The translations under genes and the position numbers were made by a program. Source: Octopus vulgaris (taxonomy: Eukaryota). From it: DNA of 64,000 nt. How positions within the stretch are numbered: position 1 is the stretch's first letter; the number at the start of each line of letters is the position of its first letter. The notes under the pieces were generated by a model. That model was not told the origin of the DNA. It made no database searches and saw only the letters and a program-made list of their open reading frames with translations. Positions 1 to 64,000 of this stretch are shown here, piece by piece. The DNA is taken from contig CATOCA020000001.1 of NCBI GenBank assembly GCA_951406725.2, positions 1,178,001 through 1,242,000 of the forward strand. Reading direction: 5' to 3'.

Positions 1-1930
1 GGATGCTGTGAATGGGCGCTGGCCCGAAAGTCGTCCTGAACAGGCGGGTCAGATATTCCTCGTCGACGTCCAGGTTCACCCCGAGCTCGTCGTCGCACCT
101 CCCCTCCACTAATCCCCTATAGAATGCTTTGGTTGTGTTGATGTCACTCATGGTCGACCCGGGACGGCATAGTTGCTTGACAGCAACGGGACACTCGCGG
201 TGCCATTCGCCCCTTCTCGGCCTCTTTTTAATCCACGGCTGCAGTTCGGTCATGGAGATGAGTTCACACCTGTTCACCGTCGTCTACGTAGAGCCTGAGA
301 TTTCGCAGTCTCAGCGCGTGTCTGCGCATCATAAAAAAAGGCATGGCCAGTCCTCCCCTTTAACGGGTGTTGACAGCAAATGGATCGCCTGACCATCGGG
401 ACGCATCCTTTCCTCAAGACGCGAAAGAGAATGCGTTCTAGTTTGGTGCTGGTAGGGTCGGGACAAGGCACGACGGTCAGGCGGTAGTAGATGACGTACG
501 CGATGTACGAGTTCGCCACCTCCGCCCGACATTTTAGGGACAGTTTCTCTCGGCCCATTACCAGGTGATAGTGGCCACCCTGCTCATTATCTCGTTCCAC
601 TTTTTCTCCATTTGGAGGTCTCGCCCAAACCAGACCCCGAGAAACTCGACCGGACCGTCGGTCCAGTGTCCCACGACGGAGGCGCTGGTGGACTGCATGG
701 GCTTGCTTCTCCAGGTGCCGAGTCGCAAGCCCACTGATTTATCCCGGTTGATTTTTGCTCCTGTCACCGCTACGTAGTATTTCAGTGTCTCGCCGACATG
801 CTCGATGTGCTCGTGGCTAGACACTATGACGGTGTCGTCGTCCGCGTATGCCGACACGCTCGTCACGAATCCCAATTCTCGTGGGATGACCCTCATAGTT
901 GGCAGCTTCCGTAATAATGGCTCGAGAGTCAATGCGTTCAGAAGCGACGAGAGGAGGCATCCCTGACGGACATAACGTGCAATGTCTAAAGGTTTCTATA
1001 GAAGTCCATTTACACGAATTACCGTACGGATGCCTGTGTACAAAGCGGCTATCCAGCCACGGAAGACGGGACCGAATCCAGCCGCTCTGAGGACAGCTTC
1101 CAAGTATCGATGGTCTACCCTATCGAAAGCTTTCGATTGATCCAAACTGATCTGCGCTCCACCCGTGCTAGGTTCGTTAACTACCCTGTCTATGATGTAG
1201 CGCATCAGGTGGCGGTCGTCATGGATGCTCCGGCCCGGCACGGCGCACGTTTACGCCTTGTCGACCAGTTTCTCGATGACAAGCGCCAACCTCTTGGCTA
1301 ACACATTGGCCAAAATTTTCAAGTCTGCATTCAGCAGAGTAATGGGCCCAAAGTTATCTATAACATTCCCCTTGTTTAGATCTTTCTTCAGCAGTGTTAC
1401 GGCTCCTCGGATCACAAAACCAGGAATGCTCCAGTTTTGCTGCCAGCTGCAGTACACCGCTGCCAAGACGTCTCCAAACAAGTCTGGCATACAACTGTAA
1501 AGCTCGTGGTGTAGACAAACAAAACCCGTCGATTTGTCTCTCGAGCATTCTGCCATCGCGTCCTGCTCTTCCGCCGCCCTGATGGCACCTTCGCAGCGCG
1601 CTGCCTCTCTTGTCGAGAATCGTGGTAGGCTGTGTAGGTAGGTACCGAAGTCCACCCTAAGTTCTTGCTCGCCACTAGTCCCGAACAGTCGGGCAAAATG
1701 CTGTTGGAAGGCCTCACACATTTTACTTGGCTCGAGCAATTCGCGCCCCTGTTCATCTACCAGAGACTGAATGGTGCCATTGTTGCCCTGTTGCGCCTCT
1801 GCCACCCGGGCTTCTCTCGCGGCTCTAACGCCTTCGATCATTAGAGCACGCATCATAGATCTGACAACACACCCTTCGTGTTTGTCGTTGAAGTGTTGGT
1901 CGAGGGCCAACCTCGCCGCCAAAACGTCGG
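1..1930 (-). mobile_element. L1/Tx1-clade non-LTR retrotransposon ORF2 (RT) remnant, frameshifted and 5'-truncated
   Basis: Consecutive minus-strand ORFs carry RT motifs: 'NFGPITLLNADLKILANVLAKRL' (1251-1991), 'SLDQSKAFDRVDHRYL' (996-1241), 'SAYADD' and 'FLGVWFG' (558-932). GC-rich relative to flanks; ends at a (GATA)n tract. Confidence 0.9.
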
Positions 1931-2029
1931 ATAGATAGATAGATAATTTAGATAGAGCGAGAGAGACAGATAGAAACATACAAAGATACATACATACATA
2001 CTTATATATACATACATACTTAGATAAAA

Positions 2030-2410
2030 AGAATAATTTTAAAAATCGGTATGCTAATCACGTAGCCATCTTCCGACATCAGGACACAAGCAAAGCTAAG
2101 TTCTCTGCCTATTCTTTATTAACATTTTGTAATCTTTCCAGCCCTTTAATTTAAGAGCTAAAAAGGATTACACTTTCACCTTTTCTACTTTTTCATTTTT
2201 AGATTTTTGTGTTTTCATTTTCTTTTTTTTTTTAACTTTCTACATTTTCTATATGCTATATTCTCAGTTTTCTCAAGTTTCTTCTCTTATTCATTTTTCT
2301 TTAGTTCGTAATGATATGTTGTTTGTGCCTGGTGTATTTGTTTGAGATATCCCCCAACATATGAAACTGAACTTAAAGTCAGGTACTGTGTCCATTAAAT
2401 AAATAAATAG
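2030..2410 (+). mobile_element. Penelope-like element 3' remnant (GIY-YIG fragment plus terminal region)
   Basis: Near 2032 the sequence translates NNFKNRYANHVAIFRH, like the FKxRYxNH motif of PLE endonucleases. A decayed hammerhead-like motif (GAAAC...GTC AGGTAC) lies near 2325-2386. Confidence 0.4.
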
Positions 2411-2420
2411 TATATATATT

Positions 2421-2633
2421 GTTGTTTGTTCATTCTCGAGCCATGCCTGGCTCATAAGGGACGGGGCACTGGACCTCTGCCGGTGAGCTGCTAGAAGTAG
2501 GAGGAAAGGGTGAGAGAATGTGGTGGAGCTGAGGAGTTCCGCTCATAAACAAACATCGCATAATCAGAGATTCGAAACCGCGATCCCTCGAGCGCGAGTC
2601 TGCTGCTCTAACCACTAGAACTTCTGCCTCCAT
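2421..2633 (-). mobile_element. tRNA-derived SINE
   Basis: Reverse complement starts TGGAGGCAGAAGTTCTAGTGGTTAGAGCAGCAGACTCGCG...GGTTTCGAATC (pol III A/B-box-like head); same head family as 6169. Confidence 0.8.
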
Positions 2634-2859
2634 ATATATATACATATATACACGATGTTGGACCCGGCTTTACTCGTGTTTTCCGTTTAGAAGTTAAGCC
2701 CACCTCTGACCTTGTATTGAAATCTTCTACATTCCCTCTACCAACTGTTACCAATTAAGATGTTATATCTGATTCGGCAGGGATTTTACCCGCTTAACGC
2801 TTTTGACATACTCCTACATACTGGACCGTCTGAAATAGCAGTGAAACGTGTGGGTGTAC

Positions 2860-3977
2860 TTCGAAACTTTGATTGTGATGTCTGTTTATTTCTCCCCCCT
2901 GAATGTCATTCTTGGTACAAAATTAAGCAGTGTGTCCAATCTCATTAAAATATAAAGAAAAGTGGTAAGGTTATGTCATAAAATAGAATCCATGTGACCA
3001 ATTACATGAAAATATTCCATTGACATTTTAATCTCAATACGTTATATAAATAACCGACGTTTTATATGTCGAAGTGCTTAATTTTACACACTGTTCAATT
3101 TTCTTCAAAATCAGTTCATTATTTTATTGTGAATGATTTTGACGATTTCTGCCTTTCATCATTTTAATTTTAATTCTACTACATGAATCAGGCCTTAAAC
3201 TTTACCTAAAAGTCGAAGTTCATCAAAATCGGATGAATTGTGTAAAAGTTACAGCATAAAATACTAATCCTATGGGTGATTGCATACAATAAGCCGATTG
3301 ATATTTTAAAACGCAGTTATCGATTTTTTATCAACTCTTCATCTGGTATCAACTAATGGACATGAACTGTAATCGTTAAGAATGTCTGTAAGGAAATGCT
3401 TATGTACATTTATGCCCTTTTCAAGCTCTTTTGAATTAAATAAATACATGTCCCGTATCCCCCACCAATCATTTACCTACACTTCATATTTCATTAAAAG
3501 CGGATGAAAAATATGTAATTTACGGCCAAAAATAAAACCCCTATGGGTATTTGGACGCAAAACGTCTATTGATTTTATAAAACCACTGCTCCGGCCCAAT
3601 TACCAATTTTTTTCTCAACGTCATATACTGAAATCAACTCACTGCCATGAGCCTTGCTCACTCATCGACTTTCATTTAAGTGGGACAAAAAATGCAAAAG
3701 CTGCTGGGAAAATAACATCGTTATGGGAATATGCGAGGTTAATGAACAAAATTTTAAAATGTCGCCATTGTTTTCAAATTACGTTTCACATTTTGTTTGA
3801 AAAAAAAGTGTGTTAATACTTTTGTTAATGCCTCGTTAAAAAGCATTGGCCAAAATCGGTACCGCTTGGGATTGGGGATTTGAAAAAAATGAAAACACAT
3901 TCAAACAATTTTTAAAGAGCTTCCTGCCATCATTTCAAACGTTGAGGTGAAAACAAAATTGAAAATCTTCACCAGAG
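2860..3977. repeat. ~1.1 kb interspersed non-coding repeat, homologous to 39615-40733
   Basis: Colinear shared blocks, e.g. CAGTGTGTCCAATCTCAT, CATCAAAATCGGATGAATT, TTTAAAATGTCGCCATTGTT, AAAGAGCTTCCTGCCATCAT, ending at TCACCAGA in both copies. Confidence 0.85.
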
Positions 3978-4018
3978 CGAGTGCAGTAGTGGCTGTGTGG
4001 TAAGTAGCTTGCTTACCT
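3978..4018 (+). mobile_element. SINE 5' head fragment
   Basis: GTGGCTGTGTGGTAAGTAGCTTGCTTACC matches the heads at 39208, 41472 (minus) and 47832. Confidence 0.7.
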
Positions 4019-4601
4019 CATTGTGCATGTGCGAATCGGAGTTGTGTTTGATACTGAAGCTATAAAGACGTGTTTTTGAAGCCGTCTTAAATTGAAGATT
4101 TTTGAAACTCAGCTGTACAAGTAAGACTTTTTGGGGGGTCTAGTGGGGGCCTGTTGTCTACCGCAATTATTTTTTGCAAACAAGTAGTCCTCACTGGATT
4201 CTAGTCTACCTGTAGCTGAGTGAATATTTTTTCACTTAACTGTGAAAATTATTGTTTTGTGGGCGTATCCTTCCGCAAAATTTTGTTTGAGAATCGAGTT
4301 TGTCCAGGAATAACTCTGGGAATTTTTAGAAAAGATTTCAACAATATTGTTCCTGTTAAGGATTACCTATGAGAAGTAAATTGGAATGATTTGCGTTAAA
4401 ATTTTGGCCTGGAGTACCAAGTGTCCTTTACTGTGCTTTGAACTGCTGCTCTGTCTTCAACCCTCTTTTATTTAAAAAAAGACTCTTTATTGAACTGTTA
4501 ATTTTTTCTCCTTCCTTTTTGTTTAGACTTTTTCTCTTCCTTCTTTATCCTTAATTATTTTGTATTTTATGAAGTGTTTTTTGAACTTTTTTAAAAGAAA
4601 C

Positions 4602-5790
4602 ATGGCAAAGAACAATGGAAAGTAGGTGGAGTGGGAATTTATACCACCCAAAAGATGATTAAAAGAACTTGAAAGTAAGACGGTGGTTTTGAGGACCTAC
4701 TCTAGGATCCTCGACGCCATTGCCGTTTTCAAAAAATATTAACGAAAGAGAGATGGCAGAATTTAAGCCAGCTATTAAGTTTATCACTCGGAGGGTCAAA
4801 TATGCAACCGTGTGGTACTATTTTACTTCCCAGCAGCGGATTGTGATTTTGCGTGCCAGCTCCTGGAAGGCAATGAAATTTTGTTTCTTCCCACTTATTG
4901 TGGGAAGAAGTTGACGAGGGCTTGGGTTTGCGGCTTTCCACCCGGTGCTGAGCCCGAATGGATTGGAGATACTATCCGCCGGGGTCTGGGTGGCAGTAGC
5001 ACCAAGCTCTTCAATGTAAATATTCTGCCTGCGGCTTACTGGGAGGGGTCAAAAGCTGTTTTGACCCTCTGGACCAAGTCAGCCGAAAGTCTGGTATTTC
5101 CAGACTTTTTGAGAATCGGCTGGTCCAAGTATCCAGTGATGCTTGAGGGAGCATCTCCTCCAAGTGTTATCGGTGCCTTGAACCTGGCCATATAAAAAAG
5201 AACTGTCCTCAACGGCAAAGCAAAATCCTGGAGCGGTTAACGGATACCTCTGTAGAAGAAGGAAAGCAGGCGGCCGAGGAGATAGAGGATGCCTCAAAGA
5301 AGAGCCGCAAAAGGAATAAGGTGAGTAATAATGGGTGCTCACCGAAGGATTCTGGGAATGCGGGAGGGGAGGCACATACTCCGGTCACGGACGAGATGCA
5401 CCCTCCCCCAGTCAAGAAGCAAAAAGAGGATAAAGGAGAAACGGGATATTGCCGACAGTCGGAGACATGAAGCCTCATCGGTGTGGGTCGTGCCACTGGC
5501 GGGGCGGCGTGGGTAGACACACTTGGTAAGAATTGTTCCGCCAATGGTAGGATTGACTACCTCGGACCTGGAGGAGAAAGAACTGCTGTTCTTCTGTTAT
5601 AGAGGAGGAGTGGTGGAAAAGGTGGTGGTAGAACACTACAAGGGAGTACCTTTGGCCTTCGCACGGTAACCCGAATGGCCTCCGCAGATGGCTGTGGAGT
5701 TCATAACGTTGCGCATGTTTCATAGGCTGGGGGGACTAAAAGAGGAATATCGCTCGTGGCCGGGTGACGCCAACTCGGAGCATGCCTTGA
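4602..5790 (+). pseudogene. Decayed retrotransposon ORF1/gag-like gene with CCHC zinc knuckle
   Basis: 5162-5209 translates KCYRCLEPGHIKKNCP (CX2CX4HX4C), frameshifted from ORF 4812-5195. No RT follows. Confidence 0.65.
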
Positions 5791-5889
5791 TTTTAAAGCT
5801 AGCATGGGCGATGGTGGAGTACACGTACACAAGCGATGATGAGGATTGACAAGAGGTTGAAAAGTCTCAGTGTTATAATGTGTAAGAAT

Positions 5890-6056
5890 TTAAGAGATAA
5901 AAAGGGAAGCCTAAGAGAGATGGTGGTAGTGGTTGTGAGTGTAGTTGTAGTAAGTATTTTAAATCCCCTATCACTTAACGCATGCTCAGAAATGCAATTC
6001 CATGAAATATTCACACTTATATATAGTGTCATATGTACGGCGTATATATATTTTAC
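5890..6056 (+). repeat. Helitron-associated 5' non-coding segment
   Basis: TCACTTAACGCATGCTCA...AAATATTCACACTTAT...CATATGTA shared with 16380-16560, 52630-52790 and partly 37860-37990; each precedes Helitron-like coding remnants. Confidence 0.7.
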
Positions 6057-6094
<38 letters not shown>

Positions 6095-6125
6095 GCCTCC
6101 ACATATATATATATATATACGCCTC

Positions 6126-6168
<43 letters not shown>

Positions 6169-6173
<5 letters not shown>

Positions 6174-6455
6174 GAGGCGCAATGGCCTAGTGGTTAGGGC
6201 AGCGGACTTGCGGTCGTAGGGTCGCGGTTTCGATTCCTTGTGAGTGTATATTGAGCGAAAACACCTAAAAGCACCTCGAGGCTCTGGCAGGGGGTGGTGA
6301 TCCCTGCTGTACTCTTTCACCACTCTTTCTCCCACTCTTTCTTCTGTTGACCTGCTCGCTTAGCCAGCGGGGTGGCGTCATTTGAAGGCTAAAACAATGC
6401 GAACACATTGTAACCAGTGATGTGTAGCAACATCTGATGGTCTGGTCGGTCACAT
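6169..6455 (+). mobile_element. tRNA-derived SINE
   Basis: GTGGAGGCGCAATGGCCTAGTGGTTAGGGCAGCGGACT...GGTTTCGATTCC head with A/B boxes; ends in GGTCGGTCACATGAT then (GAT)n. Confidence 0.85.
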
Positions 6456-6599
6456 GATAATGATGATGATGATGATGATATATATATATATATTATAATG
6501 AAAGTACCAGGAGTGTAAATGTACAATTGCAAAAGTGTGAACTACACTTCAGAAGAAGGGATTATATAAGGGGTTACACTTTTTCCACAAGCAATGAAA

Positions 6600-8624
6600 T
6601 AGCTGCACCGTGAAAACAGAGACATTCTTGTCTATCCATGGAATACACCTGCAGAGCGAATCGCGTAGACATTGTGCCATCTAGTCTCAATGAGTTATCC
6701 ACTTCTATTCCCTCATGGAATGTCCGGATGGCACTGTGGTATTCTATATGTGGCGAAACGAACATCCGCTCGCAGACGACTCACGATGTAATTTAGGGTT
6801 GCTGATTGCAGTACCTAGGAGACCATCAGGCCCAGTTGCTCGTAGATCAGTACAATGGACTTATGGACTACCTGAAGAGAGGAGCTTTGAAAAAGTGAAC
6901 ACTGTAGGAGGTGAAATCTATGCAAGATTTAAAGATGCGTACATATGACTTGGTCTTCTCCAAACTTATGTGATGTTGGAACATGCCATACTAAAGGTGC
7001 TGCATATCGGATGGCATTTCGGCCGCGTATCACGTTTGTTGTCCTTTGCACCTATTCAAATCATTCAAATGTCCTTCGCCTGAGGAACACTCACAAGAAT
7101 ACCATGATGGTAGATTATGCTCAGCGAGGTTTGAATGCATACTCTACACTCTATAAATTCTATGCAAATTGTAAATGGCATTAGCGGCCTTAATATTGGC
7201 TTGTCTGAACCAGTTCTAGTGTAACGGGTAGGGCATAAACATGACATGAACCACCCCGGCATTGCAACGGTTACCGATGAACAGAGAGTGATCGCTGATG
7301 CAGTCATTGAAGACAGTTGATAAGAAAAGGTGAGGTGAGGTGCTGGAATGTTCCTGCTTCTATGCAGAGGTTCCTGGAGGTTGGGACAAGAATTACATAT
7401 TTATTACGCTGATCTCACATCTACGAAGGAGAAACTATCAAGTGGTGCGTGCAGAGGCATAGCTTTAACATTGATCTCTGGTGGAAGGACGGTGCACAGT
7501 TTGCTCAAATTGCCCGTTCCCCTGTTGGAAACTAGCTTTTGCAGTGTACCACCCATCTCTGGCCAGAAATTATTTGAGAAATTTTTACTTGATCATTATA
7601 GATGAGGCTTCCATGATCCCTCTTTATGCTTTTCATGCTAATGACAAAGCTCTGAAAGAAATCACTGGCAAGAATGAAGTTTTCGGTTGAAAATTTGTGC
7701 TCATTGGTAGAGACTTCAGGCAGGTTCTGCTAATATTGCCAAGAGGAATTTGTGAGGCAGTAATTCAGATCTCCATTAAGAACTCTCCTCTCTGGTTACA
7801 CTTCAGACATTTATATGTTGAGCCAAAATAGAGCAATAACAGGTCGAAGAGAATTTGCAACATGGCCACTACTCTTTGACTATGGCACCACAACTCTTAT
7901 GCAAGATTTAAGCGAGTCAGTGATGATGTAAACGTGCTACGTGATTCATGCTTTAATGGGTCGCTGATAAATAATGCTTTTTGGCAATGCCCCTCAAGAA
8001 CAAAGAACAAGTAGAGCGATCCTCTCACCAAAAAGTTCAGACTGCTTAAAGATAAACGAAGGGGTTATGGATAAACTCCAAAGTGACCAGTGTTTTTAAT
8101 ACAGCATGGATAAGGTCTTCACAGATGAGCTGCTGAAGCTGAGCGATATTCACTGGAATTTCTGATTTCATGGACACCATCTGGAATGCCACCTCCTAGA
8201 TTGCATTTGAAACCTGACTCCATAATCATGCTCCTGAGGAATATTTCAATTGAAAATGGTCTCTATAACGGAACAAGACTGAAAGTGGAAGCCCTCTACC
8301 AAAACTCGATTGAAGCCTCAATAATAAGTGGCACATTGATCGGGAGACGTATTCTCATTCACAGAATAAGGCTGGTACTGAGACACCTAATCCCGTTCGC
8401 TTGACATTTGCAATGACTATCAATAAATCACATGGGCAGGCATTTGATAAACTGGAGCTATTCTTGCTTGAACCTGCCTATTAATGGTCAGCTATATGTT
8501 GTTTCCCAAGGGCTCACAAACATTATCTGATATTAAAGTTAAAGTTATCAACACCGACAAACAAGGGAAAAGAAGAGGGAGAAGTTACGCGAACAACACA
8601 ATCTGTAACGAAGTATTGGATTGA
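6600..8624 (+). mobile_element. Helitron RepHel remnant (central region plus Pif1-family helicase), multiply disrupted
   Basis: SFEKVNTVGGEIYARFKDA; GIALTLISGGRTVHS; LIIIDEASM; GRDFRQVL; MPPPRLHLKPDSIIMLLRN...GLYNGTRL; FAMTINKSHGQ; stop near 8624. Confidence 0.92.
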
Positions 8625-9449
8625 AAGGTGTACGCACATTGAAATATATATAAGCTCTGATGCACCGCCTTTCTTATGAACTACCAACGATGTGGCTTTC
8701 AGACGATGCCATGTTGCATTAAATTTTCAACCCTATGTTTTACCTATAAAATCATTTTTTTACTATAATATTTTTGTTTTCTTGATATGAATTTGTGGCC
8801 ATGTAAAATTTAAAATGTTATTTTTTTCTCTCTATGGGGTAAATGGAAACAATATTAAATATTTATTTTATGATTGCTGTGTATTAAGTCTATAAAATCG
8901 TACATGAAGTATATAAAGTACATATATAAAGTGCATTAAGTAATCATCGTATTTCAGTTTCCTTCAATTTTCATTGAATAGCAGATGAGAAACATTCTTT
9001 TCATACACACACAACACAGTCTACGCTTTCAGATTTTTTGGATACATTTTTCAGGAGTCACCGAAAAGATTTATTATTAATTCCGTGGAATATTTATGGA
9101 TTCCGCTACTGAAATAATAAATGTTGAGTATTAAGAATCAGATGAAGTGAGAAAAGAGGACATTGAGAGAGAAGGGTGAGACGATGATGACAATCAATAT
9201 TATGATCGAGATGATGATGACGAAGATGATGATGATGATGATGATGATGACAGCGATAATGTCGATCATAAATACGATGTTGAAGGTTGTTATGATGATG
9301 AGGATGAATATGACGAGAAAGCGGATGAGAATGTTGATGTTGATATTATCACAGAATATTCTAACAATTCAGATGAGAAAGAAGAGGAGGAGAACAATAG
9401 GATGAAGATGAAATGAAGAATTCCTGCAGATTACTCAATAGTTCAACGA

Positions 9450-9935
9450 AGGTATTTTCTTTTTCGTTGATCTTTAGCTTCATGTTAACATCCACTGGGC
9501 AGCTGATTTCCACAAGTGTACACAGTTTCTCTCCTCAATCCCAAATCGCCATGTCAGGTCTATTGTGTTTACATTTCATCGGGACATTCCGGCAGCACTC
9601 CATTTTATTGGTAGCGGTTTTAGCTTGCACCATATTGTGGGATTATATTTCTTTTTCTTTTGGAATTATCCTTCCGACGGATTTCATTATACAGTGTCCT
9701 AGCTACATAATGTCACATCGGTAGATTAAATCATGATGGCATTTTCGGACAACTGCTTGTAATATGGGTGATATCTTCGGTGTTACCGCCACGTAATCTG
9801 CATCGGCTGTCACGCTTTACTGTTTTGCCTGCATCTTTGTCCCTTTTGTGCATTAGTTATTTGGTTGATATTTCCTGTTCCTGGATTGCAAACGGATACC
9901 CTTCAAATTAGAAGATAGTAATCCGGTTTTTGGAC
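9450..9935 (-). mobile_element. R4/Dong-like non-LTR retrotransposon C-terminal remnant (zinc knuckle plus restriction-like endonuclease)
   Basis: Minus strand reads approximately FAIQEQEIST...CRL...EDITHITSSC...HNRPDMAIWD...LVEISCPVDVNMKLKINEKEN, with stops. Confidence 0.7.
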
Positions 9936-10687
9936 CATGTATATATGTATGTACGGATGAACCTACCTTTTATCTCTTCTCTGTACTAGCCAGTATACGG
10001 CGACCATACTGGAGTATCACATTAAAGAGTATTACTGCAACAAATCGAACTCATTACTTATTTTTATAAAGTTTGCTACTTATTCTCTCTCTTCTTTTCT
10101 CTCTCTGTCTCTCTTATGATGTCCGATCCCACTTGAAGTTGTATATATATTGTGTTAAGATTCGTTTTCAATCATTTATCCTTATGGAGAAGAAACGGAC
10201 AAAAGTAACCACCACATACAATAAACAAACATCTCCACTACTTTACACCGTCCAAGTTAACCCTCTTCACTTTTGCAGCTGACATGAAAAACTACGCCAA
10301 AAAGAGAAAAGATCGATTGCTATAAAAACAGGTAACATTTTGGGGTTAATAACCTTAACCTTTAGTTACAGTTTCTCATTCAAACTACATAATGGGTAGT
10401 GTTTTTGAGGGAGATTTGGCTGCTATTCCCCTAGCTACATTGAAGAGGTCTGCTTCATTGGCTCATACATAAATATATGCATACATATATACATAAAATC
10501 GAAATAAAATATTTAAAGCAACAGATGTCAAATAGAAAACCAAGGTCCATGCAGTGTCATGGGCAAAAGAATTTCCAACTTCTTGCCTAATGCGAGCCCA
10601 GAGCAATCTTTTATCTCTAACACTATTTCAGTATTACGTCTGTATTGTCATGCGAGATAATACTTTCAGTTTGAAAGAAGCCTGTCC

Positions 10688-10756
<69 letters not shown>

Positions 10757-13539
10757 CGTATGCATTCAAAAACCGAATTACAGATCTTGACATATGGGGT
10801 ATAACATGTTACAGATACATTCCTCTATTTACATAATACTGAGGTCCCATTCATTCTTTTGTTGGTATACCGCTACTATTAATATATATATGTATATTAA
10901 GAGAAGGGATATAATATCAAAGCAGATAGCGAATGGCAAGTCTGGTCTCTTCAGATGGTAGGTTTTATGCTAAATGACCTTTAGGTCCCAACCGATGTAA
11001 CAGTTTAGTTTTTGTTGACGTAGATATACAGTCTAATAATGATAATAATGCGATTGAATTTGTATATTCAAAATCTTAATTCTCTCTGTCTCTCTCTCTC
11101 AATCTTTCTTTCTTTCTTTCTTTCATTCTTTCTTTCTTTCATTCTCTGTTTCGCTTTCTCTCTCACTCTCTTCCTCTCCCTATATATATAGACTTATAAC
11201 TTGAAGATATACTCGTTAAAATGTTATTTGTTATAAACAATTATATATGTATATATTAGTGTGTGTGTGTGTATGTACATGTATATATATTCAAATAAAT
11301 GCTCTCTCTCTGATCCACAGATCCGATTCACAGATCCTTAATGATCCTACTAATGGACAGAAAAGACACACGAAACGTAGAAAAAAACCTGTATGAATAC
11401 ATTATGTAAATGTCCCGCCCTGTGATTTTTATTTGTTGCTCAAGTTGAAGAAGTCGAAGGAGACTGTAACAAGGGCCCTGGAGACAATTTCTTTCAGATG
11501 AGATTTCAGGTTAGCTCTGTAGATTATTTTTCGAAATCTGCGCCGTAAAAGGTTCCACAGTTTAATGTGTCCCTTTGTTATCCAAACGATTATCGATGCG
11601 AGATGAAAAACTGATTTTAGTATAAGTCATTTACGCAATTCGGTAGCTTAATAACGCCTACGTTTGATAGGTCCGAAGACGTCACTAGTAATACCGTTTG
11701 GAAACATGGTGGTTCTGTCCACTGACATGACACAGATTCATCTGTCAAACATCATGTCTATGTTACCGCTGGTGAATGAATGAGGTTCAAACGAAGACTA
11801 CGCCTGTCATATTGTTTCCTATGGCTTCATCTCTATGCGTAAATTGAATGAAGTATGGGTGTTATGCTTTGCCAAAGTGCAATCCGTTTTTGGTCCAGGG
11901 CAATGTTTTATCCATATTCACCATACCCAAACCCTAACTCTAACCCTAACCCTATATTTAGAGGCTGTTCCCCATTCTATCGCATACAGTAAACTCTCTC
12001 AAAACACACATTCATAACTGGGCGTAATTCGCTATGGATTATGATTTCATAACATGCACCTTAATTTTACTAACTGTTTTAGCTATTGAAGTAGTCACGA
12101 GTTGACATTGACATCCTTTCGTATTGCCCACCCTTGTATATAACTATCACAACTAACTCTCGGTTGATACTTTATTTAAAGTTCAGTAGACTGATGCAAC
12201 GTGAAATGAAATGACTTGATCTAAGTAATAACGTTACTCATTTCAGGAATTGATCCCGGGATATTATGATCATCAGATGAACTTCCAAAACAAGTATGCC
12301 ATATAACTTCATACATGCTCCACTGCACAATCTTCTTGAGATACTCCGAGCAGAAATTGAAATCAAGTCCTCATATGCAACAACAAGCTATAGAAGAGTA
12401 CCTCTCTATTAAATAATTTTTCTGAATTCAAATGTGGAATCCATTTTTTAGCATCACATCTAGATTTTAAGATACCCAAACACTCAATTTTCACTATTTT
12501 CCTAAATATTTCAGGGAAATATATTGGGAAATGTAGTACGAATGTCTATTATGGCTTATCGATTATTTTATTAAAGGTCTAGTGTAAAGATCGGGTAATG
12601 AAATAATGGCCGAAGCGAGCATTAGTCCCAGGGTATTTTAATGTGAATGAACAGACTTTAGTTCAGCCGGAGAAAATCATCCAACATCCACTTCTTATCA
12701 AGGCAGATTGCAAATAAATACGATGCTGGGCTATTGAGCTTCAGCACTAAAGAAAACCATTCAAACACAAATTCATGAAAAAATAGGCACGAACCATAAA
12801 GTAAACTGTAGATATTCACGTGCAATCGTACACTCATACACAAAATGTTAGACATTTATGCAGACACATAGAGACACAAACAATCATAGACACCTTCATA
12901 CACACTCTAACATGAAAATAGTAGCAGAACATTAGTTAGAGATAGGGAGAGAAAAAGGAAGATGAGAAGACATCAAGTTCCCAGAAAAATTTCGTAAAGA
13001 GAATAATATCAAAAACTTAACCAACTTACATTTCCTTTAAACTTTGAAGGTTTTGAAAGGCTCCTTGTGGGATGGTTGTGATTATATTGTAACCGAGATC
13101 TCTGAAACATAAAACACAGATCAAAAGAATGAGTATTAAAAAGATTTCTTATAAAATATTAATTCTTCTATCTTTAGAATCATATTAATAAAAAGAGGAC
13201 GGTGAAGGAGAGAAAGGCCGAAATGATGTTGATGATGATGATGATGAGAAGGAGTATTGCGATGTTGATTGTAAATGTTGTAATAATGACGGTGAGAAGG
13301 AAAAATGATGATGATTATTATCGAAAAGGATGACAAACCCTACCGATTAATTGGTGATGAAGACGTTGATTATTATGATGTTCATAACGAAGGTGATGAT
13401 GATTCTGCATGCTAGAAATAGCAGAGTAAATCGTGGGAGGAAATAGTTATGATGACATGATAAATTATAACGATTAGTGAATACGAAAATACGATTAGCA
13501 GAAGGACTATGAATATGATAGCCCTGAAGATGATACTGA

Positions 13540-13693
13540 TGATGATGATGATGATGATGATGACGGATGATTATGATGATGATGATTATGATGACGACGA
13601 TGATGATGACGATGATGATGACAATGATGATGATGATGATGATGACGATGATGGCGATGATGATGATGATGACGACGATGATGATGATGATAC

Positions 13694-13726
<33 letters not shown>

Positions 13727-13729
13727 CGA

Positions 13730-13760
<31 letters not shown>

Positions 13761-13782
13761 GATGATGATGACGACGACGATG

Positions 13783-13814
<32 letters not shown>

Positions 13815-14042
13815 GATGATGACGACGACGACGAGGATGAGGATGATGATGATGATGATGATGAAATTGTGATGAAAAATTAGAAATTGATAAGAATAAC
13901 GAAGGTGAAGGAAAATAAATCATAGAACGGATAAATATAGAGAAGAAAAGAAGAAGAAGAAGAAGAAGAAGAAGAAGAAGAAGAAGAAGAAGAAGAAGAA
14001 GAAGAAGAAGAAGAAGAAGAAGAAGAAGAAGAAGAAGAAGAA
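13540..14042. repeat. (GAT)n and (GAA)n trinucleotide microsatellites
   Basis: Direct reading: (GAT/GAC)n at ~13540-13865 and (GAA)n at ~13945-14042. Confidence 0.98.
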
Positions 14043-14369
14043 GCGAAAATGATTCGTGAAGAGAGGAGAAAGCAGTTGAAAAACTTAAAAGCAGAAGAAC
14101 CAGAAAATGATGAACAAGATGAATGTAGATAAAAAGTTGTGAAGAAGACGATAAATGCAGTAAAAGAAGATATATTAAGACAAGAAAAATAACGTGGAAT
14201 ATCAGAATGGGGAAACAAGTGGGAATAAAGGAATAAAAATACAAAAACTATAGTCACACATCAAACAAACGCAAACATATATATATATATATATACATAT
14301 ATTTTTTGTTTTTTTATCTCGCCTCACACACACATACACACACGCACACGTACACACTCACACATACAT

Positions 14370-14678
14370 ACACATCATTCTTGTTACCAACCTTCCTGTC
14401 TCCGCTCTTTTGTCTTTAAAAACCAACTTTGCCCCTGTTATCCAAAACTTCCGGCCTTTCAGCATATTTACTTCGTAAAAACCAGTCGCGTTTTTCTCCC
14501 TCCGTTCGCCCGCATCGGGATCTTTCTTTCTTCTTTCTTCCTTCTCTTATGTTTCCGACGAAGAGCTCCGCTCGAAACGTCATACCCTCCTTCTTCCATT
14601 TTTCCTGAGCGCCTAATAATAATAATACTTTAATTGTTCCACGTGTTGTTGTTTTTTCTGTTTTCCCGTTTGGATTAA

Positions 14679-14680
<2 letters not shown>
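14370..14680 (+). mobile_element. PLE-type terminal cassette with minimal hammerhead-like motif
   Basis: CCGACGA-A-GAGC-TCC-GCTC-GAAAC-GTC at 14555-14581. The end TTGTTCCACGT...GTTTGGATTAAC(TA)n is shared with 21090-21155 and 58250-58315. Confidence 0.6.
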
Positions 14681-14724
<44 letters not shown>

Positions 14725-14797
14725 TATGCATGTATGTATATACACGTTTATGTATTTGTTTTGCAATAATTTTGACGTGAAATCGTGTGTTGAAACA

Positions 14798-15272
14798 GAT
14801 ATTGTTGTATTTAGGAATGGTCATTTTGTTAGTTTAGCCAATAAAAAACACACGCACTATATATTTGGTGTTACTTTGCTTCAGCTTTATTTATTTTTTA
14901 CATTAATATTAATCTTCTTTCGTCACACTCCAGTGACCTCATCAGTGATACTTTGCTTTCTTCTTTCTTATTTGTGTCTCTCTCCTTACCAAAGGTCAGC
15001 CATTTTGTATTTTGTACTTTTATTGTATGTGTCTTCATACCTCTATATGGGTATACCTCTATATGTGTCTATGTTTAATTAGTGTGTGTGTGAGGGAAGT
15101 TCCTGTAATATTTGTATCTCCTGTTTATATACGTTCGAAAGAACTCTGGCCGAAATAACATTAAGTTTAATGTAAAAAATAAAAAACGCTGAAGCAATGT
15201 AACACCAAATATATAGTGCGTGAGTTTTTATTAGCTAAAATGGCAAAATGACCATTCCTAAATACAACAACA
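14798..15272. repeat. Inverted-repeat cassette (~120 bp arms) with a hammerhead motif at the inner end of the left arm
   Basis: TATTGTTGTATTTAGGAATGGTCATTTTG (14800) versus CAAAATGACCATTCCTAAATACAACAA (15244). Minus strand 14945-14918 reads CTGATGA-G-GTCAC-TGGAGT-GTGAC-GAAA. Confidence 0.8.
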
Positions 15273-15679
15273 ATATATATATATATGTGTGTGTGTGTGT
15301 ATGTGTGTGTGTGTGTGTGTGCGTGTGTGTACATACACACATCCACCTATATATACCTTATCAAACCCTGATGTATGAACGCACACACTCACTTCCAGCC
15401 CACACATATATTCCCACTTTCTTACACACAGGCAAACACAAATTGCAAGACAATATGAATTGTAGAAGAATGAGGGTAAATAAAGAAGATAAGAGAGACA
15501 TTTAGTTTGTGGAAGTGACATTGGATGACATATCGAGATCTTATTATGAAGAAGATGACTAACATAAGAGAAAGTTGATGATGAAGAATAGGCCGAAAAT
15601 GGAAACAACGATGAAGCAAGCAGCAGCAGCAGTAGTAGTAGTGGTAGCAGTAGTAGTAGTAGTAGTAGTAGTAGTAGAA

Positions 15680-15711
<32 letters not shown>

Positions 15712-16572
15712 AGAAGAAGGAGGAGGAGGAGGAGGTGGAAGAACAAGAAGAACAAGAAGAAGAATATGATGATGATAATGATAAGCTACAACAACAGCAA
15801 CAACATTAAAACAACAATAAGAGAAGTGGCAGAAAATGTAGGAGCTGAAGAAAAGAATGATGTAAAAAATAAGGAGGGAACGAAGGAGTCTGTCATGAAG
15901 AAGACTTGAATATATTTCTGATCTTATAATAATTCTGCTTGTCATTATGTTAATTACTCCGTCGGTAACGCTTTCTCGTGATTAGAGAAAAAGAGGGAGA
16001 ACGAAAAAGAGCGAGAGAGAAATGTCCATGACCTGAAGTAGAAGGAGCGTGACTGTAATGCTTTCACGTGATTAGTTGAATGGAATGAGAGACCAAGAGA
16101 AAGAAAAAGAAATGAGAAAACGAAAGTAAGTCGAAGAGTGGGGCAGAAAGAGAGGGAGAAGGAGAAAAGGGGAGAGAAAAAAGAGCGAGGGAGAAAAGAG
16201 GGGGAGAACATGTGGTTGGGGGAACGTAATATTTATTACGTGATGAAAAAGTTAGTTGAAGGTAGTGATATTGAGGAGGTTTACGAATATAATCTTAGCA
16301 GAGCGGTGATGTTCTGATGGTGAGATTAAAGGAAGGCAGAGAGGTAGATAAATAAATAGATAGATAAACTGTAAAAAATGAGTGAAAGGGGAGTGAGAGA
16401 CGGTGGTAGTGGTTGTGGTGGAAATGGTAATTGTGAGTGCATAATGCAAAGTAACTTTTGAATTGAACTAAGTATTTTATACCACCTTTCACTTAACGCA
16501 TGCTCATAACTGCAGTTCTGTTAAATATTCACACTTATTTACAGTGCCATATGTAAGGCGTATATATATATA

Positions 16573-16621
<49 letters not shown>

Positions 16622-16622
16622 C

Positions 16623-16672
<50 letters not shown>

Positions 16673-16929
16673 CATATTTATATTTATTTATTACAATTAA
16701 GAAAAATACACGTTATAATTAAAATATATATATTTCAATTAAAATAAAGTTGGACACACAGTAAATTCCATCTCAACAAGATCCCGGTTTATGTTGTTAC
16801 TGCTTCTCATACATACTGCCGTTGGTTGTGCTTCTGCTACGGCGAGATAGAAATTCGCAGTTTACGGCTATTTGGTCCTCGTTCCAATGCTGTGCTTATG
16901 AAATAAGCAAATTACAAAACTTGACTGAA

Positions 16930-17703
16930 CAATGGATAGATAAAGAAGATTAGAAGCTACTCGCGAGAGGGTTAGGCACTACAGACAGCTGATAATTGAA
17001 GAACATCGGTAAGAAATCAGAGAAAGGGACGAATGGTACCAACAGATGAGACGATCTGCAATAGATGAAGAGCAACGCAAGGCAGAATTGTAGTGAGAGA
17101 GAATGCGAGACCAAGGTAGAAGACAGGATGAGGAAGAACAAACACAGTAGAAGGAACAACAAAGATTGATATTTCTGCGGAGAATGGAAAACATGAATGA
17201 TATGCAGCGTGCGCAGTATCAGGACCAACAGAAAAGCGTAATGTAACAGAGAAGGGAGAATACGGATGATTTGGAAGGGGCCGCTTGTCTCCAAGGTCAA
17301 ACAGAGAGACATCAAGATGGAGTTGCAAGTATGAATGCTGAACAGGCGTTACGTTTGCGAGATGAACAGGTGCAACGAAAGCGTGAAGCAAGACATGGAC
17401 TACCACTGAACAGACACAATAATCCTAAACGAACCTATCGTATTGGTGATATGTACTTATATTGCTAGTATTGTGGAGAACTGAACTTTAAATATGAAAA
17501 CTTCATGTTCTTTCACAATATAAAGTGAATTTTCCTCCACTGCAACTAAACCCTCAGACATTGAAGCGTTTGTCTGAGAAAATTACCAAGAGTCTGCTTC
17601 ATTTCGAAAAAAACATCAGCAATTACAACTACATATCTTCCTTTACGTCATTTGGTGTGAAACTCTCTCTGCCGCAAGGAAGAGGTCTACATTGTTTCTG
17701 TAT
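16930..17703 (+). mobile_element. Helitron RepHel N-terminal remnant, interrupted by Gypsy
   Basis: Charged repeats, then RIGDMYLYC..CG.LNF...KVNFPPLQ...HFEKNISNYN..SFTSFG...GRG..CF, typical of Helitron N-termini. Confidence 0.8.
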
Positions 17704-19991
17704 TGTTGTGGAAGGATTCCGACCACCTTCCAATTGACTAAAAGGGAACTGACACATTCCTATTAAATAGACAACTGTCGAGTCTTCAGCAATTAACTGG
17801 AAACTAGTTCACTGTGAGCCATTGACAAAGATCGTTTGGTAATCGATTCGCGTCGTGTAAACACTTTCTTTCCCCCTGATTCCTTAAATCATACGTTCCA
17901 AACCAGGGTATAAAAGTGGCGAAGAGTTCTTCGAAGTTTGCGTTGGATGTTTAAATTTGTTTGGGATGGGTATGAAACCAAATAATATTCGTTTAAGATA
18001 GAAGGCTTAATGGCGTCTGTGGTGCAGTTGCAACAGCAACAATAGTAACAACAAGAGCAACTATAAAAGCAACAACAACAAAACCAATAGTTGCTGGAAT
18101 TAATGTTAAAGAAGTCTAAAAATACTTCAGGTGTGAACTTGCCAGACAGCGTAGCAATCTCTATTGAAGTATTCAGTTATAATCCAGAGGAAGGGATTAC
18201 CTTCTCTGCATAATTTCGAAGATACGAAGAAATTCTCAAAGAAGAATTTAAAAATTGATCTGAGAGGAAAAATAGTACGACTACTTTGTAAGACAGGTAT
18301 CCCTTGCCAAATACAAAAAATATAGTAATTATATTCTACCCATGAAGTCAGGTGAGATTTGTAACTATAAAAACTATTAACATTTTATCAAATGATTTAG
18401 AACTGGACGAAAATTAACTCTTCAGACAGAAGCAGAAGAATGCCTTGAAAGACGAACAAAATGAAGAAAGTGACGCACAAAACGAAATTGAAGAAAAAGA
18501 TTGCTCTCATAACGGATAAGAAATAAGAGATTGCTCTCGTAACGGATAAGAAATAAGAGAAATTAATGTCAAGATCGAATCCATGTTGTGGGTGCGGTGG
18601 TCAACATTTTAAAAGTAACTGCCCGTTTCAAAATATAAAAGGCGTCAAATGTGGCAAGAGAGATCATAAAAAAATCACACTGTAGAACAAACCTGGAAAA
18701 CAGTTCAACAGAAAGAAAACACGAAAACAGGTTACCGGTGACCAAAAAACGAGCAGCCTCAAAGGAAATTTGTGTACGTAAAGTTGCAACTAGATAAGGG
18801 CAGTGATACCTGTATAATTAACACAGATACATAGAAAAAAAAACAGAAATCCTAGATTAAAAGACATTTCGAAAATTGTAGGTGGTGTTTCAGGAAAATA
18901 ATTACATTTTAATGGCGTAATGATAAACCACGTTCCATTTCGTGGGAAAACCTTAAAAACCAAAGATTTTGTGTTGAATAATATCCCAAATCTATTCGTA
19001 ACATTGAATAGAATTGTTTAACTTATGGGAACTCCCCATAAATCTTTTCAGTAAAAATGTGAATGGTTTTCTTGCCAATACAAATGAATCGTCGGACGAT
19101 TTGTAAAAATAATTTTAAAAGATTTTTCCTGAAGTTCTCTCTGATAAATTAGATCTCAGCATCACAACGAAAACGAAGTTCCAAGTAAAAGTAAATGCCA
19201 AACCGGTATTTAAATATAAGCGAACTGTAACTTTTGCATCGTTGGAACAGATATGCTTTTGCGTCGTTAGAAACAAATAAACAAAATCAGAGTGTATGCT
19301 GATTTTTTCCACTCGTTTAAAAGAGTGACTTAAAATGTTCCCATATCCGCTGCCTACCCTGGAGGATATATTTGCAAAATTAGACGGTGGCAAGGTATTT
19401 TCTTAATTGGATATCTCTGATGCGTACCTACATATTAGCGTAGACGTGAATGCTATAAATACCTAAAAATTAACGCACATATATATATACAACAGGTTAC
19501 TGTATGCCTTTATCTCACACCGGCAATTTTTCAACAGCTTATAGATGCAGTGTTAGCGGATAGTGAATTTGCATTTTCATATCCGGATGATATACTCATT
19601 AAAAGCGAATCACAAGATCAACATGTAGAGCACGTAATATATATGTTCGAAAAATTTAGGGATTATATTGAAAAAGAAAGCGTGAATTGTTTCTTACCGA
19701 ATATAAAATTGTCAATAATTGAAAGAAATGGACGAGGACCAGATCCGTTGATGGCAGACGCAATTAAATACATGCCCCCTCCGACAAATATGACGACCTT
19801 ACATGATTGCTTTGGAGACAAGCAAATTATGACCAAAATCATATTCTAAATATGCATAGGGTAAGTGTTACTGTAGAATATGTATTTAAAAAAGGTAAAT
19901 TGAAATTGCTCTGAAAATTGTCAAAGGGAATTCGACGAAATTTTAAAATATTAACATCTGATTTGTTGTTAGCACGCTTCGATTCTGTAGC
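17704..19991 (+). mobile_element. Ty3/Gypsy (Mag-like) LTR retrotransposon remnant: 5' LTR, gag, protease, RT
   Basis: Starts TGTTGTGG; PBS-like TGGCGAAGAG at 17917. Gag FSYNPEEGITF, tandem zinc knuckles at ~18580-18685, protease LQLDKGSD, RT YPLPTLEDIFAKLDGGK and YPDDILI. Confidence 0.88.
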
Positions 19992-20002
19992 AAAACAAAT
20001 AC

Positions 20003-20545
20003 ATAAACATTTCACTTAAACCCGCGTAAATAGTTAATTTCCCTAAAAATTTCTCATTTACTTTTGCGCCGGTTTTTTGTTTGTCTGTTGTTAATGGCTT
20101 TTTTCTGGTTCCTTCGATACTGGCACTTTGGTTCAGAAAGTGACAGATTTCACTTCAACACGTACAATTCTTTATTCTCCGTAAAACTATCTTGTTAATG
20201 TTCTGCTCATCGTATTAGGAAATGTAATTTTCGTTACCCAGTTATTTTCATTGTTTACTATCTTCTGCGCCGTGTATTTCTGTATAACCATGCCTAGAAG
20301 GAAGGTGTCAAATTTGTCTACAATGTCAAGGTAAAGCCAAAAGAATGTATCTGTCCAGGGAAAGAGAGACAGCTTCAGAAAGGGAAGAATACCAAGAAAC
20401 GAACAGACTGTGCACTACGAAAAAAACAGAACCTCTCAAAGTGAGGAACAGAGGTTTGCACGGCTGACAAGGAATAAGATCTCCACTGCAGAGAGACAAG
20501 GAATAAGATCTCCACTGCAGAGAGACAAGGAATAAGATCTCCACT
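20003..20545 (+). mobile_element. 5' region and N-terminus of a second Helitron-like family
   Basis: ATG at 20290 gives MPRRKVSNLS followed by frameshifted R/E-rich 'ET..ER...SEEQR.ARL'-type repeats; 29-bp tandem repeat at 20467-20545. Confidence 0.5.
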
Positions 20546-21030
20546 AATTACATTTATTTTTGACTGAGTATTCGTTTTCCTCTCCTCCCTATTTTCTTTC
20601 TTCTTTCTCTTCTACTACTTTCTTTTCCCTCTAAGCAGTTATGAAAGCGAAAGCTCATTATGTCACTTTATCTAAAGAGGAACGCAAGACTTCCTCGTTC
20701 ATATTTGAATATGTTGCATGTCTGCAGTCTTATTTGTATTTTATTCGTTCCCCAACTAGTTGGCGATATAACAACATGCCAGATGACACTCGAAATCTTT
20801 AGCCACACACAACTTTACCGATGTGCCTAATGGGATCCAGACTGATCGATGTGCCTGATGGGGTCCAGACTGATCGATGCAACACAACACGTTGAACAGA
20901 GTCCCACAAATAAAGGACAATAGCAAGACGGGTCGAAACGAAAGTTGTACAGAATAAAATGTAATACCAGATCCATCATTTCGTTACTTAATATAATTAT
21001 GTATACACAAATACACACAAACACGCAAAC

Positions 21031-21094
<64 letters not shown>

Positions 21095-21151
21095 CTCTTT
21101 TTGTTCCACGTCTTCACGTTGTTGTGGTTTTTTGTGCTTTCTTGTTTGGAT

Positions 21152-21196
<45 letters not shown>

Positions 21197-21199
<3 letters not shown>

Positions 21200-22975
21200 G
21201 GTTGGCCGGCCTGTGAAACCCACCGACAAAGCAATTTTCTAGACATCCTACTGAAACCCTTGCTGAAATACATCAAAAGTTTCATTAGAGAAAATCCAAT
21301 TAATGAAGAGGCAATATTGGCTTCCCTCGATGTTATCAATCTTTACACCAACATCCCCCATGACTTTGGAATAAAAGCAATTAAATTCTGGTTGGAAAAG
21401 TACTCCCGGAATGCATAAGCTAGATTTTTATAATTGAATAATTAAAATTTATATTTCAGAACAATTATTTCCTCTTTGATGACACATACTATCGTCAAAA
21501 ATGCGGAATTGCGATGGGAACGAAAGCAGCTCCTGTTCTTGCGAACCTCATAATGGGTTATTTTGAATTCACCTTATATGAAGTATCACTTCAGAAATAT
21601 GGTTACCCTTTTACCTCTACATAAGAGAAAATTAGAAGAGATACCTTGATGACTGCTTTATCATCTGGAAGGTGGACATCGACAAACGCTTGGATTTCAA
21701 ATCAACACTAAATGACATCAATAGTAACATTCAATTCACAATGGAATATAACAAAGAACAAGTCCCATTTTTAGACGCCATGATAAAAAAACTTAACAAT
21801 GAAGTCATAACTGACATTTATTATAAACCAACTGATTCAAAACAATATCTTCTGAATTAGACACGAAAACACTAAGAACAAGAAAACATAACACCACAAC
21901 TCAACTCAAAACATTACTATTTATATCAACACACAACCACAGAAACAGTGAGGCATTCACCACTATTGTGTAAGCTCTTCCTTTGCTTAATAGAAATCCA
22001 AAAACGAACGACATCCTGAAAACACAGAAACTCATCAAATGGAAAAAACAAGACAAATTGCAAAAGAGACTACTAACAAACGCGAAGCTTTACAAAGCAA
22101 CCAAAAAACCAACGGTTGAAAAATGTGGACGCCCAAACTGCGGAACCTGCCCCAACCTGCTTGAAATCTCGGACTTCCTTTTCAAAAAAGGACAGAGGTT
22201 CACAATTAAAACTAGTTTCACTTGTGCATCTGAGAACCTAATTCATGTAATAACCTGCTCGGGTTGAGGACACCACTATATTGGACAAACGAGTATGCCC
22301 TTGAGAAAGAGAACCACTCTAAATAAATGGCAAATCCGTTTCCCGGAATACAGACAAATTCCTCTCAGTGAACATATAGAAACATGTGCAGGTAACATCA
22401 AACCAAATTCCAAACTCTTCCTTTTTTACCAGTGCAAAGACGCAATCTCTCAACTAGAACGTTTAAATAAAGAAACTTTTTTCATTGAAAATACAAGAAA
22501 ACGCCTTAATATCCACGCATAACCAACTGTTATCTTTTTATATATTTCAATTCACGAATACATCACTGTACATAAACCGACTACTAAACTAGGTTTTTGA
22601 AACTTGTCTGTCTGTACTCCTATATAATCCGCACCCATTACCGAAAGCTGAACCGTTATCTCCCTTACCCATACAATAACAATAATAACGACAACCAATA
22701 ACCGCCCTTTCTTTATCCACTTGTGAAGTCATTCACTCGTGAATTTCATCACACACAACATGGACAAAATTTCTTTCTAAGAAAAAATATATATTCAAAT
22801 AAGTAAAATATAATATCATGAATAGCGATATCCAAACCGGTCAATATATTAAAAATTATATTAAAACTATGTAAGTGTGCGTATTTTCTTTTTTTAATTT
22901 CTTATATACATGACAACTCACCACGTGGGGATAATCGAAATTCCTCTTTTCTGTTACTACAACTACCAACTACTG
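21197..22975 (+). mobile_element. Penelope-like element family 1 (RT plus GIY-YIG), decayed, 5'-truncated
   Basis: PACETHRQSNFLDILLKPLL, SLDVINLYTNIPH, GIAMGTKAAP, RYLDDCF, TDIYYKPTDSKQYL, CGRPNCGTCP, NLIHVITC...HYIGQT. Confidence 0.93.
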
Positions 22976-23139
22976 CTAAATATATACATATATATATATA
23001 TATATTGGATATGAGAGGTAATGTTTTCAAGGAGACCCAAATGTGACAGTCAAAGCTGAGTAGGTGCTATGGACATGCAAATGAGGAGTCCAACGTAGGT
23101 CATATATTAACATGGATATGTATAAAATTAACAGAAGGA

Positions 23140-23398
23140 AATAAAGATCCAAGGCTGTGAAAGATTTAAGAACATTTCGAAAGAGAAGACGTTACGTCTG
23201 TTTCCGGGATATTTATGTATCTCTTCATCGGAGACGGTGCGAGAAGATGTTTAAGCAATAGGTATTCTAGAATAACTATTCCTTAACCATTTTCTTACAC
23301 CGTCTTCGATGAAAGAATATATAAAATATCCCTGGAGCAGCAGAAAGACCTCTCTATAAATGTTCTGAAATCTTTCAAAGCCTTGGACTTTTATCTGA
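23140..23398. repeat. ~250 bp imperfect palindrome with a hammerhead-like motif in each arm
   Basis: Arms CCAAGGCTGTGAAAGATTT..GAACATTT and AAATGTTC.GAAATCTTTCAAAGCCTTGG; centre ATTCTAGAAT. Confidence 0.85.
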
Positions 23399-23448
23399 TT
23401 CATTTATATATATATATATATGCAAACACACGCACAGACGTACACACA

Positions 23449-23512
<64 letters not shown>

Positions 23513-23957
23513 GATACAAATACATATATGTATGTATAAATGCAAGTGTATGTGGTTATCTATGATTGTTTACGAATTTCATTTTCAAATTTCTCAATCC
23601 CGAATTATAGGTTGTCCATAAATAGTGGACCTGGACACCGACATAACCATTTCTTGGCCTGAGAAACAGTAGAATTACCCGATCAACGACAATATATATA
23701 TGTGTATATATATATTTACAAGCAGTAATTGATAAAGGGCAACAACCCTGGAACGTGTCTGCAGCTGTCTGACTAGCAGGATGAAGCGGCTGACCTCCCC
23801 TGTGCGAAGGTTTATAACGGACGCAGTTTGTGTGCCAAGTAGCTAGCTAGAGGCGGTGGCCTCTTGGAGCTAATCAGCGACAGCTTTAGTCTTATATTTA
23901 TAAGACTGCCATATTAGTATAGCGATAATTATTAATTATATATATATATATATATAT

Positions 23958-24824
23958 ACGCGGTTGTATCAAAATTTCACGGAAAAACTCTATAGCGCGC
24001 CAACGCTTGGATGCACACATTTGCATGCACACATTTGCATGCACGGTGATAGCGAGCAGTGACCTTCATGAAGCAGTATGCTGAGTAACATCGATGTGTA
24101 TACTTCACACGATGTGGAATTTGTATTTTTGTGATGACGTGTATGAACAGGACGGGTATGGATGAAAGAACCAACATGAAATTATATGTAAAAATTGGGA
24201 AGTCTGCTTTAGAGAGATGGAGCATGCATCGGCAAGATTATAGCGACGAGACAATGGGTCGCACGTAGCATTTCAAGTTCACAGGTTCACGAGAGAATGA
24301 CAACTTAATCAAGAGCATTTTCAATATTGTTTCTACATCGTCAGCATTGTGCATTGAGAATTCGACCCCCAAGTCCAAAAGAGGGATCAATTGCGACATT
24401 TTAAAGCTTTTCAAGGATGACATTCGAGAAAACTGACTGGGTTTGTGGTGCGTAAATTATTGTAATTTTCACGACGACAATGTACCCTGTCACCACACTC
24501 GTGAGTTTCTTGCCAAAAGCAACATGCTATCGCTTCTGTGCATGTCCTTTTTGCCAGATTCAGCACCTGGTGACCTCCATCTCTTCACCAAGATGAAAAT
24601 ACGGTTCAATGATCGAGTTCAATAGGAAATTTACCACCGTTGTTGAGATCAAGATGTCCTCAAGAGGCCGGATTCCAAAAGTGTCAAGAAAGCTGGATCG
24701 GGTGTATTCGAAAAGCTTGGCGGTGTATTCCTGCACATGGTGACTTTACCGAAGGAGATGAAGTTAATATAAGTTAGTTTTATTAAACATAACTCATCCA
24801 GGAACATAACGATGCCACTTTGTA
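23958..24824 (+). mobile_element. mariner-family DNA transposon remnant
   Basis: TA-flanked TIR-like ends (TACGCGGTTGTATCAAAA / CGATGCCACTTTGTA); N-terminus MDERTNMKLYVKIGKSA; C-terminus FHDDNVPCH...PDSAPGDLHLFTKMK. Confidence 0.85.
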
Positions 24825-24957
24825 TGTATACGATGGTTTTTTTTAGTTACCTTGAACAAATATACACGAGTTTGTTGTGCTGTAAGCCAGAGTACACGCA
24901 GTGGGACTGAATACAGTAGAAAATATTATATCACATTCATGCCAACACCTAATCGTA

Positions 24958-24991
<34 letters not shown>

Positions 24992-24997
<6 letters not shown>

Positions 24998-25843
24998 TTG
25001 CAACACGAAATTGCCACAATTACCTTTTAAAATTTCGTGCATGCGCATTCTTTGTTTTTGACTTTGTCGACAACTCAGTATAGTATGATCAGTTGGGTAC
25101 CGTCTGTGAGAAAAACAGCACCATGGCGTAAGTCACTCTGCCAGAAATTTTGGAAACGACATGCTGTACTGCTTGGCATTCGCACCGAAAGATCTAATAT
25201 GAACATTTCAGAGTGTTTGGGTGTCACTCTGAGGAATGTGCAATCCAAGGACACGTACTGAGACTGATAAAAATCAAACATCCAGTCAACATCATGGTGT
25301 TTGGAACGATCACTTGTGATGGTGAAATTATGCTTTCATTCACGGTTTCAGACTGAATACGGGGGCCTAGATCAAGTGCCTGGAGCAAAGGGGTGACTGA
25401 TGGAAGATCCTATCTCTGGCAGCAGGAATCTGTACCATGCCATACAACCAGGAGAACCCAGTCATGGCTGTCAGACAAATTCTGCGACCACATCACCCCT
25501 AAAATCACGCCATCTAACTCCCCAGACTGCAACCCCCTTGATTTTTATGCGTGGGACGCAGTTGACTGAGAGGTCAACAAAACCCATTGTAACATCAAAG
25601 ATAAACTGAGTGCAAGGATTATGGCAGTATTCACGAAATTAAACAAGGTGACCGTCGAGAGGAGTTGCAGGAGATTCCGAAGCTGACCGGAAGACGTGGT
25701 TGAAGCCAATAGCGAATTTATTGAATACATTTACTTTCAAGATATTTTTCTATTGTTTTGGTAAATATACCTGTTAAAATGGGATGTCAGTGTCATTTTC
25801 ATTTTTGCGTAATTTAGATGACACTATATTTACTGTAACCTGT
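24992..25843 (+). mobile_element. Tc1/mariner (maT/DD37D-like) transposon remnant
   Basis: HPVNIMVFG, WQQ...PCHT, PSNSPDCNPLDF..W, EDVVEAN.EFIE; ends TAGGTTGCA / TGTAACCTGTA. Confidence 0.8.
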
Positions 25844-25845
25844 AC

Positions 25846-25940
<95 letters not shown>

Positions 25941-25996
25941 CTGTGTGTATGTGTGTGTGTGTGTGTGTGCATGTGTGTGTGTTTTGTGTGAGGAGG

Positions 25997-28073
25997 CATA
26001 TGGAATGAAAAAACTTAAAGCCAGAAACTTTTCTTTCTGCAATACGATTAAAAACAACCACAAGGCAGAAATCTACGAACGCTGGCTAAACTCTACACCA
26101 ATAATTTTGCCTCGTAAATTCCAACTTAAACGTATTACAAAGAAGATGACAAAGGAAGTGCAGTAGTAGTGATGAATACAGAATACTACAAATATTTAAA
26201 ACTTTCCATGTTGGAAAATAATACTTACTATTAGAAGTTAATACAATACAACCCACAGAAAACCTGCCCTCTTTACTTCAAATTCATGGAAAGCGTCTCA
26301 CTAATCTTGAAATAGACTTTTTATCCAATTTTAAATACAGTCTTAATCTATTCTACGGATTACCCAAAATACATAAAAATCCACACATTTCTCAAGCCTG
26401 CATTTCTACAAGCTTATGCATTAATGCCCCCCCCCTTCTGACCTCAAACTGAGACCCATCATAGCTGGCCCTTCTTGTGAAACCCACCGTTTGAGCAACT
26501 TCCTCGACATCTTACTCAAAACGTTTTATAAAAATATGTGCAAAGACTTATCAGTGATGACCTAGACATGCTGAACCACCTCCCGAATACATTAAAGGAA
26601 GGAACCCTGTTGGTATCTTTCGATGTGGTGAATCTGTACACCAATACCCCACATGACTATGTTTATTCATCTCAGGATGCATAAACCACAGAATCATAAT
26701 CGAAGCACTCAAATTCATCTTGCTGAACAACTATTGATTTGAAAGTAATGCTTAACAACATACATAGCAATATACAGTTCACTATGGAACACAACAGTAA
26801 ACTCCCTTAATTAAAATAGACATCTTAATTAAAATAGTTATCAACCACATAGAAACAGACATCTTTTACAAACCCACAGATTCTAAACAATACCTGTTAT
26901 ATAACTCTTCCTACCCCAAACACATAAAAATTAATATATCTTTTAATCTAGCGAAAATAATTTGTACCATAGTTTCGGATACATATACTGGTGAACAAGA
27001 CTCCTTGAAATTAGATCAACACTAACTAAAAGACATTAAAAGAGCTAAGGAAATAGATATACAAATATTAAGGCATGCCAGCCGAAATACTAAACCAGAC
27101 TTAAAAATACTCCCGTACATTTCCACACATAACCCTAGAAACAACGAAGCCTTCAATATTATCACCCAAAATCTTCCCATCCTCACAGGAGACAAAACAT
27201 CGAACGAAATTTTAAGCTCATACAAAATGCAACTGAAGTCACTATATCCACTAACAGACAAAAGTGAAAAAAATGTGGTCGTCTCAACTGTGGAACATGC
27301 CCCCACATTTTGGATTGTTCAGAATTCCACTTCAAACAAGGTAAAATATTTAAGATCAAATCAAATTTCCCCTGCGCCTCGGACAATCTAATCTATGCAA
27401 TGACATTCTTAGGATTCGGTAACCACTATGTTGGACAAACTGGAATATCACTTCGTCGAAGAACAACCATCCACAAAGAGCAAATCCGCCACCCACAATA
27501 CAGACAGTTACAGCTTAGTGAACACATAGAATCTTAATCCTAATTTCCAAATCTTCCCCCTCTATCAATGTTCACAGAAAACTTCAATGCAACAAAAGTT
27601 GAATAAAGAGGCAATTTTCAACAATAAATATCTTCCATAACTGAATATAAACACATAACTTAATATAGAACACTAATAACCCTTCAATTAACACCATAAA
27701 CACCAATACATTCCTTACACCATTCACATTACAATTCTATATCTAACCTTACTGCACAAAATCCAGAACTACTTACCTCCCTTACAAATAATCTTTTTAC
27801 TCAGGAACTATTAGACCTGACACCACTCATTAGCCGGTGTTCATTCAAAGTAATGAATAGCTTATGACGAAAGCATGGTATGCTTTTTGACTTTTAATCA
27901 TCTCATAATAATGATTTTATGACTCTTATCTGTCGTTACCTTTCATAAAAAGCTTTTTCTTGTTTTATTTACAATGTGCATTTTCGTTAATTTTCATATT
28001 TTGCCCTTATATTTCCACTCGTATTTTCTATTTTCTTCTTGTAACATATTTCTACTATATATGTATGTAGTAG

Positions 28074-28075
<2 letters not shown>
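25997..28075 (+). mobile_element. Penelope-like element family 2 (RT plus GIY-YIG), decayed
   Basis: FYGLPKIHK, LRPIIAGPSCETHRLSNFLDILLK, SFDVVNLYTNTPH, DIFYKPTDSKQYL, CGRLNCGTCP, NHYVGQTG.SLRRR. Confidence 0.9.
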
Positions 28076-28133
<58 letters not shown>

Positions 28134-28145
28134 CAAATTATGTAT

Positions 28146-28199
<54 letters not shown>

Positions 28200-28330
28200 C
28201 AGTAACAACAATTAAGTTTCAAGTGAGTTCCAATGAATTCACATGAATGCGGTACTTAACTTAGTTGCAACAGAAATCTATATGGTATTAACCATAAAAT
28301 AATGTGGGGTGATTATAAAGAAGAAAAAAG

Positions 28331-28690
28331 CAACAAGAATGGATTAGTTGTTCAGTACAATTGTTTCATACGAAGAACAGCTTTATTAAAAGCTGCAAAT
28401 ATTGCAGCAAATACAAGTGTCCCGTAAAGCAAAGTTAGATTGTAAGCAGACTTCAACAGTGTGCATCATTAGAGAACTTTTGAAGTCTGCTTACAATCTA
28501 ACTTTGCTTTTTATTGAACGCTCTTCGATACTTCATGAGTGTAGCCTCACTCCTAGGATGTTTGGAAAACTCATATGTGTTTTGGCTGATGAATACGAGA
28601 CACTTGTATTTGCTGCAATATTTGCAGTTTTTAATAAAGCTGTTCTTCGTATGAAACAATTGTACTGAACAACTAATCCATTCTTGTTGT
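28331..28690. repeat. Nested inverted-repeat cassette
   Basis: Outer ~90-bp near-perfect arms (28331-28425 / 28592-28690); inner 31-bp arms AAAGCAAAGTTAGATTGTAAGCAGACTTCAA / TTGAAGTCTGCTTACAATCTAACTTTGCTTT. Confidence 0.92.
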
Positions 28691-28696
28691 TTTTTT

Positions 28697-28760
<64 letters not shown>

Positions 28761-29474
28761 CATACATACATGCATACATACATACGTACATACTTACATA
28801 TATACATACATACATACATACATACATACATACACACATACGCTATATATACACTATATAGATTCGGGTGTATGTGTTTTTTTGTGTTTTTAGACCTGCG
28901 AGCCTCTGAAACTTTGCGTCCTCGACTAAAACGAATTTGCTTTTCAAAATCCGATTCCCAAGGTAAACATCCTCCATAAAATATAATAAATATCATTATC
29001 CTCCACGTGAAATAACCCAACTTTGAGATCTGAACCTCCCACTCTATATCTTTCACTACCCATGTATCTCATATTTGCCATATTATTTGATGCTCTCTCT
29101 CTCTCTCGCTCTCCCTCTCTCTCTGTATGTGAATTAAAATTCAATCATTGCTTCCATTTTGTTTAAAATCTCCTACTTCTACTTTATGATACAAGTGTTC
29201 ACACACAAACAGCTTAGCTTCCAAATCTTGTTTTCTGGGTAAAAATGATAATACTTCGAACCTCTGATGTGTTTTCTAAACTTTTTTCCAAATAAATCAA
29301 TAAATTTCAAAATTTCCACATACTTTTCAAATTTCAAATTCTGTGACACAAATCGAAAAGTTCGCGCTCTGCTTATTTCTATCCTTTTCTCATAGTAAAC
29401 CTTCCCACACTTTATGAAAGTATACCACTCACACTAACTGCGTGTTTTGTTCCCAATGTGCGTCATGTTCCTAA

Positions 29475-29607
<133 letters not shown>

Positions 29608-29639
29608 AAAAAATGAAGTTCGAAAATGCTGCTGTATTA

Positions 29640-30099
29640 TACAATTTTTTATTTTTATATATACATTATAACATGTTTCAGTTCCTGAAATGAACCTTAT
29701 CAAAAAAAGTTATATATAAAAAAAGACAGCTCATGCCGTCAAACACAAGAAATTCATTTATAATACACAACGGAGTGAGACATCTTAGAGTTCATGTATA
29801 GTTGATATATAGTTCATGTATAGTTGATATATAGTTTGAAGTATATGTTCAAAGTGTTCGATGCAGTGGCCCACGGTGGCGATACGTATTCAATACAAAA
29901 AACAGATCAAAGTGGTGGAAAGCGGTCAATACAGAAGATTGATGTTTCCGAAAGAGCGAGGAGTTCATTTTTACCTTAAGCAATTGTGATGACCCATGGT
30001 GGATGTTCGCTGGGTGGTTCTAGTGGGTTTTGTGAAGTGCTCGGTTTTATAATGCCTGTTAGGTGGTCAATCTAGCGTAGCGTGACGTCATCAACGTTT

Positions 30100-30100
<1 letters not shown>
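29640..30100 (-). mobile_element. Probable PLE 3' remnant with hammerhead-like motif
   Basis: Minus strand near 29705-29668 reads TTGATAA-GGTTC-ATTTCAG-GAACT-GAAAC-AT-GTT; bounded by (TA)n tracts. Confidence 0.45.
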
Positions 30101-30158
<58 letters not shown>

Positions 30159-30312
30159 TATGTGTGTGTGTGTGTGCCATCGTGTCTGCGTGTGTGGATT
30201 TTAAGAATGAGTTCGTATGTTTGAGTGTATACCAATGAGCATGAGAATTATATTATACTTGTATATATATACATATATATATGTATATATATATATACAT
30301 ATATATATGTAT

Positions 30313-30430
<118 letters not shown>

Positions 30431-31286
30431 AATTAAGAGTTTAATTATAATGTCTTCACTTACGTTGTAAATTTATTTTATGCTATATAGACCTGAAGAG
30501 TAGCTCTGTATCATTGGATCGAATATAAATTTTTCAGATTATCGATTTTGATAATGTCGATTTAAATATATTGTCACGAAACGCGCCTCGTCGATTTAAT
30601 GTGCATAATTTAGTATAGTATGTTTTGGTATATTATTAATAATATACTTATATTTATATTTTATTATAGATAATTACTTTATGGGTCTGTCTCTTAATTG
30701 TATATATATATATATATATACATATGTGTGTGTGTGTAAACACACCCATATATATATACATGCATACGTATATCTATGCACACGAGTATATATCACACTC
30801 ACATACACACTCACATACACACTCACATACATACAGTCACGCATACACATATATAAAGAATATTATCTTCCAATTATTCAAGTCATTAATCAGCAACCAT
30901 GCTGGCAACACTCCTAGAAGTTATTTTATTCGAATATATTGTCCACGGTATTTAAATTTTGAAAGTCTGTGACTAATTATATCGTTTTTTTTAGGAACTG
31001 TTAAGTTACGGGGACGGAATATCTCCAGAGACTATTACACCAACTGTAATTAAAGCTCACACACACACATATACCCATGTATATACGTAAGACAGGCCTC
31101 TTTCAGTTTCTGAAAACAAAATCGAATCATGACACGAGTATATAGAATTGGACACTTGGTGAAGGCAGCACATATTAACATTGACCACTACTCCATGTGG
31201 TTGGAAATCAAGCTTCTTATTACGCAGACACGCCATTGACTTTATACACACATACACTTATATAGATATACATATACATTTATATA

Positions 31287-31344
<58 letters not shown>

Positions 31345-32425
31345 ACGCTCAAGTGGTCACACCTGTTTTATCCTGCTTTAAACACCTACACATTGGACTT
31401 ACAACTGCCTGAACTTCTGCAACCAGCAGATTTTATTGAATTTTTTCTTGAATTTTTTGCAACCCTATATTGATAAATTAATAATTTTTGACTAATTCTG
31501 AAATTGTATCGGCAGTTTATATTTGCTACGGAGTAGTTGGCGCGGTTTCGTTGGATTTCGAAAAATTAGGATATATTTACTCGGGGCTTCAGTGGTGTCA
31601 CCTCGTGTGTATATGTTCGCCTTTTCTTTTGGAGACTTTGCTGATGAAATAAGCCAATCGTAAACGGATTTAATTTAATTTCATTAAGTTCGATTGCGTA
31701 AAAATTGTTGAAACCTTGCAGGGTACAAAGTTGAAAGGGACAAATGTTTTTATTTCTCCTTTAGCTTTCAGAATTACTACTATTTTTGCGGTTTGAGTTT
31801 GGCTGCTCTTTTCAAGTGAGTTGAACGACCTGTAAGGGTCATTCCTTAATATTTTTGTTGTATATATATATATATATATATATATATTCCGTATGTATTC
31901 CAAAACCGAATTACAGATTTTGACGTATGGGGTTTCACATGTTACAGATAAATTCCTCTATTTACATAATACTGAGTTCCCATTCATTCTTTTGTTTGCA
32001 TACCGCTACTATTAATATATATATGTAGGAGAATGGATATAATCAAAGTAGATAGCCAATGACAAGGCTGGATCCTTCAGATGGTAGGTTTTACGCAAAA
32101 TATCCTTTAGGTCCCAACCGATGTAACAGTTTATTTTTTGGCAACGTAGATATACAGTCTAATCATTATTAGACTGTTGAAATAATAACTCGCGTAATAA
32201 TGGGATTGAGTTTGTATATTCAAATTCTTAATTCTCTGTCTCTCTCTCACTCTTTCTTTCTTTCATTCTATCTTTCTTTCTTTCTCTCTTTCGCTTTCTC
32301 TCTCACTCTCTCTCTCTATACATATATACTTATTAATTGAAGATATACTCATTAAAATGTTATTTGTTATAAACATTTATATATGTATATGTTAGGATGC
32401 GTGTGTGTATGTACATGTATATATA

Positions 32426-35000
32426 AAGAAAAATTGAATTCCAGATTGGGGACATCAGGGAGAGAGAGGTGAATGACTTCCTAAGAAAAGCTAGAGCAAA
32501 GAGTGCCCCAGGAGGTGATGGCGTCTCATATAAAGTCTACAAGTACTGCAATCGTCTGAGAAAGAAGCTCTTCGTCGTACTCCGAAAACTGTGGCGCGAG
32601 GAGACTATAGTAGAGGATTGGTGTAATATACCTGCCGAAAGAGACCAATGCAAAGACCATAAAACAGTTAAGGCCGATATCCTTATTGAATGTGGAAGGC
32701 AAGATTTTTATGGGAATTCCGTCGAGGAGAACAGTGACATATTTACAGAGTAACGGATATGTTGATGAATATGTTCAAAAGGCCGGAATCCCCGGGATCC
32801 CTGGATGCGTTGAAGACTGTTTTTCGATTTGGAAAGCGATCCAGGACGCCAAACAGAACAAGTAAAGTCTGAACGTGGTAAGGCACGACCTAGCTAACGC
32901 TTATTTTTCAGTGCCACACGAATTACTAATAACAGCCATGAACCACTTTCATATTCCTGACAAAGTGATAAAAATAATGTGGATGTACTATGACAGTTTC
33001 GAGGTTGGCATTGCTGCTGGCTGTACAATATCTGTCACATTGTTTATCTTCGTCATGGAGTTGGTTTTGAAAGGTGTAGATTTTCCGGAACAAATCGCCC
33101 ATGTTCAATCGCCTAAGAAAGCCTTCATGGATGACGTGTCACTTCTAGCTACAGATAAACAAATCATGCAGAATGCCCTCTTGAGATTAGACGAACTTGT
33201 AAGGGCGTCAAGGATGCGATTTAGAGCAAAAAACTCGCGTAGTCTGACATTTGTTAAGGGAGTGCAGAAAGAATTTAAGTTCCGGATATCTGAAGAAAGC
33301 ATTCCAACAGTCAAGGAAGAGCCCGTCAAGAGCTTGGGACGAGTATACGCTGGAACATTGTCAGACAGAAGTCATGGGATTGAAATTATGAAACAGGCCG
33401 AGGCTGGGTTATCAGCGATTGATAATTCGAAGTTACCAGGTAAATATAAAATTTGGTGCTTGCAGTTCGGCTTGTACCCGCGACTTGCGTGGCCACTTTT
33501 AATATACGAAGTAGCATTGTCACGAGTTGAAAGCGTTGAACAAAAATGTAATGTGTTCATTAGAAAGTGGCTTGGCCTACCTCGTATGTTGAACAGCTCA
33601 GCTCTTTATCGTAAAAGAGGTTCGTTGCAGCTGCCAATAGCATCAATAGTCGAAATATATAAGCTGGGGAAGATACGGACGGTCATGATGCTGAGAGAAT
33701 TGAAGGATATGGAAATCAGGCGTAACCCACCAGAGATGAACACAGCCAGGAAGTGGAAAGCAGAAGCAGAAACTGACGACATTTTGTCTTCTCTTATACA
33801 CAGAGATATGGTGGGAGCAACGTAGAATCATCGGAAAGGACTTGGTTTTGGCGCAGATCAATTCAGACCGTTTGCAAGCATGATGCGGAGTGAACGCAGA
33901 TCTGTTGTTAGCAACAGCTCAAAACAAGAGAAGCAGAGAGAAGAGAGCTTCATTTGATCCGATGTATTCATCAAGGTCAGATGACGAGATGGGAAGAACA
34001 TGTTGTTGAGAGCAAGATAAGTTGGGATGAGATGTGAAAGTGGACGACATCTCGGCTGAGTTTCCTGATTCGTTCATCTTATGATGTTTTGCCATCACCT
34101 ACGAATCTAGTAAGATGGAACGTCTTAGAGAATGACATCTGCAAATGTGGAAAGGTCGGTACACTAAAACATATTCTTTCCAACTGTTCATTAGCATTGA
34201 ACAGGTATACATGGAGGCACAACTTGGTCCTTCAGGTTATCTTCAATGCTATAAAGAACAAAATTCATCTCAACAACACTGAGGAAAAACCGTTGAAAGT
34301 ACCATCAAGAGATTTCATTACCTTCGTGCGACCAGGTCAGCGGATCCGTTTCAAGAAGAAGATCAAGAAACTTCCTGAGAAAAATGAAAAGTGGAACGGC
34401 TATTGGGAGGTAACAGCAGATTTACCTGGGTTCCAGGTTTCCTTTCCCATCCCAGTTTCGAAAAAAACAGATATTTTGATGTGGTGTGAAAGAAAGAAAG
34501 TTGTAAATATAGTCGAGCTAACGGTTCCTCATGAAGATAATATGGACGCCGCTCGGGCTCGAAAATTGAGCCGTTATGAAAACCTCCTCGAGGAATGTGA
34601 AGACGCAGGCTGGAAAGTGGAACATTTTCCTAGCGAAGTCGGATGTAGAGGGTTTGTTGGATACAGCGTGAGACGACTGTTGTTATCGCTAGGCCTAACT
34701 CATCGTAAAGTCAATACCACCATGACTGATATCCAATCTACAGTGGAGAAGGCTAGCCACTGGATTAGGTTAACAAGAGACGATGAGCGATGGCTAGAAG
34801 TATATTGAGTTTAACTTCATAACCAGCTGATCTAGCAAGCGGGGCCTCATATCAGTGAGGGGGGCCGGTGCGCATTGATGCCGTCGAGAGTTAGGCCCCG
34901 AAACGGCGTTCATTCTCTCCTGATGACCCATACACATGCTAGCTTCCGGTATACTGAGCTTTTAACTGGTAGCACTTGCATGTGTATGTTGTTTGCAAGA
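32426..35000 (+). mobile_element. HERO-clade non-LTR retrotransposon (RT, zinc knuckle, restriction-like endonuclease), 5'-truncated
   Basis: KSAPGGDG, DLANAYFSVPH, GIAAGCTIS, AFMDDV, CKCGKVGTLKHILSNC, RYTWRHN, TDILMW..ELTVPHEDN..RK..Y, EVGCRGF. Absent from copy A; 12-bp TSD CATGTATATATA (32414) / CATATATATATA (35001). Confidence 0.92.
34861..34926 (+). ncRNA. Candidate non-circularly permuted hammerhead ribozyme in the HERO 3' UTR
   Basis: GGGGCC/GGCCCC, ATGCCGT/ACGGCGT and GAGAG/CTCTC helices surround the GUC, GAAAC and CUGAUGA core elements. Confidence 0.7.
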
Positions 35001-37559
35001 CATATATATATATTCAAATAAATGCTCTCTCTCTGATCCACAGGTCCAGTTCACAGATCCTTGATGATCCTACTAATGGACAGTAAAGACACAGGAAACC
35101 TAGAAAAAAACCTCTATGAATAAATTATGTAAATGTCCCGCCCTGTGATTTTTATTTGTTCCTCAAGATGAAGGAGTTGAAGGGGACTGTAACAGGGGTC
35201 CTGGAGACACTCCCTTTCAGATGAGATTTCAGCTTAGATTTGTAGATTATTTTTCGAAAGCTGCACCGTGAGAGGTTCCACAGCTAAATGTGCCCCTTGG
35301 TTATCCAAACGATAATCGATGCGAGATGAAGAACTGATTTTAGTATACGTCATTTACGCAATTCGGTAGCTTAATAACACCTACGTTTCATAGGTCCGAA
35401 GACGACAGTAGTAATACAGTTTGGAAACATGGCGGTTCTGTCCACTGACATGACAGATGTTCCTCTATGGAGCATCATGTCTATGTTACCGTTGGTGAAT
35501 GAATGAGGTTCAAACTAAGAATACGTCTGTCATATTGTTTCCTATGGCTTCAACTCTATGCGTAAATTGAATGAAGTATGGGTGTTATGCCTTGCCAAAG
35601 TGCAATCCGTGTTTGGTCCAGTGCAATGTTTCATCCATATTAAGCATACCCAAACCCTAAACCTAACACTATATTTAGAGGATGTTACCTATTCTATCGC
35701 GTACAGTATACTCATATACAACAACAAGCTATAGAAGAGTACCTCTCTGTTAAATAATTTTGCTGAATTCAAATGTGGAATCCATTTTTTAGGATTACGT
35801 CTAGATTTCAAGATACCCAAACCCTCACTTTTCACTATTTTCCTCATATTTAAGGGGAAATATATTGGGAAATGTAGTACGAATGTCTATTATGGTTTAT
35901 CGATTATTTTATTAAAGGTCTGGTGTAAACATCAGGTAATGAAATAATGGCCGCAGCGAGCATTAGTCCCAGGGTATTTTAATGTGAATTAACAGACTTT
36001 AGTTCAGCCGGAGAAAAATCATCCAACATCCATGTCTTATCAAGGCAGATTGTAACTAAATACGATGCTGGGATATTGAGGATCAGCACTGAAGAAAACC
36101 ATTCAAACACAAATTCATGAAAAAATAGGCATGAACAATAATGCAAACTGTCTGTAGAAATTTTGAGATATTTGCTAGCTTTTCAGTAGAAGTTAAAAGT
36201 CCTAGCTTTGAAGACAATGCAATTTCTATGTATATTAGTACGTTCTTCATAAGCTGGTTTATTCGAAAACAAAACAAAGACATTCTCTGGATCCAGTATC
36301 TTACAATTCTGATGTGATCGTATTAAATTGATGTCCGTTTCGGATTCTGTGTGTCAAAAGACTCCCAGTTCGTCTCCAGTTCTTTCCTTCGCCTGACGAT
36401 ATTTCCAAATTATTGTCTTGAATAAAGTTCAAATTGTTTATACACCAAGAACGGGGATTTATATTTTCATACCATTGAATTCTGACAGATTTCATATATT
36501 CTTTCGAATAGGAGTAAAGCAGGCTTGAAACCGATTCACAGGATGACCAAGTCTAGAGGGAAGGAGAAAAGATGGTATTCTTCAACTGAAGAATGTTTAA
36601 GACAATATGGACTTCACTAAAGGCACTTAAAATTACTAGGTGGCGGTTTTGAACAGATATGTGGTTTAAGACTACCATTGAAATAGGCCATTAGAGACAG
36701 AGAAAGGATACAGCATAGCCGTGAAAATGGTGTTGAAACACGGTCATTTGTAATGGGCTGAAGATTAGACAAGTGTCCCTCACAATCTTACTTGTAAACT
36801 TAACCTTCGCTGGGCATTATTAGCAGTGAAGATATTTCTTGGCGAAAGTAGATCCTTTGCATAGCTAGTACAATATCTTAAAGTCCAATCCTTCTTTTTG
36901 CAGCCAAAACTTCAGACCATTTACAATGCTCAAGTGAAACACACAATGAAGAAACCTTTCTACATCTGGAACGGTGATACACATCCGGGATTGCATCGAA
37001 AGAAGGGTGACGTGGCTAAATTTTACTCTATCCCTAATAGACATACTCTAACAGCTATCTCGCAGGCAGGATATCTCTTCTCTTTGTTTTGACACTATCA
37101 CTGTCATGCTACAGTTTCGTGTAGGAGTTGGCTGAGCCCTTGACCCCACCAAGCAGGTACTACCGACTCACTCGTCTATTCCTTTGCTCCTCGATCTTAA
37201 ACCTCAGTTCGTTTTCAGTATGAACCACTGTGCTAAACACTTCAACCCCTTCATCAATCCTGCAAATGTTGGCCTGTAGCAGCTTAAACGGAACGTCCAT
37301 GGTATCTATCTCAGATTTCATTCAATTCGCGCTTAAATTATGAAAGATGAAAATACCTAACTTATTAAACAGAACATTGACTTTGCCATTCCACATCTTC
37401 AGATTTACGAGGTTTAAAGAATAACATTAACAAAACATTGCTATTTGCGTTACATTAGGATTTCTCAAATGTTTAAAACGTTCCAAATTTATTGACAAAT
37501 GGGACTGATCGAATGAATCGATCCACTTTAGTATTTGAATATTTGATTAAAACTTGAAG

Positions 37560-38255
37560 TGATTAATGCTGTGATGCGAAGAGCGAGAGAAAAGATGGAG
37601 TAGAGGGAAAAAGCGGGTAAGGTGAAGAGCGAGAGAAAAACAGGTAAAGAGAAAAGGAGGGAGAGAAAAAGAGGGTTAGAGAAGCGTCTATGACGTGTGG
37701 TAGGGGGAACGTAATAGTTATTACGTGGTTAAAAATGTTAGTTGAAGGTAGTGATATAGAGGAGAGTGAGAAACAGAATTGTAGCAGAGGATCGATGTTC
37801 TGATGGTGAGATTAAAGATAGGCAGAGAAAGAGAGAAAGAGAGAGAGAGATGATGATGATGATGAATGTGTTGGTGGTGTTAGTGGTGGTGGTGGGGGTT
37901 GCGTTAGTGAGTGTATGCGAAGAGTGTAATGTTTGTAATTGATATATTTTTTAATACCACCTATTACTTAAAGCATGCGCATAAGTGCAGTCGTCTGCTC
38001 GCTTGAAAAATGTTATTTGTTTATAAACCAAAGATGAGAGACGATGTAATCGAACAACAGAAAGAATGAAACCAAATGGGCAATGGCACCAAGAGAAGCA
38101 GAGGGTCTTATCCAGAAGGACTGAAGGTGTTTTAAAACGACAATTATGTAGAATATACAATTTATAAAGGAGCGCTAATTTTTATGTCTCCACATAAACT
38201 TACAACCATCTAAAAACTTTCGCATTTGCCGCGGAATTTCTACGGGTGCTCCTAA
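37560..38255 (+). mobile_element. Internally deleted Helitron derivative
   Basis: 5' part resembles 16140-16520; ends in hairpin CCGCGGAA/TTCTACGG followed by CTAA-T (CTRR-type 3' end) at 38252-38255. Confidence 0.5.
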
Positions 38256-38648
38256 TGTATTAAAGAATTACTCTGTTTATGCTGCTCCATCTCTCCAGAC
38301 GTGAAATCTTTTAAAAACACTTAAACATTACATAAGTTTTCAGGTGAATCGAGACATATTCATCAGCAGAAACTTCACCTGAACTTGCATAATTTTTTAG
38401 CACTAAAAATTGATATGTGTTTATTGTTTGTGATGGTGTAAATTTCACTTATGACATTCTATTACAAATACAATTTTCTTAAGTTGCTCATACAACACTT
38501 TTTCGCATTCTTCATTTACGTATTTTAAGAATTTGACAGTTTGAGCGCATCTCTTTATTATCTGCACTTTAAACCATCAGTATAACTTTTAATTGCATAA
38601 ATAATTATTTAATCTCTCTCTCTGTCTCTCTAAATATATATATATATA

Positions 38649-38715
38649 CTAGCTGAAGGTAACCCGCTCTACGCGCGGGTAAGAGTGTGGTATATATATA
38701 TATATAAATGTATAC

Positions 38716-38777
<62 letters not shown>

Positions 38778-39197
38778 CAGATATATAAACTTTGTATATA
38801 TAGATATTTATATATTTAAATATTTATATATAGATACACACACACACATATATAAATTAACCCAATAAATATCTGTGAAGCGATGTAGAACGTCGTTTGA
38901 CGAATCGACGTTATATATAGAAAAAGTGATGGGAAGGGAGAAAATTTTGAGTGAGTGAGGAAGACAGATACATAAAAGAATGGGAGTGGACTTGCCAAAG
39001 TGGGTTTTTGGCCCTGGCAACAACACCACTTAAAATAGGGATTTCTAACGTAGTCCACTGGTGTCGTCACCGCATTCTACATGTCCCTGTACATTTTGGA
39101 GTCAATCCGGCGGGATGTAGTGGCGTGAAAGCGGGCCAAGCGGTCGAGTCAAACAATCAAACAAACAAACTTTTCGCATTTCAGTTTTATAAATAGA
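38649..39197 (-). mobile_element. Complete non-autonomous Helitron (~550 bp)
   Basis: Minus strand: A|TCTATTTATAAAACTG...(TTTG)n...ACCCGC-GCGTAGA-GCGGGT-TACCTTCAG-CTAG|T. This shows a 5' TC, subterminal hairpin, 3' CTAG and AT target with no TSD. Confidence 0.88.
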
Positions 39198-39207
39198 TAT
39201 ATATATA

Positions 39208-39392
39208 CAGGCGTAAGAATGTCTGTGCGGTAAGTAGCTTGCTTACGAACCACATGGTTCCGGCTTCAGTCCCACCGTGTGATACCTTAGTCAAGTGTCT
39301 TCTGTTATAGCCTCGGGCCGACCAAAGACTTGTGAGTAGATTTGGTAGACGGAAACTGAAAGAAGCCCGTCGTATATAAGTGTATATATATG

Positions 39393-39435
<43 letters not shown>

Positions 39436-39612
39436 ATGTCTTCGCGCGTGTGTGTGTGTGTGTATATGTTTGTGTGTCTTTGTTTTTCTTCCCAACATCC
39501 CTTGACAACCGATGCTGGTGTGTGTTCGTCCACGTAACTTGGCGGTTCGGCAAAAGAAACCGATAGAATAAGTACTAGGCTTACAAAGAATAAGTCCTGG
39601 GGTCGATTTGAT
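39208..39612 (+). mobile_element. tRNA-derived SINE with internal microsatellite
   Basis: GTAAGTAGCTTGCTTAC..ACCACATGGTTCCGG.TTCAGTCCCAC...GGTAGACGGAAACTGAAAGAAGCCCGTCG...GATAGAATAAGTACTAGGCTTAC; same family as 47832. Confidence 0.9.
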
Positions 39613-39614
39613 CG

Positions 39615-40733
39615 ATGTTTCTTTATCTCTCTCCCCTTAATGCCACTCTCGGTATAAAATTGATCAGTGTGTCCAATCTCATCAAAATCCGAAGAAAAAT
39701 GGTAAGGTAATATCATAAAACAGAATGCATGTGACCATTTACACGAAAATATCCCATTGACATTTAAATCTTAGTACATTATATGAATAACAGATGTTTC
39801 ATACGTCGAAGTGCTTAATTTTGCTCACGGTTCTTCAAAATCAGTCCATTATTTTATTGTGAATGATTTGAGGATTTTTGCTTCTCGCTTGTTTAATTTT
39901 AAATCTTTTACATGTCTCCGACATTAAACTTTCCCTAAAAGTGAAAGCTCATCAAAATCGGATGAATTCTGTAAAAGTTACTGTTTAAAATATTAATCCT
40001 ACGGGTGATTGCATGCAAAAAGCCTATTGATTTCTTAAAATCTCCGCCTCACATGCAGTTATCGATTCTTTGTCAACACTTCATGCTGGCATCAACTAAT
40101 ACACATGAACTATAATCACGTATAAAATTACTACAAAATCGATAAGAATGAGTCCAAGAAAATTCTTATTTCCATTTATACATATTTCAAGCCATTTTGA
40201 ATTAAATAAGTACCTTTACCTTCTCCCCCACCAAACATTTACCTATATCTCAAATTTCCTTAAAATCGGATAAAAAACATGAAATTTACGGCCAAAAAGT
40301 GGTATTTGCACTCTAAACACCTATTGATTTTAGAAAACCACTGCCCTGGGGCAATTAGCGATATTTTTCAACGTCATATGCTGGGATCAACTTACTGCCG
40401 TCAGTAAAAGCTGCAGGATAAATAACATCGTTATGAGAATATGAAAGGTTACCGAACAAACTATTTAAAATGTCGCCATTGTTCTTAAATTACGTTTCAC
40501 TTTTCGTTTGAAAAGAAAGAAAGTGTGGATTATAACAGTGGTCGCTGAATTCCCAAATTTTTCATTAAAAACTTTTTTAAATGCGTCGTTCAAAAGCATT
40601 AGCCAAAGTCGGTACCGATTGGGATAGGGAATGTGAATAAAATCAACACACATTAAAACAATTTTTAAAGAGCTTCCTGCCATCATCTGCAACTTTGAGG
40701 TGAACAAAAAATGGAAAATCCTCACCAGAACGT
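39615..40733. repeat. Second copy of the ~1.1 kb repeat at 2860-3977
   Basis: Colinear shared blocks as listed for 2860-3977. Confidence 0.85.
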
Positions 40734-41242
40734 AGAAAAGGTCTCTTATGAGGGAACGCTGTAGCAAAAGTATACCAAAATATTCTGTTGTGGGATTCGC
40801 TCGGCAACGAAGGGATATTTATCTCGAGTATATGGATATATGCGCATGTGTGTGTAGGGAATGGCGTAGATACAATCCAGGCTACATAATCTTCATAGGT
40901 AAGAGAACCACGAAAGTAGCATATTATCCTAACATGGGGTATACCACAAGCTACTATTCAGTCAAAGGATATCGTGATTATGTGAAGTTTACATTCTCGT
41001 TAGAATCCCCGTGTAAACTTGTTGGGAATTTGATCAAAATGCAAAGAAAGAATAGTTCGGGAGGAAAACAGTTGAGCAGAAGGAAAATGCAAATAAAATA
41101 CCAGAAATCATATGTATAAGAATGAGAACGTTTGTTACTGATTAAGGAGTGTACGAAGACAAGGTTTTATATGGAAATTGGCTGGCGAGTGGCTTTATGC
41201 ACGTATTCCGGGGTCATTCACGGGTCCGTTGTAGGATAGATA

Positions 41243-41307
<65 letters not shown>

Positions 41308-41316
41308 TACATATAT

Positions 41317-41472
41317 ACGTCGGGCTTCTTTCAGTTTCCATCTACCAAATACACTCACAAGGCTTTGGTCGGCCCGAGGCTATAGTAGAAGAAACTCACC
41401 CAAGGTGCCACGCAGTGGGACTGAACCCGGAACCATGTGGCTGGTAAACAAGCTACTTACCACACAGCCACT
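41317..41472 (-). mobile_element. tRNA-derived SINE 5' half
   Basis: Reverse complement of the 39208/47832 head. Confidence 0.88.
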
Positions 41473-41584
41473 ATATATATAATTATGTATAACCATATAT
41501 GTATGTATGTACGTATGTATATATATATATACATGTATGTATGTATATACATATATGTATGTATGTATATACATTTACGTACAT

Positions 41585-41751
41585 GAAGCCCAGTTACAAC
41601 TGCAGCCGGCTATTACCAGTAAAGGTTTTAGTTGCCAATTTGGTACAAGACATTGTAGATCTTTAGCTTGGCTAAAAAGTCACATTCGATCACAGCACCA
41701 GTAACAGTTAAGCTTCGTGCAATGGCCATACTCGATAACGAGGGAGCAGCC

Positions 41752-41757
<6 letters not shown>
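41585..41757 (+). mobile_element. RTE-type LINE 3' end fragment
   Basis: FSCQFGTRHCRSLAWLKSHIRSQH* (decayed C-terminal zinc finger), then CTCGATAACGAG hairpin tail running into (TA)n. Confidence 0.6.
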
Positions 41758-41806
<49 letters not shown>

Positions 41807-41865
41807 TCAAATGTGTGTATTTTGTTTATCTTATATTCATGTTTATATTTATAATTGTACTGTAT

Positions 41866-41990
41866 ACTCTCTGAGGAACCCTGGAGATATATACAAGTAC
41901 CTCATTGTCATCTGCCTATTACCTCAATACACTTGATTAATAAAGGCAGAATGAGATACTTTTATCTATGGGCTGAAACAGCTGCAAGTT
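41866..41990 (+). ncRNA. Hammerhead-like motif with ~95-nt extended stem II
   Basis: CTGAGGA (41871), long interrupted hairpin, GAAAC-AGCT-GCA (41975-41986). Confidence 0.55.
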
Positions 41991-42092
41991 ATTTTACTAA
42001 TTTATATTCATGTTGTTCAATAATTACTTGTATCCTTTTCTTATATGCTATATGTATGTATGTTATTATAATTATGTATGTTATTATAATTA

Positions 42093-45000
42093 GTTTAGTG
42101 TTCGATTCGACAGTCTTCCGGCAGCTGCTGCAACCAAGCTGGTGCCAAACGTAATGCTCTGCACTCTTTGGAATACATCAGCAAGGTCGAGAGAAGAATC
42201 CTGACGATTTGGCTACCCAGGATTTTCTTAATTCTAGCCCAGGCCTGCGCAAAACTGGAGAGGACACTTCAGTGCTGCTGTAAAACGTGGCAGAAAAAAC
42301 ACGGGAGTTAACCGTCATGGGCGATAAGTCCATTAACATTGGCGTCAGATATGGGCACCACGGGACACCTCTGACCGTGAAAGGGACATCCATGTCCCAT
42401 TGGTTAGCTACTGCCTATCTGAAGCTGGGCAGCTCCCAGTTAATAAGTTGCTGACCCGCCACAGGCCGCCTGCTTCATTGGGTGCTTGGAGCTAAGAGTT
42501 TGACTTGAAAACACTTCAAAATTACATAAGGTCGGCACCAGGCAAACAACTAAAAGACAAGAAACCACCAGTCCTACGGTTAGGAAGCTGGAATGTCAGG
42601 GCCATGTGCCCTGGTATATCTGATGATCTACTCAGGGTTGAAGATACAAGAAAGACGGCCATCATTGATCATGAACTAGAGAGGCTTAACATAGACACTG
42701 CTGGGCTGCAGGAGACAAGACTCCCCTCAAACGGCAAACTCAAAGAACAGGATTTCACCTTCTTTTGGCAGGGAAGCGATCCAGAAGAACCTCGAAAGCA
42801 TGGCGTTGGCTTTGCAGTGAGAAACTCATTACTCTCCTCAATAGAACCACCATCAGGAGACACTGAGCGTATCCTCTCACTGCGCCTCTCGACTTCTTCT
42901 GGCTCAGTACATCTACCCAGCTTCTATGCTCCCGCTGTCTACGGCTCAGAGGAGACCAAGTACCAGTTCTACAAAGATCTCAACTGTGTCATTAAAAATA
43001 TACCAACAAATGAAAACATCTACCTTTTAGGGGATTTTCACGCTCGCGTGGGATCTGACCATGATTAGTGGCCCATTTGTGTTGGACACCCTGATATTGG
43101 CAACATGAATGACAATGGTGAGAGACTACTTGAATTTTGCACATACCATAACCTGTGCATCACCAACACATTCTTTGCCAACAAGACATCCCACAAGACA
43201 TCTTGGAGACATTCAAGATCTCACAACTGGCATCAGCTGGATCTCATTATCACACGAAGTTCCTTTCTGAATTCTATTTAACTCACCCGTACTTACCACA
43301 GCACGGATTGTGTCACAGATCACTCACTAATTAGAAGCAGGGTGACGATCCTGCTTAAAAAGTCCATCACTCCAAGAAAATGGGCCGACCACGCATTAAC
43401 ACTGCCAGAACCTCGTACCCTACACTGCGAAAATGTTTTGCTGTTTCTATCAAGTTTGCCCTCAGTAGCTGCCCAACCTCCTCTGCTGAAAGTAGGTGGA
43501 ATTATATCAGGAAAGCTTTGTATACCACATCAATAGATACTTTCGTCATGACAGAAAGGCAAGATCGAGGTTAGTTCAGAGCTGGAACCAGTTATCGAAG
43601 CAAAGCGTGTAGCTCTGATGCAATACAAGAGTGATTCTTCTACAAAATCACTCGAAGAACTCAGAAAGGCAGGAAATATAACCCAACTGACAGTCAGACA
43701 TTGTGCAAATAGGTATTGGCAGGAAATCTGTCAGAGTATCCAGTCAGCTGCTAACAGGGGCGACACCCGTGGGATGTATGCCGGTTTGAAGAAGGCCCTC
43801 GGTCCATCCGCAACCAAGTCAGCTCCTCTGAAATCAACTACTGGAGATCTCATCAAGGACCAAAGGAAGCAAATGGATAGATGGGTGGAGTACTACCAGG
43901 ATCTCTACTCACGGCAGACCACGGTAGCTGAGGTTGCAATCGAGAGTGTCAAGATCTTGCAAGTTATGAGCGAACTTGACAGTCCGCCATCTATAGAAGA
44001 GCTATAGACGCCCTAGAAAGGGTATTGACACCTTAGCAAGTAGCAAATCTCCGGGAAAAGACGGCATTCCCTCAGAGATCATCAAAGCCGGCAAAAACAC
44101 AATCCTGCTTCGGCACCTTCATGAGCTTCTGTACGCTGGGAAGAGCGTACAGTCTCTCAGGATATGCGGGATGCTAACATCATTACGCTTTACAAAATCA
44201 AAGGTGACCGTGGTGATTGTAACAATTACCGTGGAATATCTCATCTATGCACTGTTGGAAGGACCTTTGCTCGCGTTATCCTGTTCAGGCTACAACTGCT
44301 TACTTCTCGAATTTATCCGAAATCGCAGTGTGGCTTTAGAAGAAGCTGATCAACTACTGACATGATATTCTCCATACGCCAACTTCAGGAGAAGTCCAGA
44401 GAACAGAAAATGCCATTATATATGGCGTTCATTGATCTGACAAAGGCCTTTGACTCTGTAAGTAGAAAAGGCCTCTTCATCCTGCTCCAAAAAATCGAAT
44501 GTCCATCAAAGCTGCTGAGGATCATCAAATCTTTCCATGATGATATGCAAGGCACCATACAGCACAATGGATCAACATCAGCCGCCTTCCAAATAAAAAA
44601 CGGAGTAAAGCAAGGTTGTGCCCTTGTTCCTACATTATTTAGCATCTTCTCGTTGCTGCTCTCACATGCCTTTCAGACATCAAATGATGGAGTGTTTCTG
44701 CAGAGTAGAAGTGACGGGAGACTGTTCAGTCTCTCGCGCCTGTGTGGCAAGACCAAAATAAGAAGCGTCCTGATCAAGGAAATGATGCAGCTCTGGTATC
44801 ACACACAGAAGAAGCCCTACAAAGGCTCATCAGCTGTTGTGAGCAGGCATGTAAAGACTTTGGCTTACCTATCAGCCTCAAGAAGACCAACGTCATGGGT
44901 CGGGCTACACCGGACATCCCAAACATACATATTGGAGACCACAGATTACAGGAGGTGGGGAAGTTTTACCTATCTTGGCTCTACCGACACCTACAACCTA

Positions 45001-45790
45001 TCCCTTGATGCTGAGCTCAAAATACGCATTGGCAAGGCAGCTGCTGTGATGACCCAACTCTCTCTCCAAACGGGCATAGGACAACAATAAGCTGACCAAG
45101 AACACAAAAATGAAGATTTACCAGGCATGTGTACTTAGCACTCTACTGTATGGAAGTGAGACTTGGACACTATACACACGCCAAGAGCGTCGCCTAAATA
45201 TATTTCATTTGCGCTGCCTCCGGTAAATCCTTCGCATCAGATGGCATAACCATGTCCCCAACAAAGATGTCCTCAAGCAAGCAGGAATACCAAGCATATT
45301 TGCATTCCTCACACAAAGACGTATGAGATGGCTTGGACATGATAACCTTATGGAAGATGGCAGAATCCCCAAGGACATACTCTACGGAGAGCTTGCTAGG
45401 GGCACTAGGTCTGTGGGAAGACCGTTCTTACGATACAAGGATGTATCCAAAAGGGTTATAAATGCCTGCAACATCAATATTACCAACTGTCAAGCAGTTG
45501 CCAGCAACCGTGGAGATTGTCGACGTACCGTAAAAGAGGAAACTCAAAGGAGTAACAGAGAGAGGAGAAATGGAACTACAAGAAAAGATGTCAACAAGAA
45601 ATTATGACATTACAACCAGCCAGGCAAAGTCTTCGCTACATTTGCGGTGCCTGCCGGAGGGAGTGTTTGTCCAGGATAGGACTACACAGCCACAGCAGGA
45701 GATGTATTAGGATATGAAATGTAAAAACCGGACTAGATTATTTTATGCGCAACTCCATTGTCTCCCGAGACAAAAAGGATGCCAACAACA
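42093..45790 (+). mobile_element. Near full-length RTE-clade LINE (APE plus RT), inactivated
   Basis: LGSWNVRAM, LQETRL, HGVGFAV, LLGDFHARVG; NYRGISHL, FIDLTKAFDSV, GVKQGC, RWLGH..MEDGRIPKDILYGEL. 10-bp TSD ATTATAATTA at 42083-42092 and 45791-45800. Confidence 0.95.
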
Positions 45791-45885
45791 ATTATAATTA
45801 TCAGTTAAACAAATAAATAAGTAAATATTTTTGATGTCCTAATGTTGATGAACCAACTATTGTTCTCCTCCATTTTCTTACTTGC

Positions 45886-45999
<114 letters not shown>

Positions 46000-46950
46000 A
46001 TGTATATGTATGTATGTATGTATATATGAGGGGGCAAAACTATAGGAAAATTTGTTATTCACAATGCACCACAATTTGAAAAAGTTGTAAGTGGTTTTAA
46101 AAAACATTATTTACATACATACCAAACTAGTTTCAACAATATTTTTGATTTATTAATGGCAAAAATTTAAAATAATGAACGAGAAAAACATGTTTCAATG
46201 TTTACAAGTTTCAGTAATATGAAATATGATTTAAATATTCATAACATTCAATAATATAAAAGATGTGGAAGATCTTGTTTGAATGCATAAAATTCAAAAG
46301 ATCGATTAGAAATGTGTATCATCAGAGTTTCGGCCATACAGAGTTAAGAAGGAGAAAAACAAGGGAGTAATGGAGATAGTGGAAAAAGGGAAATCTTTGA
46401 GCACAGTCCCTGTGAATCATTTTCCGTTGAGTGCAAGGACTTTTGCTTGTAACGGCGTTTTTTGGAACTGGATGTGTTTACAATTTTTTCCGTGAACCGA
46501 TCTGATATTTGATTCATTAAATTACAGGTGACGTCTAATTTTTCTGGTGGGCAAGGTTGTGGTTCTGCCTGATTGACTTCCCTGTGGGGGACGGGCATAA
46601 GCCATTCCAGTTGATTGATTCTCTTAAAGCGTCACTTTGTTGTGTTTGCTCAAGTTCGGTTCTGATCAGATGTAAAATTTCAATGATTTATGTGACATCA
46701 GCAACTGGTGTTTATATGGTGGTATTGTATGGCGATTTGGATTTGCTATTTCGAAACCCGCGTTGAAGACTGTTACTAAAGATTTTTGAATTATGTCTGT
46801 TGTATCTCAGTTTTTTATTGTGGAAAAATTGTTTCTTTTTCCTTTTTCTGTTTAGTGTTTAAACAGAGGTGAATAAGAGAGAATGAATTAAACGATATTT
46901 ATTCTATAACACTATCATTGTATATTGTTCAGATGATATAATTAATATAT

Positions 46951-47230
46951 AGCGCATGGCTCAGTGGTTATAACGTGGAGCTTACAATCGTTCTGCGTGT
47001 TGAGTTCTTGAGCAAGACACTTTATTTCGCGTTGCTCCGGTTCAATCAGCAATAAAAATGAGTTGCGACGTCACAGGTTCCAAGTTGTATCGGCAGTTGC
47101 CTCTCCCTTAAATAGAGAGGGGAGGCCGGTATGTATAGGCGACCGCTGGTCTTCCATAAACAACCTTGCCCGGACTTGTGCCTGGGAGGGTAACTTTCTA
47201 GGTGCAATCCCACGGTCAGTCATGACCGAC
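46951..47230 (+). mobile_element. tRNA-derived SINE, different family
   Basis: Head GCGCATGGCTCAGTGGTTA; CORE-like CTTGAGCAAGACACTTTATTTC; tail GGTGCAATCCCACGGTCAGTCATGACCG. Confidence 0.7.
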
Positions 47231-47787
47231 AGGCTCTGAGCTTAATCCTTACCATCTATTGTAGGTGTAAAATATGCTTTTAGGTGAGTATTTCAATAAG
47301 TTCTACATTAGATCATACTATCATTTCATAGACACATGTTCCACCTTTGATGAATGGCAGTGATCACACAAGATATTAACCATATCATCTCATCAATGAA
47401 CTACGGGTGTGATGTATAGACACAATTGCAGGGAAATGGAATAAAGAATGTTGTTGAAACCATTCGCTTATTCCTCATCAGCTATGTATGTATGTATGTA
47501 TGTATGTATGTATGTATGTATGTATGTATGTATGTATGTATGTATGTATGTATGTATGTACCTATCTTTCCTCTTTTAATTGTTTCAGTAAGTTGACTGC
47601 TTTGCAGCAGGAGAATCGAGATCACTAACTATTCTTTTAAACCCTGGTACTTACCCTGTCGGCCGCTTATGTGAAATCGCTAACTGACGAGGAATGAAAC
47701 GCACTAACATAGGTTGTGAAGAAGTAGAGAGTACAAACATAGTCACACACACACACTCGCACCCATAGGTATATTATATAAGTATAT

Positions 47788-47831
<44 letters not shown>

Positions 47832-47834
<3 letters not shown>

Positions 47835-48270
47835 TGCAAAGGTTGTTGTGTGGTAAGTAGCTTGCTAACCAACCACATGGTTCCGGCTTCAGTCCTACAT
47901 GGCATCTTGGGCAAGTGTCTTCTACCATAGCCTTGGGCCGACCAACGCCTTGGGAGGGGTTTGGTAGACGGAAACTGAAAAGATGCCCGTCGTATATATG
48001 TATATATATATACATATATATGTGTGTGTATATGTATATATACACACACATATATATGTGTGTGTGTCTGTGTTTGTCCCCGTAGCATTGCTTGACAACC
48101 GATACTGGTGTGTTTACGTCACCGTCACATAGCGGTTCGGCAAAAGAGACCGATAGAATAAGTACTGGGCTTACAAAGAATAGGTCCCGGGGTCGATTTG
48201 CTTGACTAAAAGGCGGTGCTCCAGCATGGCCGCAGTCAAATGACTGAAACAAGTAAAAGAGTAAAAGAGA
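47832..48270 (+). mobile_element. tRNA-derived SINE, full length
   Basis: Same family as 39208; ends CAGCATGGCCGCAGTCAAATGACTGAAACAAGTAAAAGAGTAAAAGAG. Confidence 0.9.
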
Positions 48271-48284
48271 GAGTAGAGAGTATT

Positions 48285-48700
48285 TGAAAGATTTAGGACT
48301 CTACTCCATGTAGCGAAAACCTGAGAGGTATGTAGTGATATGTGTGGAAGTTACTAGGGAAGCTGGTATCAAACTTTGGAATTCAGAATTATACCAGACC
48401 TCGAATTGGACGTCACTGCACTGTTCCAAATGTCCCGGCTCTCTCATTGAATATTAGGAGAATGTACTGCAATAGTTTGGAGTTCAAGTGCTCACAGATA
48501 TTTAACGCCTTGCCAACACATCTGAGAAGAGGGTGTAGATGTTTCAAGATACAACTTGACCTCTTGCTATCCAAGTGAACCAATATCAGGGCAGTAAACT
48601 CAAAAGACTGCAGCGGTAGCGAACTCCGGCCAATTCCATAAACTCGGCCAGTCAATCGAAAAGTATTTACACTGGTGGGACCCCAGCATCGACACATCCT
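48285..48700 (+). mobile_element. CR1/L2-like LINE 3' remnant
   Basis: LGLYS..., WKLLGKLVSNFGI...RIGRHC...NSLEFK..QIFNALP.HLR...FKIQLD, resembling the C-terminal tail of this LINE group. Confidence 0.65.
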
Positions 48701-48734
48701 TAGGGTTAAAACATATAAAAGAATAAAAGAATAA

Positions 48735-48827
<93 letters not shown>

Positions 48828-48832
48828 TGTAT

Positions 48833-49525
48833 GTTTGAAAATGCAATTTTTAAAGATGTTTATTTACTTGAGCGGTTTCACTCTCTTAGAAAAAGATTGT
48901 CAAAAGTAACATGTAAAAGCTTTGTTGTGTTAGGTACTGGTTGTCTACAATACATATACGCATTCTTTGATAATAATATGAACATTTAAGTTTTATATAA
49001 ATGTACAATGAGGGATATATATTTAGTTTGAACTGACCTAATTCCCCATATTATCGTAAAAGCTTTTACGATAATATGGTGAATCAGGTCAGTTCAAACT
49101 AAACATATCTCCCTCATTGTACATTTATATACTACCAAAATGTAACCTTTTTGAACTTATAATTTTCTGTGTGTGTATATATACAGATACAATACCAATT
49201 TTCCTCTGAACTTTTTAATAATTCTTTCAGTAAACTGTTTTTAACATTCTCTTTTTATTATCAAATAATGTATATATGTATTGTAATATTTTGTACCCAA
49301 TATTTTAATGAAGTTGTCAAATTTCTTTTATATTTTCCCAAGATTTTCATATTCAAGATTAACATATTCTTATTATTATTAAAGAGAGTATATATGTATT
49401 GTAATATTTTGTGACAACCAGTACCTAACACAACAAAGATTTTACATGTTGCTTTTGACAATTATTTCCAAATAAGTGAAACTGGTCAAGTAAATAAATA
49501 TTTTTTCAACATTGCATTTTCAAAC
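48833..49525. repeat. Nested inverted-repeat cassette with a hammerhead-like motif in each outer arm
   Basis: Outer arms 48833-48985 / 49360-49525; inner near-perfect hairpin 48995-49131 centred on AAAAGCTTTT. Confidence 0.9.
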
Positions 49526-49689
49526 CTTCTTTCATATATAATTCCACTCGTGCGGTACCTTACAACTCGAAACATTACGTACGATAGTGGGTCGTAAGTA
49601 ATGTTTCGAGTGTATGGGCGCACGAATAAATCACAGCTTAATAAAGAGCATGTTCATCATATTTTTCCGACATCCTCGGTATTGTGTAT

Positions 49690-50065
49690 TGGGAGATTAT
49701 TCAGGGAGGACGTTTGGGGAAAATGACCGGATCTGTGTTTCGCGAAGTATTGAATTTTTTACGACAACAATGCACCTATCACTTCACCCGTGAGTTTCTT
49801 GCCAAAAACAACATGCTATCGCTTCTGCACCTGCCCTATTCGACATATTTACCACCTGCTGACTCGCATCCGTTTCTGAAGATGAAAAATCAACTCAGAG
49901 GTCGAGATCAAGAGCAAACTTATCATCATTGTCGAAGTCAAGAGGTCCTCGACTCGCCTATGGAAACTAAGTCCAGGCCGGATTTCGGAAAGTGTCAGAA
50001 AAGCTGGGGCAGTTGTATTATTGCTCAGGTAACATGAGTTACTTTTATTAAACATAGCTCGTTCA
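49690..50065 (+). mobile_element. mariner transposase C-terminal remnant
   Basis: TREFLAKNNMLSLLHLPYSTYLPPADSHPFLKMKNQLRG, homologous to 24400-24800. Confidence 0.75.
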
Positions 50066-50230
50066 GAAAATTTATATATACGACGGGTTTCCTTCAGTTA
50101 CCGTGTACCCAATTAACTAACATACACGGGTTTGTTTGGTTTGAGACCAGAGTACACGCAGAAGGACTGAATACAGAAGCAAAATTCTTATCACACAGCA
50201 ATGCCAACGACTAAGCGTATGCACACACAA

Positions 50231-50268
<38 letters not shown>

Positions 50269-50543
50269 AATACACACACATACACAATACACACACACAC
50301 GTATGACGGAAATTGAAAGTGGATTCTACGTGATACATTAATCATTATTGCCGTTTCAACCCGTCTTCAATCGGCCCCTCAGGGATGAGATAATGGTCGA
50401 TTGGCCGCGGTGCATCTTTCTTTGCAGATGTCTCTCATCAGTTAATATTTCAAAAAGTTCTCTGCTCAATAAACTCGGTTTCACTTGGTTCGATTATAAT
50501 GTATTTTGTTAGTTAATACTACTACTACTACTACTACTGCTAC

Positions 50544-50614
<71 letters not shown>

Positions 50615-51984
50615 GTAATTTTAGTACGAATAAGATGAGGAAGAAGAAGAACAAGAAGAAGAAAACAAGAAGAAGACTAAGAAGAAGAAGAGGAAGTAGA
50701 AGAAGGTGAAGAAGAAAAACAAAAACAGAGACAACAACAACAATATTAACAACGAAGAAATCGGTGATGAAGAAAAAATAATATAAGTAAGAAGAAAACA
50801 GAAAAGATGGACAGGCAAAACAATAACAAGAAAATTTGGGAATGAGGATAGAAATGATAATAAAAATATATCAACATAAGTAAAATTATCAGACATACAC
50901 ACAGACACAAACGTACGAGGGACACACCAAACATTATTTTATGTTGTGGACGACTAGCTACATTAACATCCTTCCTAAAGAAATTGAAACGGCATATGCA
51001 GCCATCACACTGGAGAGTTTGACCAAATTGCCCCAGCTGTAGCTCACTGTACAAATAGAAAATGACGACTATCAACTTCAGCACGTCATGTAATTGTAGA
51101 GTTTAAAATAACTCATGTTATTGAATCAGTATCTCAAAAGAGTGAGGATGAATATATTTCTATACTTTCTTTCCTTGAAGTGAGTATAACTCTGCATAAA
51201 TATATATTTCATAATATACCCACCTATAGACACAAATGCAAACAGATATTCACGTGCAATCGTACACTCATACACAAAATGTTAGACATTTATGAAGACA
51301 CATAGAGATACAAACACTCATAGACACCTTCATACACAGTCTTACATGAAAATAGTAGCAGAACATTAGTTAGAGATAGAGAGAGAAAAGGAAGATGAGA
51401 AGACATTAAGTTCCTAGAAAAATTTTGTAAATAAAATAATATCAAAAAACTTTAGCAACTTACATTATCTGTAAACCTGGAAGATTTTGAAAGACTCCTT
51501 GTGGGATGGTTGTGATCTTATTCTTATTGAGAAATCTGAAACATAAAACACAGATCAAAAGAAAAAGTATTAAAAAGATTTCTTATAAAACATTAAATGT
51601 TGTATCTTTAGAATCATATTAATAAAAAGAGGACGGTGAAGGAGAGAATGGCCGAAATGATGATGATGAGAAGGAGGACTGCGATGTTAATCGTAAATGT
51701 TGTAATAATGACGGTGAGAAGGAAAAATGATGATGATTATTATCGAAAACGATGACAAACTCTGCCGATTAATTGGTGATGACGACGTTTATTATTATGA
51801 TGTTCATAACGAAGATGATTATGATTCTGCATGCTCGAAATAGCAGAGTAAATGAGGGAAGGAAATAGTTATGATGACATGATAAAATATAACGATTAGT
51901 GAAAACGAAAATATGATTAGCAGAAGGACTATGAATATGATAGCGTTGAAGATGATACTGATGATGATGATGATGATGATGATA

Positions 51985-52028
<44 letters not shown>

Positions 52029-52788
52029 AACGATGATGATGATGATGATGATGATAACGATGATGAGCAACAACAACAGTAACAACATTAAAACAACAAT
52101 AAGAGAAGTGGCAGAAAATGTCGGAGCTGAAGAAAAGAATGATGTAAAAAATAAGGAGGAAACGAAAGAGTCTGTCATGAAGAAAACTTAAATATAATAT
52201 TTCTGATCTTATAATAATTCTGCTTGTCATTATGTTAATTAGTCCGTCGGTAACGCTTTCTCATAATTAGAGAAAAAGAGGGAGAACGAAAAAGAGCGAA
52301 AGAGAAATGTCCATGACCTGAGGTAGAAGGAACGTGACTGTAATGCTTCACGTGATTAGTTGAATGGAATGAGAGACCAAGAGAAAGAAAAAGGAATGAG
52401 AAAACGATAGTAAGTCGAAGAGTGGGGCAGAAAGAGAGGGAGAGGGAGAAAAGGGAGAGAGAACATATTTATTACATGAAGAAAAAGTTAGTTGAAGGTA
52501 GTGATATTGTGGAGGGTTACGAATATAATATTAGCAGAACGGTGATGTTCTGATGGTGAGAGTAAAGGAAGGCAGATAGGTAGATATATAGATAGATAGA
52601 TAAACTGAGAAAATGAGAGAAAGGGGGAGTGAGCGACGGTGGTAGTGGTGGTAGTGGTGATGATGAGTGCATAATGCAAAGTCACTTTTAAATTGAATTA
52701 AGTGTTTTTTTATCCCTTATCACTTAACACATGCTCATAAATGTCATTCTGTTAAATATTCACACTTATTTACAGTGTCATATGTACA

Positions 52789-52829
<41 letters not shown>

Positions 52830-53069
52830 CAATTAAGAAATATACACATTATAATTAAAAATATATATATTTCAATTAAAATCAAGGTGGACACACAGTA
52901 AATTCCATCTCTGCAAGATCCCGGTTGATGTTGTTACTGCTTCTCATACATTCTGCCGTTGGTTGTGCTTCTGTTACGGTGAGATAGAAATTCGCAGTTT
53001 ACGGTTATTTGATCCTTGTTCCAAAGCTGTGCTTATGAAATAAGCAAATTACAAAATTTGACTGAACAA

Positions 53070-53831
53070 TGGATAGTTAAAGAAGATTAGAAGCTACTCG
53101 CGAGAGGGTTAGGCACTACAGGCAGCAGATAAGAGAAGAACAGCGGTAAGAGACCAGAGAAAGGTACCAACAGATGAGAGGATCTGCAATAGATGAAGAG
53201 CAACGCAAGGCACAATTGTAGTGAGAGAGAATGCAAGACCAAGGTAGAAGACAGGATGAGGAAGAACAAACACAGTAGAAGGAACAACAAAGATTGATAT
53301 TTCTGCGGAGAATGGAAAACATGAATGATATGCAGCGTGCGCAGTATCAGGACCAACAGAAAAGCGTAATGTAACAGAGAAGGGAGAATATGGATGATTT
53401 GGAAAGGGCTGCTTGTCTCCAAGGTCAAACAGAGAGACATCAAGATGGAATTGCAATATGAATGCTGAACAGGCGTTACATTTGCAAGATGAACAGGTAC
53501 AACGAAAGGGTGAAGGAAGACATGGACTACCACTGAACAGACACAATAATCCTAAACGAACCTATCGTATTGGTGATATGTACTTATATTGCGAGTATTG
53601 TGGAGCACTGAACTTTAAATATGAAAACTTCATGTTCAGTCACAATAATAAAGTGAATTTTCCTCCACTGCAACTAAACCCTCAGACATTGAAGCGTTTG
53701 TCTGAGAAAATTACCAAGAGTCTGCTTCATTTCGAAAAAAACATCAGCAATTACAACTGCATATCTTCCTTTACGTCATTTGGTGTGAAACTCTCTGTGC
53801 CGCAAGGAAGAGGTCTACATTGTTTCTGTAT
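53070..53831 (+). mobile_element. Helitron RepHel N-terminal remnant (copy B)
   Basis: ORF 53413-53865: RIGDMYLYCEYCGALNFKYE...KVNFPPLQ...NYNCISSFTSFG...GRG. Confidence 0.85.
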
Positions 53832-56560
53832 TGTTGTGGAAGGATTTCGACCACCTTCCAATTGACTTAAAGGGAACTGACACATTCCTATTAAATAGAC
53901 AACTGTCGAGTCTTCAGCAATTAATTGGTAAATAGTTCACTGTGAGCCATTGACAGAGAGTGTTGGGTAATCGATTCGCGTCGTGTAAATACTTCCTTTC
54001 CCCCTTGTTCCTTAAATTAACTCTACAGACAGAAGCAGAAGAATGCCAGGGAACACGACGCAGAAAAAGGGAAGAAAAAGATTGCTCTCATATTCCAGTG
54101 TCTCCACCGTAACGGATAAGAAATAAGAGAAAAAATGTCAAGAAGGAGATCATGTTGTGGTCTACATTTTAAAAGTAACTGCCCGTTTAAAATCCAAAAA
54201 CGAAATTTTATCAAAACGTTTCAGTGAAAGAAGTTCTCTGCTAAATACTTTGAGGACAGTTTTTATATTTTGTCCAATAACATGAAGATTTCGTCACCTG
54301 TGCCGAGGATGTTAACGGAAAGTGTAAAAAATTCAAATCATATGAATTAAGATGATGTTCAAATGCATATTTTTGGTTTAAGGCCTAACTGCAAGCAAAG
54401 ATTGAGATATATGTTCACGGATGTCAACAAAATTAGAACTCGACAAAAAGTAACTCTACAAACAGAAGCAGAAGAATGTCAGGAAAGACGACGCAGAAAA
54501 AAATGAAGAAAGCGACGCCCAAAAAGAAATTGAAGAAAAAGATTGATCGCATATTCCAGTGTCTCCACTGTAACGGATAAGAAATAAGAGAAAAAATGTC
54601 AAGATCGAATCCATGTTGTGGGTTCGGTGGTCAACATTTTAAAAGTAATTGCCCGTTTAAAAATATAAAAGGCGTCAAATTTGGCAAGAGAGATCATAAA
54701 AAAATCACACTGTAGAACAAACCTGGAAAACAGTTCAAAAGAAGAAAACACGAAAACAGGTTATCGGTGACCAAAAAACGAACAGCCTCAAAGGAAATTT
54801 GTGGACGTAAAGTTGCAACTAGATAAGGGCAGTTATATCTCGATAATTAACAGAATTCCTAGATTAAAAGACATTTCGAAAATTACAGGTGGTATTTCAG
54901 GAAAATAATTACATTTTAATGGCGTAATGATAAATCACGTTCCATTTCGTGGGAAATGGAACAGATAAACCATGGAACATATCATTGGAACAGATAAACT
55001 TTTGCAGCGTTAGAAACAAATAAACAAAATCAGAGTGTATGCTGATTTTTCCACTGGTTTAAATGAGTGACTTAAAACGTTCCCATATCCGCTGCCTACC
55101 CTGGAGGATATATTTGGAAAATAAGAAGGTGGCAAGCTATTTTCTTAATTGGATATCTCTGATGCGTACCTACATATTAGAGTAGATGTGAATGCTATAA
55201 ATACCTAAAAGTTAACGCACATATATATACAACAGGTTACTGTATGCCTTTATGTCACACCGGCGATTTTTCAAAATATTATGGATGCAGTGTTAGCGGA
55301 TAATAAATTTGCATTTCCATATCTGGATGATATACTCATTAAAAGCGAATCACAAGATCAACATGTAGAGCATATAATATATATGTTCGAAAAAATTAGG
55401 GATTACAGTGAAAAAGAAAGCGTGAATTTTTTACTTACCGAAAATATAATTGGACAAACAATTGAAAGAAATGGACGAGGACCAGATCCGTTGATGGCAG
55501 ACGCAATTAAATACATGCCCCCTCCGACAAATATGACGACCTTACATGTTTGCTTTGGAGACAGGCAAATTATTACCAAAATTATATTCTAAATATTCAT
55601 AGGGTAAATGTTACAGTAGATGATGTATTTAAAAAATGTCAATTGAAATTGCTCTGAAAATTGTCAAAGGGAATTCGACGAAATTTTAAAATATTAACAT
55701 CTGATTTGTTGTTAGCACGCTTCGATTCTGTAGCGGAGAATGTTGTAACTTCAGATGCCTCTGAATACTGTATCGGCGCAGTAATGCTACATAAATAAAA
55801 AGATGGTAACATGAAGGCGGTGGTTCATGATATCAGCAGAAAATATTACAGCCAAATTAAAAAAGAGGCTCTTGTAATTATTTTTGCAGTAAAAAATTGC
55901 ATAGATTTTTACACGGCAGAAGTTTTTGAATACAGACAGATCATCGGCCGTTATTATCAGTATATGAGTAAAAGAAATAAATATCTAGCCGTACTGCTAA
56001 TAGGCTGCAACGCTGGGGTACTGTATCATTAAACTATGAATTTAAGATAGAGTATACACCATCTAAAAGATTAGGACCCGGTAATTGTTTATCAAGACCG
56101 ATTTCAGAAAATGCTGAAGCATTTGAAGATACCGTGATTGCTACTTTGCGAGCGGAAAATGAAATTAAAAGCAAACTGTATAACTCCATGCGTGAACTGC
56201 TATTTACGTTACAAGACATAAAATTACAATTGGGAAACGATATATTCATTACAAAATGAAAGAAATGCAGAAGGGTAAAAGAGGTAAAAGATATTCGAGC
56301 CTATCACAAGGTGTGACAATGTGCTGATGTATGCACAAAGAGTCGTAGTGCCAGCCACACTACAAAAGCAATTACTAAAGGAATTTCATATTGAGTCAAA
56401 GGCATTTCGATAATGAAATCGTTAATGAGAATTTAGGTATACTAGCCAACAACTGACTGTAATATTGACGATATAGTGATAGTATGCAATACGCTGTTTT
56501 CTAGCTCCAAATACACCCGTCACGAAATGGCACCCGTGGCCAAAATCACTTAAGGTTTCA
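53832..56560 (+). mobile_element. Ty3/Gypsy remnant (copy B): partial LTR and gag, RT, RNase H, start of integrase
   Basis: FPYLDDILI; VTSDASEYCIGAV; YSQIKKEALVIIFAVK; QTDHRPL; RVVVPATLQKQLLKEFH. Confidence 0.9.
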
Positions 56561-56689
56561 TATCACTTCGTTGTGGGGGACTGTTTTTCAACGTGATCTG
56601 AAGTGCATAAATGTAGAAAGCAGACATCTCTGGTTACAGAGATATTTGATGTCTGTTAGAAAGATCAGATCCATCTTTGATCAGCCGAT

Positions 56690-57065
56690 ACCGATGCCAT
56701 TTCAGTTGCGTATTACGTTTGCTGTCCTCTGCACCTATTCAAGTTCTTCCAATGTTCTTCGCCTGTGGAATACTGACAAGAATTCTATGATGGAAGATTA
56801 TGCTCACCGAGGGCTGAATGCAGACTCTACACTCCATAAATTCTGTGTTAATTGAAAATGGCATTAGCTGGTTTAATATTAGCCTGCTTGAACCAATTGG
56901 AATGTAACGGGTTGAGCAGAAAGATGACATGAAGCACCCACTCATTGCAACCCTTACCAACGAGCAGAAAGGGATCGCCGATGCAGTCATTAAAGACAGT
57001 TGGTAAGAAAAGGTTGAGGTGAGATGCTGGAATCTTTCTATTTCTCCGCAGATGTTCCCGGGGGC
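56690..57065 (+). mobile_element. Helitron RepHel central fragment
   Basis: MPFQLRITFAVLCTYS..NVLRLWNTDKNSMMEDYA, homologous to 7010-7385. Confidence 0.85.
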
Positions 57066-57207
57066 TGTAACTTCATAAATTCCAATTCAATCCGTACACT
57101 TCTGTAAATTTCTTATTTACTTTTGCAACGTTTTGTGTTTTGTGTTTGTTGTTGTTGAAGGAATTACTGATAAATGTAATTTCATAATTTACTGCCAGGA
57201 GTAACTT

Positions 57208-57720
57208 CAAACATTTCACTTAAACCCGCGCACATAATTAATTTCCCTAAAAATGTCTTATTTAGTTTTGCGCCGGTTTTTTGTTTGTCTGTTGTTAATG
57301 GCTTTTTTCTGGTTCCTTCGATACTGGCACTTTGGTTCAGAAAGTGACAGATTTCACTTCAACACGTACAATTCTTAATTCTCCGTAAATCTATCTTGTT
57401 AATGTTCTGCTCGTCGTATTAAGAAATATAATTTTCGTTACCCAGTTATTTTCATTGTTTACTATCTTCTGCGCCCGTGTATTTCTGTATAACCATGCCT
57501 AGAAGGAAGGTGTCAAATTTGTCTACAATGTCAAGGTAAAACCAAAAGAAAGTCTCTGTTCAGGGTAAGAGAGACAGCTGCAGAAAGGGAAGCATACCAA
57601 GAAACGAACAGACTGTGCACTACGAAAAAGCTAGAGCATCTCAGAGTGAGGAACAGAGGTATGCACGGCTGACAAGGAAAAAGATCTCCACTGCAGAGAG
57701 ACAAGGAATAAGATCTCCAC
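57208..57720 (+). mobile_element. Second Helitron-like 5' region and N-terminus (copy B)
   Basis: Paralogue of 20003-20545; ATGCCTAGAAGGAAG at 57495. Confidence 0.5.
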
Positions 57721-58206
57721 TAATTACATTTATTTTTGACTGAGTATTCGTTTTCCTCTTCTCCCTATTTTCTTTCTTCTTTCTCTTCTACTACTTTATT
57801 TTCCCTCTAAGCAGTTATGAAAGCGAAAGCTCATTAGGTCACTTTATCTAAAGAGGAACGCAAGATTTCCTCGTTCATATTTGAATCTTTTGCATGTCTG
57901 CAGTCTTATTTGTATTTTATTCGTTCCCCAACTAGATGGCAGAATAACAACATGCCAGATGACACTCGAAATCTTTAGCCACACACAACTTTACCGATGT
58001 GCCTAATGGGATCCAGACTGATCGATGTGCCTGATGGGATCCAGACTGATCGATGCAGCACAACACGTTGAACAGAGACCCACAAATAAAGGACAATAGC
58101 AAGATGGTTCGAAACGAATGTAGTACAGAATAAAATTTAATACCAGATCCATCATTTCGTTATTAAATATAATTATGTATACACAAATACATACAAATAA
58201 GCAAAC

Positions 58207-58254
<48 letters not shown>

Positions 58255-58311
58255 CTCTTTTTGTTCCACGTCTTCACGTTGTTGTGGTTCTTTGTGCTTT
58301 CTCATTTGGAT

Positions 58312-58346
<35 letters not shown>

Positions 58347-58349
<3 letters not shown>

Positions 58350-60300
58350 GGTGGGCCGGCCTGTGAAACCCACCGACAAAGCAATTTTCTAGACATCCTA
58401 CTGAAACCCTTGCTGAAATACATCAAAAGTTTCATTAGAGAAAATCCGATTAATGAAGAGGCAATATTGGTTTCCCTCGATGTTATCAATCTTTACACCA
58501 ACATCTCCCATGACTTTGGAATAAAAGCAATTAAATTCTGGTTGGAGAAGCACATCGAAGTCCTCCCGGTATGCATAAACTAGATGTTTATAATTGAATC
58601 CTTAAAATTTATACTTCAGGACAATTATTTACTATTTGATGACACATACTATCGTCAGAAATGCAGAAGTGCGATGGAGACGAAAGAAGCTCCTGTTCTT
58701 GCGAACCTCATAATGGGTTATTTTGAATTCACCTTATATGAAGTATCACTTCAGAAATATTGTTACCCATTTTACCTCTACATTAGAGAAAATTGGAAGA
58801 CATATCTAGATGACTGCTTTATCATCTGGAAGGAGAACATCGACAAACTCTTGGATTTCAAATTGACACTAGATGACATAAATAGTAACATTCAACTCAC
58901 AATGGAATACAACAAAGAATATCTCCCATTTTTAGACATCATGATAAAAAAAGTTAACAATGAAATCATAACTGACATTTATTATAAACCAACTGATTCA
59001 AAACAATATCTTCTCTTTAACTCATACCACCCGAATCACATCAAAGTAAACATCCCTTTCAATTTAGCAAAAAGGTTCTGCACGATAGTGTCTGATAGAA
59101 CAACTCGGGATGTTCGTCTTCAAGACCTCAAAACAATACTTATTGAAAGACAATATCCAGCCTCACTTATCGACGAAAGAATTGAACGTGCCAAACAATT
59201 AGACACAAAAACACTGAGAACAACAAAACATAACACCACACCTCAACTCAAAGCATTACTATTTATATCAACACACAACCACAGAAACAGTGAGTCATTC
59301 ACCACTATTGTGCAAACTCTTCCTTTGCTAACTATAGATCCAAAAATGAACGACATCCTGAAAACACAGAAACTCATCAAATGCAAAAGACAAGACAAAT
59401 CTCTAAAGAGATTGTTAACGAATGCGAAGCTTTACAAAACAACCACGATACCACCGGTTGAAAAATGTGGGCGCCCAAACTGTGGAACCTGCCCCAACCT
59501 GGTTGAAGGCTCGGATTTCCTTTTCAAACAATGACAGAGGTTCACAATCAAGACTAGTTTCATTTGTGCCTCTGAGAACCTAATTTATGTAATAATATGC
59601 TCGGGTTGCGGACACCACTATTTTGGACAAACGAGTATGACCTTTAGAAAGAGAACCACTCTACATAAAGAGCAAATCCGTTTCCCCGAACACTGACAAA
59701 TTCCTCTCAGTGAACATTTAGAAAAATGTGCAGGTAACATCAAACCAAATTTCAGAGTCTTCCCTTTCTACCAGTGCAAACACGCAATCTCTCAACTAGA
59801 ACGTTTAAATAAAGAAACTTTTTTTATTGAAAATTACAAAACACGTCTTAATATCCACGCATAACCAACTTTTATCTTTTTACATATTTCAATTCACGAT
59901 TACATTACAGTACATAAATCCCCTACTAAAAAAGGTTTTTGAAACTTGTGTCTGGCTATACACATATATAATCTCCACCCATTACCTAAAGCTGAACTGT
60001 TATCTCCCTTACCTACAACAATAACAATAATAACGACAATCAATTACCGCCATTTATTTATCTGCTTGTCAAGTAATCCTCTCGTGAATTTCGTCACACA
60101 CAATATGGACAAAATTTCTTCTTAAAAAAATATATATTCAAATAAGTAAAACATAATATCATGAATAGCGATATCAAAACCGGTTGATATATTAAAAATT
60201 ACATTCAAACTATGTAAGTGTTCGGATTTTCCTTTTTAATTTCTTATATACATTACAACTCACAACGTGGGGATAATCGAAATTCCTTTTTTCTGTTACT
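58347..60300 (+). mobile_element. Penelope-like element family 1 (copy B, less deleted)
   Basis: 316-aa RT ORF at 58584-59534 (YLDDCF, TDIYYKPTDSKQYLLFNSYHP, CGRPNCGTCP); GIY-YIG remnant follows. Confidence 0.95.
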
Positions 60301-60326
60301 TAAACTACTAATATAAATATATATTT

Positions 60327-60403
60327 CTCTATATATATAAAACTGAGAATGTGTGTCTGTCTGTCTATCTGTGTGTTTCCCTAAACTTGAGAACTACACA
60401 ACC
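60327..60403 (+). mobile_element. Non-autonomous Helitron 5' fragment
   Basis: TCTATATATATAAAACTGAGAATGTGTG(TCTG)n resembles the 5' end of 38649-39197; absent from copy A. Confidence 0.6.
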
Positions 60404-60603
60404 ACTACTACTACTACTACTAACCTATTTATATAGGTTATGAGAGGTAATGGTGTGAAGGAGACCCAAATGTGTCAGGTAATGCTGTGTAAGTGCTATG
60501 GACATACTATAGTTAAGCTCCAGGTTCGGTGATTATGCAAATAAGGAGTCAAATGTAGGTCATATATTAACATGCATATATTTATATAAAATTAACAGAA
60601 TGA

Positions 60604-60860
60604 AATAAAGATCCAAGGCTGTGAAAGATTTCAGAACATTTCTAGAGAGAAAACTTTACAGCTGTTTCCGGGATATTTATGTATCTCTTCATCGGAGACG
60701 GTGTGAGAAGATGGTTAAGCAATGGATATTCAAGAATAACTATTGCTTCACCATTCTCTCACACCGTCTTCGATGAAAGAATATATAAAATATCCCTGGA
60801 ACAGCTGAAAGACCTCTCTATAAATGTTCTGAAATCTTTCACAGCCGTGGACTTTTATCT
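60604..60860. repeat. Palindromic hammerhead-bearing cassette (copy B of 23140-23398)
   Basis: Left arm, minus strand: GTCT-CCGATGA-AGAGATA..TATCCCG-GAAAC-AGCT-GTA. Confidence 0.85.
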
Positions 60861-60922
<62 letters not shown>

Positions 60923-61097
60923 AACAACACACACACGCACATTTTCAATTTTTCAAATTTCTCAATCCCAAATTATAGATTGTCCATAAATAGTGGACCT
61001 GGATTCCGTAAAGATACTTTTCTATATGAAATACCCATTTTCTAGTTTCACGGCACGAGAAACATTTGAATTACCCGATCAACGACAAGTATTGCTG

Positions 61098-61157
<60 letters not shown>

Positions 61158-61159
<2 letters not shown>

Positions 61160-62013
61160 CGCGTTAGTATCAACATTTCACGGACAAACTCTAAAGCGCG
61201 CCAACGCTTGGATGCACACGATTGCATGCACGGTGATGGCGAGCAGTGACCTTCATGAAGCAGTATGCTGAGTAACATCGATGTGTATACATCGCACGAT
61301 GTGGAATTTGTATTTTTGTGATGACGTGTATGAACAGGACGGGTATGGAAGAAAGAACCAACATGAAATTTTACGTAAAAATTGGGAAGTCTGCTATAGA
61401 GAGATGGAGCATGCATCGGCAAGCTTATAGCGATGAGACAATGGGTCGTACATAATATTTCAAGTTCACAGGTGCACGACAGAATGACAGCTTAATCAAG
61501 AGCATTTTCAATATTTTTTCTACATCGTCAGTATTGTGCATTGAGAATTCGACCACTAAATCCAAACCAGAGATCAATTGCGACATTTTAAAGCTTTTCA
61601 AGGATGACATTCGAGAAAACTGACTGGGTTTGTGGTGCGCAAAGTATTGGAATTTTCACGACGACAATGCACTCTGTCACCACACTCGTGGGTTTCTTGC
61701 CAAAAGCAACATGCTATCGCTTCTGTGCATGTCTTTATCACCAGATTCAGCACTTGGTGACTTCCATCTCTTCCCCCAAGATAAAAAATACGGTTCACTG
61801 ATCGAGATCAATGGGAAATTTAACACCGTTGTTGAGATCAAGATGTCCTCAAGAGGCCGGATTCCAAAAGTGTCAAGAAAGCTGGATCGGGTGTATTCGA
61901 AAAGCTTGGCGGTGTATTCCTGCACAAGGTGACTTTACCGAAGGAGATGAAGTTAATTTAAGTTAGTGTTATTAAACATAACTCATCCAGGAACATTACG
62001 ATGCCACTTTGTA
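61158..62013 (+). mobile_element. mariner remnant (copy B)
   Basis: Paralogue of 23958-24824; WNFHDDNALCH, SPDSALGDFHLFP. Confidence 0.85.
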
Positions 62014-62169
62014 TGTATACGATGGGTTTCTTTTAGTTACCTTGAACAAATATACACGAGTTTGTTGTGCTGTAAGCCAGAGTACACGCAGTGGGACTGA
62101 ATACAGTAGAAAATATTATATCACATTCATGCCAACGCCTAATCGTATGTACATATATATATATATATA

Positions 62170-62229
<60 letters not shown>

Positions 62230-62254
62230 TAGATAGATAGATAGATAGATATTT

Positions 62255-63125
62255 ACAGGTTGCAATACGAAATTATCACCAGTACATTTTTAATTTTGCG
62301 CATGCGCATTCTTTGTTTTTGACTTTGTCGACCACTCAGTATAGTATGATCAGTTGGGTACCGTCTGTGAGAAAAACAGCGCCATGGCGTAATTCAATCT
62401 GCCAGAAATTTTGGAAACGACATGCTGCACTGCTTGGCATTCGCGCCGAGAAATCTAATATGAACATTTCAGAGTGTTTGGGTGTCAGTCAGAGGAATGT
62501 GCAATCCAAGGACATGTACTTCGACTGATAAAAATCAAACATCCAGTCAACATCATGGTGTTTGGAGTGATCACTAATGATGGTGACATTATGCTTTCAT
62601 TCACGGTTTCATACTCAATACGGTGGCCTACATCAAGTGCCTGGCGAAGGTAGTGCTTCCCTGGAGAAAAGGGGTGGCTGATGGAAGATCCTATCTCTGG
62701 TAGCAGGACTGTGTACCATGCCATACAACCAGGAGAACCCAGCCATGGCTGTCAGACAAATTCTGCGACCACATCACCCCTAAAATCACGCCATCTAACT
62801 CCCCAAGCTGGAACCCCTTGATTATTATGCGTGGGACGCAGTTGACTGAGAGGTCAACAAAACCCCTTGTAACATCAAAGATAAACTGAATACAAGGATT
62901 TTGGCAGTATTCACCAAATTAAACAAGTTGACCGTCCAAAAGAGTTTCAAGAGATTCCGAAGCTGACCGGAAGACGTGGTTGAAGCCAATAGCGATTTTA
63001 TTGAAGACATTTACTTTCAAGATGCTTTTTCTGTTATTTTGGTAAATATACCTGTTAAAATGGGATGTCAGTTTTATTTTCATTTTTGCATAATTTAGAT
63101 GACACTATATTTACCGTACCCTGTA
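62255..63125 (+). mobile_element. Tc1/mariner remnant (copy B)
   Basis: Paralogue of 24992-25843; ends TACAGGTTGCA / CGTACCCTGTA. Confidence 0.8.
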
Positions 63126-63189
63126 CAAAATATATATATATATGTGAGTGTGTGTGTGTTTCTGTGTGTGTGTGTGTGTGTTTTGTGTG

Positions 63190-64000
63190 AGGATGCTCTT
63201 GAGTGCTACTGGTAAATCCTCCAATAGATGATACACAAGATAGCAATCCCTCCACACTATCTATCAAAAGCCGCCTTATCCACATATGGAATGAAAAACG
63301 TAAAGCCAGAAACTTTTCTTTCTGGAATACGATTAAAAACAACCACAAGGCAGAAATCTACGAACGCTGGTTAAACTCTACACCAATACTTTTGCCTCGT
63401 AAATTCGAAATTCAACGTATTCCAAAGAAGCCGACAACGGAAGTACGGTAGTAGTAATGAATAAAGATTACTACACAAATTTAATACATTCCATGTTGGA
63501 AAGTAATACTTACTATGAGAAATTAATACATAACAACCCACAGAAAACACTGAAAAACTTGCCCTCCTTACTCCAAATTCATGGAAAGGGTCTCACTAAA
63601 TTTGAAATAGACTTTTTACCCAATTTTAAATACGGTCCTAGTCTATTCTACGGATTACCCCCCCCCGAAAAAAAAATCCACACGTTTGTGAAGCCTGCAA
63701 AGTCTCTACAAGCCTATGCATTAATGTCCCTTCCTCTACTGACCTCAAAATGAGACCCATCATAGCTGGGCCTTCTTGTGAAACCCACCGTTTCAGCAAT
63801 TTCCTCGACATCTAACACAAAACGTTTTTTTAAAAATATGTGAAAAGCTTTATCAGGGATGACCTAGACATGCTGAACCACCTCCCGAATACATTAAAGG
63901 AAGGAACCATGCTGGTGTCTTTCGATGTGGTGAATCTGTACACCAATATCCCACATGAGTATGGTATAGAAGCAATCACATCCTGGCTAGAAAAATACCC
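63190..64000 (+). mobile_element. Penelope-like element family 2 (copy B, runs off the window)
   Basis: Paralogue of 25997-26660; FYGLP, RPIIAGPSCETHR, SFDVVNLYTNIPH. Confidence 0.9.

Follow-up and report, generated by a model that had tools for sequence, protein, structure and literature searches.

In type-SGC hammerhead ribozymes (HRIMA-1 and its variants), stem II directly follows CUGANGA, and in the portions of the defining paper available to us its authors assume that the CUGANGA/stem II block cannot be interrupted, no insertion above one or two nucleotides being known (Eckert, Friedrich, Weinberg, Weinberg 2023, PMC10085705). The same portions report SGC RNAs from metatranscriptomes only, with none in genomes of known organisms (PMC10085705). 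Natural hammerheads tolerate one extra nucleotide at the A9/stem II position, according to the available part of a paper on Penelope-like elements (PMC4209133). This tolerance indicates that the backbone at A9/G10.1 is not rigid; the two helices described here far exceed it. De la Pena and Flores (2001) is reportedly on the same subject. For Penelope-like elements (PLEs), Cervera and de la Pena proposed, in the same available part, the route of cutting, ligation and copying that we consider below (PMC4209133). In a study of one such element, insertion in vitro did not depend on cleavage by the ribozyme, and reads ending at the cut were absent (PMC11167929).

Here we describe a motif 53 nt downstream of the stop codon, in the 3′ untranslated region (UTR) of a LINE copy from Octopus vulgaris; the window analysed is the whole stretch of 64,000 nucleotides. 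From 5′ to 3′ its blocks are P0a, the P1 hairpin, IIa, Xa, IIIb-U-N17, the cut, Ib, IIb-GAAA-IIIa, Xb, Ia-CUGANGA and P0b (Table 1). Judged from sequence, we consider it probable that this is a hammerhead-type fold in S-G-C order whose core is opened by two helices, that it likely cuts itself, and that the element is likely copied from an RNA ring. In the literature within our reach, that is, outside subscription journals and Repbase Reports, we found no hammerhead in the 3′ UTR of HERO or any RLE LINE, nor any hammerhead opened between A9 and stem II. A text search of one supplement of PMC10085705 returned neither 'hero' nor 'retrotransposon', and the text portions compared do not cover the window family.

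Table 1. Positions in the window of the parts of the putative ribozyme and of the element that carries it.
Feature	Position	Strand	Remark
P0, 5′ strand	34832..34844	+	pairs with 34927-34942, bulged; weakened in the window copy
P1 hairpin	34845..34860	+	lies between P0 (5′) and stem II (3′), abutting both
Stem II, 5′ strand (G10.1 = 34861)	34861..34866	+	displaced upstream of the cleavage site; inner pairs covary
Helix X, 5′ strand	34867..34872	+	links the stem II strand to the stem I strand; 4 bp remain in the window copy
Stem III strand, with U16.1 (34884) and C17 (34885)	34879..34885	+	predicted cut 34885/34886
Stem I strand 3′ of the predicted cut	34886..34890	+	pair-to-pair changes on the protein tree
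Stem II 3′ strand (34894-99), GAAA (34900-03), stem III strand (34903-08)	34894..34908	+	GAAA in 26/28 families
Helix X 3′ strand (34909-14, two substitutions), stem I strand (34915-19), CUGAUGA (34920-26)	34909..34926	+	CTGANGA in 26/28 families
P0, 3′ strand	34927..34942	+	directly after A9, the place of stem II in every described hammerhead
5′-truncated, frameshifted RLE-type (HERO-like) LINE copy	32433..35001	+	93.0% identity over 2629 nt to full unit L065; PF00078 match
C-terminal ORF part with a CCHC-type knuckle and a restriction-like endonuclease region	34038..34808	+	ORF with stop TGA at 34806-08; no Pfam match
Insertion 3′ end, the region where reverse transcription likely starts	34990..35003	+	most copies end 2-6 nt past GCAAGA; putative priming site

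The initial annotation had placed GTC at 34883-85, GAAAC at 34900-04 and CTGATGA at 34920-26, together with the strands of stems I, II and III; all of these match the sequence, as do the positions it gave for ATCAG (34851-55) and for an inverted repeat (34929-39/34978-88). Three helices, P0, P1 and X, were absent from it. Its seven-pair stem III does pair, but the seventh pair is specific to this copy. It had also described the inverted repeat as a perfect 11-bp terminal hairpin, which is specific to this copy and no family trait: of 107 tails examined, 101 form only 8 of the 11 pairs and 2 form all 11. At 34929-34988 of the window, three substitutions turn the imperfect family inverted repeat into a perfect one, a pattern expected of quasi-palindrome correction. 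The suggestion that ATCAG might act as a switch by pairing with the core found no support, as P1 loops vary among families and, judged by eye, do not track N7; ATCAG itself lies in the loop and 3′ strand of the conserved P1. By eye, the P1 loop (34851-34854 in the window) holds a six-base palindrome (TGATCA, TGGCCA, GACGTC) in about 12 of the 28 families compared below, the window's subfamily not being among them; such loops could permit kissing-loop dimers.

When 34830-35000 is folded, the nested minimum-energy structure (z −2.4) forms P0, P1 and stem II and leaves the core unformed, an expected outcome with a folding program that does not allow pseudoknots. Rfam searches returned nothing at gathering score for the window and 8 related loci, and 30000-37000 gave only AT-repeat noise.

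Relatives were gathered by a profile search with the C-terminal region of the protein, in which 80 metagenome loci were fetched and 80 of 143 were confirmed; two weak loci on viral contigs were left out of the counts. A parser for the block layout was positive in 47 of the 69 related loci whose sequence runs on for 200 nt or more past the protein match, and 41 of these 47 scored at least 26. Of the controls, 2 of 69 reverse complements were positive, as were 9 of 690 dinucleotide shuffles, all with scores below 26. Among the 22 of 69 loci without a parse, many looked decayed by eye and some had no visible motif (L080, L084, L115, L121, L147, L154). The 51 parsed sequences, made up of 50 metagenome loci and L065, fall into 28 families at 80% motif identity, with a median protein identity of 46%. 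MAFFT, aligning 29 motifs by sequence alone, misplaced the window's subfamily, and pairs were counted from core anchors instead.

In these families the core letters are largely fixed where a hammerhead fixes them, with CTGANGA and GAAA each in 26/28 and U16.1 in 27/28. N7 is free (U in 14, C in 8, A in 4, G in 2), and N17 is C in 10, A in 9 and U in 9, with G in none of the 28 families and in 0/51 parsed sequences. Own partners were paired in 28/28 families for stem I (swapped partners, 96/756), 27/28 for stem III (226/756) and 27/28 for stem II (251/756), rates that are partly circular since pairing in stems I, II, III and X is what the parser selects on, as is the case for helix X, which has at least 5 bp in 25/28; pair-type variety, N17 and N7 are free of this circularity. 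P0 and N17 were unselected in the first parse, where own P0 partners paired in 21/28 and swapped ones in 140/756. In the later junction parse, which optimises P0 and P1, P0 had at least 4 bp in register in 21/28 families versus 66/756 swapped partners. The initial annotation had proposed covariation of the three helices as a check, and on the protein tree the minimum numbers of pair-to-pair changes in the first four pairs are 28 for stem I, 27 for stem III and 17 for stem II, with 28 for P0 and 27 for P1. Its main claim, a conserved and non-circularly permuted hammerhead in the 3′ UTR of a LINE, is thereby upheld by the 47 of 69 loci, the covariation and the S-G-C order, and the data support a conserved, covarying hammerhead-type fold in the LINE family as predicted from these comparisons. 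The class that it mentioned also exists in print, but as HRIMA-1, or type SGC, in the available text of PMC10085705, and not under the name "HRIMP".

A canonical stem II after A9, pairing with the bases before G12, has 0 pairs in 24/28 families, by which the canonical type-SGC arrangement is ruled out. Instead, P0, P1 and stem II, each of at least 4 bp, abut without an unpaired base in 21/28 families, and 7/28 lack a gap-free junction as parsed. Across the 21 gap-free families the 10.1-11.1 pair is G-C in 18 and G-U in 3, with G at 10.1 in 21/21. Hammerheads allow at most one or two extra nucleotides from A9 to G10.1, and here P0 and P1 intervene; types I, II and III have the circular order C-G-S around a three-way junction, and here the order is S-G-C and there is no Rfam match. 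In other respects the motif has what defines a hammerhead, namely the CUGANGA, GAAA and NUH letters and stems I, II and III adjoining the core with covariation. It appears best described as a member of the S-G-C-order class opened at a new point, A9/G10.1, with its chain ends in P0. With block C split we do not file it as a type-SGC member, yet it likely works like one.

As read from its protein motifs, the window element is an RLE-type non-LTR retrotransposon with a single long ORF, a reverse transcriptase (RT) and a C-terminal knuckle and nuclease. The window copy starts at about position 1107 of the 3738-nt unit, and its ORF is broken, with the RVT_1 (PF00078) match in its middle. Full unit L065 (3738 nt) has a 1175-aa stop-to-stop frame with RVT_1 as its sole Pfam match, in which an N-terminal zinc-finger-like motif, RT, a CCHC-type knuckle and an RLE-type C terminus, and no APE, were read by eye. 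The ELTVP.E.N and EVGCRG columns of the C-terminal region are conserved across relatives; the names of the knuckle and nuclease domains in the window ORF are those we take to apply from general knowledge of RLE LINEs. The best solved relatives of the protein are R2 proteins, with a narrow lead over LINE-1; its named relatives, proteins from fish, lancelet, bivalves and cnidarians, are unannotated. The family is a putative HERO family, as it is labelled in the initial annotation. HERO insertion is mostly non-specific or microsatellite-biased in the available portion of PMC4640811; the flanks of family copies are diverse and often TA-rich or microsatellite, which is compatible with the HERO clade but not diagnostic of it. 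With at least 2417 3′-end candidates and at least 67 head candidates in the genome, the family is young and abundant.

Copy tails diverge into the flanks after GCAAGA. Reverse transcription likely starts in this region, some 115-120 nt 3′ of the predicted cut. The window copy itself has lost pairs in X, P0 and stem I. Its downstream flank (35001-35100) is common to about 12 copies (L001-L011, L025; contigs C30, C31), which suggests that the insertion was multiplied by segmental duplication, and the copy is probably a passively duplicated, decayed and truncated relic without a further part in mobility. The unit head, which the truncated window copy lacks, holds five evenly spaced GGAAAGAC words in its first 120 nt (L065:1453-1541), three of the five flanked by 3-4 bp stems, and the heads of relatives open similarly (CAGTGAC...GGAAAG); a protein-binding hairpin array is possible there. 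Elsewhere in the window, fragments of other retroelements were noted by eye at 1251-2057 (minus strand), 44350-45090 (plus) and 58584-59534 (plus), which by their motifs we take to be two LINE-like RT pieces and one piece like the RT-to-GIY-YIG region of PLEs.

If the RNA is cut, the genome may hold a record of it in the 5′ ends of truncated copies. Copies with non-family upstream bases were retrieved by exact-match patterns of slightly differing lengths at the cut and at two control points, and 73, 18 and 38 matches, respectively, were examined. True 5′ truncations starting at unit position 3617, the first base after N17, number 12, compared with 1, 2, 1, 1, 2, 2, 0 and 0 at positions 3609, 3610, 3611, 3615, 3616, 3620, 3621 and 3622 (total 9, mean 1.1). 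A partial sample, restricted to purine flanks, gave 2 starts at the cut versus 1 and 0 at the controls. The pile-up at 3617 is, indirectly, the footprint expected of RT running off a real RNA 5′ end, and T precedes 10 of the 12 starts, which would follow if the run-off cDNA gained an untemplated A. Among 60 copies sampled by the post-cut tail alone, 1 starts exactly at the cut and 59 read through, which fits a ring and also fits mostly uncut RNA. Because of the conservation and the 5′-end peak, we infer that in the cell the element RNA very probably self-cleaves 3′ of the base corresponding to C34885. One of the 12 starts, L366, has element ORF sequence in place of a flank joined to the first base after the predicted cut, as expected from a jump from a cut RNA end.

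The layout of long copies is a further line of evidence. All 26 full-headed copies (26 of 30 loci; L175, L184, L185 and L186 were left out) are preceded in register by a tail of their own family, 8 to 1977 nt long, and none (0/26) starts at position 1 or at the predicted cut. Their joints show point differences only, have no insertions and all lie at one base; local duplication at the DNA level as the source of the tandems is ruled out by this. A whole upstream ribozyme is present in 17/26, and family copies share with retrozymes and PLEs the trait of a ribozyme at both ends and insertions of more than a unit. In the comparison of 18 two-piece loci, the upstream piece and its own downstream copy share variants absent from 53-85 other copies at L061, L064 and L191, and the two pieces of L062 share variants seen otherwise only in re-fetches of L062. 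The two pieces are not always nearest neighbours (e.g. L192, L198, L203, L205), several of these loci being older, and a 5-versus-6 G-run difference between the two pieces is common to L061, L065 and L069, which would also arise by linear inheritance.

Similar joins occur beyond the window family. In other families a tail is joined to a head before the ORF on six contigs (L081, L085, L094, L111, L112, L131), and 5 of 42 relatives' tails run into a head motif (L095, L096, L110, L119, L126); such joined metagenome contigs may be collapsed or chimeric assemblies (e.g. L094). In run X1, whose status as RNA is a guess, an internally deleted unit is represented by a self-closing contig of 1283 nt that spans the joint and the cut site. 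Its depth is even, at 76 across the head and 76-81 across the tail, in contrast to the marked tail excess in the genome; a linear partial-tandem transcript also gives a self-closing contig of this kind. No match to the deleted unit of X1 was assigned among the genomic loci examined. Contigs of X4 and X6 likewise span the tail-head joint. It is because of the copy layout that we regard a unit-length RNA ring, closed or nicked, as the fairly likely template.

Several other features were seen among these loci. Internally deleted units of 0.6-1.5 kb (L192, L194, L195, L197, L199, L203, L205, L206) keep the head and the last 300-630 nt; several are broken near unit position 750 and most have an upstream tail piece, so that they resemble retrozyme-like non-autonomous derivatives. 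Independent copies L190, L195 and L202 have a common start at a short palindromic hairpin lying 26 nt upstream of where tail meets head, which is possibly an RT stop. On L094, two ribozymes of 78% identity (1173-1293 and 4885-5017) flank one ORF and have compensatory differences in P0, II and III; the pair reflects either a chimeric assembly of two sister families or a switch of template from one to the other.

We speculate on the mechanism as follows. P0 would stack on P1, leaving stem II stacked on the A9/G12 core, and helix X would act as the tertiary contact between stems I and II. A copy preceded by at least about 176 nt of its own tail has two ribozymes, and a read-through transcript of it could be cut twice to give a unit-length RNA, the ends of which might be ligated, whether by a host ligase or by the ribozyme, or kept close through stems I and III. 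RT would prime internally, about 120 nt 3′ of the cut, and read across the joint; going more than once round the ring, it would lay down a new partial tandem, and from unjoined RNA it would make run-off copies starting exactly at the cut.

Could the same observations arise in another way? The ribozyme of the upstream copy might cut solely to set where the RNA begins at its 5′ end, in the manner of R2's HDV-like ribozyme, with the downstream copy left uncut, the tandems renewed by template jumps or by read-through of tandem loci, and no ring. The pile-up of starts at the cut, the 59 of 60 copies that read through the site and the recurrence of the G-run difference in three loci all agree with this explanation, as does template jumping, of which R2-type RTs are capable. 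However, it predicts full-length copies from the cut, and 0/26 full-headed copies start there; the upstream pieces reach up to 1977 nt, far past the cut, the joints are in register without insertions in 26/26, and private variants are shared within loci. We hold it to be unlikely.

An explanation that we consider more doubtful still is that a hammerhead-derived scaffold binds the element protein and positions priming, cutting rarely or never, and that the 5′ ends come from stalling of RT. Its appeal lies in the distance of about 120 nt to the priming region, in the position near the 3′ end in relatives, in the break at A9/G10.1, which could disable catalysis, and in the capacity that a stable pseudoknot may have to stop RT. 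Against this, an N17 that is never G and an N7 that is free are catalytic and not structural signatures, and the peak is one base wide and stands exactly at the scissile bond, not at the helix end that RT enters. As for short motifs and stems having come together by chance in a GC-rich 3′ UTR, an explanation that would sit well with the lack of an Rfam match and with a nested minimum-energy fold without the core, we give it a negligible probability: the layout is found in 47/69 loci versus 9/690 shuffles, and the more than 100 pair-to-pair changes on the tree, as covariation, already refute it. Copying from a ring is the simplest account of the conserved fold, the 5′-end peak and the run-on copies together. 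The fullest form of this proposal, to which we lean only slightly, is that of a whole clade of autonomous LINEs with a rewired four-way-junction hammerhead, possibly switchable by alternative stacking, which cuts and circularises its RNA and spreads by internally primed rolling-circle reverse transcription instead of copying a linear RNA from the 3′ end.

The motif is real and conserved, a new hammerhead variant that likely serves LINE mobility by way of circular RNA. Its split core breaks an explicit assumption on which hammerhead wirings are possible, and dozens of natural cases with covariation come from animal genomes, for which the defining paper, in the portions available, reported no non-circular permutations (PMC10085705). 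If true, the proposed function would be the first known biological role of non-circularly permuted hammerheads, and would suggest that an RLE-type LINE converged on the circular-RNA route proposed for PLEs and retrozymes. A young, high-copy family makes this long-open circular-RNA proposal testable, as the cut leaves a one-base genomic footprint. In addition, a core with two extra helices might offer a natural handle for ribozyme switches.

Compared with known ribozymes, the motif resembles type SGC, as the available portions of PMC10085705 describe it, in its S-G-C block order, in having all core letters, in the short linker that separates the strands of stems I and II and in at least two pseudoknots. 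Helix X may correspond to the fourth helix of type SGC, which joins the other strands of stems I and II, an equivalence judged from the available text (PMC10085705). Unlike type SGC, the 5′ strand of stem II lies upstream, A9 leads into P0, and the core, P0, P1 and stem II meet in a junction; and whereas type-SGC RNAs come from metatranscriptomes only, the window motif lies in high-copy animal LINEs (PMC10085705, same portions).

Among mobile elements, PLEs have a hammerhead in a partially tandem terminal region (pLTR), as in the window family, and an internal start of reverse transcription, as is likely in the window family (PMC4209133, PMC11167929). Cutting, ligation and reverse transcription beyond one unit are proposed for both. 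PLEs differ in their telomerase-like RT, GIY-YIG nuclease and type I or minimal hammerheads (PMC4209133, PMC11167929), whereas the window family has an R2-like RT, an RLE-type C terminus and a rewired ribozyme. In retrozymes, according to the available text of PMC6155905, a terminally repeated transcript is doubly self-cleaved into a circular RNA that is then reverse transcribed, a course that for the window family is proposed only. The same text describes them as non-coding and non-autonomous, with ordinary type III or type I hammerheads (PMC6155905), whereas the window family encodes its own RT, and internally deleted derivatives of 1.0-1.5 kb exist beside it. R2 and other LINEs with a 5′ HDV-like ribozyme (PMC13580325) are, like the window element, RLE-type single-ORF elements whose RNA is processed by their own ribozyme; the R2-type ribozyme differs in being of another class, in its 5′ placement and in making a single cut that frees a linear RNA.
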